Of a stretch of DNA of 64,000 bases, positions 1 through 64,000 are shown one piece after another (positions within the stretch are counted from its first letter, which is position 1; the number at the start of each line of letters is the position of its first letter). Position numbers and translations under genes: made by a program. Under the pieces are notes generated by a model. The model searched no databases. It was not told where the DNA came from and was given only the letters and a program-made list of their open reading frames with translations. This stretch comes from Ministeria vibrans ATCC 50519 (taxonomy: Eukaryota; Protista; Filasterea): contig CALSCP010001345.1 in the NCBI GenBank assembly GCA_943704425.1, positions 74,567-138,566 on the forward strand, given 5' to 3'.

Positions 1-92
<92 letters not shown>

Positions 93-316
93 GAATAATA
101 ATAAGAAGAAGAAGAAGAAGAAGAAGAAGAATAATAATAATAATAATAATAATAATAACCAAATAAATGGGTTGTATTCTTCTTCTTAATTAATAAATGG
201 GTTGTATTCTTCTTCTTCTTCTTCTTATTATTATTATTATTATTATTCTTCTTCTTCTTCTTCTTATTATTATTATTCTTCTTCTTCTTCTTCTTCTTAT
301 TATTATTATTCTTCTT

Positions 317-347
<31 letters not shown>

Positions 348-348
348 A
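1..348. repeat. Compound microsatellite (AAT)n/(GAA)n followed by (CTT)n/(ATT)n, inside an intron
   Basis: Directly visible. A duplicated spacer AATAAATGGGTTGTATTCTTCTTCTT at ~162 and ~192 separates the two halves. The intron acceptor TTTAG ends at 393. Confidence 0.95.
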
Positions 349-393
349 TAATTCATCCGTGACTTTTAAAAACAATTAATACTTATACTTTAG

Positions 394-2772
394 TGAACGA
401 GTCGAACGTCATGGCGCTGCTCTCAAAGCAATCAAGCTTGCAAGAGACGTACAGAAAGCAGATGTGCTTGCTCGTTGTGCTTGCAGCGCACACAAACACT
501 GAGATTCTCTTCCGCTGTTGTCCCCCCCTGTCGCTTGTCCTTGCACTCACTACATTTTCCACGACACACCCAGTCTGGGATCAACTAACTCCGATTTCTG
601 TTCACTGCCTCACTCGTGTCCTCTTGGTTTGTTTTGCAAAATAGAAATGATCACGTACGAGTAATAGTTTGTTTCTAGTCGGCGGTCACGCAAATTCGTC
701 ACGCCTCACCACGATTTCCGTTGCCACGGCCTCTTGCAAGCGCCCTTCAGTCTACTCAAAGCCACACACAACATGCGTTCTACTTTGAGTCGCTCCTCTG
801 TGCCCTAGATTTCTATCTTGCAGACGATTTTCAGACCGATTTTCGGATCGATATCGTAATCAATGACGCTAATTGCTCTGCACCATTCATCAGACCGTTG
901 CTTTGATTGATCCTGGTACATATTTTTTTTAGCTTGCGCTTGTCTTACAACAGATGGAGGGCAGTCGCACGCCACTGGATGTATTCCTGAAAACTCAAAT
1001 AGATCCTTCCGTTCTTATTGACTATCTCCTGGTACAAATTAAAGCAATAACGTATTATATATATAAAAAAAAGCATTGAAGTTGATAGAGTTTTTAGGCG
1101 GTGTGTGCTCGCAGTCCTCTCCCCCATGCTCTCGAGGCACTCAAGATTCTTGCACGCCACCCTACCATGCTTTTTCGCATGAAGCAGCAGTCACAGAGCA
1201 TTATCACACTGCGAAACAACATCGCATCGTTCCTGGCGTCGTCTTTGAATGCGTTATCACCACTGGCTGGTGAGTTAAACTGACGAAAAACACCACAAAT
1301 GCCATAATAATAATTTTTATTTATTATCCGTTTTAGATCCACTTTTTTTTCTGACGCAACAAATGATTGAATCTGGAACGGAAATGACTTCTAGCCTTGT
1401 TCGAGGAGGTCATAATTATTCAAAACAAATTAATAATAATAATAATAATAATAATAATTACCATTATTATTCTTCTTATTACTCTAATCATTATTTTTAA
1501 ACGTCAATAATTATTATTAATTTCCTGTGATTTTCGATGCAGTTCTCAATACCTTCCTCGCTTATGACGACTCTTCATCTGCACCCATTGACGCTGCCAT
1601 TTTGGTGCTACTGGCACTGGTCAACGACGCGTTTTCCTCAGCCATTCGTAAGACGAAAACAACATGAGACAGTCGTAATTCTTTATTTCAGTCGTCGACG
1701 CGCTTTGGAAAACGCCCGACTTTCTTCAAGCGCTCACTCAAATCGAAGCGCAAGAGTCGTCAACGACAACCCCCAAAGGACCCTCAACAATGGCTAGCCA
1801 CAATCGTCATTTGCTGCTTTCCAAGCTGCTTCTCGCGTGCATGCGTCGTGGCACCGATGCTCGCTCAGTCGAAAGCGAAGAGAAGCCTCTGGTTGTCCTT
1901 GATGTTCACCATCTTGTGACCCTCCTCCGTTCCGGATCTGCCTCTACCCTTCATGGTGTACTTGCTGCTCTTCATTACTTGACAGTGGGTGCCCTCCCTG
2001 TGTCCTCACCTCTCTTGCGGGTGGTTTGTGCCAACGAGACGGCAAATGCGAAGAAAATGGGAAAATGGGTCAGGTGCAATGCTTTCAACATCTACTCGGC
2101 GCAATGGGAAGAGATTATGGTGCTATTGCTTGGGCACACCGTCAACGTAAGAAATTAAAATGTGCAAAGTAATAAATCGACAACACTTGCAAGACGTCAT
2201 ACTGCATATATATGTCGACCATTTTCATGAGAAAATAACAACCGTAGATTTCCCCAGTTGTGCGGAGCAATGCTCAGCAGACTCTCGCAACCATCTTCAG
2301 CAACACACCGTTACTGATGGACTCAGCAACGCAGCGCACTCTTTCAACATGGGCATCGTATGTCTTTCAATTGCATGTCACTCAGTTTGTCACTGAGCAG
2401 CCTGAAGTGGACGACTATCGCTTCCTTTCCATTGTAAAAAAAAAAAAGTAGAACGGTAATTTCTCGCTCATTCTGTTGTCGCTTAGCTTCTCCCAGGCGA
2501 GGTGGAGCACCGTGGCGCAGACGCAGTAAAAATTTTGATGGAGCCGTTCTTTAAGAGCGTGCGCAGTTCAGGACGTCCTTTGAACATGTCGGGATGTGCT
2601 TTGCTGGAGCAGGTACAAAAACGTTATAAAAATTATAATAATAATAATGCTAAAAATAATAATTATAATTATTATTACTAATAATATTATAATAATTATT
2701 ATTATTAATAATTTTAATGATAATAATATTATTATTATATTTTAGTGTCAAAATTACGGCATGATTTTTTGA
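394..2772 (+). CDS. 3' part of a multi-exon gene for a Leu-rich, probably alpha-helical protein of unknown function (5' end outside the window)
   Basis: GC-richer blocks are separated by GT..AG AT-rich introns and join in frame (e.g. ...IDI|MEGSRTPLDVFLKTQIDPSVLIDYLL|AVCARS...; ...YRFLSI|LLPGEVEHRG...ALLEQ|CQNYGMIF*). Stop TGA at 2770-2772. No family recognised. Confidence 0.6.
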
Positions 2773-3857
2773 TGGCTATGGAAGAAGTCAATTGGAGAAG
2801 AATTAATAAAGAAATTGATATTAACAATCGAACAGGACAAGGGTTAAATCCGTGAGCATGTCTTCTCTTCGTTTGTACAACAATTATTCTAGTTATTATG
2901 GGTGCATCAGTGGGTCTATGAGCTTCTTTTGGGACATTCCTTGGTAATCGGTATCTTCAATATTTTGAAGAAGAAGAAGACTTCCAAGAAGACATTAATA
3001 ATTTTCCAATAATTCATTATCAATAATAATATTAATATTAATTTTGAATTTTTGATCAAATATCAATTGACAATTCGATTCCTCCACTTGCATCGTCTTA
3101 AGACGAGACCTGGTAAGGGTTGCTGTTGAACCATTCTTGTGAAATTTCTTGCATCTTTCATCCGGGAAAGTGACCTTCCCAGGGTGACCGTTCCAAAGGA
3201 GCTCCAAAGGAATGTCTTCTGCCGAACTTCTGCCGCCCCCGAGACGGAAGACTTCCGTCTTGGGCCCTCGCGTGACGTCGTTGCCTGCCCCATTCTCTAC
3301 AAATCCCAATGGAAGAGAGCGCCACTGCACTTTCCCTTAGGAATCGCTGTTAAGTCGCGAAAAAGTCGCGTCTATTATTTTTTGTGTGTGTGTGTGTTTT
3401 TTTTGTTTTTTGTTTTTTGTTTTTTTTTTTTTTTTTTTTTTTCTGCTTTCCTCTCTCTGCTCGCTCAGAGGGTCAATGTCGCGCGTGCTTCCTCGCCATC
3501 GCCGAGATCTTAACTTACTTGTCATTGATGTCATATGTGCTTGTCCAAGTGACCTCTCAATTTGGTCGTTTGACCACTGAAAAGGGAGAACAAAAATATA
3601 AACGATTGTCCTCCAACTTACCTCAGGACTGGTTCGGGACTGAGCCTGTGGGGAGAGGTGGACGCCTGTCTCTCTCGCTCGCTCGTTCCGCTGCCCGCTG
3701 TATATCTCGTTGCGTCTCTGTGCGTTTTATCGTCCTTTTTTTCTATATTATTTTTTTCCTGTGCATATCAAGCACAAATGAAAGGGTGTGGTGTGAACTC
3801 GGTGTGAACTTTTCGTGAACTTCTCTTGTGTGATAAGTCTAGTTCTTCTTTTCTGTT

Positions 3858-4342
3858 ATGGACTCTTCTTTGCAGACCATGTGTGTCCTTGCTCTCTGTG
3901 TCATGATCGCTGTTGCGAACGCCGCCTTCAACCGCCTGCAGGTCGAGATTTACTGCTCGAACGCCGTGAATGGAATCAATTGGGAAAATGGTGACGAGGG
4001 TGCCGCAGATGAGTATCAGCGTCGCTCCTGCACACAGCTCGCGACCAACATGTTCTACTGCAAAACCGACCTGTTCACGTCGAGCACCAGCACCGACTCG
4101 TCGTCGTACCTTGTTCACGGCTCTCCGGGAATCATCAACGTGAGTCACACTCCAGTCACACAAACATTACACAACTTATAATTCTCTCTCTATTTTTTCA
4201 GCCTAAAATTGAAGACATCGACACGGACACGTTTTCGGTTCGCAATGTGCCAGACTCTGGTGAGCTGGGCGTGGGTGGAACCGTTTCTCTCAATGGCGCA
4301 ACGTGCACAGTGCTCACCGCCCGAGCCACAATCATCAACTAA
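3858..4342 (+). CDS. Small secreted Cys-containing protein (~140 aa), unknown function
   Basis: Signal-peptide-like MCVLALCVMIAVANA. One intron at 4140-4201 (GTGAGT..CAG) joins in frame to PKIEDIDTDTF...TARATIIN*, TAA 4340-4342. Confidence 0.75.
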
Positions 4343-4983
4343 ACGGCTGTATACACTTCGTATACCCACGACTATTAAGATGAATTAAAAAGAAGAGAAC
4401 GCATTTCCTAACTTGTTATGACTCAACTTCATTCATTCTCTCTTTTCACGCACCCACCCACACACACATACACACACACACATAATCTCAAAAGACATCA
4501 TTATCGCTCCAGTGCCGCCACGAAACCACCACCGTTCATTTAAAATAAAATTTAGCAACAGCCCAGGGACAACGCTGAACGTTATCGAATAACGGCCGCC
4601 AACAGCTCTCATGCAAGACTTGCATACTTCTCAAACTTGTTTGCTGTCATCAACTGACAAGCCTCGTCAAGTTGTTCCTCCTTCCACTTCTATAGCCAAC
4701 TTGATATTTCTTCTTCCTTCTTCCACTGCTGTTAATTCGGAGTTATTTGTCTCAACTGATTCCGTACGCATCTAATTAGTATCGCGCAGAAACCATTGCT
4801 ACCATTGACTCATGGCTAAACCCCGCCGGCCCACCGCTGGGCGCCTAGGCCATCTTGTGCTTGACCATGCACGCGTACGTTTCAAGTTGATTTTGCTGGA
4901 TTGAATAATAATTATTAGTAATAATTCAAACGAAAAACTATCATCAAAATTAATATTAATAATTTTTTTATAATATTTAATCA

Positions 4984-6666
4984 ATGTCAGTGCCTCCTTC
5001 ATCAAATCTTGGCTACATTGGCGAGCCTATCTTTGACACGAGTCCTCACGTTCTCACGTCCAGTATTGCCCAAGATGTCGTCCACAATCCCAATCACCAT
5101 GGTAACCATTTTTGATGCACGCATTTCAATACAGAAACTGCGGGTGGTCCAGGCGAGCGGGCCAAAGGAAAGCAAATGGTAGCATTAGGCAGCGGCCCAC
5201 CCAAAGGACAACTGCCAAGGTGAGCATCTCACGATGGAGACAAAACCAAAAATCCAATTCATTAAGTGCCTATTCGTAGCGCCACCGCTCTTGACCGCAC
5301 CTTCGTGAGAGTATTCGAGGGTGAGGCCTACCAAAATCCCCAAGACGAAGAGAGAAAGTCGCGGCGAAAGGCCAAGGTTCGAAATGAGACACACACAATC
5401 GCAAGACGTACTATATGTAATGACAAACACATGTTTGAATTCTCAGAAAAAGAATCTCGCGGGGCCCTTCCGACCAGCCGGAGGAGCACCCAAGTCGAGT
5501 GGCAAGGGCTCAGACTATGGCACAATTGGTAGCGACAAGCGCAAATACTTTTCGCCCGAGTTTGCGGGACAGGCACGCCGCAGTCGTAAACCACGACAAA
5601 TGCTCGGTGGTCGGGGAGGCGGAACCCTCTCCGAATATCCCTCGCACGGCACTGACGGTTATGAGCTTGACCGTGTCGTTGCAAAGGTTAACATACATAT
5701 CATTAGTTTGTGTGTGATCGCACGTTCAGTGCACGTAGAGCTTAATTATAATTAGTGTGTTTACTGTGTATATACATGTGTATGGTGTGTCTAGTACAAT
5801 ATGTCTGTATGTGTCTATGTGTTTAGTACATATAATGCGGACGTCACTCATGTGTTGACTTTCACAGGCTGAACGGCGACGCAAAAAGAGTCGCAATGTG
5901 AGTGACAAACCATTCACTAAAGACCACGCACGGGATGTGTTCGACACAAATCCTTTTAAAGAGCCTCCGGGTCCCACCTACCGTCGTCCCTCCGCCAAAC
6001 CAAAGGTATATAGCAAAGAAAGTATCAAAAAACTTTTGATGACATTGTGTGGCTTTTTTCTTTTAGACTGGCACATTCCAACCGACAAACCCATCGCGCA
6101 CGGGCACAATTGGCCCGTACCCATCGCACTCAGCAGACGCATACAACGACAAGCCCATGAAGCTGCGCTCCACTACATCTACCACCGATCGCGACACAGG
6201 GGTGTTCCGCCCCACCTGCCCTGCTAAAGAGACGCCAACGCCCTCTGTGCTCCGCCGCAACGTCGACAAAGACGCAAAGACCCGCAAAGGTTGTCGATCC
6301 ACAACAACTACAACAGCAACAACAACAGCAGGCGCGACTGAGAAAAGCTCAGTCAGCGAAAGGCCCTCGGCTGTACCCAACACGACAAAGACAACAACCG
6401 CCAGTTATGATAAAAGTCGCACCACAGCCAAAGTGGTCTCGTCCCACCACACCGTCACCGCCACAACTGCACATCCCATCCCATTTGCCACAGCCTCCCA
6501 CTCCCTCCGCACTCGTACACTCCCTCCTTCTCTTTCCGCAACCCACAGTCGCTCCTACGCTTCTGTTACCATGACAACGCACTCGGTCGTCCCGTCTTTA
6601 CCTGCACTTCCACCGCCTATCACGCACCGCCATATCTCAACGACCATCAGCAACCTCACTCATTAA
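4984..6666 (+). CDS. CFAP96: Cilia- and flagella-associated protein 96 / C4orf47 (DUF4586) homolog with a Thr/Ser-rich tail
   Basis: Six exons (4984-5101, 5135-5219, 5280-5376, 5447-5686, 5868-6005, 6067-6666) join in phase. Motifs FVRVFEGEAY, KKNLAGPFRP, GKGSDYGTIG, RDVFDTNPF and PYPSHSADAY match human C4orf47 as recalled (FVRIFEGEGY, KKNLGKAFLP, GLGSYYGTIG, RDYFDANPY, PYPSHSADPY). Confidence 0.88.
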
Positions 6667-6757
6667 TAATAATAAAAAATTAGTATTATATTATTACTAT
6701 TATTATTAATTGTTCTGGTTATAAAAGGTATATTTAGTACACGCAGTTGAATTGAGT

Positions 6758-8458
6758 TTAGTCGTGCCAGTCAGTGCCATTGAGTGACTGAGAGGAGTCC
6801 TCGCGATGGATTTGGGCGCGACGGGAGTCGAGAGCAGATGAGAGACGCTCGGCCATCGTACTGTTGTTGCTGTTACTGTTGTTGCTGTCGTTGGGAAATG
6901 GAGGCGGGGGAGGGGCCTCGCTAAGAGGACGGAGGGCGGTGGCGCCAGAGCGAATGGAGTCGAGGAGAGCCCGACCGAGGGTGGCGGAAGGGGATGATGG
7001 GGACGAGGGGGAGTCGATGGGAGGAGGTGGGAGGGGCGGGGCGGGAGACTGTGACTCTTGCTGTTGGGCGACTTGTTGGCGGAGGCGTTGGATTTCGTCG
7101 AGTGCTTGTTGGAGCTCCAGCGCGTTGGTGTCGCCTGGTGGTGGTACCGTTGACGGGGGCGGAGGTGGGGGGAGGGGAAGGGTCGATAAAAGAGAGGGTG
7201 TAAGAGGGGGCGGAGGCAGTGAGGCGGGAAAGAAAAGGTCGGGAGGGGGAAGGGGGAGATCTGTTAGGGGAGGGGGAGGAGACGAAGGAGAGCACAGACT
7301 GAAGGCTGACTCATCACCGACGTCAAACAGGGCGTCGTGAGAGTAGTTGGTGGGTGTAACGAGAAGTTCGGAGGAAGCGTCGTGCAAGTTGCTGTGCTCA
7401 ATGACTTCTTCGAGGTCGTCTATGGCGTCGATAGAGGGTGGACGGTCGGTGGTGGCTTGTTGGAGGCGCGCAAGAAGAATGGTGCGAGGAAGGGATGCTG
7501 AGGAGGAGGGCGAGAATGAAGAGGAGGAAGAGGAAGTCGCGCCGGTGGTGGACGAGGCACAGGTTGAATTGGACGTCAGACTTGCAGTGCTTGTCGAGTT
7601 GTGTGCAGAGAATTGCAATGGTAATGAGGGAGGTAGAGGTGGAACCGCAGCGGCAACAACAGCCACGTTTTCTACTCCTCGTTCGCCCTCTTCCTGCGTC
7701 TCTTGCTCCTCCTCCTCCTCCTCGTCGTCGTCGTCGTCGTCGCTCATGGCGTCAATTGGAGGGAGCGACGAGGGACGATTGGACGAGGCATGAACGAGTC
7801 TGTCGATACTTGCTGGCCGCGGACGACGGGTGCCAGGGTCTTCGTTGATGGCCATGGCGGAGGTGCGGTCGAGGGGCGGGGGCATGTCAACGTCGTCGAA
7901 TGAGATGGCAAAGGCAGATGTGGAGTCGCGCGAGAGCGCTGGTGGAGCACTGTCGTCGATATGCCCATCGTATGAGATGGCAAAGGCAGACGTGGAGTCG
8001 CGCGAGAGCGCTGGTGGAGCACTGTCGTCGATATGCCCATCGTATGAGATGGCAAAGGCAGATGTGGAGTCGCGCGAGAGCGCTGGCGGCCCGTCTCGGG
8101 TGGCGTCGCTGCCGCCATTCGTTAGAACGGTGCATTGTGTAGGGCTGCGAGCCACGGCAGGGTCCATCGCGAGGTCGGATGGGCGGTAATCGGCAGAAGA
8201 CGAACATGCCGTTGATGAGCTTTTTTTGGCGTCGGCTTGTGCGGGCACCACCGAGGCTGCAGGGGCCGCGGGGACGCCGGCAGGCGGTGGAGGCAGGGCC
8301 AGGGCGGGCGGGGGACGGCGGTGGACGACGGTCGTGCCGCGGTGCCCTTGGCGGATCGACGGCGAGTCGGCCGGACGACTGCGCTTCACCACGGCGTGCG
8401 CACGCTGCGACACCGCATCAAACACCACCTTGGTCTCACTAATGACCTTTTCAATCAT
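6758..8458 (-). CDS. Proline-rich protein ending in a WH2-central-acidic (WCA/VCA) module; putative Arp2/3 nucleation-promoting factor
   Basis: Intronless ORF from ATG 8458. Contains poly-Pro tracts, a short coiled coil, WH2 GRALLDSIRSGATALRPL, C-helix MAERLSSALDSRRAQI and a terminal DWHD* with the conserved Trp. Confidence 0.75.
   Translation of the reverse strand: MIEKVISETKVVFDAVSQRAHAVVKRSRPADSPSIRQGHRGTTVVHRRPPPALALPPPPAGVPAAPAASVVPAQADAKKSSSTACSSSADYRPSDLAMDPAVARSPTQCTVLTNGGSDATRDGPPALSRDSTSAFAISYDGHIDDSAPPALSRDSTSAFAISYDGHIDDSAPPALSRDSTSAFAISFDDVDMPPPLDRTSAMAINEDPGTRRPRPASIDRLVHASSNRPSSLPPIDAMSDDDDDDEEEEEEQETQEEGERGVENVAVVAAAVPPLPPSLPLQFSAHNSTSTASLTSNSTCASSTTGATSSSSSSFSPSSSASLPRTILLARLQQATTDRPPSIDAIDDLEEVIEHSNLHDASSELLVTPTNYSHDALFDVGDESAFSLCSPSSPPPPLTDLPLPPPDLFFPASLPPPPLTPSLLSTLPLPPPPPPSTVPPPGDTNALELQQALDEIQRLRQQVAQQQESQSPAPPLPPPPIDSPSSPSSPSATLGRALLDSIRSGATALRPLSEAPPPPPFPNDSNNSNSNNSTMAERLSSALDSRRAQIHREDSSQSLNGTDWHD
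7902..8087 (-). repeat. Coding 72-nt tandem repeat (~2.6 copies; PPALSRDSTSAFAISYDGHIDDSA)
   Basis: Units start at 7902, 7974 and 8046 on the + strand and are near-identical. Confidence 0.95.
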
Positions 8459-8593
8459 CAGAAGAATAAAAATAAAAATCAATGAGATGATTGAGAATTT
8501 GAGATCGGACTTTGAGTAAAAAATAAATTGCGACAGTCGAAGTTTCTATTCATTCACTTTTTCTTTTTTGATCTTCCTCGCATTTGCCATCGG

Positions 8594-11149
8594 ATGACGA
8601 GCCTTCCCTGCTCGCGTGCGTGGTGGTTCAGTCGACCGTCGGATGCGCCGGCGAAGACGCCGTGGGTGCCGTTCAGCCAGGAGGACACGGCGCGGCTGGA
8701 GCAGGCGTACGGGCGGGGGGCGACGGGGACAGTGGCGGTGCGAAGTTCACTGGGCGACGTCGACCTGGCGACGCGCACGTGCACTCCCGCGTACAGCTTT
8801 GCCGGGTACCCTCTCCACGCCGTTCTGCCCGCATGTCCTGACCGTTAGCCTGTGTGTGTGTGTGTTTTTTTTTGTCTTTTGTTAGTACGTCGGAAGTCGT
8901 CCAGCGCAGCTTCTGGTTTCAGGGCGCACTGCGTCCCGGCGACCACGCCAACGTCGACAAGGCGTCCAAGCTCGTGCCCGTCGACGAGATCCTTGGCGAC
9001 ATCCTCGAGCAGGTCTTCTATCAGCAGCTGTGGCTTCAAGCGCCTCCCAAGCCCACTTCGTCGTCTGCGTCCGTTTCCCTCGACAAGGACCCGCGCGTTG
9101 TGCGTCTCCCCGAAATCCCGGGTCACAAAAAGCGCTACCTGATCGTCTTCTATGCCATCGATGACATTCTCCTTGTGCCCGACGATCTTCTCACGCAGAC
9201 AAGTTCCAATCTGGTCGGACTGCGTGTGCGCGGCGAGCCGCTCACTCGCTCAAGCGAGTACGCCCCTCTCATCTGTGCAGCGCCCGTTGGCAATGCTGAA
9301 GCACCCATGCGTCACCTGGTACTCTTTGTGCACGGTATTGGCCAGCGCTACTTTGCCAATCTCGAGACGGAGGTCACCACCATGCGCACCATCATGGAAG
9401 AGATGTACGCCGAGCACTTTGGGCCAATCTGGTCGAAGCAGCGCTTGCAACTTCTCCCAGTCGAATGGCGCTCGGACCTTGCACTCTCTTCCATCAAAAC
9501 AACTCTTCCAGAGGGGGTCAATGAAGGTCCAAAACATAAGACCCCCCCCCAAAAAAAAAAATACACTCAATGTTGTCCGTGTTTTTTTATTTTATTTTTA
9601 CAGGTAACAGTGCGACTATTGAAGACCTTACACTCCCAGCCTCGGGATCACTCCGCCGCGCTGCCAATGATATTCTTTTGGACATTCTCTACTACACTTC
9701 GTCACGTCACTGTCAGCTCATTGTGGATCATCTAACAGATACTCTCAATCGCACTGTCGAAACGTTTCTCTCGCGTCACCCAAACTTCACAAAGGTACAA
9801 ACGCAAACAAAAAAGAAAGCGACAGAGTGAGAGAGTGGGTGGTACATTGTATGTGGATGTGTTTGTGTGTGTTTGTGTGATTCTCCTATCCCTTTTTGGG
9901 TAGTACAATTTGTACTGTGTGTTTTTCGTCACTAGTCTTTTCTAATCACGAACTATTTTCTTTTCAGGACGGCGGAAAAATATCAATTGTCGGCCACTCG
10001 CTAGGTTCGGTGCTGAGCTTTGACATTGTGAGTCATCAAAAGTACCTTTCGGCGGATGGCACAGAGTCCTATGCGCGCGACGAATCCGACGACATTCGTG
10101 CACTGCGCCTGAAGATTGACGAGCTTCAACGTCTGCTGGCAGAGAAGGAACGCGCTCAACAGCAGCAAGCGGAGGCAGCGCCCGTCTGTCCAGAGACGTC
10201 ACTGCCCGAATCACTGCGCGACCAACTCAAGGCCATTCATCGAGACAAACCCATTCACTACCGTCCACTCACCTTCCACACGCACAACCTGTACCTCGTT
10301 GGCTCCCCCGTTGGACTCTTCCTCGCCCTTCGCGGCGCCACCGTCGGGCCCAGTGGCACCTACGCGCCCCTTTGCGACAACTTCTTTAACATCTTTCATC
10401 CATACGATCCCATTGCGTACCGTATTGAGCCCATTGTTTCCCAATCACTGGCCGCAACGAAACCCTTTTGTGTTCCGCATCACAAAGTACCTCCTTTGAA
10501 AGAGAGAAGAGAGAGAGGAGGGTGATAGAAACAACATGATAGAGAGGGACCGAGAGGAGAAACAAAGTGATAGAGAAAACAAATAGAGAGAGGAGGGTGA
10601 AAGAAACAACATGATAGAGAGGGACCGAGAGGAGAAACAAAGTGATAGAGAAAACAAATAGAGAGAGGAGGGTGAAAGAAACAAAGTAGTGGAGGGAAAA
10701 ACAAACAAACGACACTGATATATCCCATTCAATTTTCTTTTTTTTTGTTTTAGAGTCGGAGTGGCAAGCGAGTGCACTATGCCGTTGACGATGCCATCCA
10801 GAAGGGCAAGAAGCTCTTTAGCAACGTGTCTGCCTTCTGCCGCCAGGCCTCGCGTTCCGTCGTTGCTTCTGCCTCGGAGTCCTCGACAGAAAAAGACGCA
10901 GAACATGATGTTGAACAACAGAAAAAAGCGCTGTCTCGCGCCACAGACGAACAACTCGCTCCATTCAACTCCTTTCATCGACTGGACTTTGCGCTGCAAG
11001 AACCCATGGGAGCAAATGCGTACGTGGGCGCACTTGGCGCGCATGTCTCGTACAATTCGTCAAAGGACACCTGTCTGTTCATTCTCGCTCAGCTGTTCCC
11101 GCAAGTGTCAGCTTCCAAACCAGAAAGTGAGACCGCTGACGAACAATAA
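8594..11149 (+). CDS. Intracellular phospholipase A1, DDHD family (DDHD1/DDHD2/SEC23IP-like), with a WWE-like N-terminus
   Basis: Multi-exon. Motifs WVPFSQED..LEQAY, HLVLFVHGIG, LPVEWR, DILLDILYY, lipase GHSLG, NIFHPYDPIAYRIEP and RLDFALQE..AHVSY. Confidence 0.92.
10511..10690. repeat. Intronic 75-nt minisatellite (~2.4 copies)
   Basis: GAGAGAGGAGGGTG starts at 10511, 10586 and 10661, in the last intron of the DDHD gene. Confidence 0.9.
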
Positions 11150-11189
11150 AAGCAACCAGAAAAAAAAATCTTTTGCTTTACTTTCTTGT

Positions 11190-12391
11190 TCACTTGCGAT
11201 TGAGCTCTGCAATAGAAAAGGAGCGAAATGCCAGCGCCATGTCGACCACATTGGCGCGCATTTCTTCCACTCGCACACACGTCAGCTGTCCATCCTCCCC
11301 ATAGTTTCCTATATCAAATTTCTTGAGTTTATTTCGTTTTCGCCATCGCGTACCAATCAACCGGTATGCACTTCCCATACGCAACTGACACGAAGAATAT
11401 CCATTCGACCAAAGAACGCATCTAGGAATATAATAATCATGAAAATTGTCAATTAATTACAAGCAACAAAAAAAAAGCACTCCTCTTCTCGACAGGAATG
11501 TCTCGAGAAGAGATCTAGACCGGTTCTTCGACCGAATATGAAAACTATTAATAATCCAATAATTATAAGACGCACTTGAGTTGCGCTGGAGGCGCTGCAG
11601 TACTTGAAGCACTATGCAGAGCTTGCTCACTCGCTCGATGATACGCAATCATGCTGCTGCTGCGACTACCACCACCACCTCCTCCTCCTCCTCCTCCACG
11701 CAGGCTCTTCGCAGGAAGTGCGTCGGTCACGTCAAATTCGAGTCGTTTGAAGGCGTACGCACTCGACGGCGTTTTCGGCTGCTTCACCAACACACCGTAC
11801 ACTTCGACAAGACCCTGTCGACGCACAATGTGAGTTGCTCCATATTCTTCAAGGTCGCCCACAGAGAGCGTCAGAAAAGAGGGTGAAGCTGGCACACTGG
11901 CGGATTTCTTGCGCGTCGTCGCAAACTTGTTTGAAGCCTGAAATGAAGCATTACTTTGTTGCAGTTTCATTGCGTTGCATTGGGCTTACGTTTGGGCTGA
12001 CAGAGGAGGCTGTAGTTGAAGTATGATAGACTGAGGTGGCCAGACGTGGCGTTCCACTGGTTGCCCGTTTGTTTCCAGGCGAAGAAGGCACACTGCAAGA
12101 AAAATGAGAATTTATGCGGGAACGCAGACAGACATAAAAATAAAACATGAAGAAAAAAAAACGGTTTCCCTCTCGAAAATTGCTTGGTAGAGCAACGATT
12201 CTGTGTCAGATTGTATCTGATACGACACCACATGTAGCAGCGCCGTGCACGTACGTGGTGGCGGTGGCAGAGCGAGATTCACTTTGGACCGGAATGGCCT
12301 CGCGAAAAGCAGCTGAAGCACCAACTGCACGACGTTTGGAGGCCGGCTGAGGATATCCAAGAGGGCGAATGTGAGAGTGGGAGCTCTGCAT
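11190..12391 (-). CDS. SPATA22: SPATA22-like OB-fold protein (meiotic ssDNA-binding partner of MEIOB)
   Basis: Five exons join in phase. A disordered N-terminus is followed by LVEVYGVL...LKCVLWSNGYSSCQLRMGSAYRLIGNYGEDGQLTCVRV, which aligns with the recalled SPATA22 C-domain (LFEV..L...LPCVFYEIDRELPRLIRGRVHRCVGNYD....FQCVSV). Confidence 0.6.
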
Positions 12392-12583
12392 CAGAATGTT
12401 GAAAAGAAATGAATCATAATATTTTTTATTTTATTTGATCACAAACAATACGCGAACAGAAACCACTCAGAACCACACTTCAAATCAACAGAAACATCTA
12501 GATGAAGCGGAGACAAGTTGAGCCATGGCCAGACGAGCGAAAATAAAATGTATATTATATCATTATATTTATATAAAAGAAGT

Positions 12584-15572
12584 TTATTTGAGGAAGAGGA
12601 GCGATACAAACCCGGATTGGTCGGGTGGAGACACACCCACGATGACGTCGACGTGACTGTCGTCGTTAACAAAGCCGGCAAAGGCAATGCTGGTGCCAAA
12701 GGCGAGTTCGGCGTCTGGAGAGGGGGGTGATGCGCCAGGACCCGATTCAGTGAGCGATTGGATGGCGCGTATGGAGCCATCAAAGTTGAGAAAGCAGAGG
12801 TGTGCATGGCCCACACTCGACGAGTCTGACACATTCGATGTGGCCAGCAGCAAGTCTGGGATACCGTCCTGGTCAACATCACGACCACCTCCTAGTGCAT
12901 ACTGCGACATTGTGTCCGAGACAATCTCGGTTTCGCCCAAAGCGAATCCATCAGCATCGAGGAACACCACAAAGACGCCTGTGTCAGTGGCTACCGCAAT
13001 GTCGCTCGTGGTGTCCCCATTCACATCGCCGAGGGACGTCAAGGCGCTGCCAAAATGCCCTCCGTCGACTAGCAGGCCACGGAAGCCGCCCTCCACCGAC
13101 GAGAGCCAGCCTGTGAGCGTAAACGCATTGGTGTCGGTCAGTTTCATCAGGGCAAGCGCGCCTCGATCTGCACCGCCCGCGTCACGTCCCGGCGCACCCA
13201 CCACAAAGAGTCGATCGCTGCCTAGGGAAGCAACGGACGCACCAAAGTGGTCGTCGACTTGCAACACACTCGAGAGGGTGTGGGAACGCGCAACAACTGT
13301 AACGGTGGTACCATGCCAGCCTCGCTCCAGCTCCACCAGGTACACCTGGCCATACTCAAAGGCACGCGGTGCGCCCACGATCAGTCGTACACGCTCAGAA
13401 GTGGTCTCTAGTACGGTCAAAGCCGCTCCAAACCACGCTGATAACGATGGAACTCCAAGCACGGCCTGCGACGGCACGACGGAGATGTCGCGCTTGACTC
13501 GACCGTCATGACGCAGATAGAGCACATAGAGACCCCCCGTGCCAGACGTCTGGCCCTTCTCGCCAACCACAACATCATCAATCCCGTCCCCATCCAGGTC
13601 ACCCACGCTCACCACAGCAGAGCCCGTGAGGTCGGCGGCGAGCAGCGGGCGGGAGAATCCACCGGACGCGAGACTTTGCCGTCGCTCCTCCTCCATCGAC
13701 ACATTCGCATGTGTGGCATCCCACTTCAACTGCACAACAATAATAGCGCCTGCATTGTCTCCAACCTGCGACCATCCGGGCGTGCCCACAGCCACACGCG
13801 CGTTCACTCCCGACTGCCAATCAATTCCCATCAGACCCTGTCCAAAGCGACGCGATCCAGTCACATCCGAAACCAGTCCACTGCTCAGTGTCCCCTCGAT
13901 GAGATGCCCACTCTTGACCATTCCACTCTGGAACAGCAGCAAAATGTAGATGGAGCCTCGCTCGCTCGCAGCGCCGGGAACACCAACAACCAAGTCGACC
14001 ACGCCATCTCCTACAGCGAATAATAAAAAAAAACCCCCCCCCGCATGAGTACAAACAAAAATACACTCGTATAGACATGTACTCACCGTTGAGGTCACCA
14101 ATGGTCGCAATGGAGGCACCAAATTCGTCTGATGCTGAGATTGACTGAGGGAGAATGGTGTTGGAGCGAACGACGGTGCCATCGCGGTTAAATGTGCGAT
14201 GGTAAACTACATTGTCACCCGGTGAGCCCATGTAGACGTCGGTGAAGAGACCTAGGTTCTGCAGGTCGCCTGCGATACACACGCTCGAGCCAAAACGACT
14301 CGCGCTAGACTGACCGAGAGCGAGTGTGACCGAGTTGCGACTGCGGTCCACCGTCCCGTTTGCGTGCATATACACCAGATGGATCTTACCCGAGCCAATG
14401 TTGGGCTCGCCAATGAACAGATCAACCACACCGTCGCCGTCGATGTCGCCGACAGCAAGAGCACTGCCGAATTCCGTGTCAACCGAGATGAAGAGCTGTT
14501 CGTAGTCGATGAACGTTGAGGTGTACAGTTGTCCATCATGAGAGAGAGTGGACGTGTAGACAAATCCAATGGAGTGGCTGGTGCCCGACTCGGGTGACGG
14601 CACACCAACCATGAGGTCGGGGATACCGTCTTCATTGATGTCGCCCAGAAGAGCCAGGGCATAGCCATACTGTGAGTCGACGCGTGTGCGCACACTTTTG
14701 ATCAAACTCGTCTCACGGACAGAGCCATCGTCGCGCATGAATAGGATCATAATGGCACCCATGCTGCTGGACACGTCGTTGTGGAATGGACAGCCGACAG
14801 CCCACTCATCAATGCCGTCGCCGTCAACGTCGCCTGCCTTGATAATGGACCAGCCTAGTTTGCGCTGGGCAACTTCGTTGAAGTCGCGCGTCTCCTCGCC
14901 AATCCAGACTCCTCCGACCACCGTTCCATTTCCCCCGACAATAGTCCGTGTACAATTACTGCCGTCGCCGGAGAAGCCAAGCTCGCAGGCGCACGAGTAC
15001 TGGCCGGGGCCTTGGTAGAGACACAGCGAATGCGCACTCGCACTACAATTGTGTGTGCCGTCGACACACTTGTTGATGGCCGTACACGTAAAGCCACTAC
15101 CGCGGTATCCACTGTCGCATGAACATACAGCCGCACCCGAAGCGAGCGTTGAGCAGATAGCGTTGGGGGAGCAACGTGAGCATGTGCCTTAAAAAAAAAT
15201 TACATTGCGGTTTTGTGGTTCAGTTTCACAGTATATATATATATATAAAAACTGACCGACGTTGGATGGAGGGGTGGAAGTGGATGAAGATGAGAGGGCT
15301 TGCTCGAGCGCAACGACGCGAGAGTGGACGTCGATGCTGGAGTTGGCGAGAAAGAGCGGCGACGCGACGCGAACGTGTCCGCCGGCCGCGGGGTCAATGC
15401 GAAGCTCGCCATTGTCCATGCTGGCACTAAGAGGGGCGGGGGTGGAGGGGGGTGGCGGTAGAAGGGATTAAGGGGGGGGAGAGGGGCGGTAGAAGGGGTG
15501 GAAAGGGTACATGGAGGCATCTTGCGATGACACGGTGCCAATGCACAAAACGAGGCAGAGAAGAAGACTCAT
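12584..15572 (-). CDS. Secreted protein: signal peptide + cubilin-N-like module + 2 EGF domains + ~12 FG-GAP (integrin-alpha-type) repeats, no TM segment
   Basis: Exons 15572-15511, 15426-15257, 15187-14087 and 14010-12584. Signal MSLLLCLVLCIGTVSS. EGF motifs CSCDSGYRGSGFTC and CACELGFSGDGSNC. Repeated FG.S/A...GD.DGDG..D..VG.P. Ends VSLLFLK*. Confidence 0.9.
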
Positions 15573-15807
15573 TGCGACACGAGTAGGGTGATGCAGGCGC
15601 CCGCCTTGTATTGATGCCTGTTGGCGCTTGTATCAGAAGGAAACAAGTTAAAAGTAAAATTATTGGAAATTTCAGTCAAAACTCAAAAGTGAAAGGAAGT
15701 GGTATAAAACGCAGGGGTAATAATTATGCTATGTTTGCACCAATAACGCCATAGACTTATTAGACTGATTCCAAAAAGATGTTTGCTTATTATTATCATT
15801 GCTATTA

Positions 15808-16616
15808 TTATGAAGTTGAAGTTACAGGGCTCTTGGACTTGTTGGAAGGGAGCACACCGTGTTCTTCGAGATGGGCAATGGCGTCATAGGAGCGCTGGAC
15901 GCGGGCAAGAGCAAGTTGGGCGCGAACTCGTAAGGGATCGCATTGGGCATACGAGCGAATGAGGTCGGGCAAAGAGGTGTCTTGGGCGCGCTGGAGACGC
16001 GACTCGTGTTCATGACTGAGCATCTGCTGGGTGAACCGATCGCCTTCGGTGGGGACGGTGAGATGAGGGATGAGAGAGAGATCGGGTGCGGGAANNNNNN
16101 NNNGTCGGGGTGGAGACGACGAGGGGTGGGGGTGGGGGTGGTTGCGAGGAGGAGGACGGAGGCGCATGATGGGGTTTGTGCTGTTGCGACGTCTGCTGCT
16201 GTGGCGAAGGGTAGTGCTGAGGAGGGAACGACGGAGGGGTGTGGTAGCCGGGTGGCGCACTGTGTGGCGGGGGGGTGGACGGAGGAGGCGGCGCAGGAGC
16301 GGCAGGAGGAGGGCCGTTAGAAAGACGCCGTTCGTCCCAGCGCGATTGCGGCTGCTGCTGATGATGCGGGGGATGCGAGCGGTGCTGATGGTGTCGAGGA
16401 GGCGGGGTACTGTGTGAAGAGTGTCGCTCATCGCGCGACGACGCGTATGTGCTGTATGAGTCTGAGTTGTGTCGTCTACACACAAATCACACAAAATCAC
16501 ACAACTGAAAATGTTTCTTTTCTTTTTTTTTACGGCGGAGGTGATCTAGATCTTCTGCGCGATTGGTGGTACTGTTGAGACTGGTGGCCATGTGGGGAAG
16601 GTGAGTATCGTCGCAT
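15808..16616 (-). CDS. Pro/Gln/His-rich low-complexity protein with a short helical C-terminus; interrupted by an N-gap
   Basis: ATG 16616 (MRRYSPSPHGHQ...RSRSPP). The intron GTAAAA..GTAG joins to RHNSDSYSTY.... The frame change falls at the N-gap near 16095-16103. Confidence 0.55.
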
Positions 16617-16806
16617 CGTGATGAGAGGGATATTCCAATAATAATATTAATTATTATTATTATTATTTTTATTATTTTGATTTTTGTCTTTTGAATAGTA
16701 ATCAGTTATCAGTCAGCACTTAACTATCTATCTTTGATCACGACTGACCTCGTTCCTTCTGTGTTTCCCGAGTAACCGGGCTCCCCCTCTCCCCCCGCCC
16801 CCTCTC

Positions 16807-18478
16807 ATGTCGGTCGCGGCCGCCAAGGTGCGCATTGTGCAAAGATCACAGAGAGAGATTGTCATTGTGTGTCTAATTATGTGTCTGTCTCTCTCTCTCT
16901 CTCATTCTCTCACATTCTCTCTCTCTCCCTCTCTCTCTCTCCTCTTCCTCCCTCAGACGGAACTCAGCCTCAAGTGTTCCTATGGAAAGGAGAACCGGTA
17001 CGTCTTTCTCTTTGTTCTTTCTGTCGTTTTGTGTATCTCTTTGTGACGATTCTTTTTTTTTTTTTTTTAACTAACAATCTCTCAATTTCGCACAGGAGAT
17101 TCCACTTTCCCCGCGCTGCATTGACGCATCGGCTGCTCCTGGAGAAGCTGTCGGACCAGTATGGGTTCAATGTGTCTATTAGTTACGTAAACGATGAGGT
17201 CAGTGCAAAAACATATATAAAAAACGAAATATTTCGCTGTCGCTTTTTGTTGTTTTCGCTTTGCTCTCTCGCGTCTTGCGTCCTTTTGCGCGTCTGTTGC
17301 TTCCCACGTGTGCCTTGTCGGTGCACGCTCCCTTCCCGCGGGGTCGCTGTGGTCTCATGGGCCTGTGTCGTGTAGGGCGCGCGAGTGGAGCTGCAGTCGC
17401 AGTACGAAATGGACATGGCTCTCATCACATACGACCGGACGGCGACGGAGGCCGCCGAGAAGGCCGACAGGAGCGAGCCGCCGCCCCTACGCATTCGTGT
17501 GGAGAAGAGCACGGCCCAGGCGGCGCTGCTTCCGGTCAGCGTTGCGACCGACGTCAAACGCGTCTCGTCGTTTGTGGCCGAAGAGAAGACCCCTCCGCCC
17601 AGTCCCGTGCGCCAGACACACCACGCACGTGCCTTCAGCGACGGCGGTCTTGGCTTTGTATCCAATACGAGTTCGCTCGACTCGAGCATGGGGCACTACA
17701 CCGATGTGCTCTCCATGGGCTCGACGACAGGTCCGTCGCTCATCGGCTCACGCAGTCAGGGGGGCGTCGCCATGCCTGTCACTGACGGCTTCCATGCCGA
17801 CTCGGACGACGATGGTAACGCTTCGTCGCCCGAACCAGGGTGCCTGCCGGCTTCTCGTCGGCCCCTCTCGACGGGCGCTCTCTCCTCGTCCACCGAAAGT
17901 CCTTCAACGCCTCTGAGCCCCTCCTTAAACACCCCCAATGGATCAAGGCAACAACAGCTACAGACGACAAACGCATCGCAGCATTACAGTCGCATCCTCT
18001 CACCTGTCTCCCTCTCGCCCGTTCGCTCACACTTTGTCGCCGAGCACAGTCTCCCATACCAACGCGACTTCCCTAACATGTACCATCGGCACCCGCCCGC
18101 CCCTACCAGCCCCCAACATTATCAACACCAACAACAGACCACAACCACCTACGCCGACTACGCCGTTCCCAACGGCGCTGTGCCCATCATTAAGAAGCCT
18201 GTGCTCTCCTTCCGTCACTCCACCCCCGCCGACGACGACCGCCGTCGCGGCTTTGTCGTCCGCCCTGCACACCACCAGAATGCTGGCCCTCCTCAACAGA
18301 GCTCGACAGCGACAGCCACTGCAAATACACCTGGCGTGGGTGGTGGGGTGTTCTCAGGTGCTCCTCATCCCGAACTCGTCACCTCACCCGTCTTCCTCGC
18401 CTCCTCCGTCAGCTCCACCTCCGCCTCCACTCCCACCACCGCCTTCCCTTCCCCACCCCCCACCCAACAACCACAACC

Positions 18479-18509
<31 letters not shown>

Positions 18510-19935
18510 CCTCAGTCGATTGCAGCGTCATCACCACCAAAAGACCCTACACCTCCCACTCGAGCAAAAACCATCTCTACCGCTCCCTCTTCTCCATTCC
18601 CCTCCAACGCTCCGTCCGTCACGACATCCCCTCCCTCCACTCAGCGCTCCTCCTTTAACAGCAACACCAGTAGCTTTGTGTCGGCGGCCGTTGCCTCAGG
18701 CACTGCCGTCCCTCTTGGCGAATTTAGAAAACGCTCGCGAACCTGTCCCGACTCGGTGCTCAGCAAAGTACAAAAACGCCCGACACGCGACGAACTGGAT
18801 CGAGTGGGTCAGCCCAAACGGTGGAAGTTGGGTGCGCTGTTGGGTCAGGGAGGTTTTGGCAAAGTGTACGTGTGCTATGATCTCGATCGCGGGACTCAGT
18901 TGGCCGTCAAGCAAGTAAGATTATCTGACTGCATGCATGTGTGTGTTTATCTACTTTGTTTCTCTCTTGATTTTTTTCTTTTTTATCACTCTTGTTTCTC
19001 TCTATCTCTCTCTCTCTCTCTCTGTCACACACACACTTTGCTTTTTTCATCTCCCTCGTCTCTTTCTCTCTCTTTTCCTACGTCTCGTTTTTGAACAAAA
19101 TTCATCTTATTGCTCTTTTTCCAGGTTGATTTGCAAAACATCAATGGATCTCACAGTGCCAAACACGACCGAGAAATGCAGAATCTCGAGGAAGAAATTG
19201 AGGTAATGAAGGCTCTCAAACACGAACATATAGTGCACTATTACGGCACTGAGCGCACCGAGTCGGCTTTGTCCATCTTTATGGAATTTGTGTCGGGAAA
19301 CTCAATTGCGTATCGACTCAAAGCGGTAAGTGTGGATTATTTTTTAACAATAATTATATTATTATATTAATTGATGAATCATTCATAATAATTGTTGTTG
19401 GTAATAATTGTAGTGCGGAGCATTCAGTGAGTCTGTGACGCGCAACTACACTCGACAGTTGATTGAAGCACTGATCTATCTGCATGAGAATCGGGTGGTG
19501 CATCGGGATATCAAGGGAGCGAACATTCTGGTGGAGAAGACGGGACTGGTCAAACTGGCGGACTTTGGAGCGTCCAAGCGACTTCTGTCGATCATCCAGG
19601 ACAGTAATTTTCTCAAGTCGCATGTGGGAACGCCATACTGGATGGCACCTGAGGTGGTCAATGGCGAAGGGCACGGGCGCAAAAGCGATGTGTGGTCTCT
19701 GGCTGCGACCGTTCTTGAAATGCTCACGGGCCGTCCGCCCTTTGGCCACCTGGAACCTATGGCCGCCATCTTTCGCATTGGCTCCACGACCACTCCACCC
19801 CCTATTCCCTCCGATATTTCCCCCACCGCTCGCTCCTTTATGCTCTCGTGCTTTGTGCGTGCTCCGACCGAACGTCCCGGCCCTGAGCTGCTCATTCAGC
19901 ACGCCTTTGTGCCCGATTTTTGTCCCTTCCATTGA
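16807..19935 (+). CDS. MAP3K of the MEKK2/MEKK3 type (N-terminal PB1, C-terminal STE11-family kinase)
   Basis: Spliced PB1: LSLKCSYGKENRRFHFPR...ISYVNDE...LQSQYEMDMAL...LRIRV. Kinase motifs WKLGALLGQGGFGKVYVCYD, AVKQV, HRDIKGANIL, DFG and GTPYWMAPEV. Confidence 0.93.
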
Positions 19936-20768
19936 TTCCCCTGCGACTCTGTCTGTCTCTTTTTTTTCTTATTTGCGAGCTTCTCTCTTTGAGGTCTGTC
20001 GTATTATTTTTTTTTGTCTTGTACTTGTGCGTTTGTATGAGAAGATAATAATATAGAGTATCATAATAATTTCATTGCTTGAATTGCCAGGAATTCAACA
20101 TTACTCTCCCACCGTGATAGCGGCGACTTTGTAAGCCTCTGCCAGTCACTGACAGCATGACACTTCCCGCTTGACCCTTGTTTCTTTTCCCTTTTCATTT
20201 ACTCACAACTGTGCCCAAGGCAGTTCCATTAGCAGAGTACCCGTTCCGGCTCGCTCGAGTTCGTAGTGAGTCAGTCAGTCCGAGAAAGACCCCTTTCAGT
20301 GCGCGAATCTATGCACTGGGGAACGTAGGCAACTGGTCGTTGCCAAGAATAGCGCGCATCGAGGGCGGCCGTCTGAGCCAAATGTGGAATTGGAGTTGTA
20401 ACTCCCAAGGGTGAACCCAGGTCAGAAGTAAAGTGAGTGCGCACTATATATAGACACGTCCCGCTCACTGTGCGACTGCAGATTGCACCACTCCGTGTTG
20501 TTCGTGAGGCACATTCGTTGACTCGCGCTGCCCCTGCGAACGCCAGTTGAGCATTGTGACTCGGCACGAAGGGGGTCTCAGAGCCTGCAGTAAAAACCAA
20601 TGGTACAGCGTAACTACAGGTTCGATGTTGGCGGTAGCCATCTTGTCAATTGACACTTGAGTAGTTGTTAAAGAGTTGTTTTTCCTACATTTTACAGGCA
20701 CATTCACACACACGCACACATCTCTCTCGTTCTCTGAGTCACAAAAAATGAACACACACAGCATCAGC

Positions 20769-21448
20769 CTATTGAGGTGCTGCCGACTTGCTCATGGTGT
20801 CCGTGGCGATCTGACGCATTGTGACAGACACCTCCTTGGCCATGTCCTCGAGCCCGTGTCCCGCAAAGATATCCATAGAGATCATGGCGGCGGGGTCAAC
20901 GAACGACACCACGACTTGGTCGTCTTCGCTGTACACCGACACGCGACAGGGCAACAGTGAACTGACCGTCATGGTTTGGGAGAGCACAGCGCTCGCCTAA
21001 GGAAGACACAAACGCATTAAGACACACACACACACACACATATATAAATATATTACATATATATTCACACACACACTCCCTCACTCACTCACACAGTGCG
21101 CGAGTATATATATCTACGCACCTTCTTGGGGTTACAGACCTGGTAGACGATAAGGTCCTTCTCGAAAGGCTCGCCCTGTGAGAGAGAGTTGAGTGGTCAG
21201 AACTCGCACTTATCACAAGTTGTACAACAGAAAACCGAACGTTTCGTCTTTCTCACCTTAGAAATCAATGTCGACTTGATATCGACCTTGCCAACGACAC
21301 CAAACTTGTTCTCGACAATGGCCTGCTCCAGGTTGGCGCAGACAGTCGCAAAGTCAGCGGCGCTGTAACGACAGAGTGAATATGAATAACATGTCAAGCG
21401 ACTGAAGCGCAGTCCGTACCAGCGCATTTCAACGAGTCCGGAAGCCAT
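20769..21448 (-). CDS. DUF302 (COG3439) domain protein
   Basis: Four exons give ...LEQAIVENKFGVVGKVDIKSTLISK|GEPFEKDLIVYQVCNPKK|ASAVL...LLPCRVSVY. CNP and LPCR are the DUF302 signature motifs. Confidence 0.85.
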
Positions 21449-21925
21449 GCTTGGTATGGTGTATGATCGGGTGGGTGGGTTCGAATGAATTAAACTAAGT
21501 GATAGAACCAAGTCGGATTTCAGAATTTGTCTTTCAATTGGAAAATGTCGGCAAACGAATAACCGCCGATCTGTGTCTATTCATGCAGCACACGCTGTAA
21601 GTTATAATAAGCAATAATTATGCATGAAGCATCAAAGCATGAATAGTCATGATGACTGATCACTGATATGTCAAAGGAGAATGTACATTATTATGAAAAT
21701 CACATGAAAATGATATGTAAAGAAACTCCACACACTCTTTTGAGGGGCTTCTGAGGCGAGTCTATTCATTATACACTCAATAGTCAATATAGTATGTGGC
21801 GGAAGCATTCAGCAATCCACAATCAGCAATAATTCAGCATTGACTGTATTATTTGTACTACTCTTACTGATCGATGAGCAAACTAACTAAACTTTTATAG
21901 AAATATTATATTATTTGTATTGCTC

Positions 21926-23484
21926 ATGCTTCGATTTTTGCTGCTAGTGGCCACCTTGGTTGTTACAATCCAAGGAGTGGACGAGGCAGAGATGTACGCC
22001 CTCTGATTGTATTTTTTTATTGTTTTTATTGNNNNNNNNNNNNNNATTAATAATAATAATAATAGATCCTCACAAGATGGAAATCTGGTGATCTCGCCGA
22101 GCAGCAGTGGCGCTGTGCATGTCATGGGGGATGCTCTGTACGTCAATGGCTCTCGCGCTGTGACCAATGCGTCGTGGACTGAGCGCACTGCATCGCTTTT
22201 TGACCGCATTGCGCGACTGGAGTGCTCTGCAAGCACCAGTGGCTGCTCTGCCTCGCCCGCAACAGCCACGGCCGTCTCGACTGCCACGGCAACCCCGACG
22301 CCCACACCCGCCCCCTCGGCAGACCCCGACCCGCAACCGCGCTCAACGCCCTTCATCGCCACGTTCGACACGACTCGGTCAAGCAACCGCGCCACCAACG
22401 AGACGCAGCTCAACCTGCCCCTGCAGTCGTCGGGAACGTACTCTTTCGTCGTCGATTGGGGCGACTCCTCCCAATCAGACACAATCACGTCCTATGACGA
22501 TCCGGCCGCGACGCACAACTACGCCCAGCCCGGTACAGAACATACACGAGTGGACACCACCACCAGGCCTCGCCCCACACCGACTTCACTGATCTCTACT
22601 CTACTGTACTAGGGACGTATACCGTCACAATTCAGGGCCAACTCGACGGCTGGCGCTACAACAACCAAGTGGACTGTGTCAAACTCATCTCGGTCCTCCA
22701 GTGGGGCTCCCTGCGTCCCATGAGCTCAAACGGTAACTATTTCTCGGGCGCAGTGAACATGGACGTGCTCGCAACGGACACACTCGATCTGTCGCTCACT
22801 ACGACGCTCGCTGGTGCGTTCACTCGAACCAAAATTAGCTCCACAGGCAACTTCAATGCGTGGGACGTCGCACATATTGTCGACTTCTCTTTCTGCTTCA
22901 GCTTCTGCACCTCGTTCAACCAGCCCCTCGACCAGTGGGACACGTCGAGTGCCATCAACATGCGCAACATGTTCTACACCGCGTCCATCTTCAACCAGCC
23001 CGTCGAAACGTGGGACGTCTCGCAGGTCACCGACATGTCGGCCATGTTTCAACTGGCGCGTCGCTTTAACCAGTCACTCGTGCAATGGGACACGGGCAAG
23101 GTCGAAATCATTGATGTCATGTTCCGGCAGTGCACTGACTTCAACGGCAACGTGAGCACGTGGGATACGTCTAGCATGCGTCAAATGGCATTTGCCTTCA
23201 ACGAGTGCCCTTCCTTCAACCGCGACCTGTCCGCCTGGATCACCACTAGTGTCACCTCCATGTCATACATGTTTAAAGATGCCACATCCTTCAACCAGGA
23301 CATTAGCGCCTGGGACACGTCGTCCACCACGCAAATGACCAACATGTTCAACAATGCCCGTGCATTCAACCAAGATTTGTCAAGCTGGTGCGTGGCCCAC
23401 ATTGCGTCACAGCCCGCCTCGTTTGACGCGAGTGCGTCGGCTTGGTCCCTCAGCAGACCGCTTTGGGGTGTGCCGTGTGTCTAA
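21926..23484 (+). CDS. Secreted protein: signal peptide + cubilin-N-like module + PT linker + PKD-like domain + DUF285 (BspA-like) repeats
   Basis: Exons 21926-21993, 22066-22532 and 22613-23484. FVVDWGD...THNYAQPGTYTVTI is PKD-like. About nine 25-aa repeats of type FNQPLDQWDTSSAINMRNMF. Ends FNQDLSSWCV..I.SQP..F. Confidence 0.92.
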
Positions 23485-23685
23485 CAAAGAATCTCCCACG
23501 CATTCGCATGGCACACTTGGATATTTTATATTAATAATAATAATAATAATGATTAAAATAATAATAATTATTCATATTTTTTTTGACATGACTGTACTGA
23601 TTTAAGAAGTCGTGGCGAATTGAGATGTGAGTTTGGCAGTGTCTTTTGTGTGAGAAAGAGTGTGTGTGTGTGCATGTGTGTGGAC

Positions 23686-26137
23686 TTAAGTGGTAGGATC
23701 GTGTTTGGCGAGAACCTCGGGAGGGAAGGCATAGCCGCCGTTGCCATGCCACAGGCTGATAGGCTCGGGGCAGGACCAGTAAGCTTCCTTACGCGACTCA
23801 TAGCCATGCTCATACCACCATGTGCACAGCTGATAGTCACAAATGTACAGCACAGGAAAAGAAAATAATAGGGTGGGTGAGAGAGTGTCAGTGAGTGTAC
23901 AGATATATAAAAAGTGAAAGAAGTGACATAAGCAAAAATCGACAGTTGACAAAGAGTAAACTGCGTCAGTTGCATGAGTTTGATTAAACAACATCTCAGA
24001 CAGGGAGAGATACACAATTGAAAGTGAGATTGAAAAAACTCAAACTAATAAAACCAATCGAAAACGCACACCCTACTCAAAACAAACTCTCCAAAAAAAA
24101 AGGTAATACAAAAGATAAATAGTTCTTAATGTTATTCTTACCTGTCTGTTCCACTGACACGGAAGAACATAAAACAAATGTTCCTAACACACACAAACAA
24201 AAGAATATCAGAATTGTTTTGAAACGACTCGTTTCATTGATCTATTACGTGTTCAAATGACATTAGAGTGTATAAATCCTGATCGCCCAAATGTCCCTTG
24301 AATGAGTATTTCTCAGCCAACTAAAAGAAAATGAAAAGATTAATCAATATCACCATTGTGTTTCAAAGATGAAAAAGAGTGATTGACAGTGAGTGAAACT
24401 GCTTGATTGAAAATGACACTTTACCTGACCCAAATAGGGTCCGTCAATGACCGATTTGTAGAGCTCTGTTGTGCGCATTCTGTCCAACCGCATAAGCATC
24501 ACTCCACTATTGAATCCTGCACAATAGATAATAGTTTTACAAGAGCTCAATTTAACTCTCTCGCGACTCAAGTCAGTGTGACCAAAGTGAGTGTCTGTCT
24601 GTGTCGTACCAGTCAGTCCGTCTGGAGGAGCTGCACCCACTCGCGTCACTTTGTTCTCACTGCGCCACTTCCACGTGTTATGGTAGTACACTAACATAAT
24701 AATAATAAGAATAATTAGAAAAATAATGAGGGAAAATAATAAAAATAATAAAAAGATGAGAAAAGTATAATCGGTGTAACCTTAATCACAAACAAGTACA
24801 TCCCCAAAACAACTTACACACTACACACTAAACCTCACAACGCGACATGAGCCACCCGCCTATATTAACCCTAACCCTCACCTGGCTGCTGATCGTGCGC
24901 AATAGCCATCAGCGCACTCTCTCCCATCTTCCCATAGTACTCCACCAAATGCCGCATATCATCGGCAACCACAATATCACTATCCATTGCAACCAAATGC
25001 GTCAACTCTGGAAAAATCTTATGCGCAACCTAAATGACACCAAAACATTCAATCACATGACAATATTACTCTCCCCCATTTGACGTACGGGAGCCAAAAA
25101 GAAAATGGCCTGAGCATAATAAGCACCGCTTCCCGACGAGAAGTGACCGCGCATTCCCTCAATGTGGGGCATCACTTTGTCGGCCATTTCGTTGTCCATA
25201 TAGGTTGAAAGCTAAACACACACACGCAGAGAAGAAGAAAAATAGTGAAAGTAAGTCTGTTGTGTGCATTGCGATGGATTTTTACCTGGATTGATTTTGA
25301 AGGGTATGATTTGGGGTTGATTGCAGCTTGAACAAGAAATTCGCTGTTCTTGTCGGTGACGACGTGGAAGTGGATGGGAATGGTTGTGTAGCGCAGGATG
25401 GTGCGGATGCAACGGGCAAATTGCTCTTTGCGCTTGAAGTTGTTGTGCGCCTTGGTGAGAATCATCAGCAGGTCCATTTGCGATGGGATTGCCGATGGTC
25501 CACTCTCCTGTGTGTGGGAAAAAAAAAATTGTGTGATGAGGTTTTTTTGTGGGTGCACAAACAACAATGGCTTACTTTAGTGGACAGTTGGACGTGAGGA
25601 ATCGCAATCTGAGCTGCTTTTGGTGCTTGCGGTGGTGGTGGGGGCGGTGGGGGCGCAACCTTGACGGGNNNNNNNNNNGGGGGCGGTGGGGGCGGCGGTG
25701 GAGGGGCCGGCGGTGCGCGCACGGGGTCGTGAGGGCGCGTACCGGGCGAATGGCGCTGGCGCTCAAGCCTGCAAACACAGATAGTGCGTGTGTGAGAGTG
25801 TGAGGGCAATTTTAAGGCACTCGGAGAGCCCCCCAGGCCCCGCCCGCAGGCACGCCGATGGTGCAATGAGCAGTGCTAGCCACACAGGGAGAAGGACGCA
25901 CAGAAGCGATGTGCCGCAATGGCCAAACGACCAATCGATTTCAAAACGAAGAACAGAAAAAAAAAAAAAAAAAAAAAAAAAGAGCGCTTACTCTTGTTTG
26001 ACGACATGAGGAGAAACTGGGGGTGCAGGCATCGGGGGTGGGCCGTCGCCTTGATTCTCTGCCCACTGGCCGTACGCCAGAAAGCAAAAGATGAGAAAGA
26101 GAGCGACTTCACTGACGCGACGAAGAGTCACTCGCAT
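23686..26137 (-). CDS. XXYLT1: Xyloside xylosyltransferase 1 (GT8), type II membrane protein with a Pro-rich stem
   Basis: N-terminal anchor MRVTLRRVSEVALFLIFCFLAYG. Spliced catalytic motifs HFSSGSGAYY..AIFFL, DSD (DxD), QPVYYH..W.WR.EN..TRVG, GFNSGVML, KYSFKGHLGDQD, WNRQLCTWW and HGN closely match recalled human XXYLT1. Confidence 0.92.
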
Positions 26138-26302
26138 GACGCACTCTCAGACACCCACAGAAGTCACACACACACAGCCGACGCAGACGATCCACGCACT
26201 CAGACAAAATGAGTAAATTAATAATATTTTGTTATATGAAATATGATATGAAATATGATTTGATTTCTAAATCTAAAATGAATTTATTTTTTTGCTTGAA
26301 AG

Positions 26303-27510
26303 ATGTTCACTTTAGCGAAGAAGAACATCATTGTGACGGGAGGCACCAAGGGGATTGGGCGTGCAGTCGCAGAGGAGTGCGTGGCGGCGGGTGCAAGTGT
26401 GCTGATCACCGCACGCACTGAAAGTGATCTTGTCGCCTTCACTCAGCTACTCAGCGCCCGAGCCGTCCACGGCCAGCGTGTGTTTGGGCTTGCAGTTGAT
26501 TCCGCCGACAAGGACTCCGCCGCAACCATTGTGGCGGCCGCAAGAACACATTTTGATTCTGTTGGTAATTCAACTCATCCTTAGCACAAACTAAGCACTA
26601 ATCGCACTCACACTCACATACGTACGCACACACATACGTACACACACTTACACGTACACACACACACACACATACTCACTCACTCACTCACTCACACACA
26701 CTCACTCTCACTCGCTCACTCACACACTCACTCACTCACTCACTCACTCACTCACTCTCTTATATCACACACACATACATACATTTCATCAAACAGAACA
26801 AGCTACACGACACCTTTAAACTAAACACTTCTCATCACTCGTTCGCTTGCGTAGTTCATGGACTCGTCAACAATGTCGGAACCAACATCCGCAAACCCGC
26901 CATTGAATACTCCGCCGAAGAGACCGCCTCTCTCATGTCAACGAATCTGCTCAACTCAGCCTTCCAGCTGTCCACCGCGCTCCACCCGCTTCTCTGTGCC
27001 GCCAATGGTGCCTCGGTGGTCAACATCAGCTCAGTCGCAAGTCTCTACCCAATGACAACCGGCATTGTCTATGCCATGTCCAAAGCCGCACTCAATCAAG
27101 TCAGAACACCTTCATTGTTCATCCACTCTTAATCGACTCTAACACAATCAGATGACACGAAACCTCTCACTGGAATGGGCGCGCGACCAAATTCGCGTCA
27201 ATTGCATTGCTCCCTGGTACATCAAAACTCCTCTTGTCGAACCAGTCCTTTCCAACGAAGACTACCTCAAAAAAGGTATTGCTTCCTCTCTCCCTCAAAA
27301 CGAAATACCCCACAAGACAACGTCCAGAACGGTTCTGATTGGTCCGCTGGTATAGTGTTGCGTCGAACGCCAATGGGCCGAGTTGGAGAGACGCGCGAAG
27401 TGGCTGGGCCAGTGTGCTTTCTGCTCATGCCCGCGGCGCAGTACACGACGGGCCAGGTCATTGCAGTCGACGGCGGTTTCACCTGTTGCGGCTTTGACCA
27501 CAACTCATAA
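26303..27510 (+). CDS. Tropinone-reductase-like short-chain dehydrogenase/reductase
   Basis: Four exons. Motifs [24 protein letters not shown] (catalytic YxxxK), [20 protein letters not shown] and [10 protein letters not shown]. Confidence 0.93.
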
Positions 27511-27672
27511 AAGTCACTTTGTTTTTTTTATTGTGACTTCTTCTTTCGTAATAGTTATTATGGTGTTGTGCAAGTCGGTTGTGATCGTGAAGACAAAATC
27601 GTTTATTGGTGTTCTCTTAAATTAATTGCCATTGTTTCATCATCAGTAAGATAGTGTTTCGTCACTGTTTTC

Positions 27673-27972
<300 letters not shown>

Positions 27973-28196
27973 TTGGTTTGTTTTTGTCAAAGTGAGAGAG
28001 TAAATGAGATTGCGATCGCCCCACTTTGCAATTTCTGAAACCGAGAATCAAAAAGCGCGAAATGTCAAATCGCAAGTCAACTTTGAGAAACCTGAAACCG
28101 TCGAGATGAAAACATATGCAAATGCCCTTGAGTGACTTTCTTTCGGGATCATCCCATTATTATTGAAACAGAATACACTAACCATTATTAATTTAT

Positions 28197-31100
28197 TCAA
28201 AGATCCACGTCATCCAAATCGGGTGGACCGTCCTCTTCCATCTCAGCCAAGTCGGGCGGGCCACTCTCTTCTGAGTCTTTTTCGTCTGCCTTGCACCCTC
28301 CTGCTTCTTCCAATGGCACCCCTCCAAGTACATCAGCGTCCACACTCGCAACCGAACTCCAAGACGACACACTCGCACTGCGCATAAACTGTCGCGCATC
28401 CGCACTCACATCTGACGCATCTTCGAACTCAATATTGTTCATAAACGATCGACGCGATCCAATGCTGCTGGACGCAGACGGACGCCGAGGCCGACGCACA
28501 GCCTCAGCGAGAGAGGCGGGCATGCGAGGGGCCGTCTTGCAGACAGGCGGACTGGCACTGGCGACTGCAGATGGTGGGGGCGTGGACAGTGAGCCGGGTG
28601 TCCTTGAGGCAGACGCCGCAGGTGATGGAGGCAGGAGGGGCGGTGTGTTGGGTGGGAGTGAAGGGACTGTCAAAGGTGGTGGGGGCAGAGAGGCAGGTGG
28701 AGCGGAAAGGGATGGGGGTAAGGCAGGCGGAACACTCGTCACAGGCGCAAATAGTGGCACAGTCAATCGCACAGGCGGTACACTTGATGGCACAGGCGGT
28801 ACACTTGATGGCACAGGTGGCACACTATCTGGAACAGGTGGCAGACTGACTGGCCGCACAGAGGACACACGTAATGGCGCACTCACTGGCACTGGAACCG
28901 GTACTGGCAATACTCGTTGACACGCCTCCAGTTGAATTTTCCACTCCGACGCCTCTTCGAGTGCCAACCCGTCCAAATCAACACCACTCCTCATCTCGCT
29001 GCTCTTCCGCCTCAAACTCAACTCCTCGTTACCAAACGAGATCGATTGCGTTCTCCTGCACAGTCTCTCCTCCTCCTTTACCTTCCACTCCTCCAGCGCC
29101 CCACTCAGTCGCTTCTTTCCCTTCAACTCACTCCCCGACATCACCAAGGTCTCCCCTTCGTCTCCGCCAGACCTCCACTTCACCAACACTTTCTCACACT
29201 CCTTCCAATCACCCCTCCCGCTGCTTTCCCCGCCAATCCTCTTTCCTTCTTTCATCCCGCGTTGCTCACTCAACCGCATCGCCGCCTCAGCCCGTCGCGA
29301 CGTCGCCTCCACCAGCTCCCTTTGCACTCGCCTTTCATCATCTTTTCCTTCCTCCATCCCTCTTGTCCCGTCGCTCTCCATTCGTGACAACTCCCGTCGC
29401 AACCCAATCCCACTCCACGCTTCTTCTGTTTTCTCCGCCTCCTCTCCCTCTCCCTCATCCTTATCTCTCTCCTCCTCCATCTTCCTCCGAAGCACAGCAC
29501 TTCGTTCATTCAACTCCCCAATCACTCGCAGAGTCGCCTCCTCCATTCCTTCCCTCCCATCACTCACACTCAAGACAACGCTCACCGTCCCCTCCTCCTC
29601 CTCTTCCTCCTCCTTTTCATCATCAACTTCTAATAATCCTCCATCCTCACTCTTCAATTCCAACTCCAACTCGACGTCACTATCACTAGTGCTGGTCGCC
29701 ACGTCAAACGTACCCCCGCCCGAATCACACCCAAAAGCACGGCGCGTAAACTTTTCATAGTCCAATCGTCCGTCAACATCACAGTCCATCCGTTCCACAC
29801 AATACCGCACAGCCTCCTCATCCCCTTCAAGCATCGCCAACAGTCGCTTCCGCGTCAACATTCGCATCTTCTCCCCGCGTAGCAGCTCCCGAAACCCATC
29901 CAAAACCACCCCCATCGAATCCACCCGCTCCATCTCCCGTCGCACCACGCACTGCATGTACTCACCGCGTCCCAACGTGCCTCGTCGTGCCCCTGCCAAC
30001 TCAAACATCGACTCACACTCCCCCTGCTCATCATCAAATCGATAGCCCAGCGACTGCAGTGCCCCGCGAAACTCTCGCAGTGTCAGTCGTCCCAGCTGCG
30101 CACGATCAAAGTAGCTGAATGCCCGTGATATCTCCTCCAGTCGCTCGTCGCTCACCCCGTGCTTCCCTCGTGCTTCCTCTTGCTCACGCACTACCAACTC
30201 CATTTGAACCAGCAGTGCCTCGGCCGCACGCCACGCCCGATGCAGCGACTCTACCGTCTGCGTCGTGTACACCCCACCGCCACTCTCGTGCTCCCGCATC
30301 GCACTCTCCAACGCACACACTCCTTCCAGTGCCGCTCGTTCTCCCTCTAGCTCTCCTTTCAGCTCTTCCACCACCATCAACTGCTCGTCGAGTTTTCGTA
30401 CCGCCACACTTGCCCGCCCCACTCGCTGACTAAACGCCGACAGCCACGCCGCAAGACGATCCGCCGCCGCCGCATACTCCCGACTCGCCAGCTCACTCTC
30501 CTCCAAGTCGTCCAGACGAAACTCCAGCCGTACTACCGCACTCTTCAACAGCGTCTCAAGCTCATCAAACCGCCCCACTACCACGTCCCACTCGGCAGTG
30601 TACGTCGCCCGTCGTCCACCCACCTCCCCACGCAGAGCCTCCAGCCGCGCTATCCGCTCTTCCACCTCCCCAATTGTACTTATCGCCTCACGCTCGCACA
30701 ACGCCTCCATCTCATCCTCCATACCATCAAGCCATCCCAACAGTGCACTGCGCTCCCCCTCATTCTCCCGCGCTGTCTTTTCCTGCGCCACACGCAGTGC
30801 CCTCTCCGTTCCAATGTGTTCCAGCTCCGCTGTAAGCTCAGTTAAATACTCATGTATGCTTGCACAATGTCGCTCCGGCAACGCCTCCTCCTCCTCCTCC
30901 TCTTGCTCCTTCCCCAAACGCAACAGTTGCGTTCCTTCCTCCACAAGCGCCACACACTCTGCCTCGCAATCATCTGCGTCGCGCTGGCTAACTTCCGCCT
31001 CTTCAACACTCCATCCTAAAAGTTCTTCCGCCTGCAACTGCCATTCGTCTGCCACTTCAATACGCTCTCGCACACGATCTTCCCGCTGACGCTCGGCCAC

Positions 31101-34100
31101 ACGCTGCTCTGCCTGTGACAGCAACTGCTCCAGCAACGCATGCGCCTCCGTCACACGTTCCACCACCACTTCTCGTAGCGCCCACTGCGCCATGCGCACC
31201 GCCAGCTGTTCACGCACCGTCTTAAGCGTCTCCGCATCGTCCATTGGCTGACCCATCGTCTCGCGCGCCCACTTTGCTTCTGCGTCGCACTCGCGCCGCA
31301 ACTGTCGCTCCCGCTCGCTCTCTGCTCGCTCTCGTTCAACCCGCTCTCGCAAAACCCGAATTGACGCACACAGCGATTGCACGCGTGCTCCTTCCGCCTG
31401 CACTGCCTCTGAACAGCCTTCGGCCACAATCGCGTCACGCTCGGCCATCTCTGCGCGCTCCACCAGCACACGCAGACACTCTTCGCCCCGCTCGTCAATC
31501 ATTCCGTTTGCCACCTGATCGTGCAACTCGTAGTAGTATCGCGTGAGAGTGTTCTCGTGTGCCCGCACGCGTGCCGACACTTCTCCTTCATGCTCGCGCG
31601 CACTCAGCTGTTCTCGATGAATTGCAATTTCGTGTCGCAGCGCAGCTACAGCCGCCTCTGCCTCGTTTCCTTGCACTCCATACTCCAACTCACCCAGTCG
31701 CGTCTCGAGCTCACTCGTCACCCGATCCAACTGCACCACTGCCCCTCCATTGCCCAGTTCCGCGTGCGGCGCCACAAGCAACTCCGCACGCGCATCCGAA
31801 AGCCACAATTGAAACTCCTGTGCCTCCGCGTCCATCACCTCCTCGGTCCGTCGCTCGTCAATACGATCCAGCTCTTCGTCGCACAATTTCTCCAGGTGCG
31901 TCCACGCATCCAACACGCGTCCCACAAGTTCATCGGCCGCCGCACTACCCACATGCGTTGCATCTGCTGGCTCCATCTTCTCCGTGTACGCTGCAACATA
32001 CCGTCGAATAGTTGCCAATGACGTGCCCTTGTGCGACAGAACGTACTCTACATGCTCAGCACGCGCCTGTAAGTCCCCATGCCCCGCCATCAGTGCCCCC
32101 TCCTGACTTTGCGTCCACTTCAGAACCCCTTCACACTCGTCACGCAGTCGCTCCCATCGCTGTCGCCCTTCCAGCCGTACCTCTATATCTCCCATTCTTC
32201 TCTTGACCGCCTCCAGTCGCGCACGCACCCGTCGCACGCGTGCGTCGTCCACCGCATCACGCTCCAGCTCGTCGCACGCAATCTCCGCCGCACGCATTTC
32301 GGTTGCGTACTCCTCACGATGCGCTCGCAATCGCAACTCGGTCGACTCCGTTGACGGGTCCGTCTCGTCCTCTTGCACATACCGCTCCAATCGTGCACTC
32401 ATCGACAGTTCCAATTGCTCGAAACGACCATTGACAATCACACGTCGCTGGCATACACGCAATCGCTCCACAGCACTCTCCCACGCCTTTCGTGTGCACA
32501 CACGTTGCGCGCGTAGTTGTTCCATCAAAGCCACACTCGTCCCGCCTGATCCGCCCTCTTCTCCTTCAACCACTTGCACTGTATTCGCCTGGAACAGCTC
32601 CGTGGCCTGTCTCTCAAGCGACCCAATGACACGCGCGTGCGCCTCAAGGTCACGTGCCATCTCGACGACACTCTCCTCGTCGTTGACAGCACGCTCGCTG
32701 TCGCGTTCCATTGTCTCCCGCAGCTCCAAAAACGCATCCAGTACAGTTTCCACTTGCTTGTGCAGTGCCAGTCGCTCTCGTTCACACATAATGTCCGTCG
32801 CAAACTGAGCTAAACGACCACGCACCGCCCGATCGCGTCCCAACAGTTGCACATGCAGTGGCTCAGGCAGTGCCTGCAGTGCGACATCTACTTGTCGCTC
32901 CAGCTCACGATGCACACGCTCAATGCTCGCCAGTGGCTCGGTACCCGCTCCTTGCACCGCAGCGTGTGTCAACACGTGTGGCACACTTGCATCGACCGTC
33001 ATGAGCTGCTCAAGACACTGACTAACCACGTGTCGCTGCCGACGCAGCTCTCGACGATCTCGGTTCTGCTCCCGCACCTGCGCAAGTCCCGTCTCAACCA
33101 GCGCCAGACGGGCACTTAGCACCTCTACATCCACCGCTGACGTACCCTCATTTGTACACAATGCACTCAACTGCTCGCGTGTCATCGCCGCATCCACTAG
33201 GCTATTCTCAACCTCTGCCTCTTCTTCTTCTTCCTCCTCCTCCTCCTCCTCCTCTTCGTCTTGCCCATTTTCACCTTCGAGTTCGGATATAAGTGCCCCA
33301 TTAGTGTGCACCAGACGATTCAGAGTCTCTTCAAGCAGACCCACTCGCTCTGCAAGCGACTCCAGTACTTCCATAGCTTCCACATGCGCCACGACCCGCT
33401 CCACTTCTTTCTTGACACACTCCAGCGATTCCGTCACGCGCACTCGTTCGGCGCGCACAAACGCATCGTCACTCAACGTCTCGATTGACGACAGCTTGCT
33501 CTCCACCTCCACTGCGACTGTGCGCGCCCGAGCAACCCCATCGCGATCCACTTCCTGCAGACAAGCTCGCATGCGCGCCACTCCATGACTCGCCTCCTCC
33601 AGTACTTGTTTCTGCCGTCGCACCACCTGAGCTCGCTCCATCTGTGCCTGAGTTTCCAACAGTGTTGCTTCCAACTGTACCACACTCTGCTCGAGATCTT
33701 CGTACGCATAGCTCACTTGCTGAAGTGGAGTGTCCCGCCACGCAGAGGGCACATACATCATGGCGGCCGCTTCCATCGCCTCCAGATCACTGCGACGCCC
33801 GTGCACGGTGCTCACCAACATGGTCACTCGGTCCACCACGGCGAGACCTTCCTCCTCCGACGTGTCCACCACTATCCCCAACTGCACGACGCAGGACGCC
33901 ACGGTGACTCGCTGTGCCTCACACCACTCGCGCAGCCTCTCTAGCTCACACAGCCACTCCACGTGTGACCGCACTTGCGCGACAGCACTCACTGCCGCCC
34001 GTATCACTCTTTCCAGCAACTGCCATGCCTCGTGTAGCCGCACCATCCGCTCCATTGTAACCGTGACATCCCTGGTGGTCGCAGGGGCATCATTCGCTAA

Positions 34101-37100
34101 AATGTGCGCCGCACGCTTGCGCAGTCCCTCCAAACGTTGGCTCTTACAGTGGCCCAGCGTTTGTTGGAGCAACGCAAGAGTCTGTTGTTGCTCGCGTACA
34201 TTTGCAAGTTCCTCTTCCATGTCGACAAGAGTGCGCATGGCCGCCACAGCCGAGTGTGTTGCCACCACCGGCACGCTTTCCAGGTGGCGCCGCAGCCACG
34301 ACTGCAGTGCCGCCACATCTACTGCAAGCTGCTGTGCCTCACTGCGCCATGCCAACATGTGTTGCACCTCCGTCACGCGCACACTCAGTGGATGCGCGTC
34401 ACCCAACACCAATGGTCGAATCTCATGGTCCATCAGCAACGCCAGCTCCCGCTGCAACTGCTGCACACCATCCACACTCTCGAGAGACTCGGCCACAGTC
34501 TGAATGCTGGAAACACGCGCTATCAAATGATTGGCAGTCGTCTCGGTGCGCCACTGCTGTTCACGCTCCCTCAGCCTGCCAATGTACACACGCAGCGAAC
34601 TTTTCAGAGAGTCGCGCGCGGTGACTGTCATGTCACGCAGCTGTGTCCACTCTTCGTGTGCGCGCGCGACAGCACGCTCGTCAGCAAACAATCCCATTTG
34701 AAGTCGTCGTTGCCTGTCAAAACACTCCTCGAGCTGCACGGCCTCGACGCGCCTTAATCGTTCCTGAGCACCCTCTAAAGTGTCATTGCATGCCTCCTCG
34801 CGCGACACCTGCTCCTCAGCCAAACGCGCCAGAGTGTGTCCCGCCTGCTCAAGCACACGTCGCTGCACTGCCGCCTCGTGCAGAAACACAGCAACCGCAT
34901 GCTCGTGCGCTGCACAATCTGCCTGACGACGAGCACAATCGCACACACGCGTCCACAGCTCTTCCAGTTCGGTCATAACACGCGACGCCAAAGCATTGCC
35001 ACTGGTCACAAGGGTGCGTGATACGCGTCGCAGCTCCTTCATGCGCTCCTGCTCCTCCACCATCACATTGCGCTCGTGAAATTCGCGAAAGCGACGTTCG
35101 TTCACACTCGCTTGGTGCACCGACGCAGCACTTAGCTCCATACTCGCTAGCGTCTCGAGGTCGGCGAGACGCAATCGAGCGCGTCGAGCGTCGCGCTGAA
35201 ACGTGTGCCACGCCACTGTGCTCTCGAGGCGCACGAGCGCCTCGTCCAGCTGATCGCGGGTCTCCGCAACGCGCTGTCGCTCCCCATCCACACACTCAAG
35301 CTGTCGTGCGAGTCGTGTGAGTTCCTGGCCTGCCTGACGCACATCTGTCGCCGCATTGCGCAACACAATCAGATTCTGAGTCTCGTCCGCATTGTGAAGC
35401 AGTTGTGTTGCACGCTCCAGACGCTCTGTGGCACACGCGAGCCACCACGAGAGTTGTGCGTGGGTGGCAGCGCCACTGTCCAACCCCAAAGCAGCTTCAC
35501 GATACGACGCGCGTCTTGTGTGAGCGTCCAGTCGTCGCACCACCTTGCCCATGTACGCCTGCGTGGCGCGTCCACTCTCAATCAATGCCCAGGGGTCCTC
35601 GCCCAGTGCTTCGCCCACTGCACACAACTGCTCTTGCAACTGGTGCAGTTTGTCGTGCAGCAGCGCACGGTCCTCTTCCAGCGGATCCACTCCAGTCGTA
35701 TTTGCGCCGGCCGTCGCACTTGACAGCGTCAGTTGAAGTCGCTCGGAACAGGTGCGCACACGAAACAGTGCCACAATGCCGGTGAGATGCTGTAAACGCA
35801 CGTACGCCTTGGTCTTGAGCTCACCAAACTCACGCACCATTTCGTCGTGTCGCGAGCGCAACTGATCACCGTGAGAGCGCACAAAGAAGACGGAAAACCC
35901 CGTGAGCATTGCGGACGCCCGTGCGCCCAACTCATTGACCGAGTCCATCTTGAGCATGACACTTGCCTCTAGTCCCCGATGGTGCTCCAGCAGATCCTCG
36001 TTGGCCACTTGGTCCGCACCGTACGCCGTCGACTGCAGCAGCGAGTCCATCTCGTGGATCCATGCCATGAGTGCGTCAGCGTCCTGGAGCCACCCGACCA
36101 ACTTTGACATCTGCTTCAGCACATTGCTCTTGCCACGTGCCGCAATCTGATTGTGCTCCAGGTAGCGCTTGACCTTGATCAAGAGCTCGGCAGTGCTGCT
36201 GCGCTCAGCTTCTTTGTGACTGCTGGCAGGCAACGCCAGCAACTCGCGCCAACGTGTCTCGTGTGCGGCGAGGGCCGCGCACAGGGCCGCGTGACCCTGC
36301 TCCGTAACGGAGAGTGTCTCAAGCGCGTTGCGATACGAGTTGTCGCCAAGTTCGCCCGACATGGAAACCAGCTCATCGAGGAGCGCCCACAGGTCCTCTT
36401 CAAAAAGCCACACGTCCTGAAGTCGCGTGAGTGCCTCTGTTTGTTGCTCAAGCAGATTTGCAAGTTCGTCGAGTGCACTCAGTGTGGGCTGCATGTAAGC
36501 GTGTACTGCAACGGGCGCCTGCAGCAGCTTGTGCAATGTCGCGCGTCGTGTGTTCACCTGATCCTCGAACGTGGTGAGCTCCGTCAAACGCACGCGTGTT
36601 TCTTCCACACTCTCACAGCCGTGCGGCCCGATGGCACGCACACTCTCCAGTGACATGCGAAGCCAAGCAAGGTGCGAGTCACAGTCGTGTGTCCACTGCT
36701 CGCGTTCGTGTCGTGTGTGCAAGTGTGCTTGCACCTCCGCCGCAGTCGTCTTGATTGTCGCCAGCGCAGTGCGCAGTCGCGGGTCTTCTTCAGTTGTATC
36801 CGCACGCGCAAGAGCATCGCTCTCAATCTCCTTGACAATCGCTCCAAGATCGTCTCCCTCCGCGGTGCACAAAGCCTCGAGCCGGTCCGTCAGACCTTGC
36901 AGGTGGCGCAAGTCATTGACAATGCGCTGCTCACGCAACGTCGCCTCGCGCGCCACCTGCTCACTGCGCAACGCCTCAATGGCACACGTGTGGCACTCGT
37001 TGTAGTACGCCGAGAGAGCCACATTGTCCAGGTGACGCACAATCTTCGATAGGTCCTCGAGACGTTGCACACGCGACGACAATGTAGACACTGTCGTTTG

Positions 37101-40100
37101 GTCTGTTGTGGGGTAATCCGCCTGCACGATGCGCTCAATCTCGCTGTGCAGTCGTGCCACACGCTCCTGCTCCTCCCACTCGCGACAGGCACGCTCGGCT
37201 GCCGACGCACGCTCCATCAGTTGTTCTTTGAGAACAAGTGCGCGCTCTTCAAGTGCCACTGTGACCGCACGCGACGTACGACCACCGTCAAACTCAGCTT
37301 CGAGGGACGCCACAAGAGCCCGATGGGCGCGCCACTCGGCCAATTCAAAGGGATCGTACGCCTCAAGTGCCGCAAGAGACTCTTCAAGGTGCACAAGCCA
37401 GGCGGTGCCCGTCTCCACCAGTGTCTCGGCGGCACGCGATCGTTCTCGTTCCGCCAGCACACGTCGGGCATTGTCGAGCGCACACTGTGTCTCTTTCGAG
37501 GGCAATGCATTGTGTGCTGCTGTGGCACGTCGAAGCACCGCGTCTATCTCACCCGGCGGCAATGAAGAACCTAGTGCATCTGACAGAGCATCAAAGGCGG
37601 TCGCGACTACGTTGCGCAGTCGCTGTTCACGTCGCATGGCCCCCAGTTGTTCTCGCGCCGCTGTCCGTTCCCTAATACGTGAGCGTGCGTCGTTCATACG
37701 CTTCACAATGCCATCACACTGTTCGTCGAGTGCCGACTGCCAAGCGACCGGAATGGTACCAACAAGGTCAAGAGTGTCGCAACTCAAATGAATCTCGTCG
37801 AAGCGACTCTGAGCCACATTCACCAAAGACTGGCTGAGTTGCTTCTGAGCCCCAAACCACTCTGCAAGCTCGCGTGTCTTGCTCAACATCTGCAAGAATA
37901 TGTCAGCGTTGTGGCAAAAGCGCTCGCTGGCATCGCGAGCGGCACACACACTTGACTCGTCGCTGAGATTGTCGTTGGCCATGCGACGCACCAATTTGGC
38001 ATGGCGCTCGAGGTGCTCACGGGCAGACGTGGGAGGCACACTGGCACTTGCTGTGGTGTTTTGTTCAAAGCCCTCTTGGAGCTGAGCTGCAAGACGGAGA
38101 CGTTGTTCGCGCAGAGCGTCTTGACGTGCGTGTTCTCGTTGCACAATACTCTCCGCAATAGCTGTGCTCACCGTCTTGCGAGCCGTCTCACTGGCTTGGG
38201 TGAGCTTGACATGGGTGTCGAGGCAAAGGCGACGAGCCTCGGCAACGAGACTCGGTAAACGTTCCGCGATACAGACATCGAGGTCACGCTGGACACGGCG
38301 CAGGTGTGTCAGGGGCGAGTGGGTGCCCAATGTGGAGGTAATGGACTGAAACCAGTCGAGTACGGGAGCAGCACGGGTGCGCCAAGCATCACGGTCGAGT
38401 GCCAAAGCGACGGCACTCTTGCACTCCACGAGACGACGCACAAGCTCGGACCAGTGCATGTCGAGCACCGACAGCACAACTAAGGTGGGCATGGCAGTGG
38501 TGAAGGCCAGACACTTTTCAACTGCGTCTTCGAGCAGCAGTGTGTCTTGTTCGACAAGCGCAAGAGCACGCTGAGCCTGTTGAAGCACAGGCAGCGAGGA
38601 GGACGCTGAGGCAACACGCTCGGACTGCACTAAAACGGTCTCGGAGGCACGCTGAACGCCCGCGAGGAGTCGCTGGGCACGTTCTTCAAGGATGAGAGCA
38701 CGGTGGCGCTCGACGATGGCAACACACGCGACGCGGTACTGCTTGGTAAGAGCGACAATGTCGTCTACGAGCGGGCGCTCGCGAGTCGCTGCCAGCTCGG
38801 GCGGCACCTGAGCGTGCAACTGACGCACTTGGTTGACAAGCAGCGCCAAGTCTGAGTCGGCAAATCGGTCGAGGCGGGTACGTAGCATGTCGAGGGCGTC
38901 ACGGTCGGGAGGACGACGGCGCGCGAGAAACGAGTCGACGAGAGACGTAAGCCACACGCGTTTTTGTTCGACGGCAGCACGCCACTGCGACAGCCGGTTG
39001 ATCAGTGCCTGATGGGGATCCGTTTCTTCACTTGCACGCAACATGGCCGCCTCAAGGTGGTCGTGAGCAGCGGCAAGGCACTCCTTGAGGACACGATGAC
39101 GCAGAGTGAGTGAGGCTGCAGTAGTGGTATTAGAGGGAAGTGAGCGAGCGCGCTCTTGGACGCGTTCTAGCTCACGACGCTCCTCGTCCAACTGTTGCTG
39201 AGTGCCGGCGCTCTCATGGATGCGGTTTGATGCAAGACGGGCACGTAGGATGAGACGGTTCAATGCCGCGACCGATTCGTGGTCGGGAAGGGCGGCTGTA
39301 AGACGACGGAGGCGCTGGTGAAGCGACGCGTCGACGGACTCGAGAGCACGCACAAGCGCAGTGAGACGTGGACGGACCAGGCGCTGGCGGTCCTCGCCAA
39401 TGAGATTGGGCTGAGCGTACTCGTGCTGGAGCTCCTCGATGCGCTGACGGTGGGAGGAAAGGTCGCGCTGGAGTGCCTCGACCGAGTCAATGAGCTCACG
39501 GCAAGTGTCTGCGTTTGTGCCTGTTGACGTGGTGTGTGCGTGGCGCCAGATTGTCACACACCAGTCTTCGTGTAACTGAAGACGCACGCACAGGTCGTCA
39601 AAGTGTCGCTGACGTTCGCGGTCGGTGCGCGCTTGTTCCACACACACACTTAAGCGCCCCAATGCGTCGTGAAGCTGCGTGGAGAGCGAGAACAGCGGTG
39701 ATTCATGAGTACGATTGAGCGCAGGGTGGGCTTTGGAGCGTTCTAGGAACGACTCAGCAGCGACAATGGCACCAGCAGAGACAGTCTGAAGGGCAGGACG
39801 GCGGTCGGAACGCAGACGGTATTCGTGGCGTGTGGCGTCGTTGAGGAGACGCGACAGGACATGAGCCGTCTCGCGCAGCGCCTGAGCTTCGCAGGTGAGT
39901 TTGCGACGCGAATGGAGCACCGAGAGAAGTTCACACCAATAGGGTTCAAGCTGGGGAGCAGACGCTATGGCACGTTCACGTTGAGACGCCACGTGGGCTG
40001 TGAGAGCGTCAATGTGACGCAATGAGCCCGATGGGTCGACAGCGTGTGAGTCAATGTGGCTGACTGCATCGTTGAGCTGTGCGAGTGAAGTCGCCACGGA

Positions 40101-41388
40101 GTGAAGGAGACGCGCCTGTTGTTTGCGAGCGGCGTTCCGCGCGATAAGTTGCGCGGAACGTGCACGGAGTTGCTGCAGGAGACGCGTTTCGCAGTCGGTG
40201 AGAAACCCCCAGGCAGAGTCGAAGGCGGCACTGCTCAAGGAGGAAGGCGGGGAGTACGCAACGCGCCCCATACTCTGACGGAGAGTCTGTAGCGAGTGCA
40301 TGAGGGCGACGAGTGCATGGTGCTCACGAACTCGCTCGGAGACGTGTGTGGTGCGCCAGTGAGCAATGCGGCGGACGAGACGATGGGCTTTGTCGAGGGT
40401 GTTGCAGGTGTCGATGAGACGGGCGGCTTGCTCACTGAGCAGTCGTGTGGCGGCGCGAAGCCAGCAGGCGAGGTGTGTAGCGCGACGTACATACTCGGTC
40501 GTGAGCGACTCGACGTGACGCAGAGCACTGATAAAGCTGCGGAGACGTCGTGAGGCGGCGGCGCGCTGGTGGGCATTGGCAAAGTGATGGTAGTAGGAAG
40601 AGACGTAGGCGAGAAGAGCGCGCTCGTCGATGGGGAGCGCAACGGAGCCTACAAGGTCGTCGACGTCGAGCAACGATGGAATGGCAAGGTGCTGCTCGGC
40701 GACGGAAAAGGCCGTCTCGAGAGCGGCACGCGGATTGCGACGTGCCAAGAGACGATGGTAGTCGACGAGGTCCGGTCGGTTGTGATGGAGGATGGCGAGG
40801 AAGGGCAGGCCCGACGCCCACGTTTGCCGGCCCGAGAAGTCGGTGATGCCTGTGATGCCTGGATAGCCATGGGTCTGGCGCTGGCACCAGAGCAGGAGCG
40901 CCTGCTTGGCCGTGCAATCTTCAAACGTGATGGTGTGTATTTGGTAGCGAAGCAGAATGGTCCATAGCAACCCCAGCGTGAGTTTTGCGTTGCCATCGAC
41001 AATGTCCTCGGCTCCAATGTTCTCTAGCTTGACCCCTCGATCGCGCGCAAGGTGATCCAGGACGCTTTGAACGGCGCCAATGTGATGGATTTTGGAGTGA
41101 CGAGACGCCGACAGAGTCGCTGACGTGACAACGCCTGGCAGGCTCAGGCCGCTGATGCGCTCAATGAGGGTCCGCAGAAGCTCCCCGTCGCGGCAGTCGT
41201 GTCCAACGTCATTCAGGCGGACCGCTGTTGACGTGAGCTGAAGGAAGGCAAAACACCAAGAACAGTTTGTTGACATTGATGAACACCGCTAAAAAAATCG
41301 GATCCCAATGTCCTTTTTTTATCGCCATCACACACGCGCGTACCTGTGAGTTGGCCCACTTGACCAAGGCGCGCTGTTGCAGAGACAT
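28197..41388 (-). CDS. Giant spectrin/alpha-actinin-family protein (~4,361 aa): CH1-CH2, long spectrin-repeat rod, EF-hand domain, acidic and Pro-rich tail
   Basis: Exon 1 (41388-41344, MSLQQRALVKWANSQ) splices to one 13,041-nt exon (41237-28197). Head motifs LENIGAEDIVDGNAKLTLGLLWTILLRYQI and AKQALLLWCQ. Canonical spectrin repeat WLQDADALMAWIHEMDSLLQSTAYGAD. EF region GVSDERLEEISRAFSYFD...EFRGALQSLGY...YCVERM...LDYEKFT. Confidence 0.93.
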
Positions 41389-41474
41389 CCGAGAGTGAAT
41401 AAATGATTAATAATTACATTATTTTTTTATTCTTTCACAGAGAGTGTCTCAAAATCGATCGTTTCTGTTTTCGC
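41389..41474. promoter_or_regulatory. Probable bidirectional promoter (86 bp, AT-rich) between the spectrin-like and zinc-finger genes
   Basis: Divergent ATGs at 41388 (-) and 41475 (+). Confidence 0.5.
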
Positions 41475-42967
41475 ATGAGCGAACCGTGGGAGCGTGTCGC
41501 TGTGGCAGCGGGCCGCGCATACGCCTCCAACATGGAACTGATGATGTCGGAGACGGGCGAACGATGTCGGACGGATCCGCCGAGTGACGTTGGTGCGTTT
41601 TTTTCGTTGGGCGAAAACGGAAAAGTTTTGTGTCGCTTCACTAGAGCCGATGGGGAGCCGTGTCGGTCCAGGGTGTTTGGGGGCGAGGATGTAAAGCGCC
41701 ATTTTACCTACTTCCACCCCACGAGCAAGCACCGCCTTGTCTGTGTCGTCTGCAATTCGTATGTTAGTTGTGGCAACCTCAAGAGACACGTCGCTTCTCA
41801 GCACAGCAACACATTCACAGCGACTGTCATGGAACGCGGTCCGCTGGAGGACGGAGGATGGAAGACGATCTACCTGCGAGAGGTGCGTGCGGCCCTGGAG
41901 CGCGACGGAGAAGAGGAGGACGTTGAGGGAGAAGTGGCCAAGGTGTTTGGTCGTGGCGAGTGGGAACAAGTCCCAATGGGATTTGAGACTTGGTTGGCGA
42001 TGGCACGGGGCGAGAAGGAGGATGAGGAGGACACGATTGTGTTTGAGATGCTGGGGGATGGCAAGGTGCGGTGTCGGTGTCGACTGGTGGACGGACGAGT
42101 GTGTACGAGACAGGGATTTGCGCCTGAGTGGGTTGGGCATCATTTCTCAAAGTGGCATCCTCGGAGTGTGTACCGCGTCAATTGTGTGGTGTGCAAGGAG
42201 GATTTGGCGCCACACAGAACAACTTTCAATCTACACATGCTGCAATCGCACGGTGATGTATTCAGTCGTGGCTGTGACTTGCTGAGGGTGTACTCTTCTC
42301 TTGTGCGCAGTGCGCTTGAGGAGCGCAATGCGCCTGAGTCTGTCATTGTGCGTGAGCTGCAGTTGTTGCGTGAGAGTGAGCGAGTGCCGTCGTCGTTCTC
42401 GGAGTGGCTGGCGTGTGCGCAGAAGGAAGAGGGGAGTGGTTGTGGTGCGGTGGACCTCGACGCGTCGTTTGAGCGACTGTCCAACGGTCTATTCAAATGT
42501 CGAATGGTGCGACCGGCAACGGGACAAGTGTGTGACTACGCGCCATTCACAAAGGGGCGTGTCGGTAATCATTTTAGTGACTATCATGTGCTGAGTGTGT
42601 ATCGCACTCGATGTGCCATCTGCTCGCACTCAGTGTCAACGGCCGGCAGTCTGCGGAAACACTTACGCCGATGTCACTCTTCTGAGTTCACTGACACTGT
42701 GTTGGCATCGACCTGGAAGAGTGTGTACAGTGAGTGTGTACGGAGTGAAATGTTGAGAGAGGGAAAGAGTGAGAGTGCGATTGAGAGAGAATTGGGTATT
42801 TNNNNNNNACTGACACTGTGTTGGCATCGACCTGGAAGAGTGTGTACAGTGAGTGTGTACGGAGTGAAATGTTGAGAGAGGGAAAGAGTGAGAGTGCGAT
42901 TGAGAGAGAATTGGGTATTTTGTATGAGTTTGAGAAAGTGCCCGCTGGCTTTCACCAGTGGACTTGA
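41475..42967 (+). CDS. Intronless protein made of three ~150-aa repeats, each with two C2H2/BED-like zinc fingers and a helical segment
   Basis: Each repeat has CR-x8-9-C-x12-HF-x3-H, then C-x2-C-x11-13-H-x4-H, then Y...VR.(A/E)L...E...VP..F..W. After removing the gap-flanking duplication the true end reads GILYEFEKVPAGFHQWT*. Confidence 0.8.
42690..42920. other. Assembly artefact: identical 112-bp sequence on both sides of a 7-N gap
   Basis: 42690-42801 equals 42809-42920. Collapsing the copies restores the reading frame. Confidence 0.85.
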
Positions 42968-43406
42968 CTGTCAGTACAGTGAACCAAAAATCCGAGTTTG
43001 AAAAAATGTTGCCTGGAGGAGTTGGTATTGAAATTTGAGGGGAGTACAACGACGAAACCTCTCTCCGATATCCTCCAATTTTTTGTACGTTTACTGCAAG
43101 ATCGTATCTGTGGGTCTAAGATTTATTGGGGCTACCCTCTGGCGGAAGCACTGTATTGCTCTACACTGTAGTATTTTATTATTAAGATAATAGATATTAT
43201 TTTATTTATGTATTAGCTAAGTGAACGTTTTCCGACGCAGCGCAGCGTAGTTATCTCAACATAATATTTTCATTTTTTTGTGAGTCAGCAATAACTTTTT
43301 CCCGATCACAGATTATTCACAGTCCACAGATCAATTCAATATTTCAATCATTTTTTCTTCATCTACTTCTTGTCCCTCCTCACTTGCACACACAGCGCCT
43401 TTCAAG

Positions 43407-44196
43407 ATGATGATCAAAGTCAAGGTGTGTCTCCAGTAGGCGCGTCCTTGCCTCCTCTCATTCTCTCTCTCTCTCATTCTCTCTCTCTCTCTCTCATTCT
43501 CTCTCTTTAGACTCTCACTGGCAAAGAGGTATTCGATTCTTTTCTACAACAGAGCACAGGATCTCGTCATCAGCTCTGTCTCTACCCTTTCATGATGTGC
43601 CTAACTTTTATATCTTTTTTTCTTCTTCTTTTTGAGTTGACGTTTTTTTTTTTTTTTTTTTTTTTTTTTTGTTCACGATTAATCACTGTTGCTCTTGTTT
43701 GATTGCGATGGCGACCCATGGCATTTGTATTTTGCTACTGCATGCTTCTATTGGGCTCTTATTGCGTCTCCGCGTTGCCTTTGTGGCTCAGTGACGAATG
43801 ATTTTCGTTTTGGTCGATTGAGACTGTTTTCTCATAATAATTATGATATACTGACGCGGCGGTGGGTCGCGATTGTTGGAGAAGGGTGTTTAGCGTGGTG
43901 TCGAAGTATGTGCACAGAGAAATTCGCTCGTTGTATCTATATTTTTGCCGTTTTTGCGCTTTTTTCACTATCGTCTTTTTTGTGTTTTTCACATTTAGAT
44001 TGAGATTGATATTGAGCCAACAGACAAGGTGGAGCGCATCAAGGAGCGTGTTGAGGAGAAGGAAGGGATTCCTCCGCCGCAACAGCGTCTGATTTTTGGA
44101 GGAAAGCAAATGAACGACCAAATGACGGCAGCAGAGTGCAAGGTGGTGGGGGGCAGCGTGCTCCACCTGGTGCTGGCACTGCGTGGTGGCTGCTGA
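43407..44196 (+). CDS. NEDD8: Ubiquitin-like protein NEDD8/RUB1
   Basis: Exons 43407-43424, 43511-43528 and 43999-44196 give MMIKVK|TLTGKE|[38 protein letters not shown]...[11 protein letters not shown]. Ala72 is diagnostic versus ubiquitin. Confidence 0.97.
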
Positions 44197-44656
44197 ACAT
44201 CAGAGCGATCTCTGTGTGTGTGAGAGAGAGAGACAGCAAGAGAGAGAGAGAGAGACGGAGAGTGTGTCTGTGTTTGTGAGACAGTGTGAGTGTGTGTGTG
44301 TTGTAGCTCAAGGGTGTCTACCGTGTATAAACTATATTAAGATTTGAGTGTGTCAGTACATCGAAGAGCTTGCCGATAATCTGGCTTTCTTTTGGACGGT
44401 GGAGGAATATACTACTTTCTACAGGAGTGATCCAATTATAAAAACACATTGTGAATGCCTAATTGATTTGACCCCGAGATTGAAATTGGATACTCCGTCA
44501 TTCGGATATTCAAAATCCAAGGTGTTTGCAAGCTGTTTGCGTGACAATTATTATAGATAAGTATAAATTGATTGTAATAGAAAATATATCTCTCGCTATA
44601 TAGGGGGAAAGTTGGGTGCGAAGGCGAGAATACTGAAGATGCATGTCCGTCCTTCA

Positions 44657-44783
44657 CGCGCTCACGGCGGTGGGTCTGCGGTGTTGTGACCGAGTGCGTC
44701 CACTACATACTCGTGAAGAACATAAAGATCAAGAGGCAGCTGAGCAGGAAAGCCCTCCGGCACGATACCATCGTAGCAGATGT
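44657..44783. repeat. Direct repeat copy 1 (~125 bp); copy 2 at 54302-54439
   Basis: CGCGCTCACGGCGGTGGGTCTGCGG...GAAAGCCCTCC; 2 mismatches over the first ~108 bp. Confidence 0.95.
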
Positions 44784-45065
44784 CACTTGTCGGAATCGGA
44801 ATCACTTTCACACCGCGACGCACCTGAGCCCACGCAGTGCCCACATCCCCATGCAAGATGCACGTTGCGCCTGCCGCTGTGCGTTGCAGCACCTGAACAA
44901 TGACAGGGTGGTTGCCACGCAACACTTCAATGTCATGTGCGGCGCAGCTGGACTTTTCCCCTCCTTTCTCTCTCTCTACACTTTGTTTCTTTTCCCCTCC
45001 TTTCTCTCTCCCTCTCCCTCTCCCTCTCCCTCTCCCTCTCTTCTCTCTCTCACACACAAAAAATT

Positions 45066-48000
45066 TCAGACGCGAGCCTTTTTCTTCTTGCACGTGTTCT
45101 CACCACACTCCTCCTCCCCCTCCTTCTCTTCCGTCCATGCCCGTCGCTTCAACGAGCCACTGTCACGCATCTCATGGTCCGTGGTCGTAATTGTTGTCGT
45201 CGTGGTTGAGACCCACGGGAGCAACGCACTCAGGACAATCTGCGCTGGTGGGACCAGCGCCCAGCGACCATTGCTCATGTCAAAACCAACGCGGTACGCA
45301 CGAGCAGGGCGTTTCCGCCTGCTCTCCACTCCACTCGCGTTCGGTGCTGCAATGCGCACAGTGGGCCAATCAGCTACAGGGCCCTCCAGACACACCTCAA
45401 AGGGTTCGCCAAACGCGTCGACCATCACACAGAGCAGCAGCCACCCCAGCACATAGCTTGTCCGCACACTCTGCGCTGCGTTTCCACAGCAATGCGCCAG
45501 AATGGCAAGCGGCAGCGTCTGGTTGCGCGCGTCCGCCACCAGATCCTTGTCCCCAAGGAAAGACGCAAGCTCACACACAAACAGTCCGTAACGCTGCGGC
45601 CGAGCTACCACCATGGTCGCCAGGCGGATTGCGACAAGCTCTGCGCATCGACGCCGCAGTGTCAAATGCTCTCCGTGCACCTGTGTGTCATGATGGGTAC
45701 TGGCCAGGCTCGTGGAGCCTGTTTCTTGCCACAGCGCCTGTAGCTCAGGCGCAAATCCGGTTAGCTGTTCACACAGCTCCACAAGTGGTCGCTTGTCGAC
45801 GTCCAGCGTGCGCCTCCGTCCAGCAGAGCACGCCCGCTCGCTAACGACACCCGTCAGAGTGGATGGACCAGACGACTCTTTCTCATCTTTAGCTGCCTCC
45901 AACCGCAGATCCTTCGCCTTTTCACACAGTTGTTCGACCAATGCCGCCGTGCAGCAGGCATGCGACTCAACCTGCAACATAGCAGTTGACGAAGGAACAG
46001 GAGGAAGAGGAATGGATCGCGCGAGAACCGACTCGAGCGTGGTTGTAGTGAACGTGTGGGAATGATCTGCCTCGCACACCTCCTCCACCTTCGCAGCCCA
46101 TGAGTGGCGCAGACGCGCCCGCAGCACCATACTGCGCACCATTCCCTTCACACTCTTCGCAAACCATCCGTCGTTCCTCTTCTCCTTCGTCTCGTCCAGT
46201 TGCTCCACCTTCTTCTTTGCTTCCCTCACGAGGTTCATCATCATCTGACACCTTGCCCTCATTTTCTTCAGAGTATCCTCCGGTAGCTTCTCTGGGTGAG
46301 TGTTGGCCATCGCATCAATCAGTCGGTTGCGCTCAGTGCGAAGATTGCGCGCCAGCCTCCTTCCCTTCCGCAGGTCAAATCCTTGTTGGAGATCGCGTGC
46401 ACAAGCGAACTTCTCGATGTCGCCCTTGTGCTTGCGATACGTTGCGACAAGATGCTCCGAAAACATCACTGGCAGACACTCGCCAATGGCAGTGCCGATC
46501 ACCTCAAGAGCAAGAGAGCACAGCGTGCTCTTTACCGCAGCGGGATTCTGGCCTTCAGCCTCGCGCAGCCGCGCCACAGCGACAACGCGACACTGGTTCA
46601 CGGCGCGCGTCATTGACTCGACCAGCGTGATCTTGTTGCTTCGCGCCCCAAAGAAATGGACTTGGAAGTTTTGCAGCACACACGCCATCGCGTTGAGAGC
46701 TTGTCGACGCCCATAGTCACATGCCCCCTGTGTCTGCAGAAAAACCATCTTCTCCGTGACGGACCGCAACTCTTCCTCGGACACCTCGGCGAACCCCACC
46801 TTCACAATCTGAGCAACCAGCACCTTGTCAACGGCGCTCGCGACCATCTTGCCCAGCACCTTCCGCTCAAACTTCTCCGAGCGCCCCTTGATCATGTCAA
46901 AAACATCCACCGCCAGTGACCCCTGTCCACGAGGTCCCGCTAGATCACCGTCAAGGGCCATCAGAAGTGAGTGCAGCGTCCCCAGACCAGGAGCGCAGTC
47001 GAGGTCACCCGTGAAGAACAGCTTCTCGACTGATGCGGCCGCTTTGGCTCGAGACAGTGCCGCTATTGCGCGGGAATGCGAGCGGTCAGTCTGCAGATGT
47101 GAGGTCCACGCAGTGCATGCGTTACGAAAAGGGACGAACAGCTCGGTTTTGCTGTGTTCGGCAAGCACTCGCGTGACGTGACCGTCAATCTGCCTATCTT
47201 GTACCAGCCAGGTCGTGAGCACCTCCTCTGCCTCTGCGTACATCGCTGCACTGCCCTGCGACGCCGCTAGCAGACGGCTTTTCCTCTTCTTGGCTGTGCG
47301 TGCAGAGGAGTCATGGAGCAATTTTTGCACCTCACAAGCGAGCGGCAGACGCTCCTTGCCAACCGTCGCCGCCAGGGTACAGTTGGTTCCCATTGCCGCC
47401 TCCACACCAGCAACCATCTGACAGGATTTCTCGAGAATGGCAAGGAACGAGCGTGACGTGGTATGCTCGCACAACGTTGGATCCTGCCGCGCTTGCTTAT
47501 GGATGTGAAAAAGAATCGCGGGCACGCCCGTGTTATGCATGTTTTTCAGGTGCTGATTGTCAATGGCGTCAATGATGCCGTGGTTGGTGGCAACAAGTGA
47601 GGAGAAAAGGAGCGGGAAGGCATACGCAAACTTCAGCTTTCTTTCCAGAGACGCGATGATGCGTTTCTCGCACTCTTCCTGGCTCAACTCGGCAGTGCCG
47701 CAAGCGACCTTCTTCGCAGCGTTCTTCAAGTCCTCCCAGCATTGATTCCTCCACTGCTTCCACTCGCCAGGCACTTCGCACTTGCCCTCATTCAGCTGCC
47801 TCTGATCGTGCCTTTCAGGGTGCCACACAAGTAACAGGTGCGGTAGGTGAGTGCCCGCAATGTCATTTTCAAAGTTGGGTGCGATAAGGTGCTCTCGGAT
47901 GACCGAAGCAAGCGACTTGCACGACGACAGACGTTGCGGACAGACCACGATGACGTGGTCGCTGTCGCCCAGCACCTCGACAAGTGTCGACACCTTCTGG

Positions 48001-49787
48001 GCATCCGAGTCGTTGCAGCCGGGCGCATCGACAAGCTCCGTGTTCCACTCGCGCAGCATCGCCGACGGCACAAACACGGTGATGCGCTTGAAGAAGAGTG
48101 CGTCGTCGTCGTCAAGAAGCGTCTTAAGTGTCTCGCGCAGATACAGTCGGTCGTGCAGAAGGTTCTTGCCGTGCGTGCGCAGCAGACGGTGTTTGCCAAG
48201 GAGGCTGAGACGAGCGCGGTGCACCACAGCTTGTGGGTCGCGCGTAAACTTGTCGATCAGCGCACGGTCGATGGGCTTGGGAGCGGGTGTGAGGTCGAGG
48301 TCACAGTTGAAATCCACGTCGTCGTTGTCGGAGTCGTTGTCGTCATCGATGGTGTCGTGCCGATTGAGAGCACTCTTGGATGCAGTACCGTCTGCGGTCA
48401 CAGGAGAGCCCATCATTGTGGCCTCACTCGACTCTGAGTGGACATCGACGTCACTCCCATCAATGTCGGTCAAACCAGCGGGGTAGGAGCAACGACTGGG
48501 CGCCTTCTCGGCGCGTCTGACCATGTCGACGATGCGCTTGCCACTGGAAAACACGCTCGTTTCCTCCACCTCGCCTCCCTCCACCCTGTCCCAGTCGGTC
48601 TGCTTGCAGTTGCGGACCATGTCACTAATCGAGTACTGCTCGATGACAGCCTCAAAGCGACGGCCAGGACGCACGGCGATGGGACAGCGTGTTGTGGAGG
48701 CGGTGCCTCTCTGGCTGGGCAGCAGATACGCGCCGGATCCGTCTGAGTTCCCGACGATATCTCTCGCGTTGGTTCCCGTGGCATGCTCACGCGTCGCCGC
48801 CTCAATGGCCTCCTCCTTTTGTAGCATGCAAGCGTAGTGTTTGTTGTCCGGAGAAGCTACAAAGAGCCCAGTGTTCTCGTCCATGACCGCCTCAGGTGGG
48901 TACTCGATGGCGTCGCGAACTTGTCCGGCTGCATCGTCTGCGTCCGATCCGTCGCGTCCTTCCAGCAGCTTCTGCTTCAACATGACGGCGCCCTCAAAGT
49001 CCAGTGGATCGGTGTCGCGACCGTTGAGTCGCTCGTACTCGTAGGGTGTCACGGACGATGTGCACAGAAGGGCATTGAGCAGAAACGACTTGCCAGCGCC
49101 GTTCTCGCCCAGCAGCGCCGTCCTAGTCATGTACGAGGCGGAGCGCTCCTGGGACGTCGCTGTGCGCTGCGGATGAAGTACGCCCTCTTCAATGTCTTTG
49201 ATGATGCTCTTTGCCACATCACCAAGGGTATCATTGCTGTTGTAAACAATGTGATTCTTGAGCCTGTCGAGGAAGTCGACTGCCTCGTCGTGAACACTTG
49301 CCGACACGTCCGACATGCGAGTTTCGGCGATAAATGCCTCTAGGGTGGCGGTGGCGGCGGTGGTGGTGGTGGTTGTGGTGGTGGGCGTGGTGGTTGTGGT
49401 GGTGGGCGTGGTGGGAGTCGCGGGAACCTCTTCGCTTGCGTTGCTCATCAAGTCGAAGTCGTGGTCTTCGCCGTTGTCGAAGTCGTGGTCGTCGTCACTC
49501 ATCTCTGTGTCGTCGTCAAGCGCGTCTTCCTCGCTCGACGCATCACCACGTGCTGCTGGGGCAAGTGGGAGCGTGTTGAACTGGGAGTAGTCAAAGGGCT
49601 TGACGGAGGAGTCGTCATAACCGAAATCTTTTCGAAAGGTCTTGAAGAGGCGGCTGTGACCAATGTCGCTCACCTCACAACTGAGTGTCTTTTGACTGGT
49701 ATGCGGCCCGCGAGCAAAGGGCCACTTTGCTTTGGATTTCAAGAGCTCTTCTTTCGTAAGACGTGTCCGAAAGGCGAGGTAGAGCTG

Positions 49788-49818
<31 letters not shown>

Positions 49819-49868
49819 GGAGAAAGAAACAAAGTGATAGAGAGAGAGAGAAAAAAAAACAAAGCGAT

Positions 49869-49904
<36 letters not shown>

Positions 49905-50214
49905 GGAGAGAGAGGGAGAGAGAGATGTGTGTAAATAGAAGTGGGTCATCATTCATCCAAATGTGGAAGAAGTTAAGTTATGGTCAACTCACCTTGTACA
50001 AGTCGTATTTGATGGCGGTATTCATGCGATAACCTTGTGTGGAGGTTCTCGCGTACTTTTTGTTGTAGGCGGCTGCTGGCATTTTGCGCTCCTCAATCCA
50101 GTACTTTTTGTGGAGGGCGAGAAATTCGTTTTTCAAGGTTCTTTCAGACCGGCGGGGCTTGAATCTCGAGTGCTCCATTATTTCCATAGAGCCGTTTGAT
50201 TGGTTGTCATTCAT
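45066..50214 (-). CDS. Large dynamin-superfamily GTPase (NUGGC/SLIP-GC-like), ~1,646 aa
   Basis: Exon 1 50214-49993, intron GTGAGT..CAG, exon 2 49784-45066. G1 GENGAGKS, G2 ASTTRCPI, G3 LVDAPGCND, then a long helical region. Basic C-terminus KKKKARV. Confidence 0.8.
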
Positions 50215-50602
50215 TGTACGATCTCAACGGAAATCAAAATCGACCTGAGAAACAGTTTTTTGGTTGAGCCAACGAAAAGTTAGACCACTTTGCAAAAACA
50301 GACGATTCACAGAAGTGATGCCTGTGATGGAGTCGAATGAGTGTTCGATTGTCTATTTGACTTTGACACGTGACTTTGTCACTTGTGGGATAACGCAGTG
50401 AAGCAATGCGAGGTGGTGGGAGTGATGGGAGTGTGAAGTTTGCGTAAAAATGGAAGATGGATATGTAGAGTGTATTGTGTAATAAACTAATAGACACTAT
50501 CAGCGGATGAATGACTTACAAGAGAGTGAAGAGAGTGGATGAAGAGAGAAGAAGAATAAAAGTGGTGAATTTAAAATTCAATTGTCGACTTTTATAGTTT
50601 TT

Positions 50603-50725
50603 CACATTGTCACATCGTCACATCATCACATCGTCACATCGTCACATCGTCACATCGTCACATCGTCACATCGTCACATCGTCACAGCGTCACATCGTCA
50701 CATCGTCACATCGTCACATCGTCAC
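50603..50725. repeat. Tandem octamer (CACATCGT) x ~15
   Basis: Directly visible; three units carry single substitutions. Confidence 0.97.
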
Positions 50726-51409
50726 CAATCCTGTGTCATCTTTTGATGGGAGTACATGTTATTGATTTTTGAGTGGTACATGGTGAAAGGAAAGGAAATG
50801 AGGTGCTCGTTGAGCGAGACCCCAAGTTTCTTTTCTGAATCGTTTCTTACATTTTCTTTCGTTTCAGTAATGTGAAGGGAGATGACGGTCGAGTCGCAAC
50901 GTGTGAAGGACTTCAGGTGGATTGACGGAGCGTCAATGGGGAGTGTTGGATCGAAGCTGGGACGACGCGACGCGCAATGGCAGGCAAAATTTTGCGTTTG
51001 TGTTCCGTATGTGTCAGCGTGTTCTTACCTTAGCTATCTACGGGTTGTACACAAATTCACTTTCACAGCTAGGAAATGCTTGGTGGAAAGTTGTAGCTGA
51101 CAGGCTTGGAGGGATCTTAATTCTTGCGGGAATGTATCGTGCGTCTCGCGTAAGAAAAGAAGAGCCAGCTTCGAGCCAGCCTCAACAGTCCAATTTCTGC
51201 AGTTTGAATGCGCTTCAACAGCCGCACGCAGTCGCTACGTCTTGCTGATAGTTTCAGGGTGCACACCAATGTGCAGGAGCAGCGGGGCTTTTGATTTTGT
51301 GGTAATTGTTTATATATAAGGGCTGCAGCGAACTTGACTTGTGGTTTGGGTCCCAGTTCGCGATTGTGTTTGTATTCGCACGTATCAAAAACGAAAAAAT
51401 TTCAATAGA

Positions 51410-52739
51410 TTATTTTTGACTCAGAGCACTGTTGAACAAACTCTCACTCGTGGTCTGTTGCTGGTAACCGGCTAATCGCAACATGGCGGGCAGAGTTTCG
51501 TCGAGTTTCTTTACGAAACCGTAGGGTTTGTAGTTTTGCTCTGTGACATCGCTTTCCTGTAGCGGTTCGGTGTCGAGCGTTGTCGACGGCGTCTCGGAAG
51601 TGGAGGGATTCTGCTGCGCGGAGCAGTTGCGAATATTATTCCTCATGCTGCTCATCCGGCGCTCGTCCATGTCGTCGAAGATGTCGACCGTATTCTCGTC
51701 AGCCAAAACGGCTTCCCATATGGTTCCCCTTTTGTAGCTCTCGTACAAATCGTTCTTAAGGAGTTCGTCTTGCGTTTCGCTGGTGAGCGTGTCGCTTGAC
51801 CCAGCATGCACACGTGGTGTGGTTGCAGTAGTTGTGTTGGTGGTGGTGGTTGAGGATGCGGGGGAGGGTGACGGGTCATAGGTAGAAGTGCTCTCCAAGT
51901 CGACGCGCACCCGCACCGCACGTGTGTACTCTTCGCATTCCGAGTCGTCATCATCGTCCTGTGCACAGAATGAATAAACAAAAGAATGATTCGGTGTTTT
52001 TTCACTTTTTTGCTTTAAATATACTCATAGCAGGGTCTTATATAAGTCTTATATTTGGTTTTTGCTCTATATTCTGTAACTTTGTACCTCGCGAGCTCGT
52101 TTGCAATTGACTGAGCGGTTCTGTGGGTCGATTCCATCGCTGCGATTGGGCTTGCCAATGGGACTAGTCAATGACGCTGCCTCGGATGGAGCACCTGTGA
52201 ATGAAGCGCCCAAATATAAAAATAAATAAAAGAGTGGAAATTATCATAGATAAAAACAAGATGAAAATACGTGGTGATAATTACTCCATACCTTGGACTG
52301 ACATGTATGGTGGTGATGTTGAAGCGGGAGCAAACTTCGTCGTCGGCGTGTTATCTCCAGGGAAGATAACAATCGACGTCTCTCGGGTGTTGAGGAGCTT
52401 GAAGGAGAATTTGTAAAGCGCCCCTGCAGCTGTCTTCTGCATCACTTTCAAAACTTTCTCGTTTGCTTCAACCAAGATTGCACTCTTGCTCTTGTTTTCA
52501 CCGAGAAGTTTTTCGATGCCCTCCGCCGGCTCGTGACCGTAACGGGAAAGGTGTTCTCGGTTCAGACGATGATTACCAGGCGACAGGCGGTCCAACACGG
52601 CGTTTTTAGGGAGACGTTGGCGAGTTTCTTTCAGCTCGCTAATTATCCCTTCGAGAAATGCGATGGTGGTGCACTCGATCAAAGGACTCCCACGCTTCAT
52701 TTGGACAAAGACTGTTTTGATCTCTTTAGTCTCTGGCAT
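51410..52739 (-). CDS. Orphan protein (~370 aa, three exons; start may lie further upstream)
   Basis: ORF 52739-52292 splices (phase 1) to GAPSEAASL...KRARE, then (phase 0) to DDDDDSECEEY..VRVRVDLES...SQK*. Phases are consistent. No family recognised. Confidence 0.6.
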
Positions 52740-52862
52740 TGTGGTGTTCTACACAGACGCGGAACAATTAAGTGTAAGTTAAAAAAAACTGAAGAAGAAG
52801 AATACAATTAAAAAAAACTGAAGGAAAAAACTGAATAAACTTTAAAAAAAACTGAATAAACT

Positions 52863-52894
<32 letters not shown>

Positions 52895-54301
52895 CCTGTC
52901 GGGTACATCGACACTTCATCGACACCAAGGGGTGTTGTTCAATTATATAAATGTTCCCACTCAAACTGCGACTTTGAAAAAAATTGGGATTTTTTTTGTG
53001 AGAGGGGTGACAAAGAGTTCTGTCGAGATGCTCGGGGTGCGTCGCAGCTTGCGACAAGACTTATTTCTTGCGAGGTCCGTTTTTTTAATCTCTTCTTTCG
53101 AAGGTAGAAGAAGAATTAGCAACTGTGAGACGGATTCTTTCGATCACAGAGTGGGAACATAATTCTTGGAATCCACGGCGGCGAGCGGCGGGCAGCAACA
53201 TTGGCGGAAGAGGCGCGTTGTAACCCAGTGTATGATTTTTTTCGTTTTTGGCGCCAAACGGAGAAACGCATTTTCTCTCGGCAGAAGTGCTCTCAAACGC
53301 TTACATGAGGGGAAATGCTCCGACGAAGCGTTTGACAAAGTATTTCTTTTGCAAGAGCAGAAAAAACTGAAGAAGAATAAGAAAATACTGATCACATTCA
53401 CCTTTTCAATTGTGTTACTTATGACTCCACCCTAACGAGCGAATTTATATAATAAAAAAATCCCTGCCCCACCCTGCGCTATTGCAAACCTTGAAGTTCG
53501 AGACAAAATCGAGGAACCCTGCCATTAAGAGTTAAGACAGCAAGTCGACACTGGACTGGAGGGAGAGGAGTCAGAGGAGACCCTCTCGCTGTGTTCCTAG
53601 GTAGCGAAAAATGATTCTCGACGCGCTTCAAACGCGCTGGTGCAAAGTCAACATTTCTCGTCCAATCGCCATACAAGCAACCTGTCTGTGAAGGTATAAT
53701 GCTACAAATTGTTGTGGCGACGTTTGAAAGGCATTTCGGAGAAGGTGTGCGAGGAGAGAGGGGTGAAACGCAAACGAGACGTTTTCGTTCAATCCACTCG
53801 CTCCTGTGCAAATCTGCAAAGTACAGACGTTCCCTTCTCCCGTCAAAATAGGGGCTAGCTGCACCGGGTACTGGGTATCTGATAGTAGGTCAAAGTAAGG
53901 TCAATGAGGGCGTTCTTTTCGACACTGAAAAACGACACTCACTGCTCGACCCGTTCAGAGATTCTCCTTTCCCAATTCCCACAGGGCATGTATCAATACG
54001 AATTTGATCGCTGTAGGACCGAGCAAAGAGCGATGAAGGGGCGAAAGTGAGTCGGGAAGTCGGCGGTGATGCAGCTGTCACTGGTATTGTCCTGTGGTTG
54101 TTTTCGATCGTTTCAAGCAACTCTTTGTCGAACAGTTTTCAAAAATCCACTTTTCGTCAATTTCGTCTGTGATATTGTATTAATTCGATGTTTATATTTC
54201 ATTCATTTATTTTCTTTTCTGATTGGTTTCAATAAGAAATAAACCCATGATTGTGCTGTACACAATGCCAAAACTGAAACACGGCGATTTATTAACACCT
54301 T

Positions 54302-54439
54302 CGCGCTCACGGCGGTGGGTCTGCGGTGTTGTGACCGAGTGCGTCCACTACATACTGGTGAAGAACATAAAGATCAAGAGGCAGCTGAGCAGGAAAGCCC
54401 TCCAGCACGACACGAACACGACACCACCGTAGCAGATGT
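54302..54439. repeat. Direct repeat copy 2; end of a probably degenerate minus-strand ORF
   Basis: Matches 44657-44783 with a short insertion. Both copies read EGFPAQLPLDLYVLH(E/Q)YVVDALGHNTADPPP* on the - strand. Confidence 0.95.
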
Positions 54440-55582
54440 TCTTGTGCCTGATCGAGTGGAGGTTGTCGTATAGCGCGACGGGTGCGCCAACAACCAGCGC
54501 AATGTCGCCTTGATGTGTATGTCGCGGTTCGCGTTACGCGCTCGACCTCGTCCTGCACCTCGCCAAGGGCCGCCAGACGCCATCCTGTTTGCTGTGGTGT
54601 GGTGTCCGGTTGGCGAAGCACAACAGCGTACGGCGAAATGGTCAGATTGCCTTCCTCAACGTTGTTGATGGCGCGTCGGACCAAATCGAGACGCGTTTTA
54701 TCTGCGTCGCGACACGAACAAAAGAACGACGAATCAGGGCACTGCTAATACCTACTGTCCGTGTGCGTACCAGTGGCACGCTAGGGTGCTTCGCTGCCAG
54801 CCGCAGCCGACGCCATTGTGACTGGAGTGTTTTGTGTGTCGGAACAAAGATAAAACAAACAAAGTAAGACACAATAATTATATAATCAAAAGCACAACTG
54901 ACCTCGAGAGAGCGCAGTGTGTCCTTCTGATTGGTACGCCGGATTGAACACGATCGTCATGTAATACTTGGCGTCGGCCCATGGCTCCTCTTCGTCAGCA
55001 GTGTGTGTTGCGACTGTCTCATATCAAAGACGGAAAAAAACGAGACAAATGCAAAGTGTTCAGTGAGGAGAAAAGACATTTGACAAACATTACTGTCGTC
55101 GCACGGATATGGTGGCTGAACAGTACAAATGGGCACTGTGTAGCCTGGCGACAGGCGTCGTTCGTCCAACGAGCTGCTATCGACGGATTCCTAGAGAGTG
55201 TTTTGTGTCGAGCTTCAATTTCTTCTGTTCTTGTGAGAAGAACGCCGTTGAGTTTGCTTTCGAGGTGGAGACGGCACGGGAGAGACACTCCGGCTGAGAC
55301 GCGTGGTCGTCCGTTGGCAACGACATGACTGGAGCAATGAAAATTCGCTGAAATTCACTGTTCACTGTGATGTAACTTTATCAATGATCACTCTGGGGAA
55401 GAGGTCTCATGAACTTTACTCGATGGGATATATGTATGTCTGTATGTCTGTGTGTTTGTGTGTCTTAGTGTCTGTCTCTCTCGGCTATTTACTCGTTGGT
55501 TTAGACTTTCTGCTTAGAGAGATCGTACTCAAAGACTCAATTCAGTCAATGTTTTGTTTTTCCTTTTTGGCTTTATATCACC

Positions 55583-60369
<4,787 letters not shown>

Positions 60370-60510
60370 TTATCAGTATGCTTTGTTTTCGATTCATTTT
60401 GCTTTCAACAATGAATACTGTTTTATCGTCCTGTTGCTTTTTGTTCCCTTTTCTCATTTAATAAAATTATTATTATTAAGTATTATTATTATTCAACCTT
60501 TCATCTTTAT

Positions 60511-61948
<1,438 letters not shown>

Positions 61949-62326
61949 ACAAAAGAGTGTCATTAGTGATTAGTATTTAGTCAAGTCTGAACTCAGCAAA
62001 ATTTTAATGATTATTTTCATGAGACTAGACTGCAACAGATTAATAATGCTTACCCGAGAGTCAAATTGTACATTAAGTCATAAGAAGGGTTAAATCAAAG
62101 AGAGTGAGAGAGAGAGGTAAATGACACAAAGACACATTATGTGAGTGTAAAAGTGTGCGTGAGTCATCATTCAATGAGTAGTGAGTCAACGAACGACCAA
62201 TGAGGCGATGGCCACTCCAGCTCAAAACAAACGAAAAAAAATTCCAATAATAAATTAATATTATTAATAATTTTATTATTTAATTTTTATTAATGATACA
62301 AAAAACATACAGATCTCGAGTGTCGT

Positions 62327-62933
62327 TTACTTTTTGCGCTTTTGAGGGACACACAAGTGATCGATGGCAATGGCAATGAGCACAAAGAGAAGCGAGTCGT
62401 TGCCCTGGCCCACCTGCACGCCATACTCTTCGTCCTGCTCAACCTGCCAGTGCCTTCGCGACACCACCCCGACCAGCTCGCCAGAGCGGTTGCAGATGTG
62501 GTATTCCCGCTCGCTCAGCTGTCCGCTCATGGTGAATTCTTGTTTGCCGTTGGTCAGTCGTGCGACCGCAGATACACTCGTGCCTACACTTGGGTGCAAG
62601 GTGAGCCATGTTGGAACGTGAGGGGAAAGGGGTGCACTATTCCCATGCACTTGCTCGGTTACCGTGTCCCTTCACCAGCCCAAAGATGGAGTGCGGCTCT
62701 TTCTTGCCCGCCTCAAATATCTTCTCCCACTTGACCATAGAGCACAGCTCGTTGCCGCGCGCATCCTCCAGAGCGACCCTCTCCAGTTTGCTGAGCAGAC
62801 CCTTTCTGCGCAATACAATGCGAATTTCAAGACTGTCGTGCTCATTCGTCAGCACCAGCGGGGCAGTGCCATGCACCAGAAGCCCCTGTCGAAGGGGAAG
62901 GCGCCAGACGGTGTGCCGGTGGGCAATGTAGCT

Positions 62934-62968
<35 letters not shown>

Positions 62969-63230
62969 TCAAAACAGGCGGAATTTGACGTGTGCCTTCG
63001 TACGGCGTATTTGGGTCGGGAACGAGCGAAAACCGTGTGTTGTGTTGGGCCACAGGTAGCGTGGTGGGTGCTGCGTCGGACTCCATGAGACGCAGAGCCC
63101 CAGCGGCGTCGAGAGCTCCGCGTTTCCGATGTTCCGTCGCCATGGTTGCCATCGACGGCGCCTCGTCGTAGTCGCCCTCGTCATCGACGCCCGTCCCCTG
63201 CCCTGTCAAGTCTAAATGGTCTGCATCCAT
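62327..63230 (-). CDS. LURP-one-related / Tubby C 2 (scramblase-like fold) protein
   Basis: Spliced. Motifs VALEDARGNELCSM, FTMSGQLSEREYHI..GELVGVVSR and EYGVQVGQGNDSLLFVLIAIAID. Confidence 0.78.
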
Positions 63231-63566
63231 TTTGAGGGTGATGGATATGTAAAAAATTAAAAAAAATGTGGAAAAATTCAATGGCAAAGAGAGAATATCA
63301 AAAAAAAAAGATTATTGTGTCAGGTAGGTGAGTCATCTTGTCTGATGATTCGTATGTCAGACATTTAGTGAGAGATATGGAATTGAGGATCACTGTTGTA
63401 TCGGACATGTTAAGGTCATGAGACACAATAGGAATAATAGTACGTCTTTACTTTATGTTTGATGATTTCATGGGAATTTTATTGCGTGTCTGGTTCTGAA
63501 AGTTTCGTTTTACTCTTATAACTTATTGTCCTCTCGCATAATAATCTTGGTATAGGACTGATATTA

Positions 63567-64000
63567 TTATGATAATACAACGGACAAATCAGCAGTCACA
63601 TTTGGAGGAAACTCAGCGGAGGATAATGATTGGTTGGAATCATCAGATAGTGTGGGAAACACCGTGAGCGACGCAATGCGAGTGAGATGAGCGGGCAATG
63701 CAACTGACTCCACAAATGCACCGTTCATCTTTTTCCCCTTTTTTCGTCGCTTTGATTTTTCCGATTCTTCCGCTGAGTCTTTTGAGTGGAGCGGATGAAT
63801 AGTCAGAGTGTGTGTGCGATAAAGTGTGATGGGAATTCCATCGCTCAGTGCAATGTGAAGCGGACGAGCTGCACTGAATGGGACAGAAAGCAGTGCGTTG
63901 AACGGAACACAGAATGTTTGTGTGTCACTCTGCTCCGTCTTTGACGCACTGTTCTTCTTCTTTGAGATCTTTTTTGGCTTAAGCAGCGCAGGAGGACCTT
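63567..64000 (-). CDS. 3' end of a gene running off the window, unknown product
   Basis: About 143 open codons (GPPAALLKPKK...TADLSVVLS*) with exon-like composition. Confidence 0.5.
   Translation of the reverse strand, partial: GPPALLKPKKISKKKNSASKTEQSDTQTFCVPFNALLSVPFSAARPLHIALSDGIPITLYRTHTLTIHPLHSKDSAEESEKSKRRKKGKKMNGAFVESVALPAHLTRIASLTVFPTLSDDSNQSLSSAEFPPNVTADLSVVLS

What the first reader, a model, noticed from the sequence alone, without database searches (positions are those of the whole stretch)
15257..22260. Modular secreted-protein system: one cubilin-like N-terminal module with a shared intron, fused to different cargo domains
Seen: two genes about 6.4 kb apart on opposite strands have unrelated C-termini but alignable N-termini right after the signal peptide. 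FG-GAP gene: DAS-I-ASMDNGELRIDPAAGGHVRVASPLFLANSSIDVHSRVVALEQ. DUF285 gene: EAE-I-SSQDGNLVISPSSSGAVHVMGDALYVNGS...SLFDRIARLEC. In both, intron 1 is phase 2 inside the same Ile codon (AT|T at 15511/15426; AT|A at 21993/22066), and a Ser/Thr/Pro linker follows the module. Established: the cubilin N-terminus (RMATERGNLVF...KIKLNDEDL plus coiled coil, then EGFs) trimerises as an intertwined beta-helix and docks on amnionless. Inference: this is an exon-shuffled trimerisation/anchoring cassette displaying interchangeable adhesion or recognition heads (EGF + FG-GAP propellers; prokaryote-type PKD + DUF285). Neither protein has a TM segment, so a separate membrane dock is predicted.
Basis: partly seen in the sequence, partly recalled or inferred. 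Interest (0 to 1): 0.85.

Follow-up and report, generated by a model that had tools for sequence, protein, structure and literature searches.

The report
Shared trimer-forming leader on secreted proteins
Two neighbouring genes of a marine single-celled eukaryote belong to a family of about 50 secreted proteins that all start with the same short leader, probably a three-chain clamp, in front of very different working domains; the likeness to animal cubilin is one of shape only, not of demonstrable ancestry.

Summary
Both genes start with a signal peptide, then the same ~45-55-aa module, and both have a phase-2 intron in the same Ile codon (15511/15426 and 21993/22066). The N gap (22032-22045) lies inside intron 1 of the DUF285 gene. 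A DNA contig bridges it and an RNA-type contig joins 21993 to 22066 (GT..AG).

BLASTP between the two modules is not significant, but they are linked through a family of at least 47-52 paralogs in this 29.7-Mb genome. The family HMM scores gene B at 56 bits and gene A at 23-27 bits (0 of 2000 shuffles). Eighteen members keep the same phase-2 intron and the rest have none there. Cargo differs: EGF, PKD-like + DUF285, Receptor-L, TSP1, HYR and FG-GAP.

A homotrimer prediction passes (0.79 against 0.02 for controls). The beta half resembles one unit of a phage tail-fibre repeat.

Cubilin homology is not shown: there is no sequence or profile hit, and only a weak top structural match (6GJE_B, Z 3.3). 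No amnionless gene passes threshold, and there is no CUB cargo. Exon shuffling is not supported.

This scan had already noted the family on other DNA of the same genome. Verdict: a real, lineage-expanded trimerisation leader, a new variant of a known kind.

The parts
15511..15572 (-). Gene A exon 1: start codon, a 20-aa signal peptide-like leader ending D-A-S, plus the first two bases (AT) of the split Ile codon
   Evidence: Sequence read. Hydrophobic core judged by inspection. Donor AT|GTACC matches the family's donor pattern.
15427..15510 (-). Gene A intron 1 (84 nt, GT..AG, phase 2 inside the Ile codon)
   Evidence: The same position and phase occur in 17 other paralogs. No RNA reads were laid here.
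15294..15426 (-). Gene A leader module: beta part plus a shortened helix. It is a divergent family member with a 12-residue deletion and no Cys pair.
   Evidence: AF2 monomer pLDDT 79.7, with four short strands followed by helix 33-46.
15257..15293 (-). Gene A Ser/Thr/Pro linker. Exon 2 ends in phase 1.
12584..15187 (-). Gene A cargo: two EGF_3-type domains, then FG-GAP repeats over at least two further exons. The terminal ORF ends at 12584 without a transmembrane-like segment.
   Evidence: EGF_3 3.1e-13. FG-GAP 3.5e-15 and 4.5e-15. Translations.
21926..21993 (+). Gene B exon 1: start codon, a 22-aa signal peptide-like leader ending E-A-E, plus AT of the split Ile codon
   Evidence: An RNA-type contig covers 21933-21993 and continues at 22066.
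21994..22065 (+). Gene B intron 1 (GT..AG, phase 2), containing the assembly gap 22032-22045
   Evidence: Joint 21993->22066 in run X5. A DNA contig of run X18 is continuous across the gap with 19 extra letters behind 22031.
22066..22246 (+). Gene B leader module: beta part, helix, and two Cys after the helix
   Evidence: AF2 monomer pLDDT 87.6 with helix 34-55. Homotrimer prediction 0.79 against 0.02.
22247..22532 (+). Gene B Ser/Thr/Pro/Ala linker and the first part of the PKD-like domain. Exon 2 ends in phase 1.
   Evidence: Intron 2 is joined in run X2. Paralogs score PKD in Pfam. B's own stretch gives no Pfam PKD hit.
22613..23484 (+). Gene B exon 3: end of the PKD-like domain and the DUF285 repeats, with the stop at 23484 and no transmembrane segment
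   Evidence: DUF285 5.2e-64. Translation. An RNA-type contig covers 22612-23517.

Best explanation
Both genes are members of one lineage-expanded family of secreted proteins, about 50 genes in this genome, with a few look-alikes in other marine eukaryote data. The family is defined by a common N-terminal leader.

The leader has four parts in order:
- a signal peptide;
- a short conserved start (acidic-x-x-[I/V]-aromatic-N);
- one beta unit (D-G-N-[I/L]-V-L-x-P-A ... S-V-x-V-x-G-x-L-x-V-x-G) of the kind that phage tail fibres repeat in tandem;
- three to four heptads of coiled coil (L-x-x-L-E-x-R-V-x-x-L-E), usually closed by Cys-x-Cys.

The most likely mechanism is that three chains intertwine through the beta unit and zip through the coiled coil. 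The Cys pair then locks them by interchain disulfides, so each protein is exported as a parallel trimer presenting three copies of whatever follows (EGF stalks, PKD-like + DUF285, FG-GAP propellers, Receptor-L, TSP1, HYR).

The shared phase-2 intron is an old intron of the ancestral leader. About a third of the members keep it and the others have lost it. The heads were diversified by duplication and downstream domain change, not by shuffling of the leader exon.

Shown here: family membership, the intron position, the splice junctions of gene B, and the cargo diversity. Inferred: trimerisation, the disulfide lock, and surface or extracellular display.
For: Family size: 25 hits with one module, and 68 hits at E<=1 (about 47 at E<1e-3) with the profile. 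All lie directly after a hydrophobic leader.

Membership of A and B.

Intron: the same phase-2 intron sits in the I/V (once F) codon in 18 of 52 members, and the other members have I/V at that place. On a poorly resolved tree these members are scattered, needing 11 changes against a shuffled mean of 15.

RNA: junctions 21993/22066 and 22532/22613 are supported by RNA-type contigs.

Cargo in 47 downstream ORFs: EGF 19, DUF285 7, Receptor-L 5, PKD 5, TSP1 2, HYR 1, SBBP 1.

Trimer of the B module:
- ipSAE is 0.78-0.79 in three runs, against 0.02 for the best of 3 controls.
- The partner's pLDDT is 84, and the runs agree in at least 93% of their contacts.
- The tool's calibration counts: the mark was reached by 21 of 30 proteins solved as pairs of one chain and by 0 of 23 solved as single chains. 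That calibration used two copies, so the counts hold only roughly for three.
- Contacts run along residues 4-37 with chain-to-chain register shifts, and then at heptad-spaced positions 37, 40, 44, 47-48, 51 and 54-55.

Monomer models of B and A share the order short strands then helix.

Fibre likeness:
- The PDB profile search gives trimeric coiled coils and reovirus sigma-1.
- The beta-part profile against 23 tail-fibre-type repeat units gives hhalign probability 97.1%, E 7.8e-11.
- The proteins carrying those units are tail fibre or virion structural proteins in PHROGs, and one has a Peptidase_S74 domain.
- ESM Atlas look-alikes include Peptidase S74, YadA stalk, gp37 trimer and T4 gp36 clusters.

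Cys: a C-x(1-2)-C after the helix is present in 19 of 43 full-length modules, and some Cys in 36 of 43.
Against: - Trimerisation rests on a prediction only. The calibration of that test was made on dimers, and eukaryotic passes may come from memory of solved look-alikes.
- Gene A lacks the Cys pair and has a shorter helix, so it may oligomerise weakly or differently.
- The tail-fibre repeat units used were picked from the family's own HMM hits, which inflates that score. Single modules hit no PHROG.
- The tree is too weak to decide between intron loss and repeated gain.
Confidence: 0.72

Rival explanations
1. The leader is a true, very divergent homolog of the cubilin N-terminus and works as in cubam. 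The open end of the trimeric beta-helix docks end-to-end on a beta-helix domain of a separate membrane protein (amnionless-like), which anchors the otherwise soluble trimers.
For: The order of parts is the same as in cubilin: mature N-terminus, intertwined beta-helix, coiled coil, then EGF repeats (PMC6283879, read). EGF follows the leader in gene A and in 19 of 47 paralogs. In an unbiased search of 48,161 PDB chains the cubilin chain 6GJE_B is rank 1 and the only match spanning the whole model (Z 3.3, rmsd 4.8 A, 58 residues aligned). PF14828 gives a weak hit to amnionless positions 10-78, part of its N-terminal region, at G000:C2362:41705-41911 (E 0.004, 20.2 bits), about 10 kb from two family members on the same contig. 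Earlier notes of this scan (s1-765387, s1-771840) report amnionless-like receptor kinases beside family members. Those notes are leads, not support.
Against: There is no sequence or profile match to cubilin in the PDB at E<=10. Among the 89 best of 1.84 billion representatives, none is a cubilin-sized protein with the match at its N-terminus. Z 3.3 is far below the level the tool regards as meaningful and is tied with helix-only hits at 2.8. The amnionless hit is below Pfam's cut-off. There is no CUB cargo: CUB occurs on only one contig, and no family member was found there. No amnionless-like gene lies in this window. The beta part matches phage-fibre repeats much better than anything animal.
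Confidence: 0.17
2. The leader is not an oligomerisation device. It would instead be a sorting or pro-peptide signal (for example for a secretory organelle, scale or wall deposition), or a small sugar-binding element. Its conservation would then reflect recognition by cellular machinery.
For: It always sits directly behind the signal peptide. Most members have an N-x-S/T sequon in the beta part (34 of 52). The short motif D-G-N-L-V-L-Y-P also occurs in bulb-type lectins, one of which appeared among the distant hits (P0011, B_lectin 1.6e-17).
Against: The lectin likeness covers about a dozen residues, and the modules give no B_lectin hit in Pfam. The heptad pattern, the Cys pair after the helix and the strong homotrimer prediction against its controls are what an assembly domain looks like. 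A sorting role would not exclude trimerisation.
Confidence: 0.08
3. The resemblance of the two window genes is chance, produced by low-complexity Gly/Ser/Val-rich N-termini, and the shared intron position is coincidence.
For: BLASTP between the two modules is not significant (E 93). The genome-wide profile search did not list gene A.
Against: Gene A scores 22.6-27 bits against HMMs built without it, while 2000 shuffles reach at most 11.3. hhalign gives E 1e-7. A is the second and only other hit in the window. A has the same position behind the signal peptide, the same intron phase in the same codon, and the same predicted strand-helix order.
Confidence: 0.03

Closest known systems
Cubilin N-terminal region (human residues 36-135, PDB 6GJE; Larsen et al. 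2018, PMC6283879)
   Same: It lies at the mature N-terminus of a secreted, membrane-less protein. It has short beta strands that intertwine three chains, followed by a trimeric coiled coil and then, in many members, EGF repeats. It is the best, though weak, structural match for the monomer model (Z 3.3, 58 residues, rank 1 of 48,161).
   Different: No detectable sequence or profile similarity. The beta part and the coil are much shorter. A Cys-x-Cys lies after the coil. The cargo is never CUB. No amnionless gene passes threshold. The family has about 50 paralogs, against one or two genes in animals.
Tandem beta repeats of phage and virus-like tail-fibre proteins (PHROG 15769, 1980 and related; some with a C-terminal Peptidase_S74 chaperone)
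   Same: The beta part of the leader aligns with one repeat unit (x-N-G-D-I-x-L-x-P-N-G-x-G-x-V-x-V-x-G-x-L) at hhalign probability 97%, E 8e-11. Those proteins were the best non-self hits among 1.84 billion representatives. Such fibres are trimers (established knowledge).
   Different: Here there is a single unit, not a tandem array. It is fused to a coiled coil and placed behind a eukaryotic signal peptide with a spliceosomal intron. There is no chaperone domain, and single modules give no direct PHROG hit.
N-terminal oligomerisation domains of animal matrix proteins (thrombospondin and COMP coiled coils with flanking Cys, the tenascin assembly domain); comparison from established knowledge, not tested here
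   Same: A short coiled coil with adjacent cysteines near the N-terminus bundles several chains, and it is followed by EGF repeats and variable heads.
   Different: There is no sequence relation. Those domains lack the intertwined beta cap, and their oligomer number varies from 3 to 6.
Trimeric autotransporter adhesin stalks (YadA, SadA, AtaA)
   Same: They are intertwined trimeric beta-to-coiled-coil transitions. They appear as weak structural and feature look-alikes.
   Different: They are bacterial and anchored by a C-terminal membrane barrel. The matches are not significant (Z 2.6-2.8).

Membership tests
Leader family of this genome (profiles A1 and A2 built here) | Significant match to the family profile | tested here: met
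   B: 56.4 bits, hhalign E 8e-16. A: 22.6-27.0 bits, hhalign E 1e-7, 0 of 2000 shuffles. They are the only two hits in the window.
Leader family of this genome (profiles A1 and A2 built here) | Module lies directly behind a signal peptide-like leader | tested here: met
   Read from the sequence for A, B and the paralogs. Judged by inspection, as no signal-peptide predictor was available.
Leader family of this genome (profiles A1 and A2 built here) | Phase-2 intron in the I/V codon 3-4 residues before D-x-G (present in a subset) | tested here: met
   A and B plus 16 further members. B's junction is confirmed by an RNA-type contig.
Cubilin N-terminal domain (6GJE) | Sequence or profile similarity to cubilin residues 36-135 | tested here: not met
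   phmmer and two profile searches of the PDB at E<=10 do not list cubilin. No cubilin-sized protein with an N-terminal match appears among the 89 hits of the representative search. A profile-profile test against a cubilin alignment could not be run, because no cubilin sequence was available by reference.
Cubilin N-terminal domain (6GJE) | Three chains intertwined in a beta-helix followed by a trimeric coiled coil | tested here: inconclusive
   The homotrimer prediction passes (0.79 against 0.02) with a contact pattern of that kind. The monomer's best PDB match is 6GJE_B, but at Z 3.3. The trimer model could not be compared with 6GJE.
Cubilin N-terminal domain (6GJE) | Amnionless partner with a three-faced beta-helix dock | tested here: inconclusive
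   PF14828 in the whole genome gives a best hit of 20.2 bits (cut-off 30.4) at C2362:41705-41911 and a second of 16.5 bits. There is none in this window, and the locus could not be fetched.
Cubilin N-terminal domain (6GJE) | EGF repeats then CUB domains downstream | tested here: not met
   EGF is present in gene A and in 19 of 47 paralogs, but no cargo has CUB. CUB occurs only on contig C408, where no family member was found.
Phage tail-fibre beta repeat | Profile similarity of the repeat unit | tested here: met
   hhalign probability 97.1%, E 7.8e-11 over 28 columns. Caveat: the units were chosen from the family's own hits.
Phage tail-fibre beta repeat | Tandem array of units within a virion fibre protein | tested here: not met
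   There is one unit per leader. No PHROG hit for any of the 52 modules.
Exon-shuffled cassette (mobile module bounded by introns of one phase) | Introns of equal phase at both module borders, recurring across members | tested here: not met
   The 5' intron is phase 2 and lies inside the conserved start of the module. The 3' side has a phase-1 intron in A, and none before the PKD-like domain in B. Most paralogs read straight from module into cargo.
Bulb-type (B_lectin) mannose-binding lectin | Pfam PF01453 match | tested here: not met
   No Pfam family for A's module and none relevant for B's. The lectin P0011 shares only the short D-G-N-L-V-L motif.

The most novel reading that the evidence does not exclude
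The leaders are the plug half of a two-part receptor system outside animals. About 50 interchangeable trimeric heads would dock, through the open end of their intertwined beta cap, onto a few membrane proteins whose tips resemble the cubilin-binding beta-helix of amnionless (reported by earlier notes of this scan to be receptor kinases). That would be a cubam-like architecture with a signalling output, either ancestral to or convergent with the animal one.
Probability: 0.13. Interest if true: 0.85.

Novelty: new variant of a known kind. Interest (0 to 1): 0.55.

Why it matters
If the leader does trimerise, one small, easily recognised tag predicts the quaternary structure of some fifty secreted adhesion and recognition proteins of a marine protist. 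The tag has no Pfam family, and the literature searches run here did not turn up a description of it. The family shows how a single fibre-type beta unit plus a coiled coil can be reused as a general display stalk for both eukaryotic (EGF, TSP1, FG-GAP) and bacterial-type (PKD + DUF285) heads. It also gives a clean case of one intron kept in a third of the paralogs and absent from the rest, which is useful for studying intron loss. The larger question, whether a cubilin-amnionless type of plug-and-dock receptor exists outside animals, becomes testable with a few defined constructs.

Tried and rejected
- Direct BLASTP of A against B: not significant.
- Pfam on both modules: nothing relevant.
- phmmer and two profile searches of the PDB: only coiled coils and chance hits, no cubilin.
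- Foldseek against the PDB: nothing below E 5.
- PHROGs on all 52 modules: no hit.
- The search for homologous proteins with a full paralog restricted to the leader region, and with a 1628-aa ORF of the window to learn the organism: both blank. The organism stays unidentified beyond being marine (a seawater metatranscriptome holds part of the stretch) and having spliceosomal introns.
- The listing of cluster members: the close hits come only from unnamed ENA and Logan assemblies.
- Literature: the top-ranked papers on unicellular relatives of animals do not mention cubilin or amnionless, and the DUF285 search found nothing useful.
- The family tree of the leaders is too short to resolve (2 of 49 branches supported), so intron loss versus gain was not decided.
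- Spliced gene models were searched exon by exon by reference only. The joined coding sequences were not built or searched.
- Reads could be laid on only one stretch. Gene B was chosen because of the gap, so gene A's junction is untested.

Full report
WHAT IS THERE

On the minus strand, gene A starts at 15572. Its first exon (to 15511) encodes a 20-residue hydrophobic leader ending D-A-S plus the bases AT. After an 84-nt GT..AG intron, exon 2 (15426-15257) supplies the T of an Ile codon and then 56 residues.

On the plus strand, gene B starts at 21926. Exon 1 (to 21993) encodes 22 residues ending E-A-E plus AT. Exon 2 starts at 22066 with the A of an Ile codon.

THE GAP

The N run at 22032-22045 lies between the donor at 21994 and the acceptor at 22065.
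- A 2080-nt DNA contig of run X18 lies on 21500-23468 without a break and places 19 letters behind 22031.
- An RNA-type contig of run X5 covers 21933-21993 and continues at 22066 (skips 72, GT..AG).
- A 1372-nt contig of run X2 joins 22531/2 to 22612/3.

So the gap is short and intronic and does not touch the reading frame. Introns 1 and 2 of gene B are as modelled. Only one call of at most 6 kb was allowed, so gene A's junction was not tested with reads.

ARE THE TWO N-TERMINI RELATED?

Directly, no: BLASTP gives E 93. Through relatives, yes.
- Module B alone finds 25 places in the organism's own 29.7-Mb genome.
- Module A finds one bridging member at E 0.03.
- A profile of 24 paralogs that excludes A and B (alignment A1) matches B at hhalign E 8e-16 and A at E 1e-7.
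- With HMMER, A scores 22.6 bits (27.0 with the larger profile built without it), whereas 2000 shuffles of A reach at most 11.3. B scores 56.4 bits.
- In a six-frame scan of the whole window the only hits are B (1.3e-20) and A (1.1e-6), and the next is 0.11.

A is a divergent member. It has a 12-residue deletion that shortens the helix, and it lacks the cysteines.

THE FAMILY

The profile finds 68 places at E<=1 and about 47 at E<1e-3. I read 53 of them. In every readable case the module follows a hydrophobic leader.

The consensus has these parts:
- an acidic-x-x-[I/V]-aromatic-N start;
- D-G-N-[I/L]-V-L-x-P-A;
- an N-x-S turn;
- S-V-x-V-x-G-x-L-x-V-x-G;
- then L-x-x-L-E-x-R-V-x-x-L-E heptads and, in many members, C-x-C.

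What follows differs. Of 47 downstream ORFs, 19 carry EGF, 7 DUF285, 5 Receptor-L domains, 5 PKD, 2 TSP1, 1 HYR and 1 SBBP propeller. Gene A has EGF_3 plus FG-GAP, and gene B has PKD-like plus DUF285.

THE INTRON

Eighteen of the 52 aligned members have a GT..AG intron in phase 2 inside the same codon. That codon is Ile in 16, Val in one and Phe in one. It lies 3-4 residues before D-x-G, and an upstream exon encodes Met plus a hydrophobic leader. The other members read straight through, with I or V at that place.

On a tree of the leaders the intron-bearing genes are scattered, needing 11 changes against a shuffled mean of 15. The tree is poorly resolved, and A and B are not sisters. The simplest reading is an ancestral intron lost many times.

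It is not a shuffling junction. It cuts inside the conserved start of the module and its phase is 2. The 3' side of the module carries a phase-1 intron in A, none before the cargo in B, and none in most paralogs.

WHAT THE LEADER PROBABLY DOES

- Three copies of B's module are predicted to bind each other. The ipSAE is 0.78-0.79 in three runs against 0.02 for the best of three controls, with pLDDT 84 and contact agreement of at least 93%.
- In the tool's calibration the mark was reached by 21 of 30 proteins solved as pairs of one chain and 0 of 23 solved as single chains. That calibration used two copies, and eukaryotic passes can come from memory.
- The contacts run along residues 4-37 with register shifts between chains, then at heptad spacing in the helix. 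This is what an intertwined beta cap on a three-stranded coiled coil would give.
- AF2 monomers of B (pLDDT 87.6) and A (79.7) have the same order of short strands and one helix.
- The profile hits trimeric coiled coils and reovirus sigma-1 in the PDB.

By analogy with thrombospondin and COMP (established knowledge), cysteines right after the coil would form interchain disulfides. I therefore take the leader as a trimerisation and display stalk. This step is inferred, not shown.

WHERE THE BETA PART COMES FROM

Among 1.84 billion representative proteins, 89 score E<1e-3.
- The best ones are this organism's own genes.
- A few are GC-rich eukaryote-type proteins with the same layout of signal peptide, beta unit and coiled coil (P0061, P0062, P0080).
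- The rest carry the beta motif in tandem.

The tandem-repeat proteins are tail fibre or virion structural proteins by PHROGs, and one has a Peptidase_S74 chaperone. A profile of 23 such units matches the leader's beta part at hhalign probability 97.1%, E 7.8e-11. The caveat is that I picked the units from the family's own hits. Single leaders hit no PHROG. ESM Atlas look-alikes point the same way: Peptidase S74, YadA stalk, gp37 trimer and T4 gp36 (leads only).

CUBILIN

[quoted passage not shown] The open end of that helix docks on beta-helix 1 of amnionless (PMC6283879). The leader has the same order of parts.

In a search of 48,161 PDB chains that does not depend on Foldseek, 6GJE_B is rank 1 and the only match that spans the whole model (Z 3.3, rmsd 4.8 A, 58 residues).

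The other tests are negative or marginal:
- No sequence or profile search finds cubilin.
- No cargo is CUB.
- Amnionless gives only sub-threshold hits (20.2 bits against 30.4), none in this window. One lies about 10 kb from two family members on contig C2362.

I conclude that the leader works like cubilin's N-terminus but is not shown to be a member of that family. A separate dock remains a hypothesis.

EARLIER NOTES OF THIS SCAN

Other windows of the same genome had already been flagged for cubilin-like leaders. Follow-ups reported at least 50 such proteins and amnionless-like receptor kinases beside some of them (s1-765387, s1-771840). One neighbour pair was judged ordinary (s1-771846). I used these notes as leads only. 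My own counts agree with the family size, and my PF14828 search agrees that the amnionless likeness is weak.

LIMITS

- The organism was not identified.
- Spliced models were handled exon by exon, and the joined sequences were not built.
- Trimerisation and any docking are predictions.

Noticed in passing
G000:C2362:41705-41911 (outside the window): There is a weak match to amnionless profile positions 10-78, part of the N-terminal region of that family (E 0.004, 20.2 bits, below the 30.4 cut-off, one TAA inside). It lies on a contig that also carries leader-family hits at 33038-33106 (weak, E 0.06) and 52587-52721.
   Followed up: partly
window 23829-24142: An RNA-type contig of run X5 skips 312 nt with CT..AC ends, that is GT..AG on the minus strand. 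This is an intron of the minus-strand gene just downstream of gene B, which another note calls XXYLT1-like.
   Followed up: no
P0061, P0062, P0080 (proteins from other assemblies): These GC-rich eukaryote-type proteins have the same layout of signal peptide, one beta unit and Ala/Arg-rich coiled coil. The leader is therefore not confined to this organism.
   Followed up: partly
window 22442: Runs X1 and X2 (labelled organism A) read G where the window and the DNA run X18 (organism B) read T. Several differently labelled organisms hold 20-66% of the words of 12500-22000. These may be near-identical strains, or the same cell living in other cultures.
   Followed up: no
window 23521-23684: A repeat stretch that the reads tool skipped. 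Contigs of all four runs break there.
   Followed up: no
G000:C408:110773-115132 (outside the window): The only CUB domains of the genome (51.2 and 27.1 bits) lie in or next to a 2656-aa open frame, with no leader-family hit on that contig.
   Followed up: no
L059 (G000:C2215:19391-21892), L060, L051: A sub-group of leaders with a very short or absent coil (ending V-A-T-E-N-x-V-D-x-K-I) is followed by C-x-C and Receptor-L / LRR-like cargo. Two of them sit 2.3 kb apart in tandem on C2215.
   Followed up: partly
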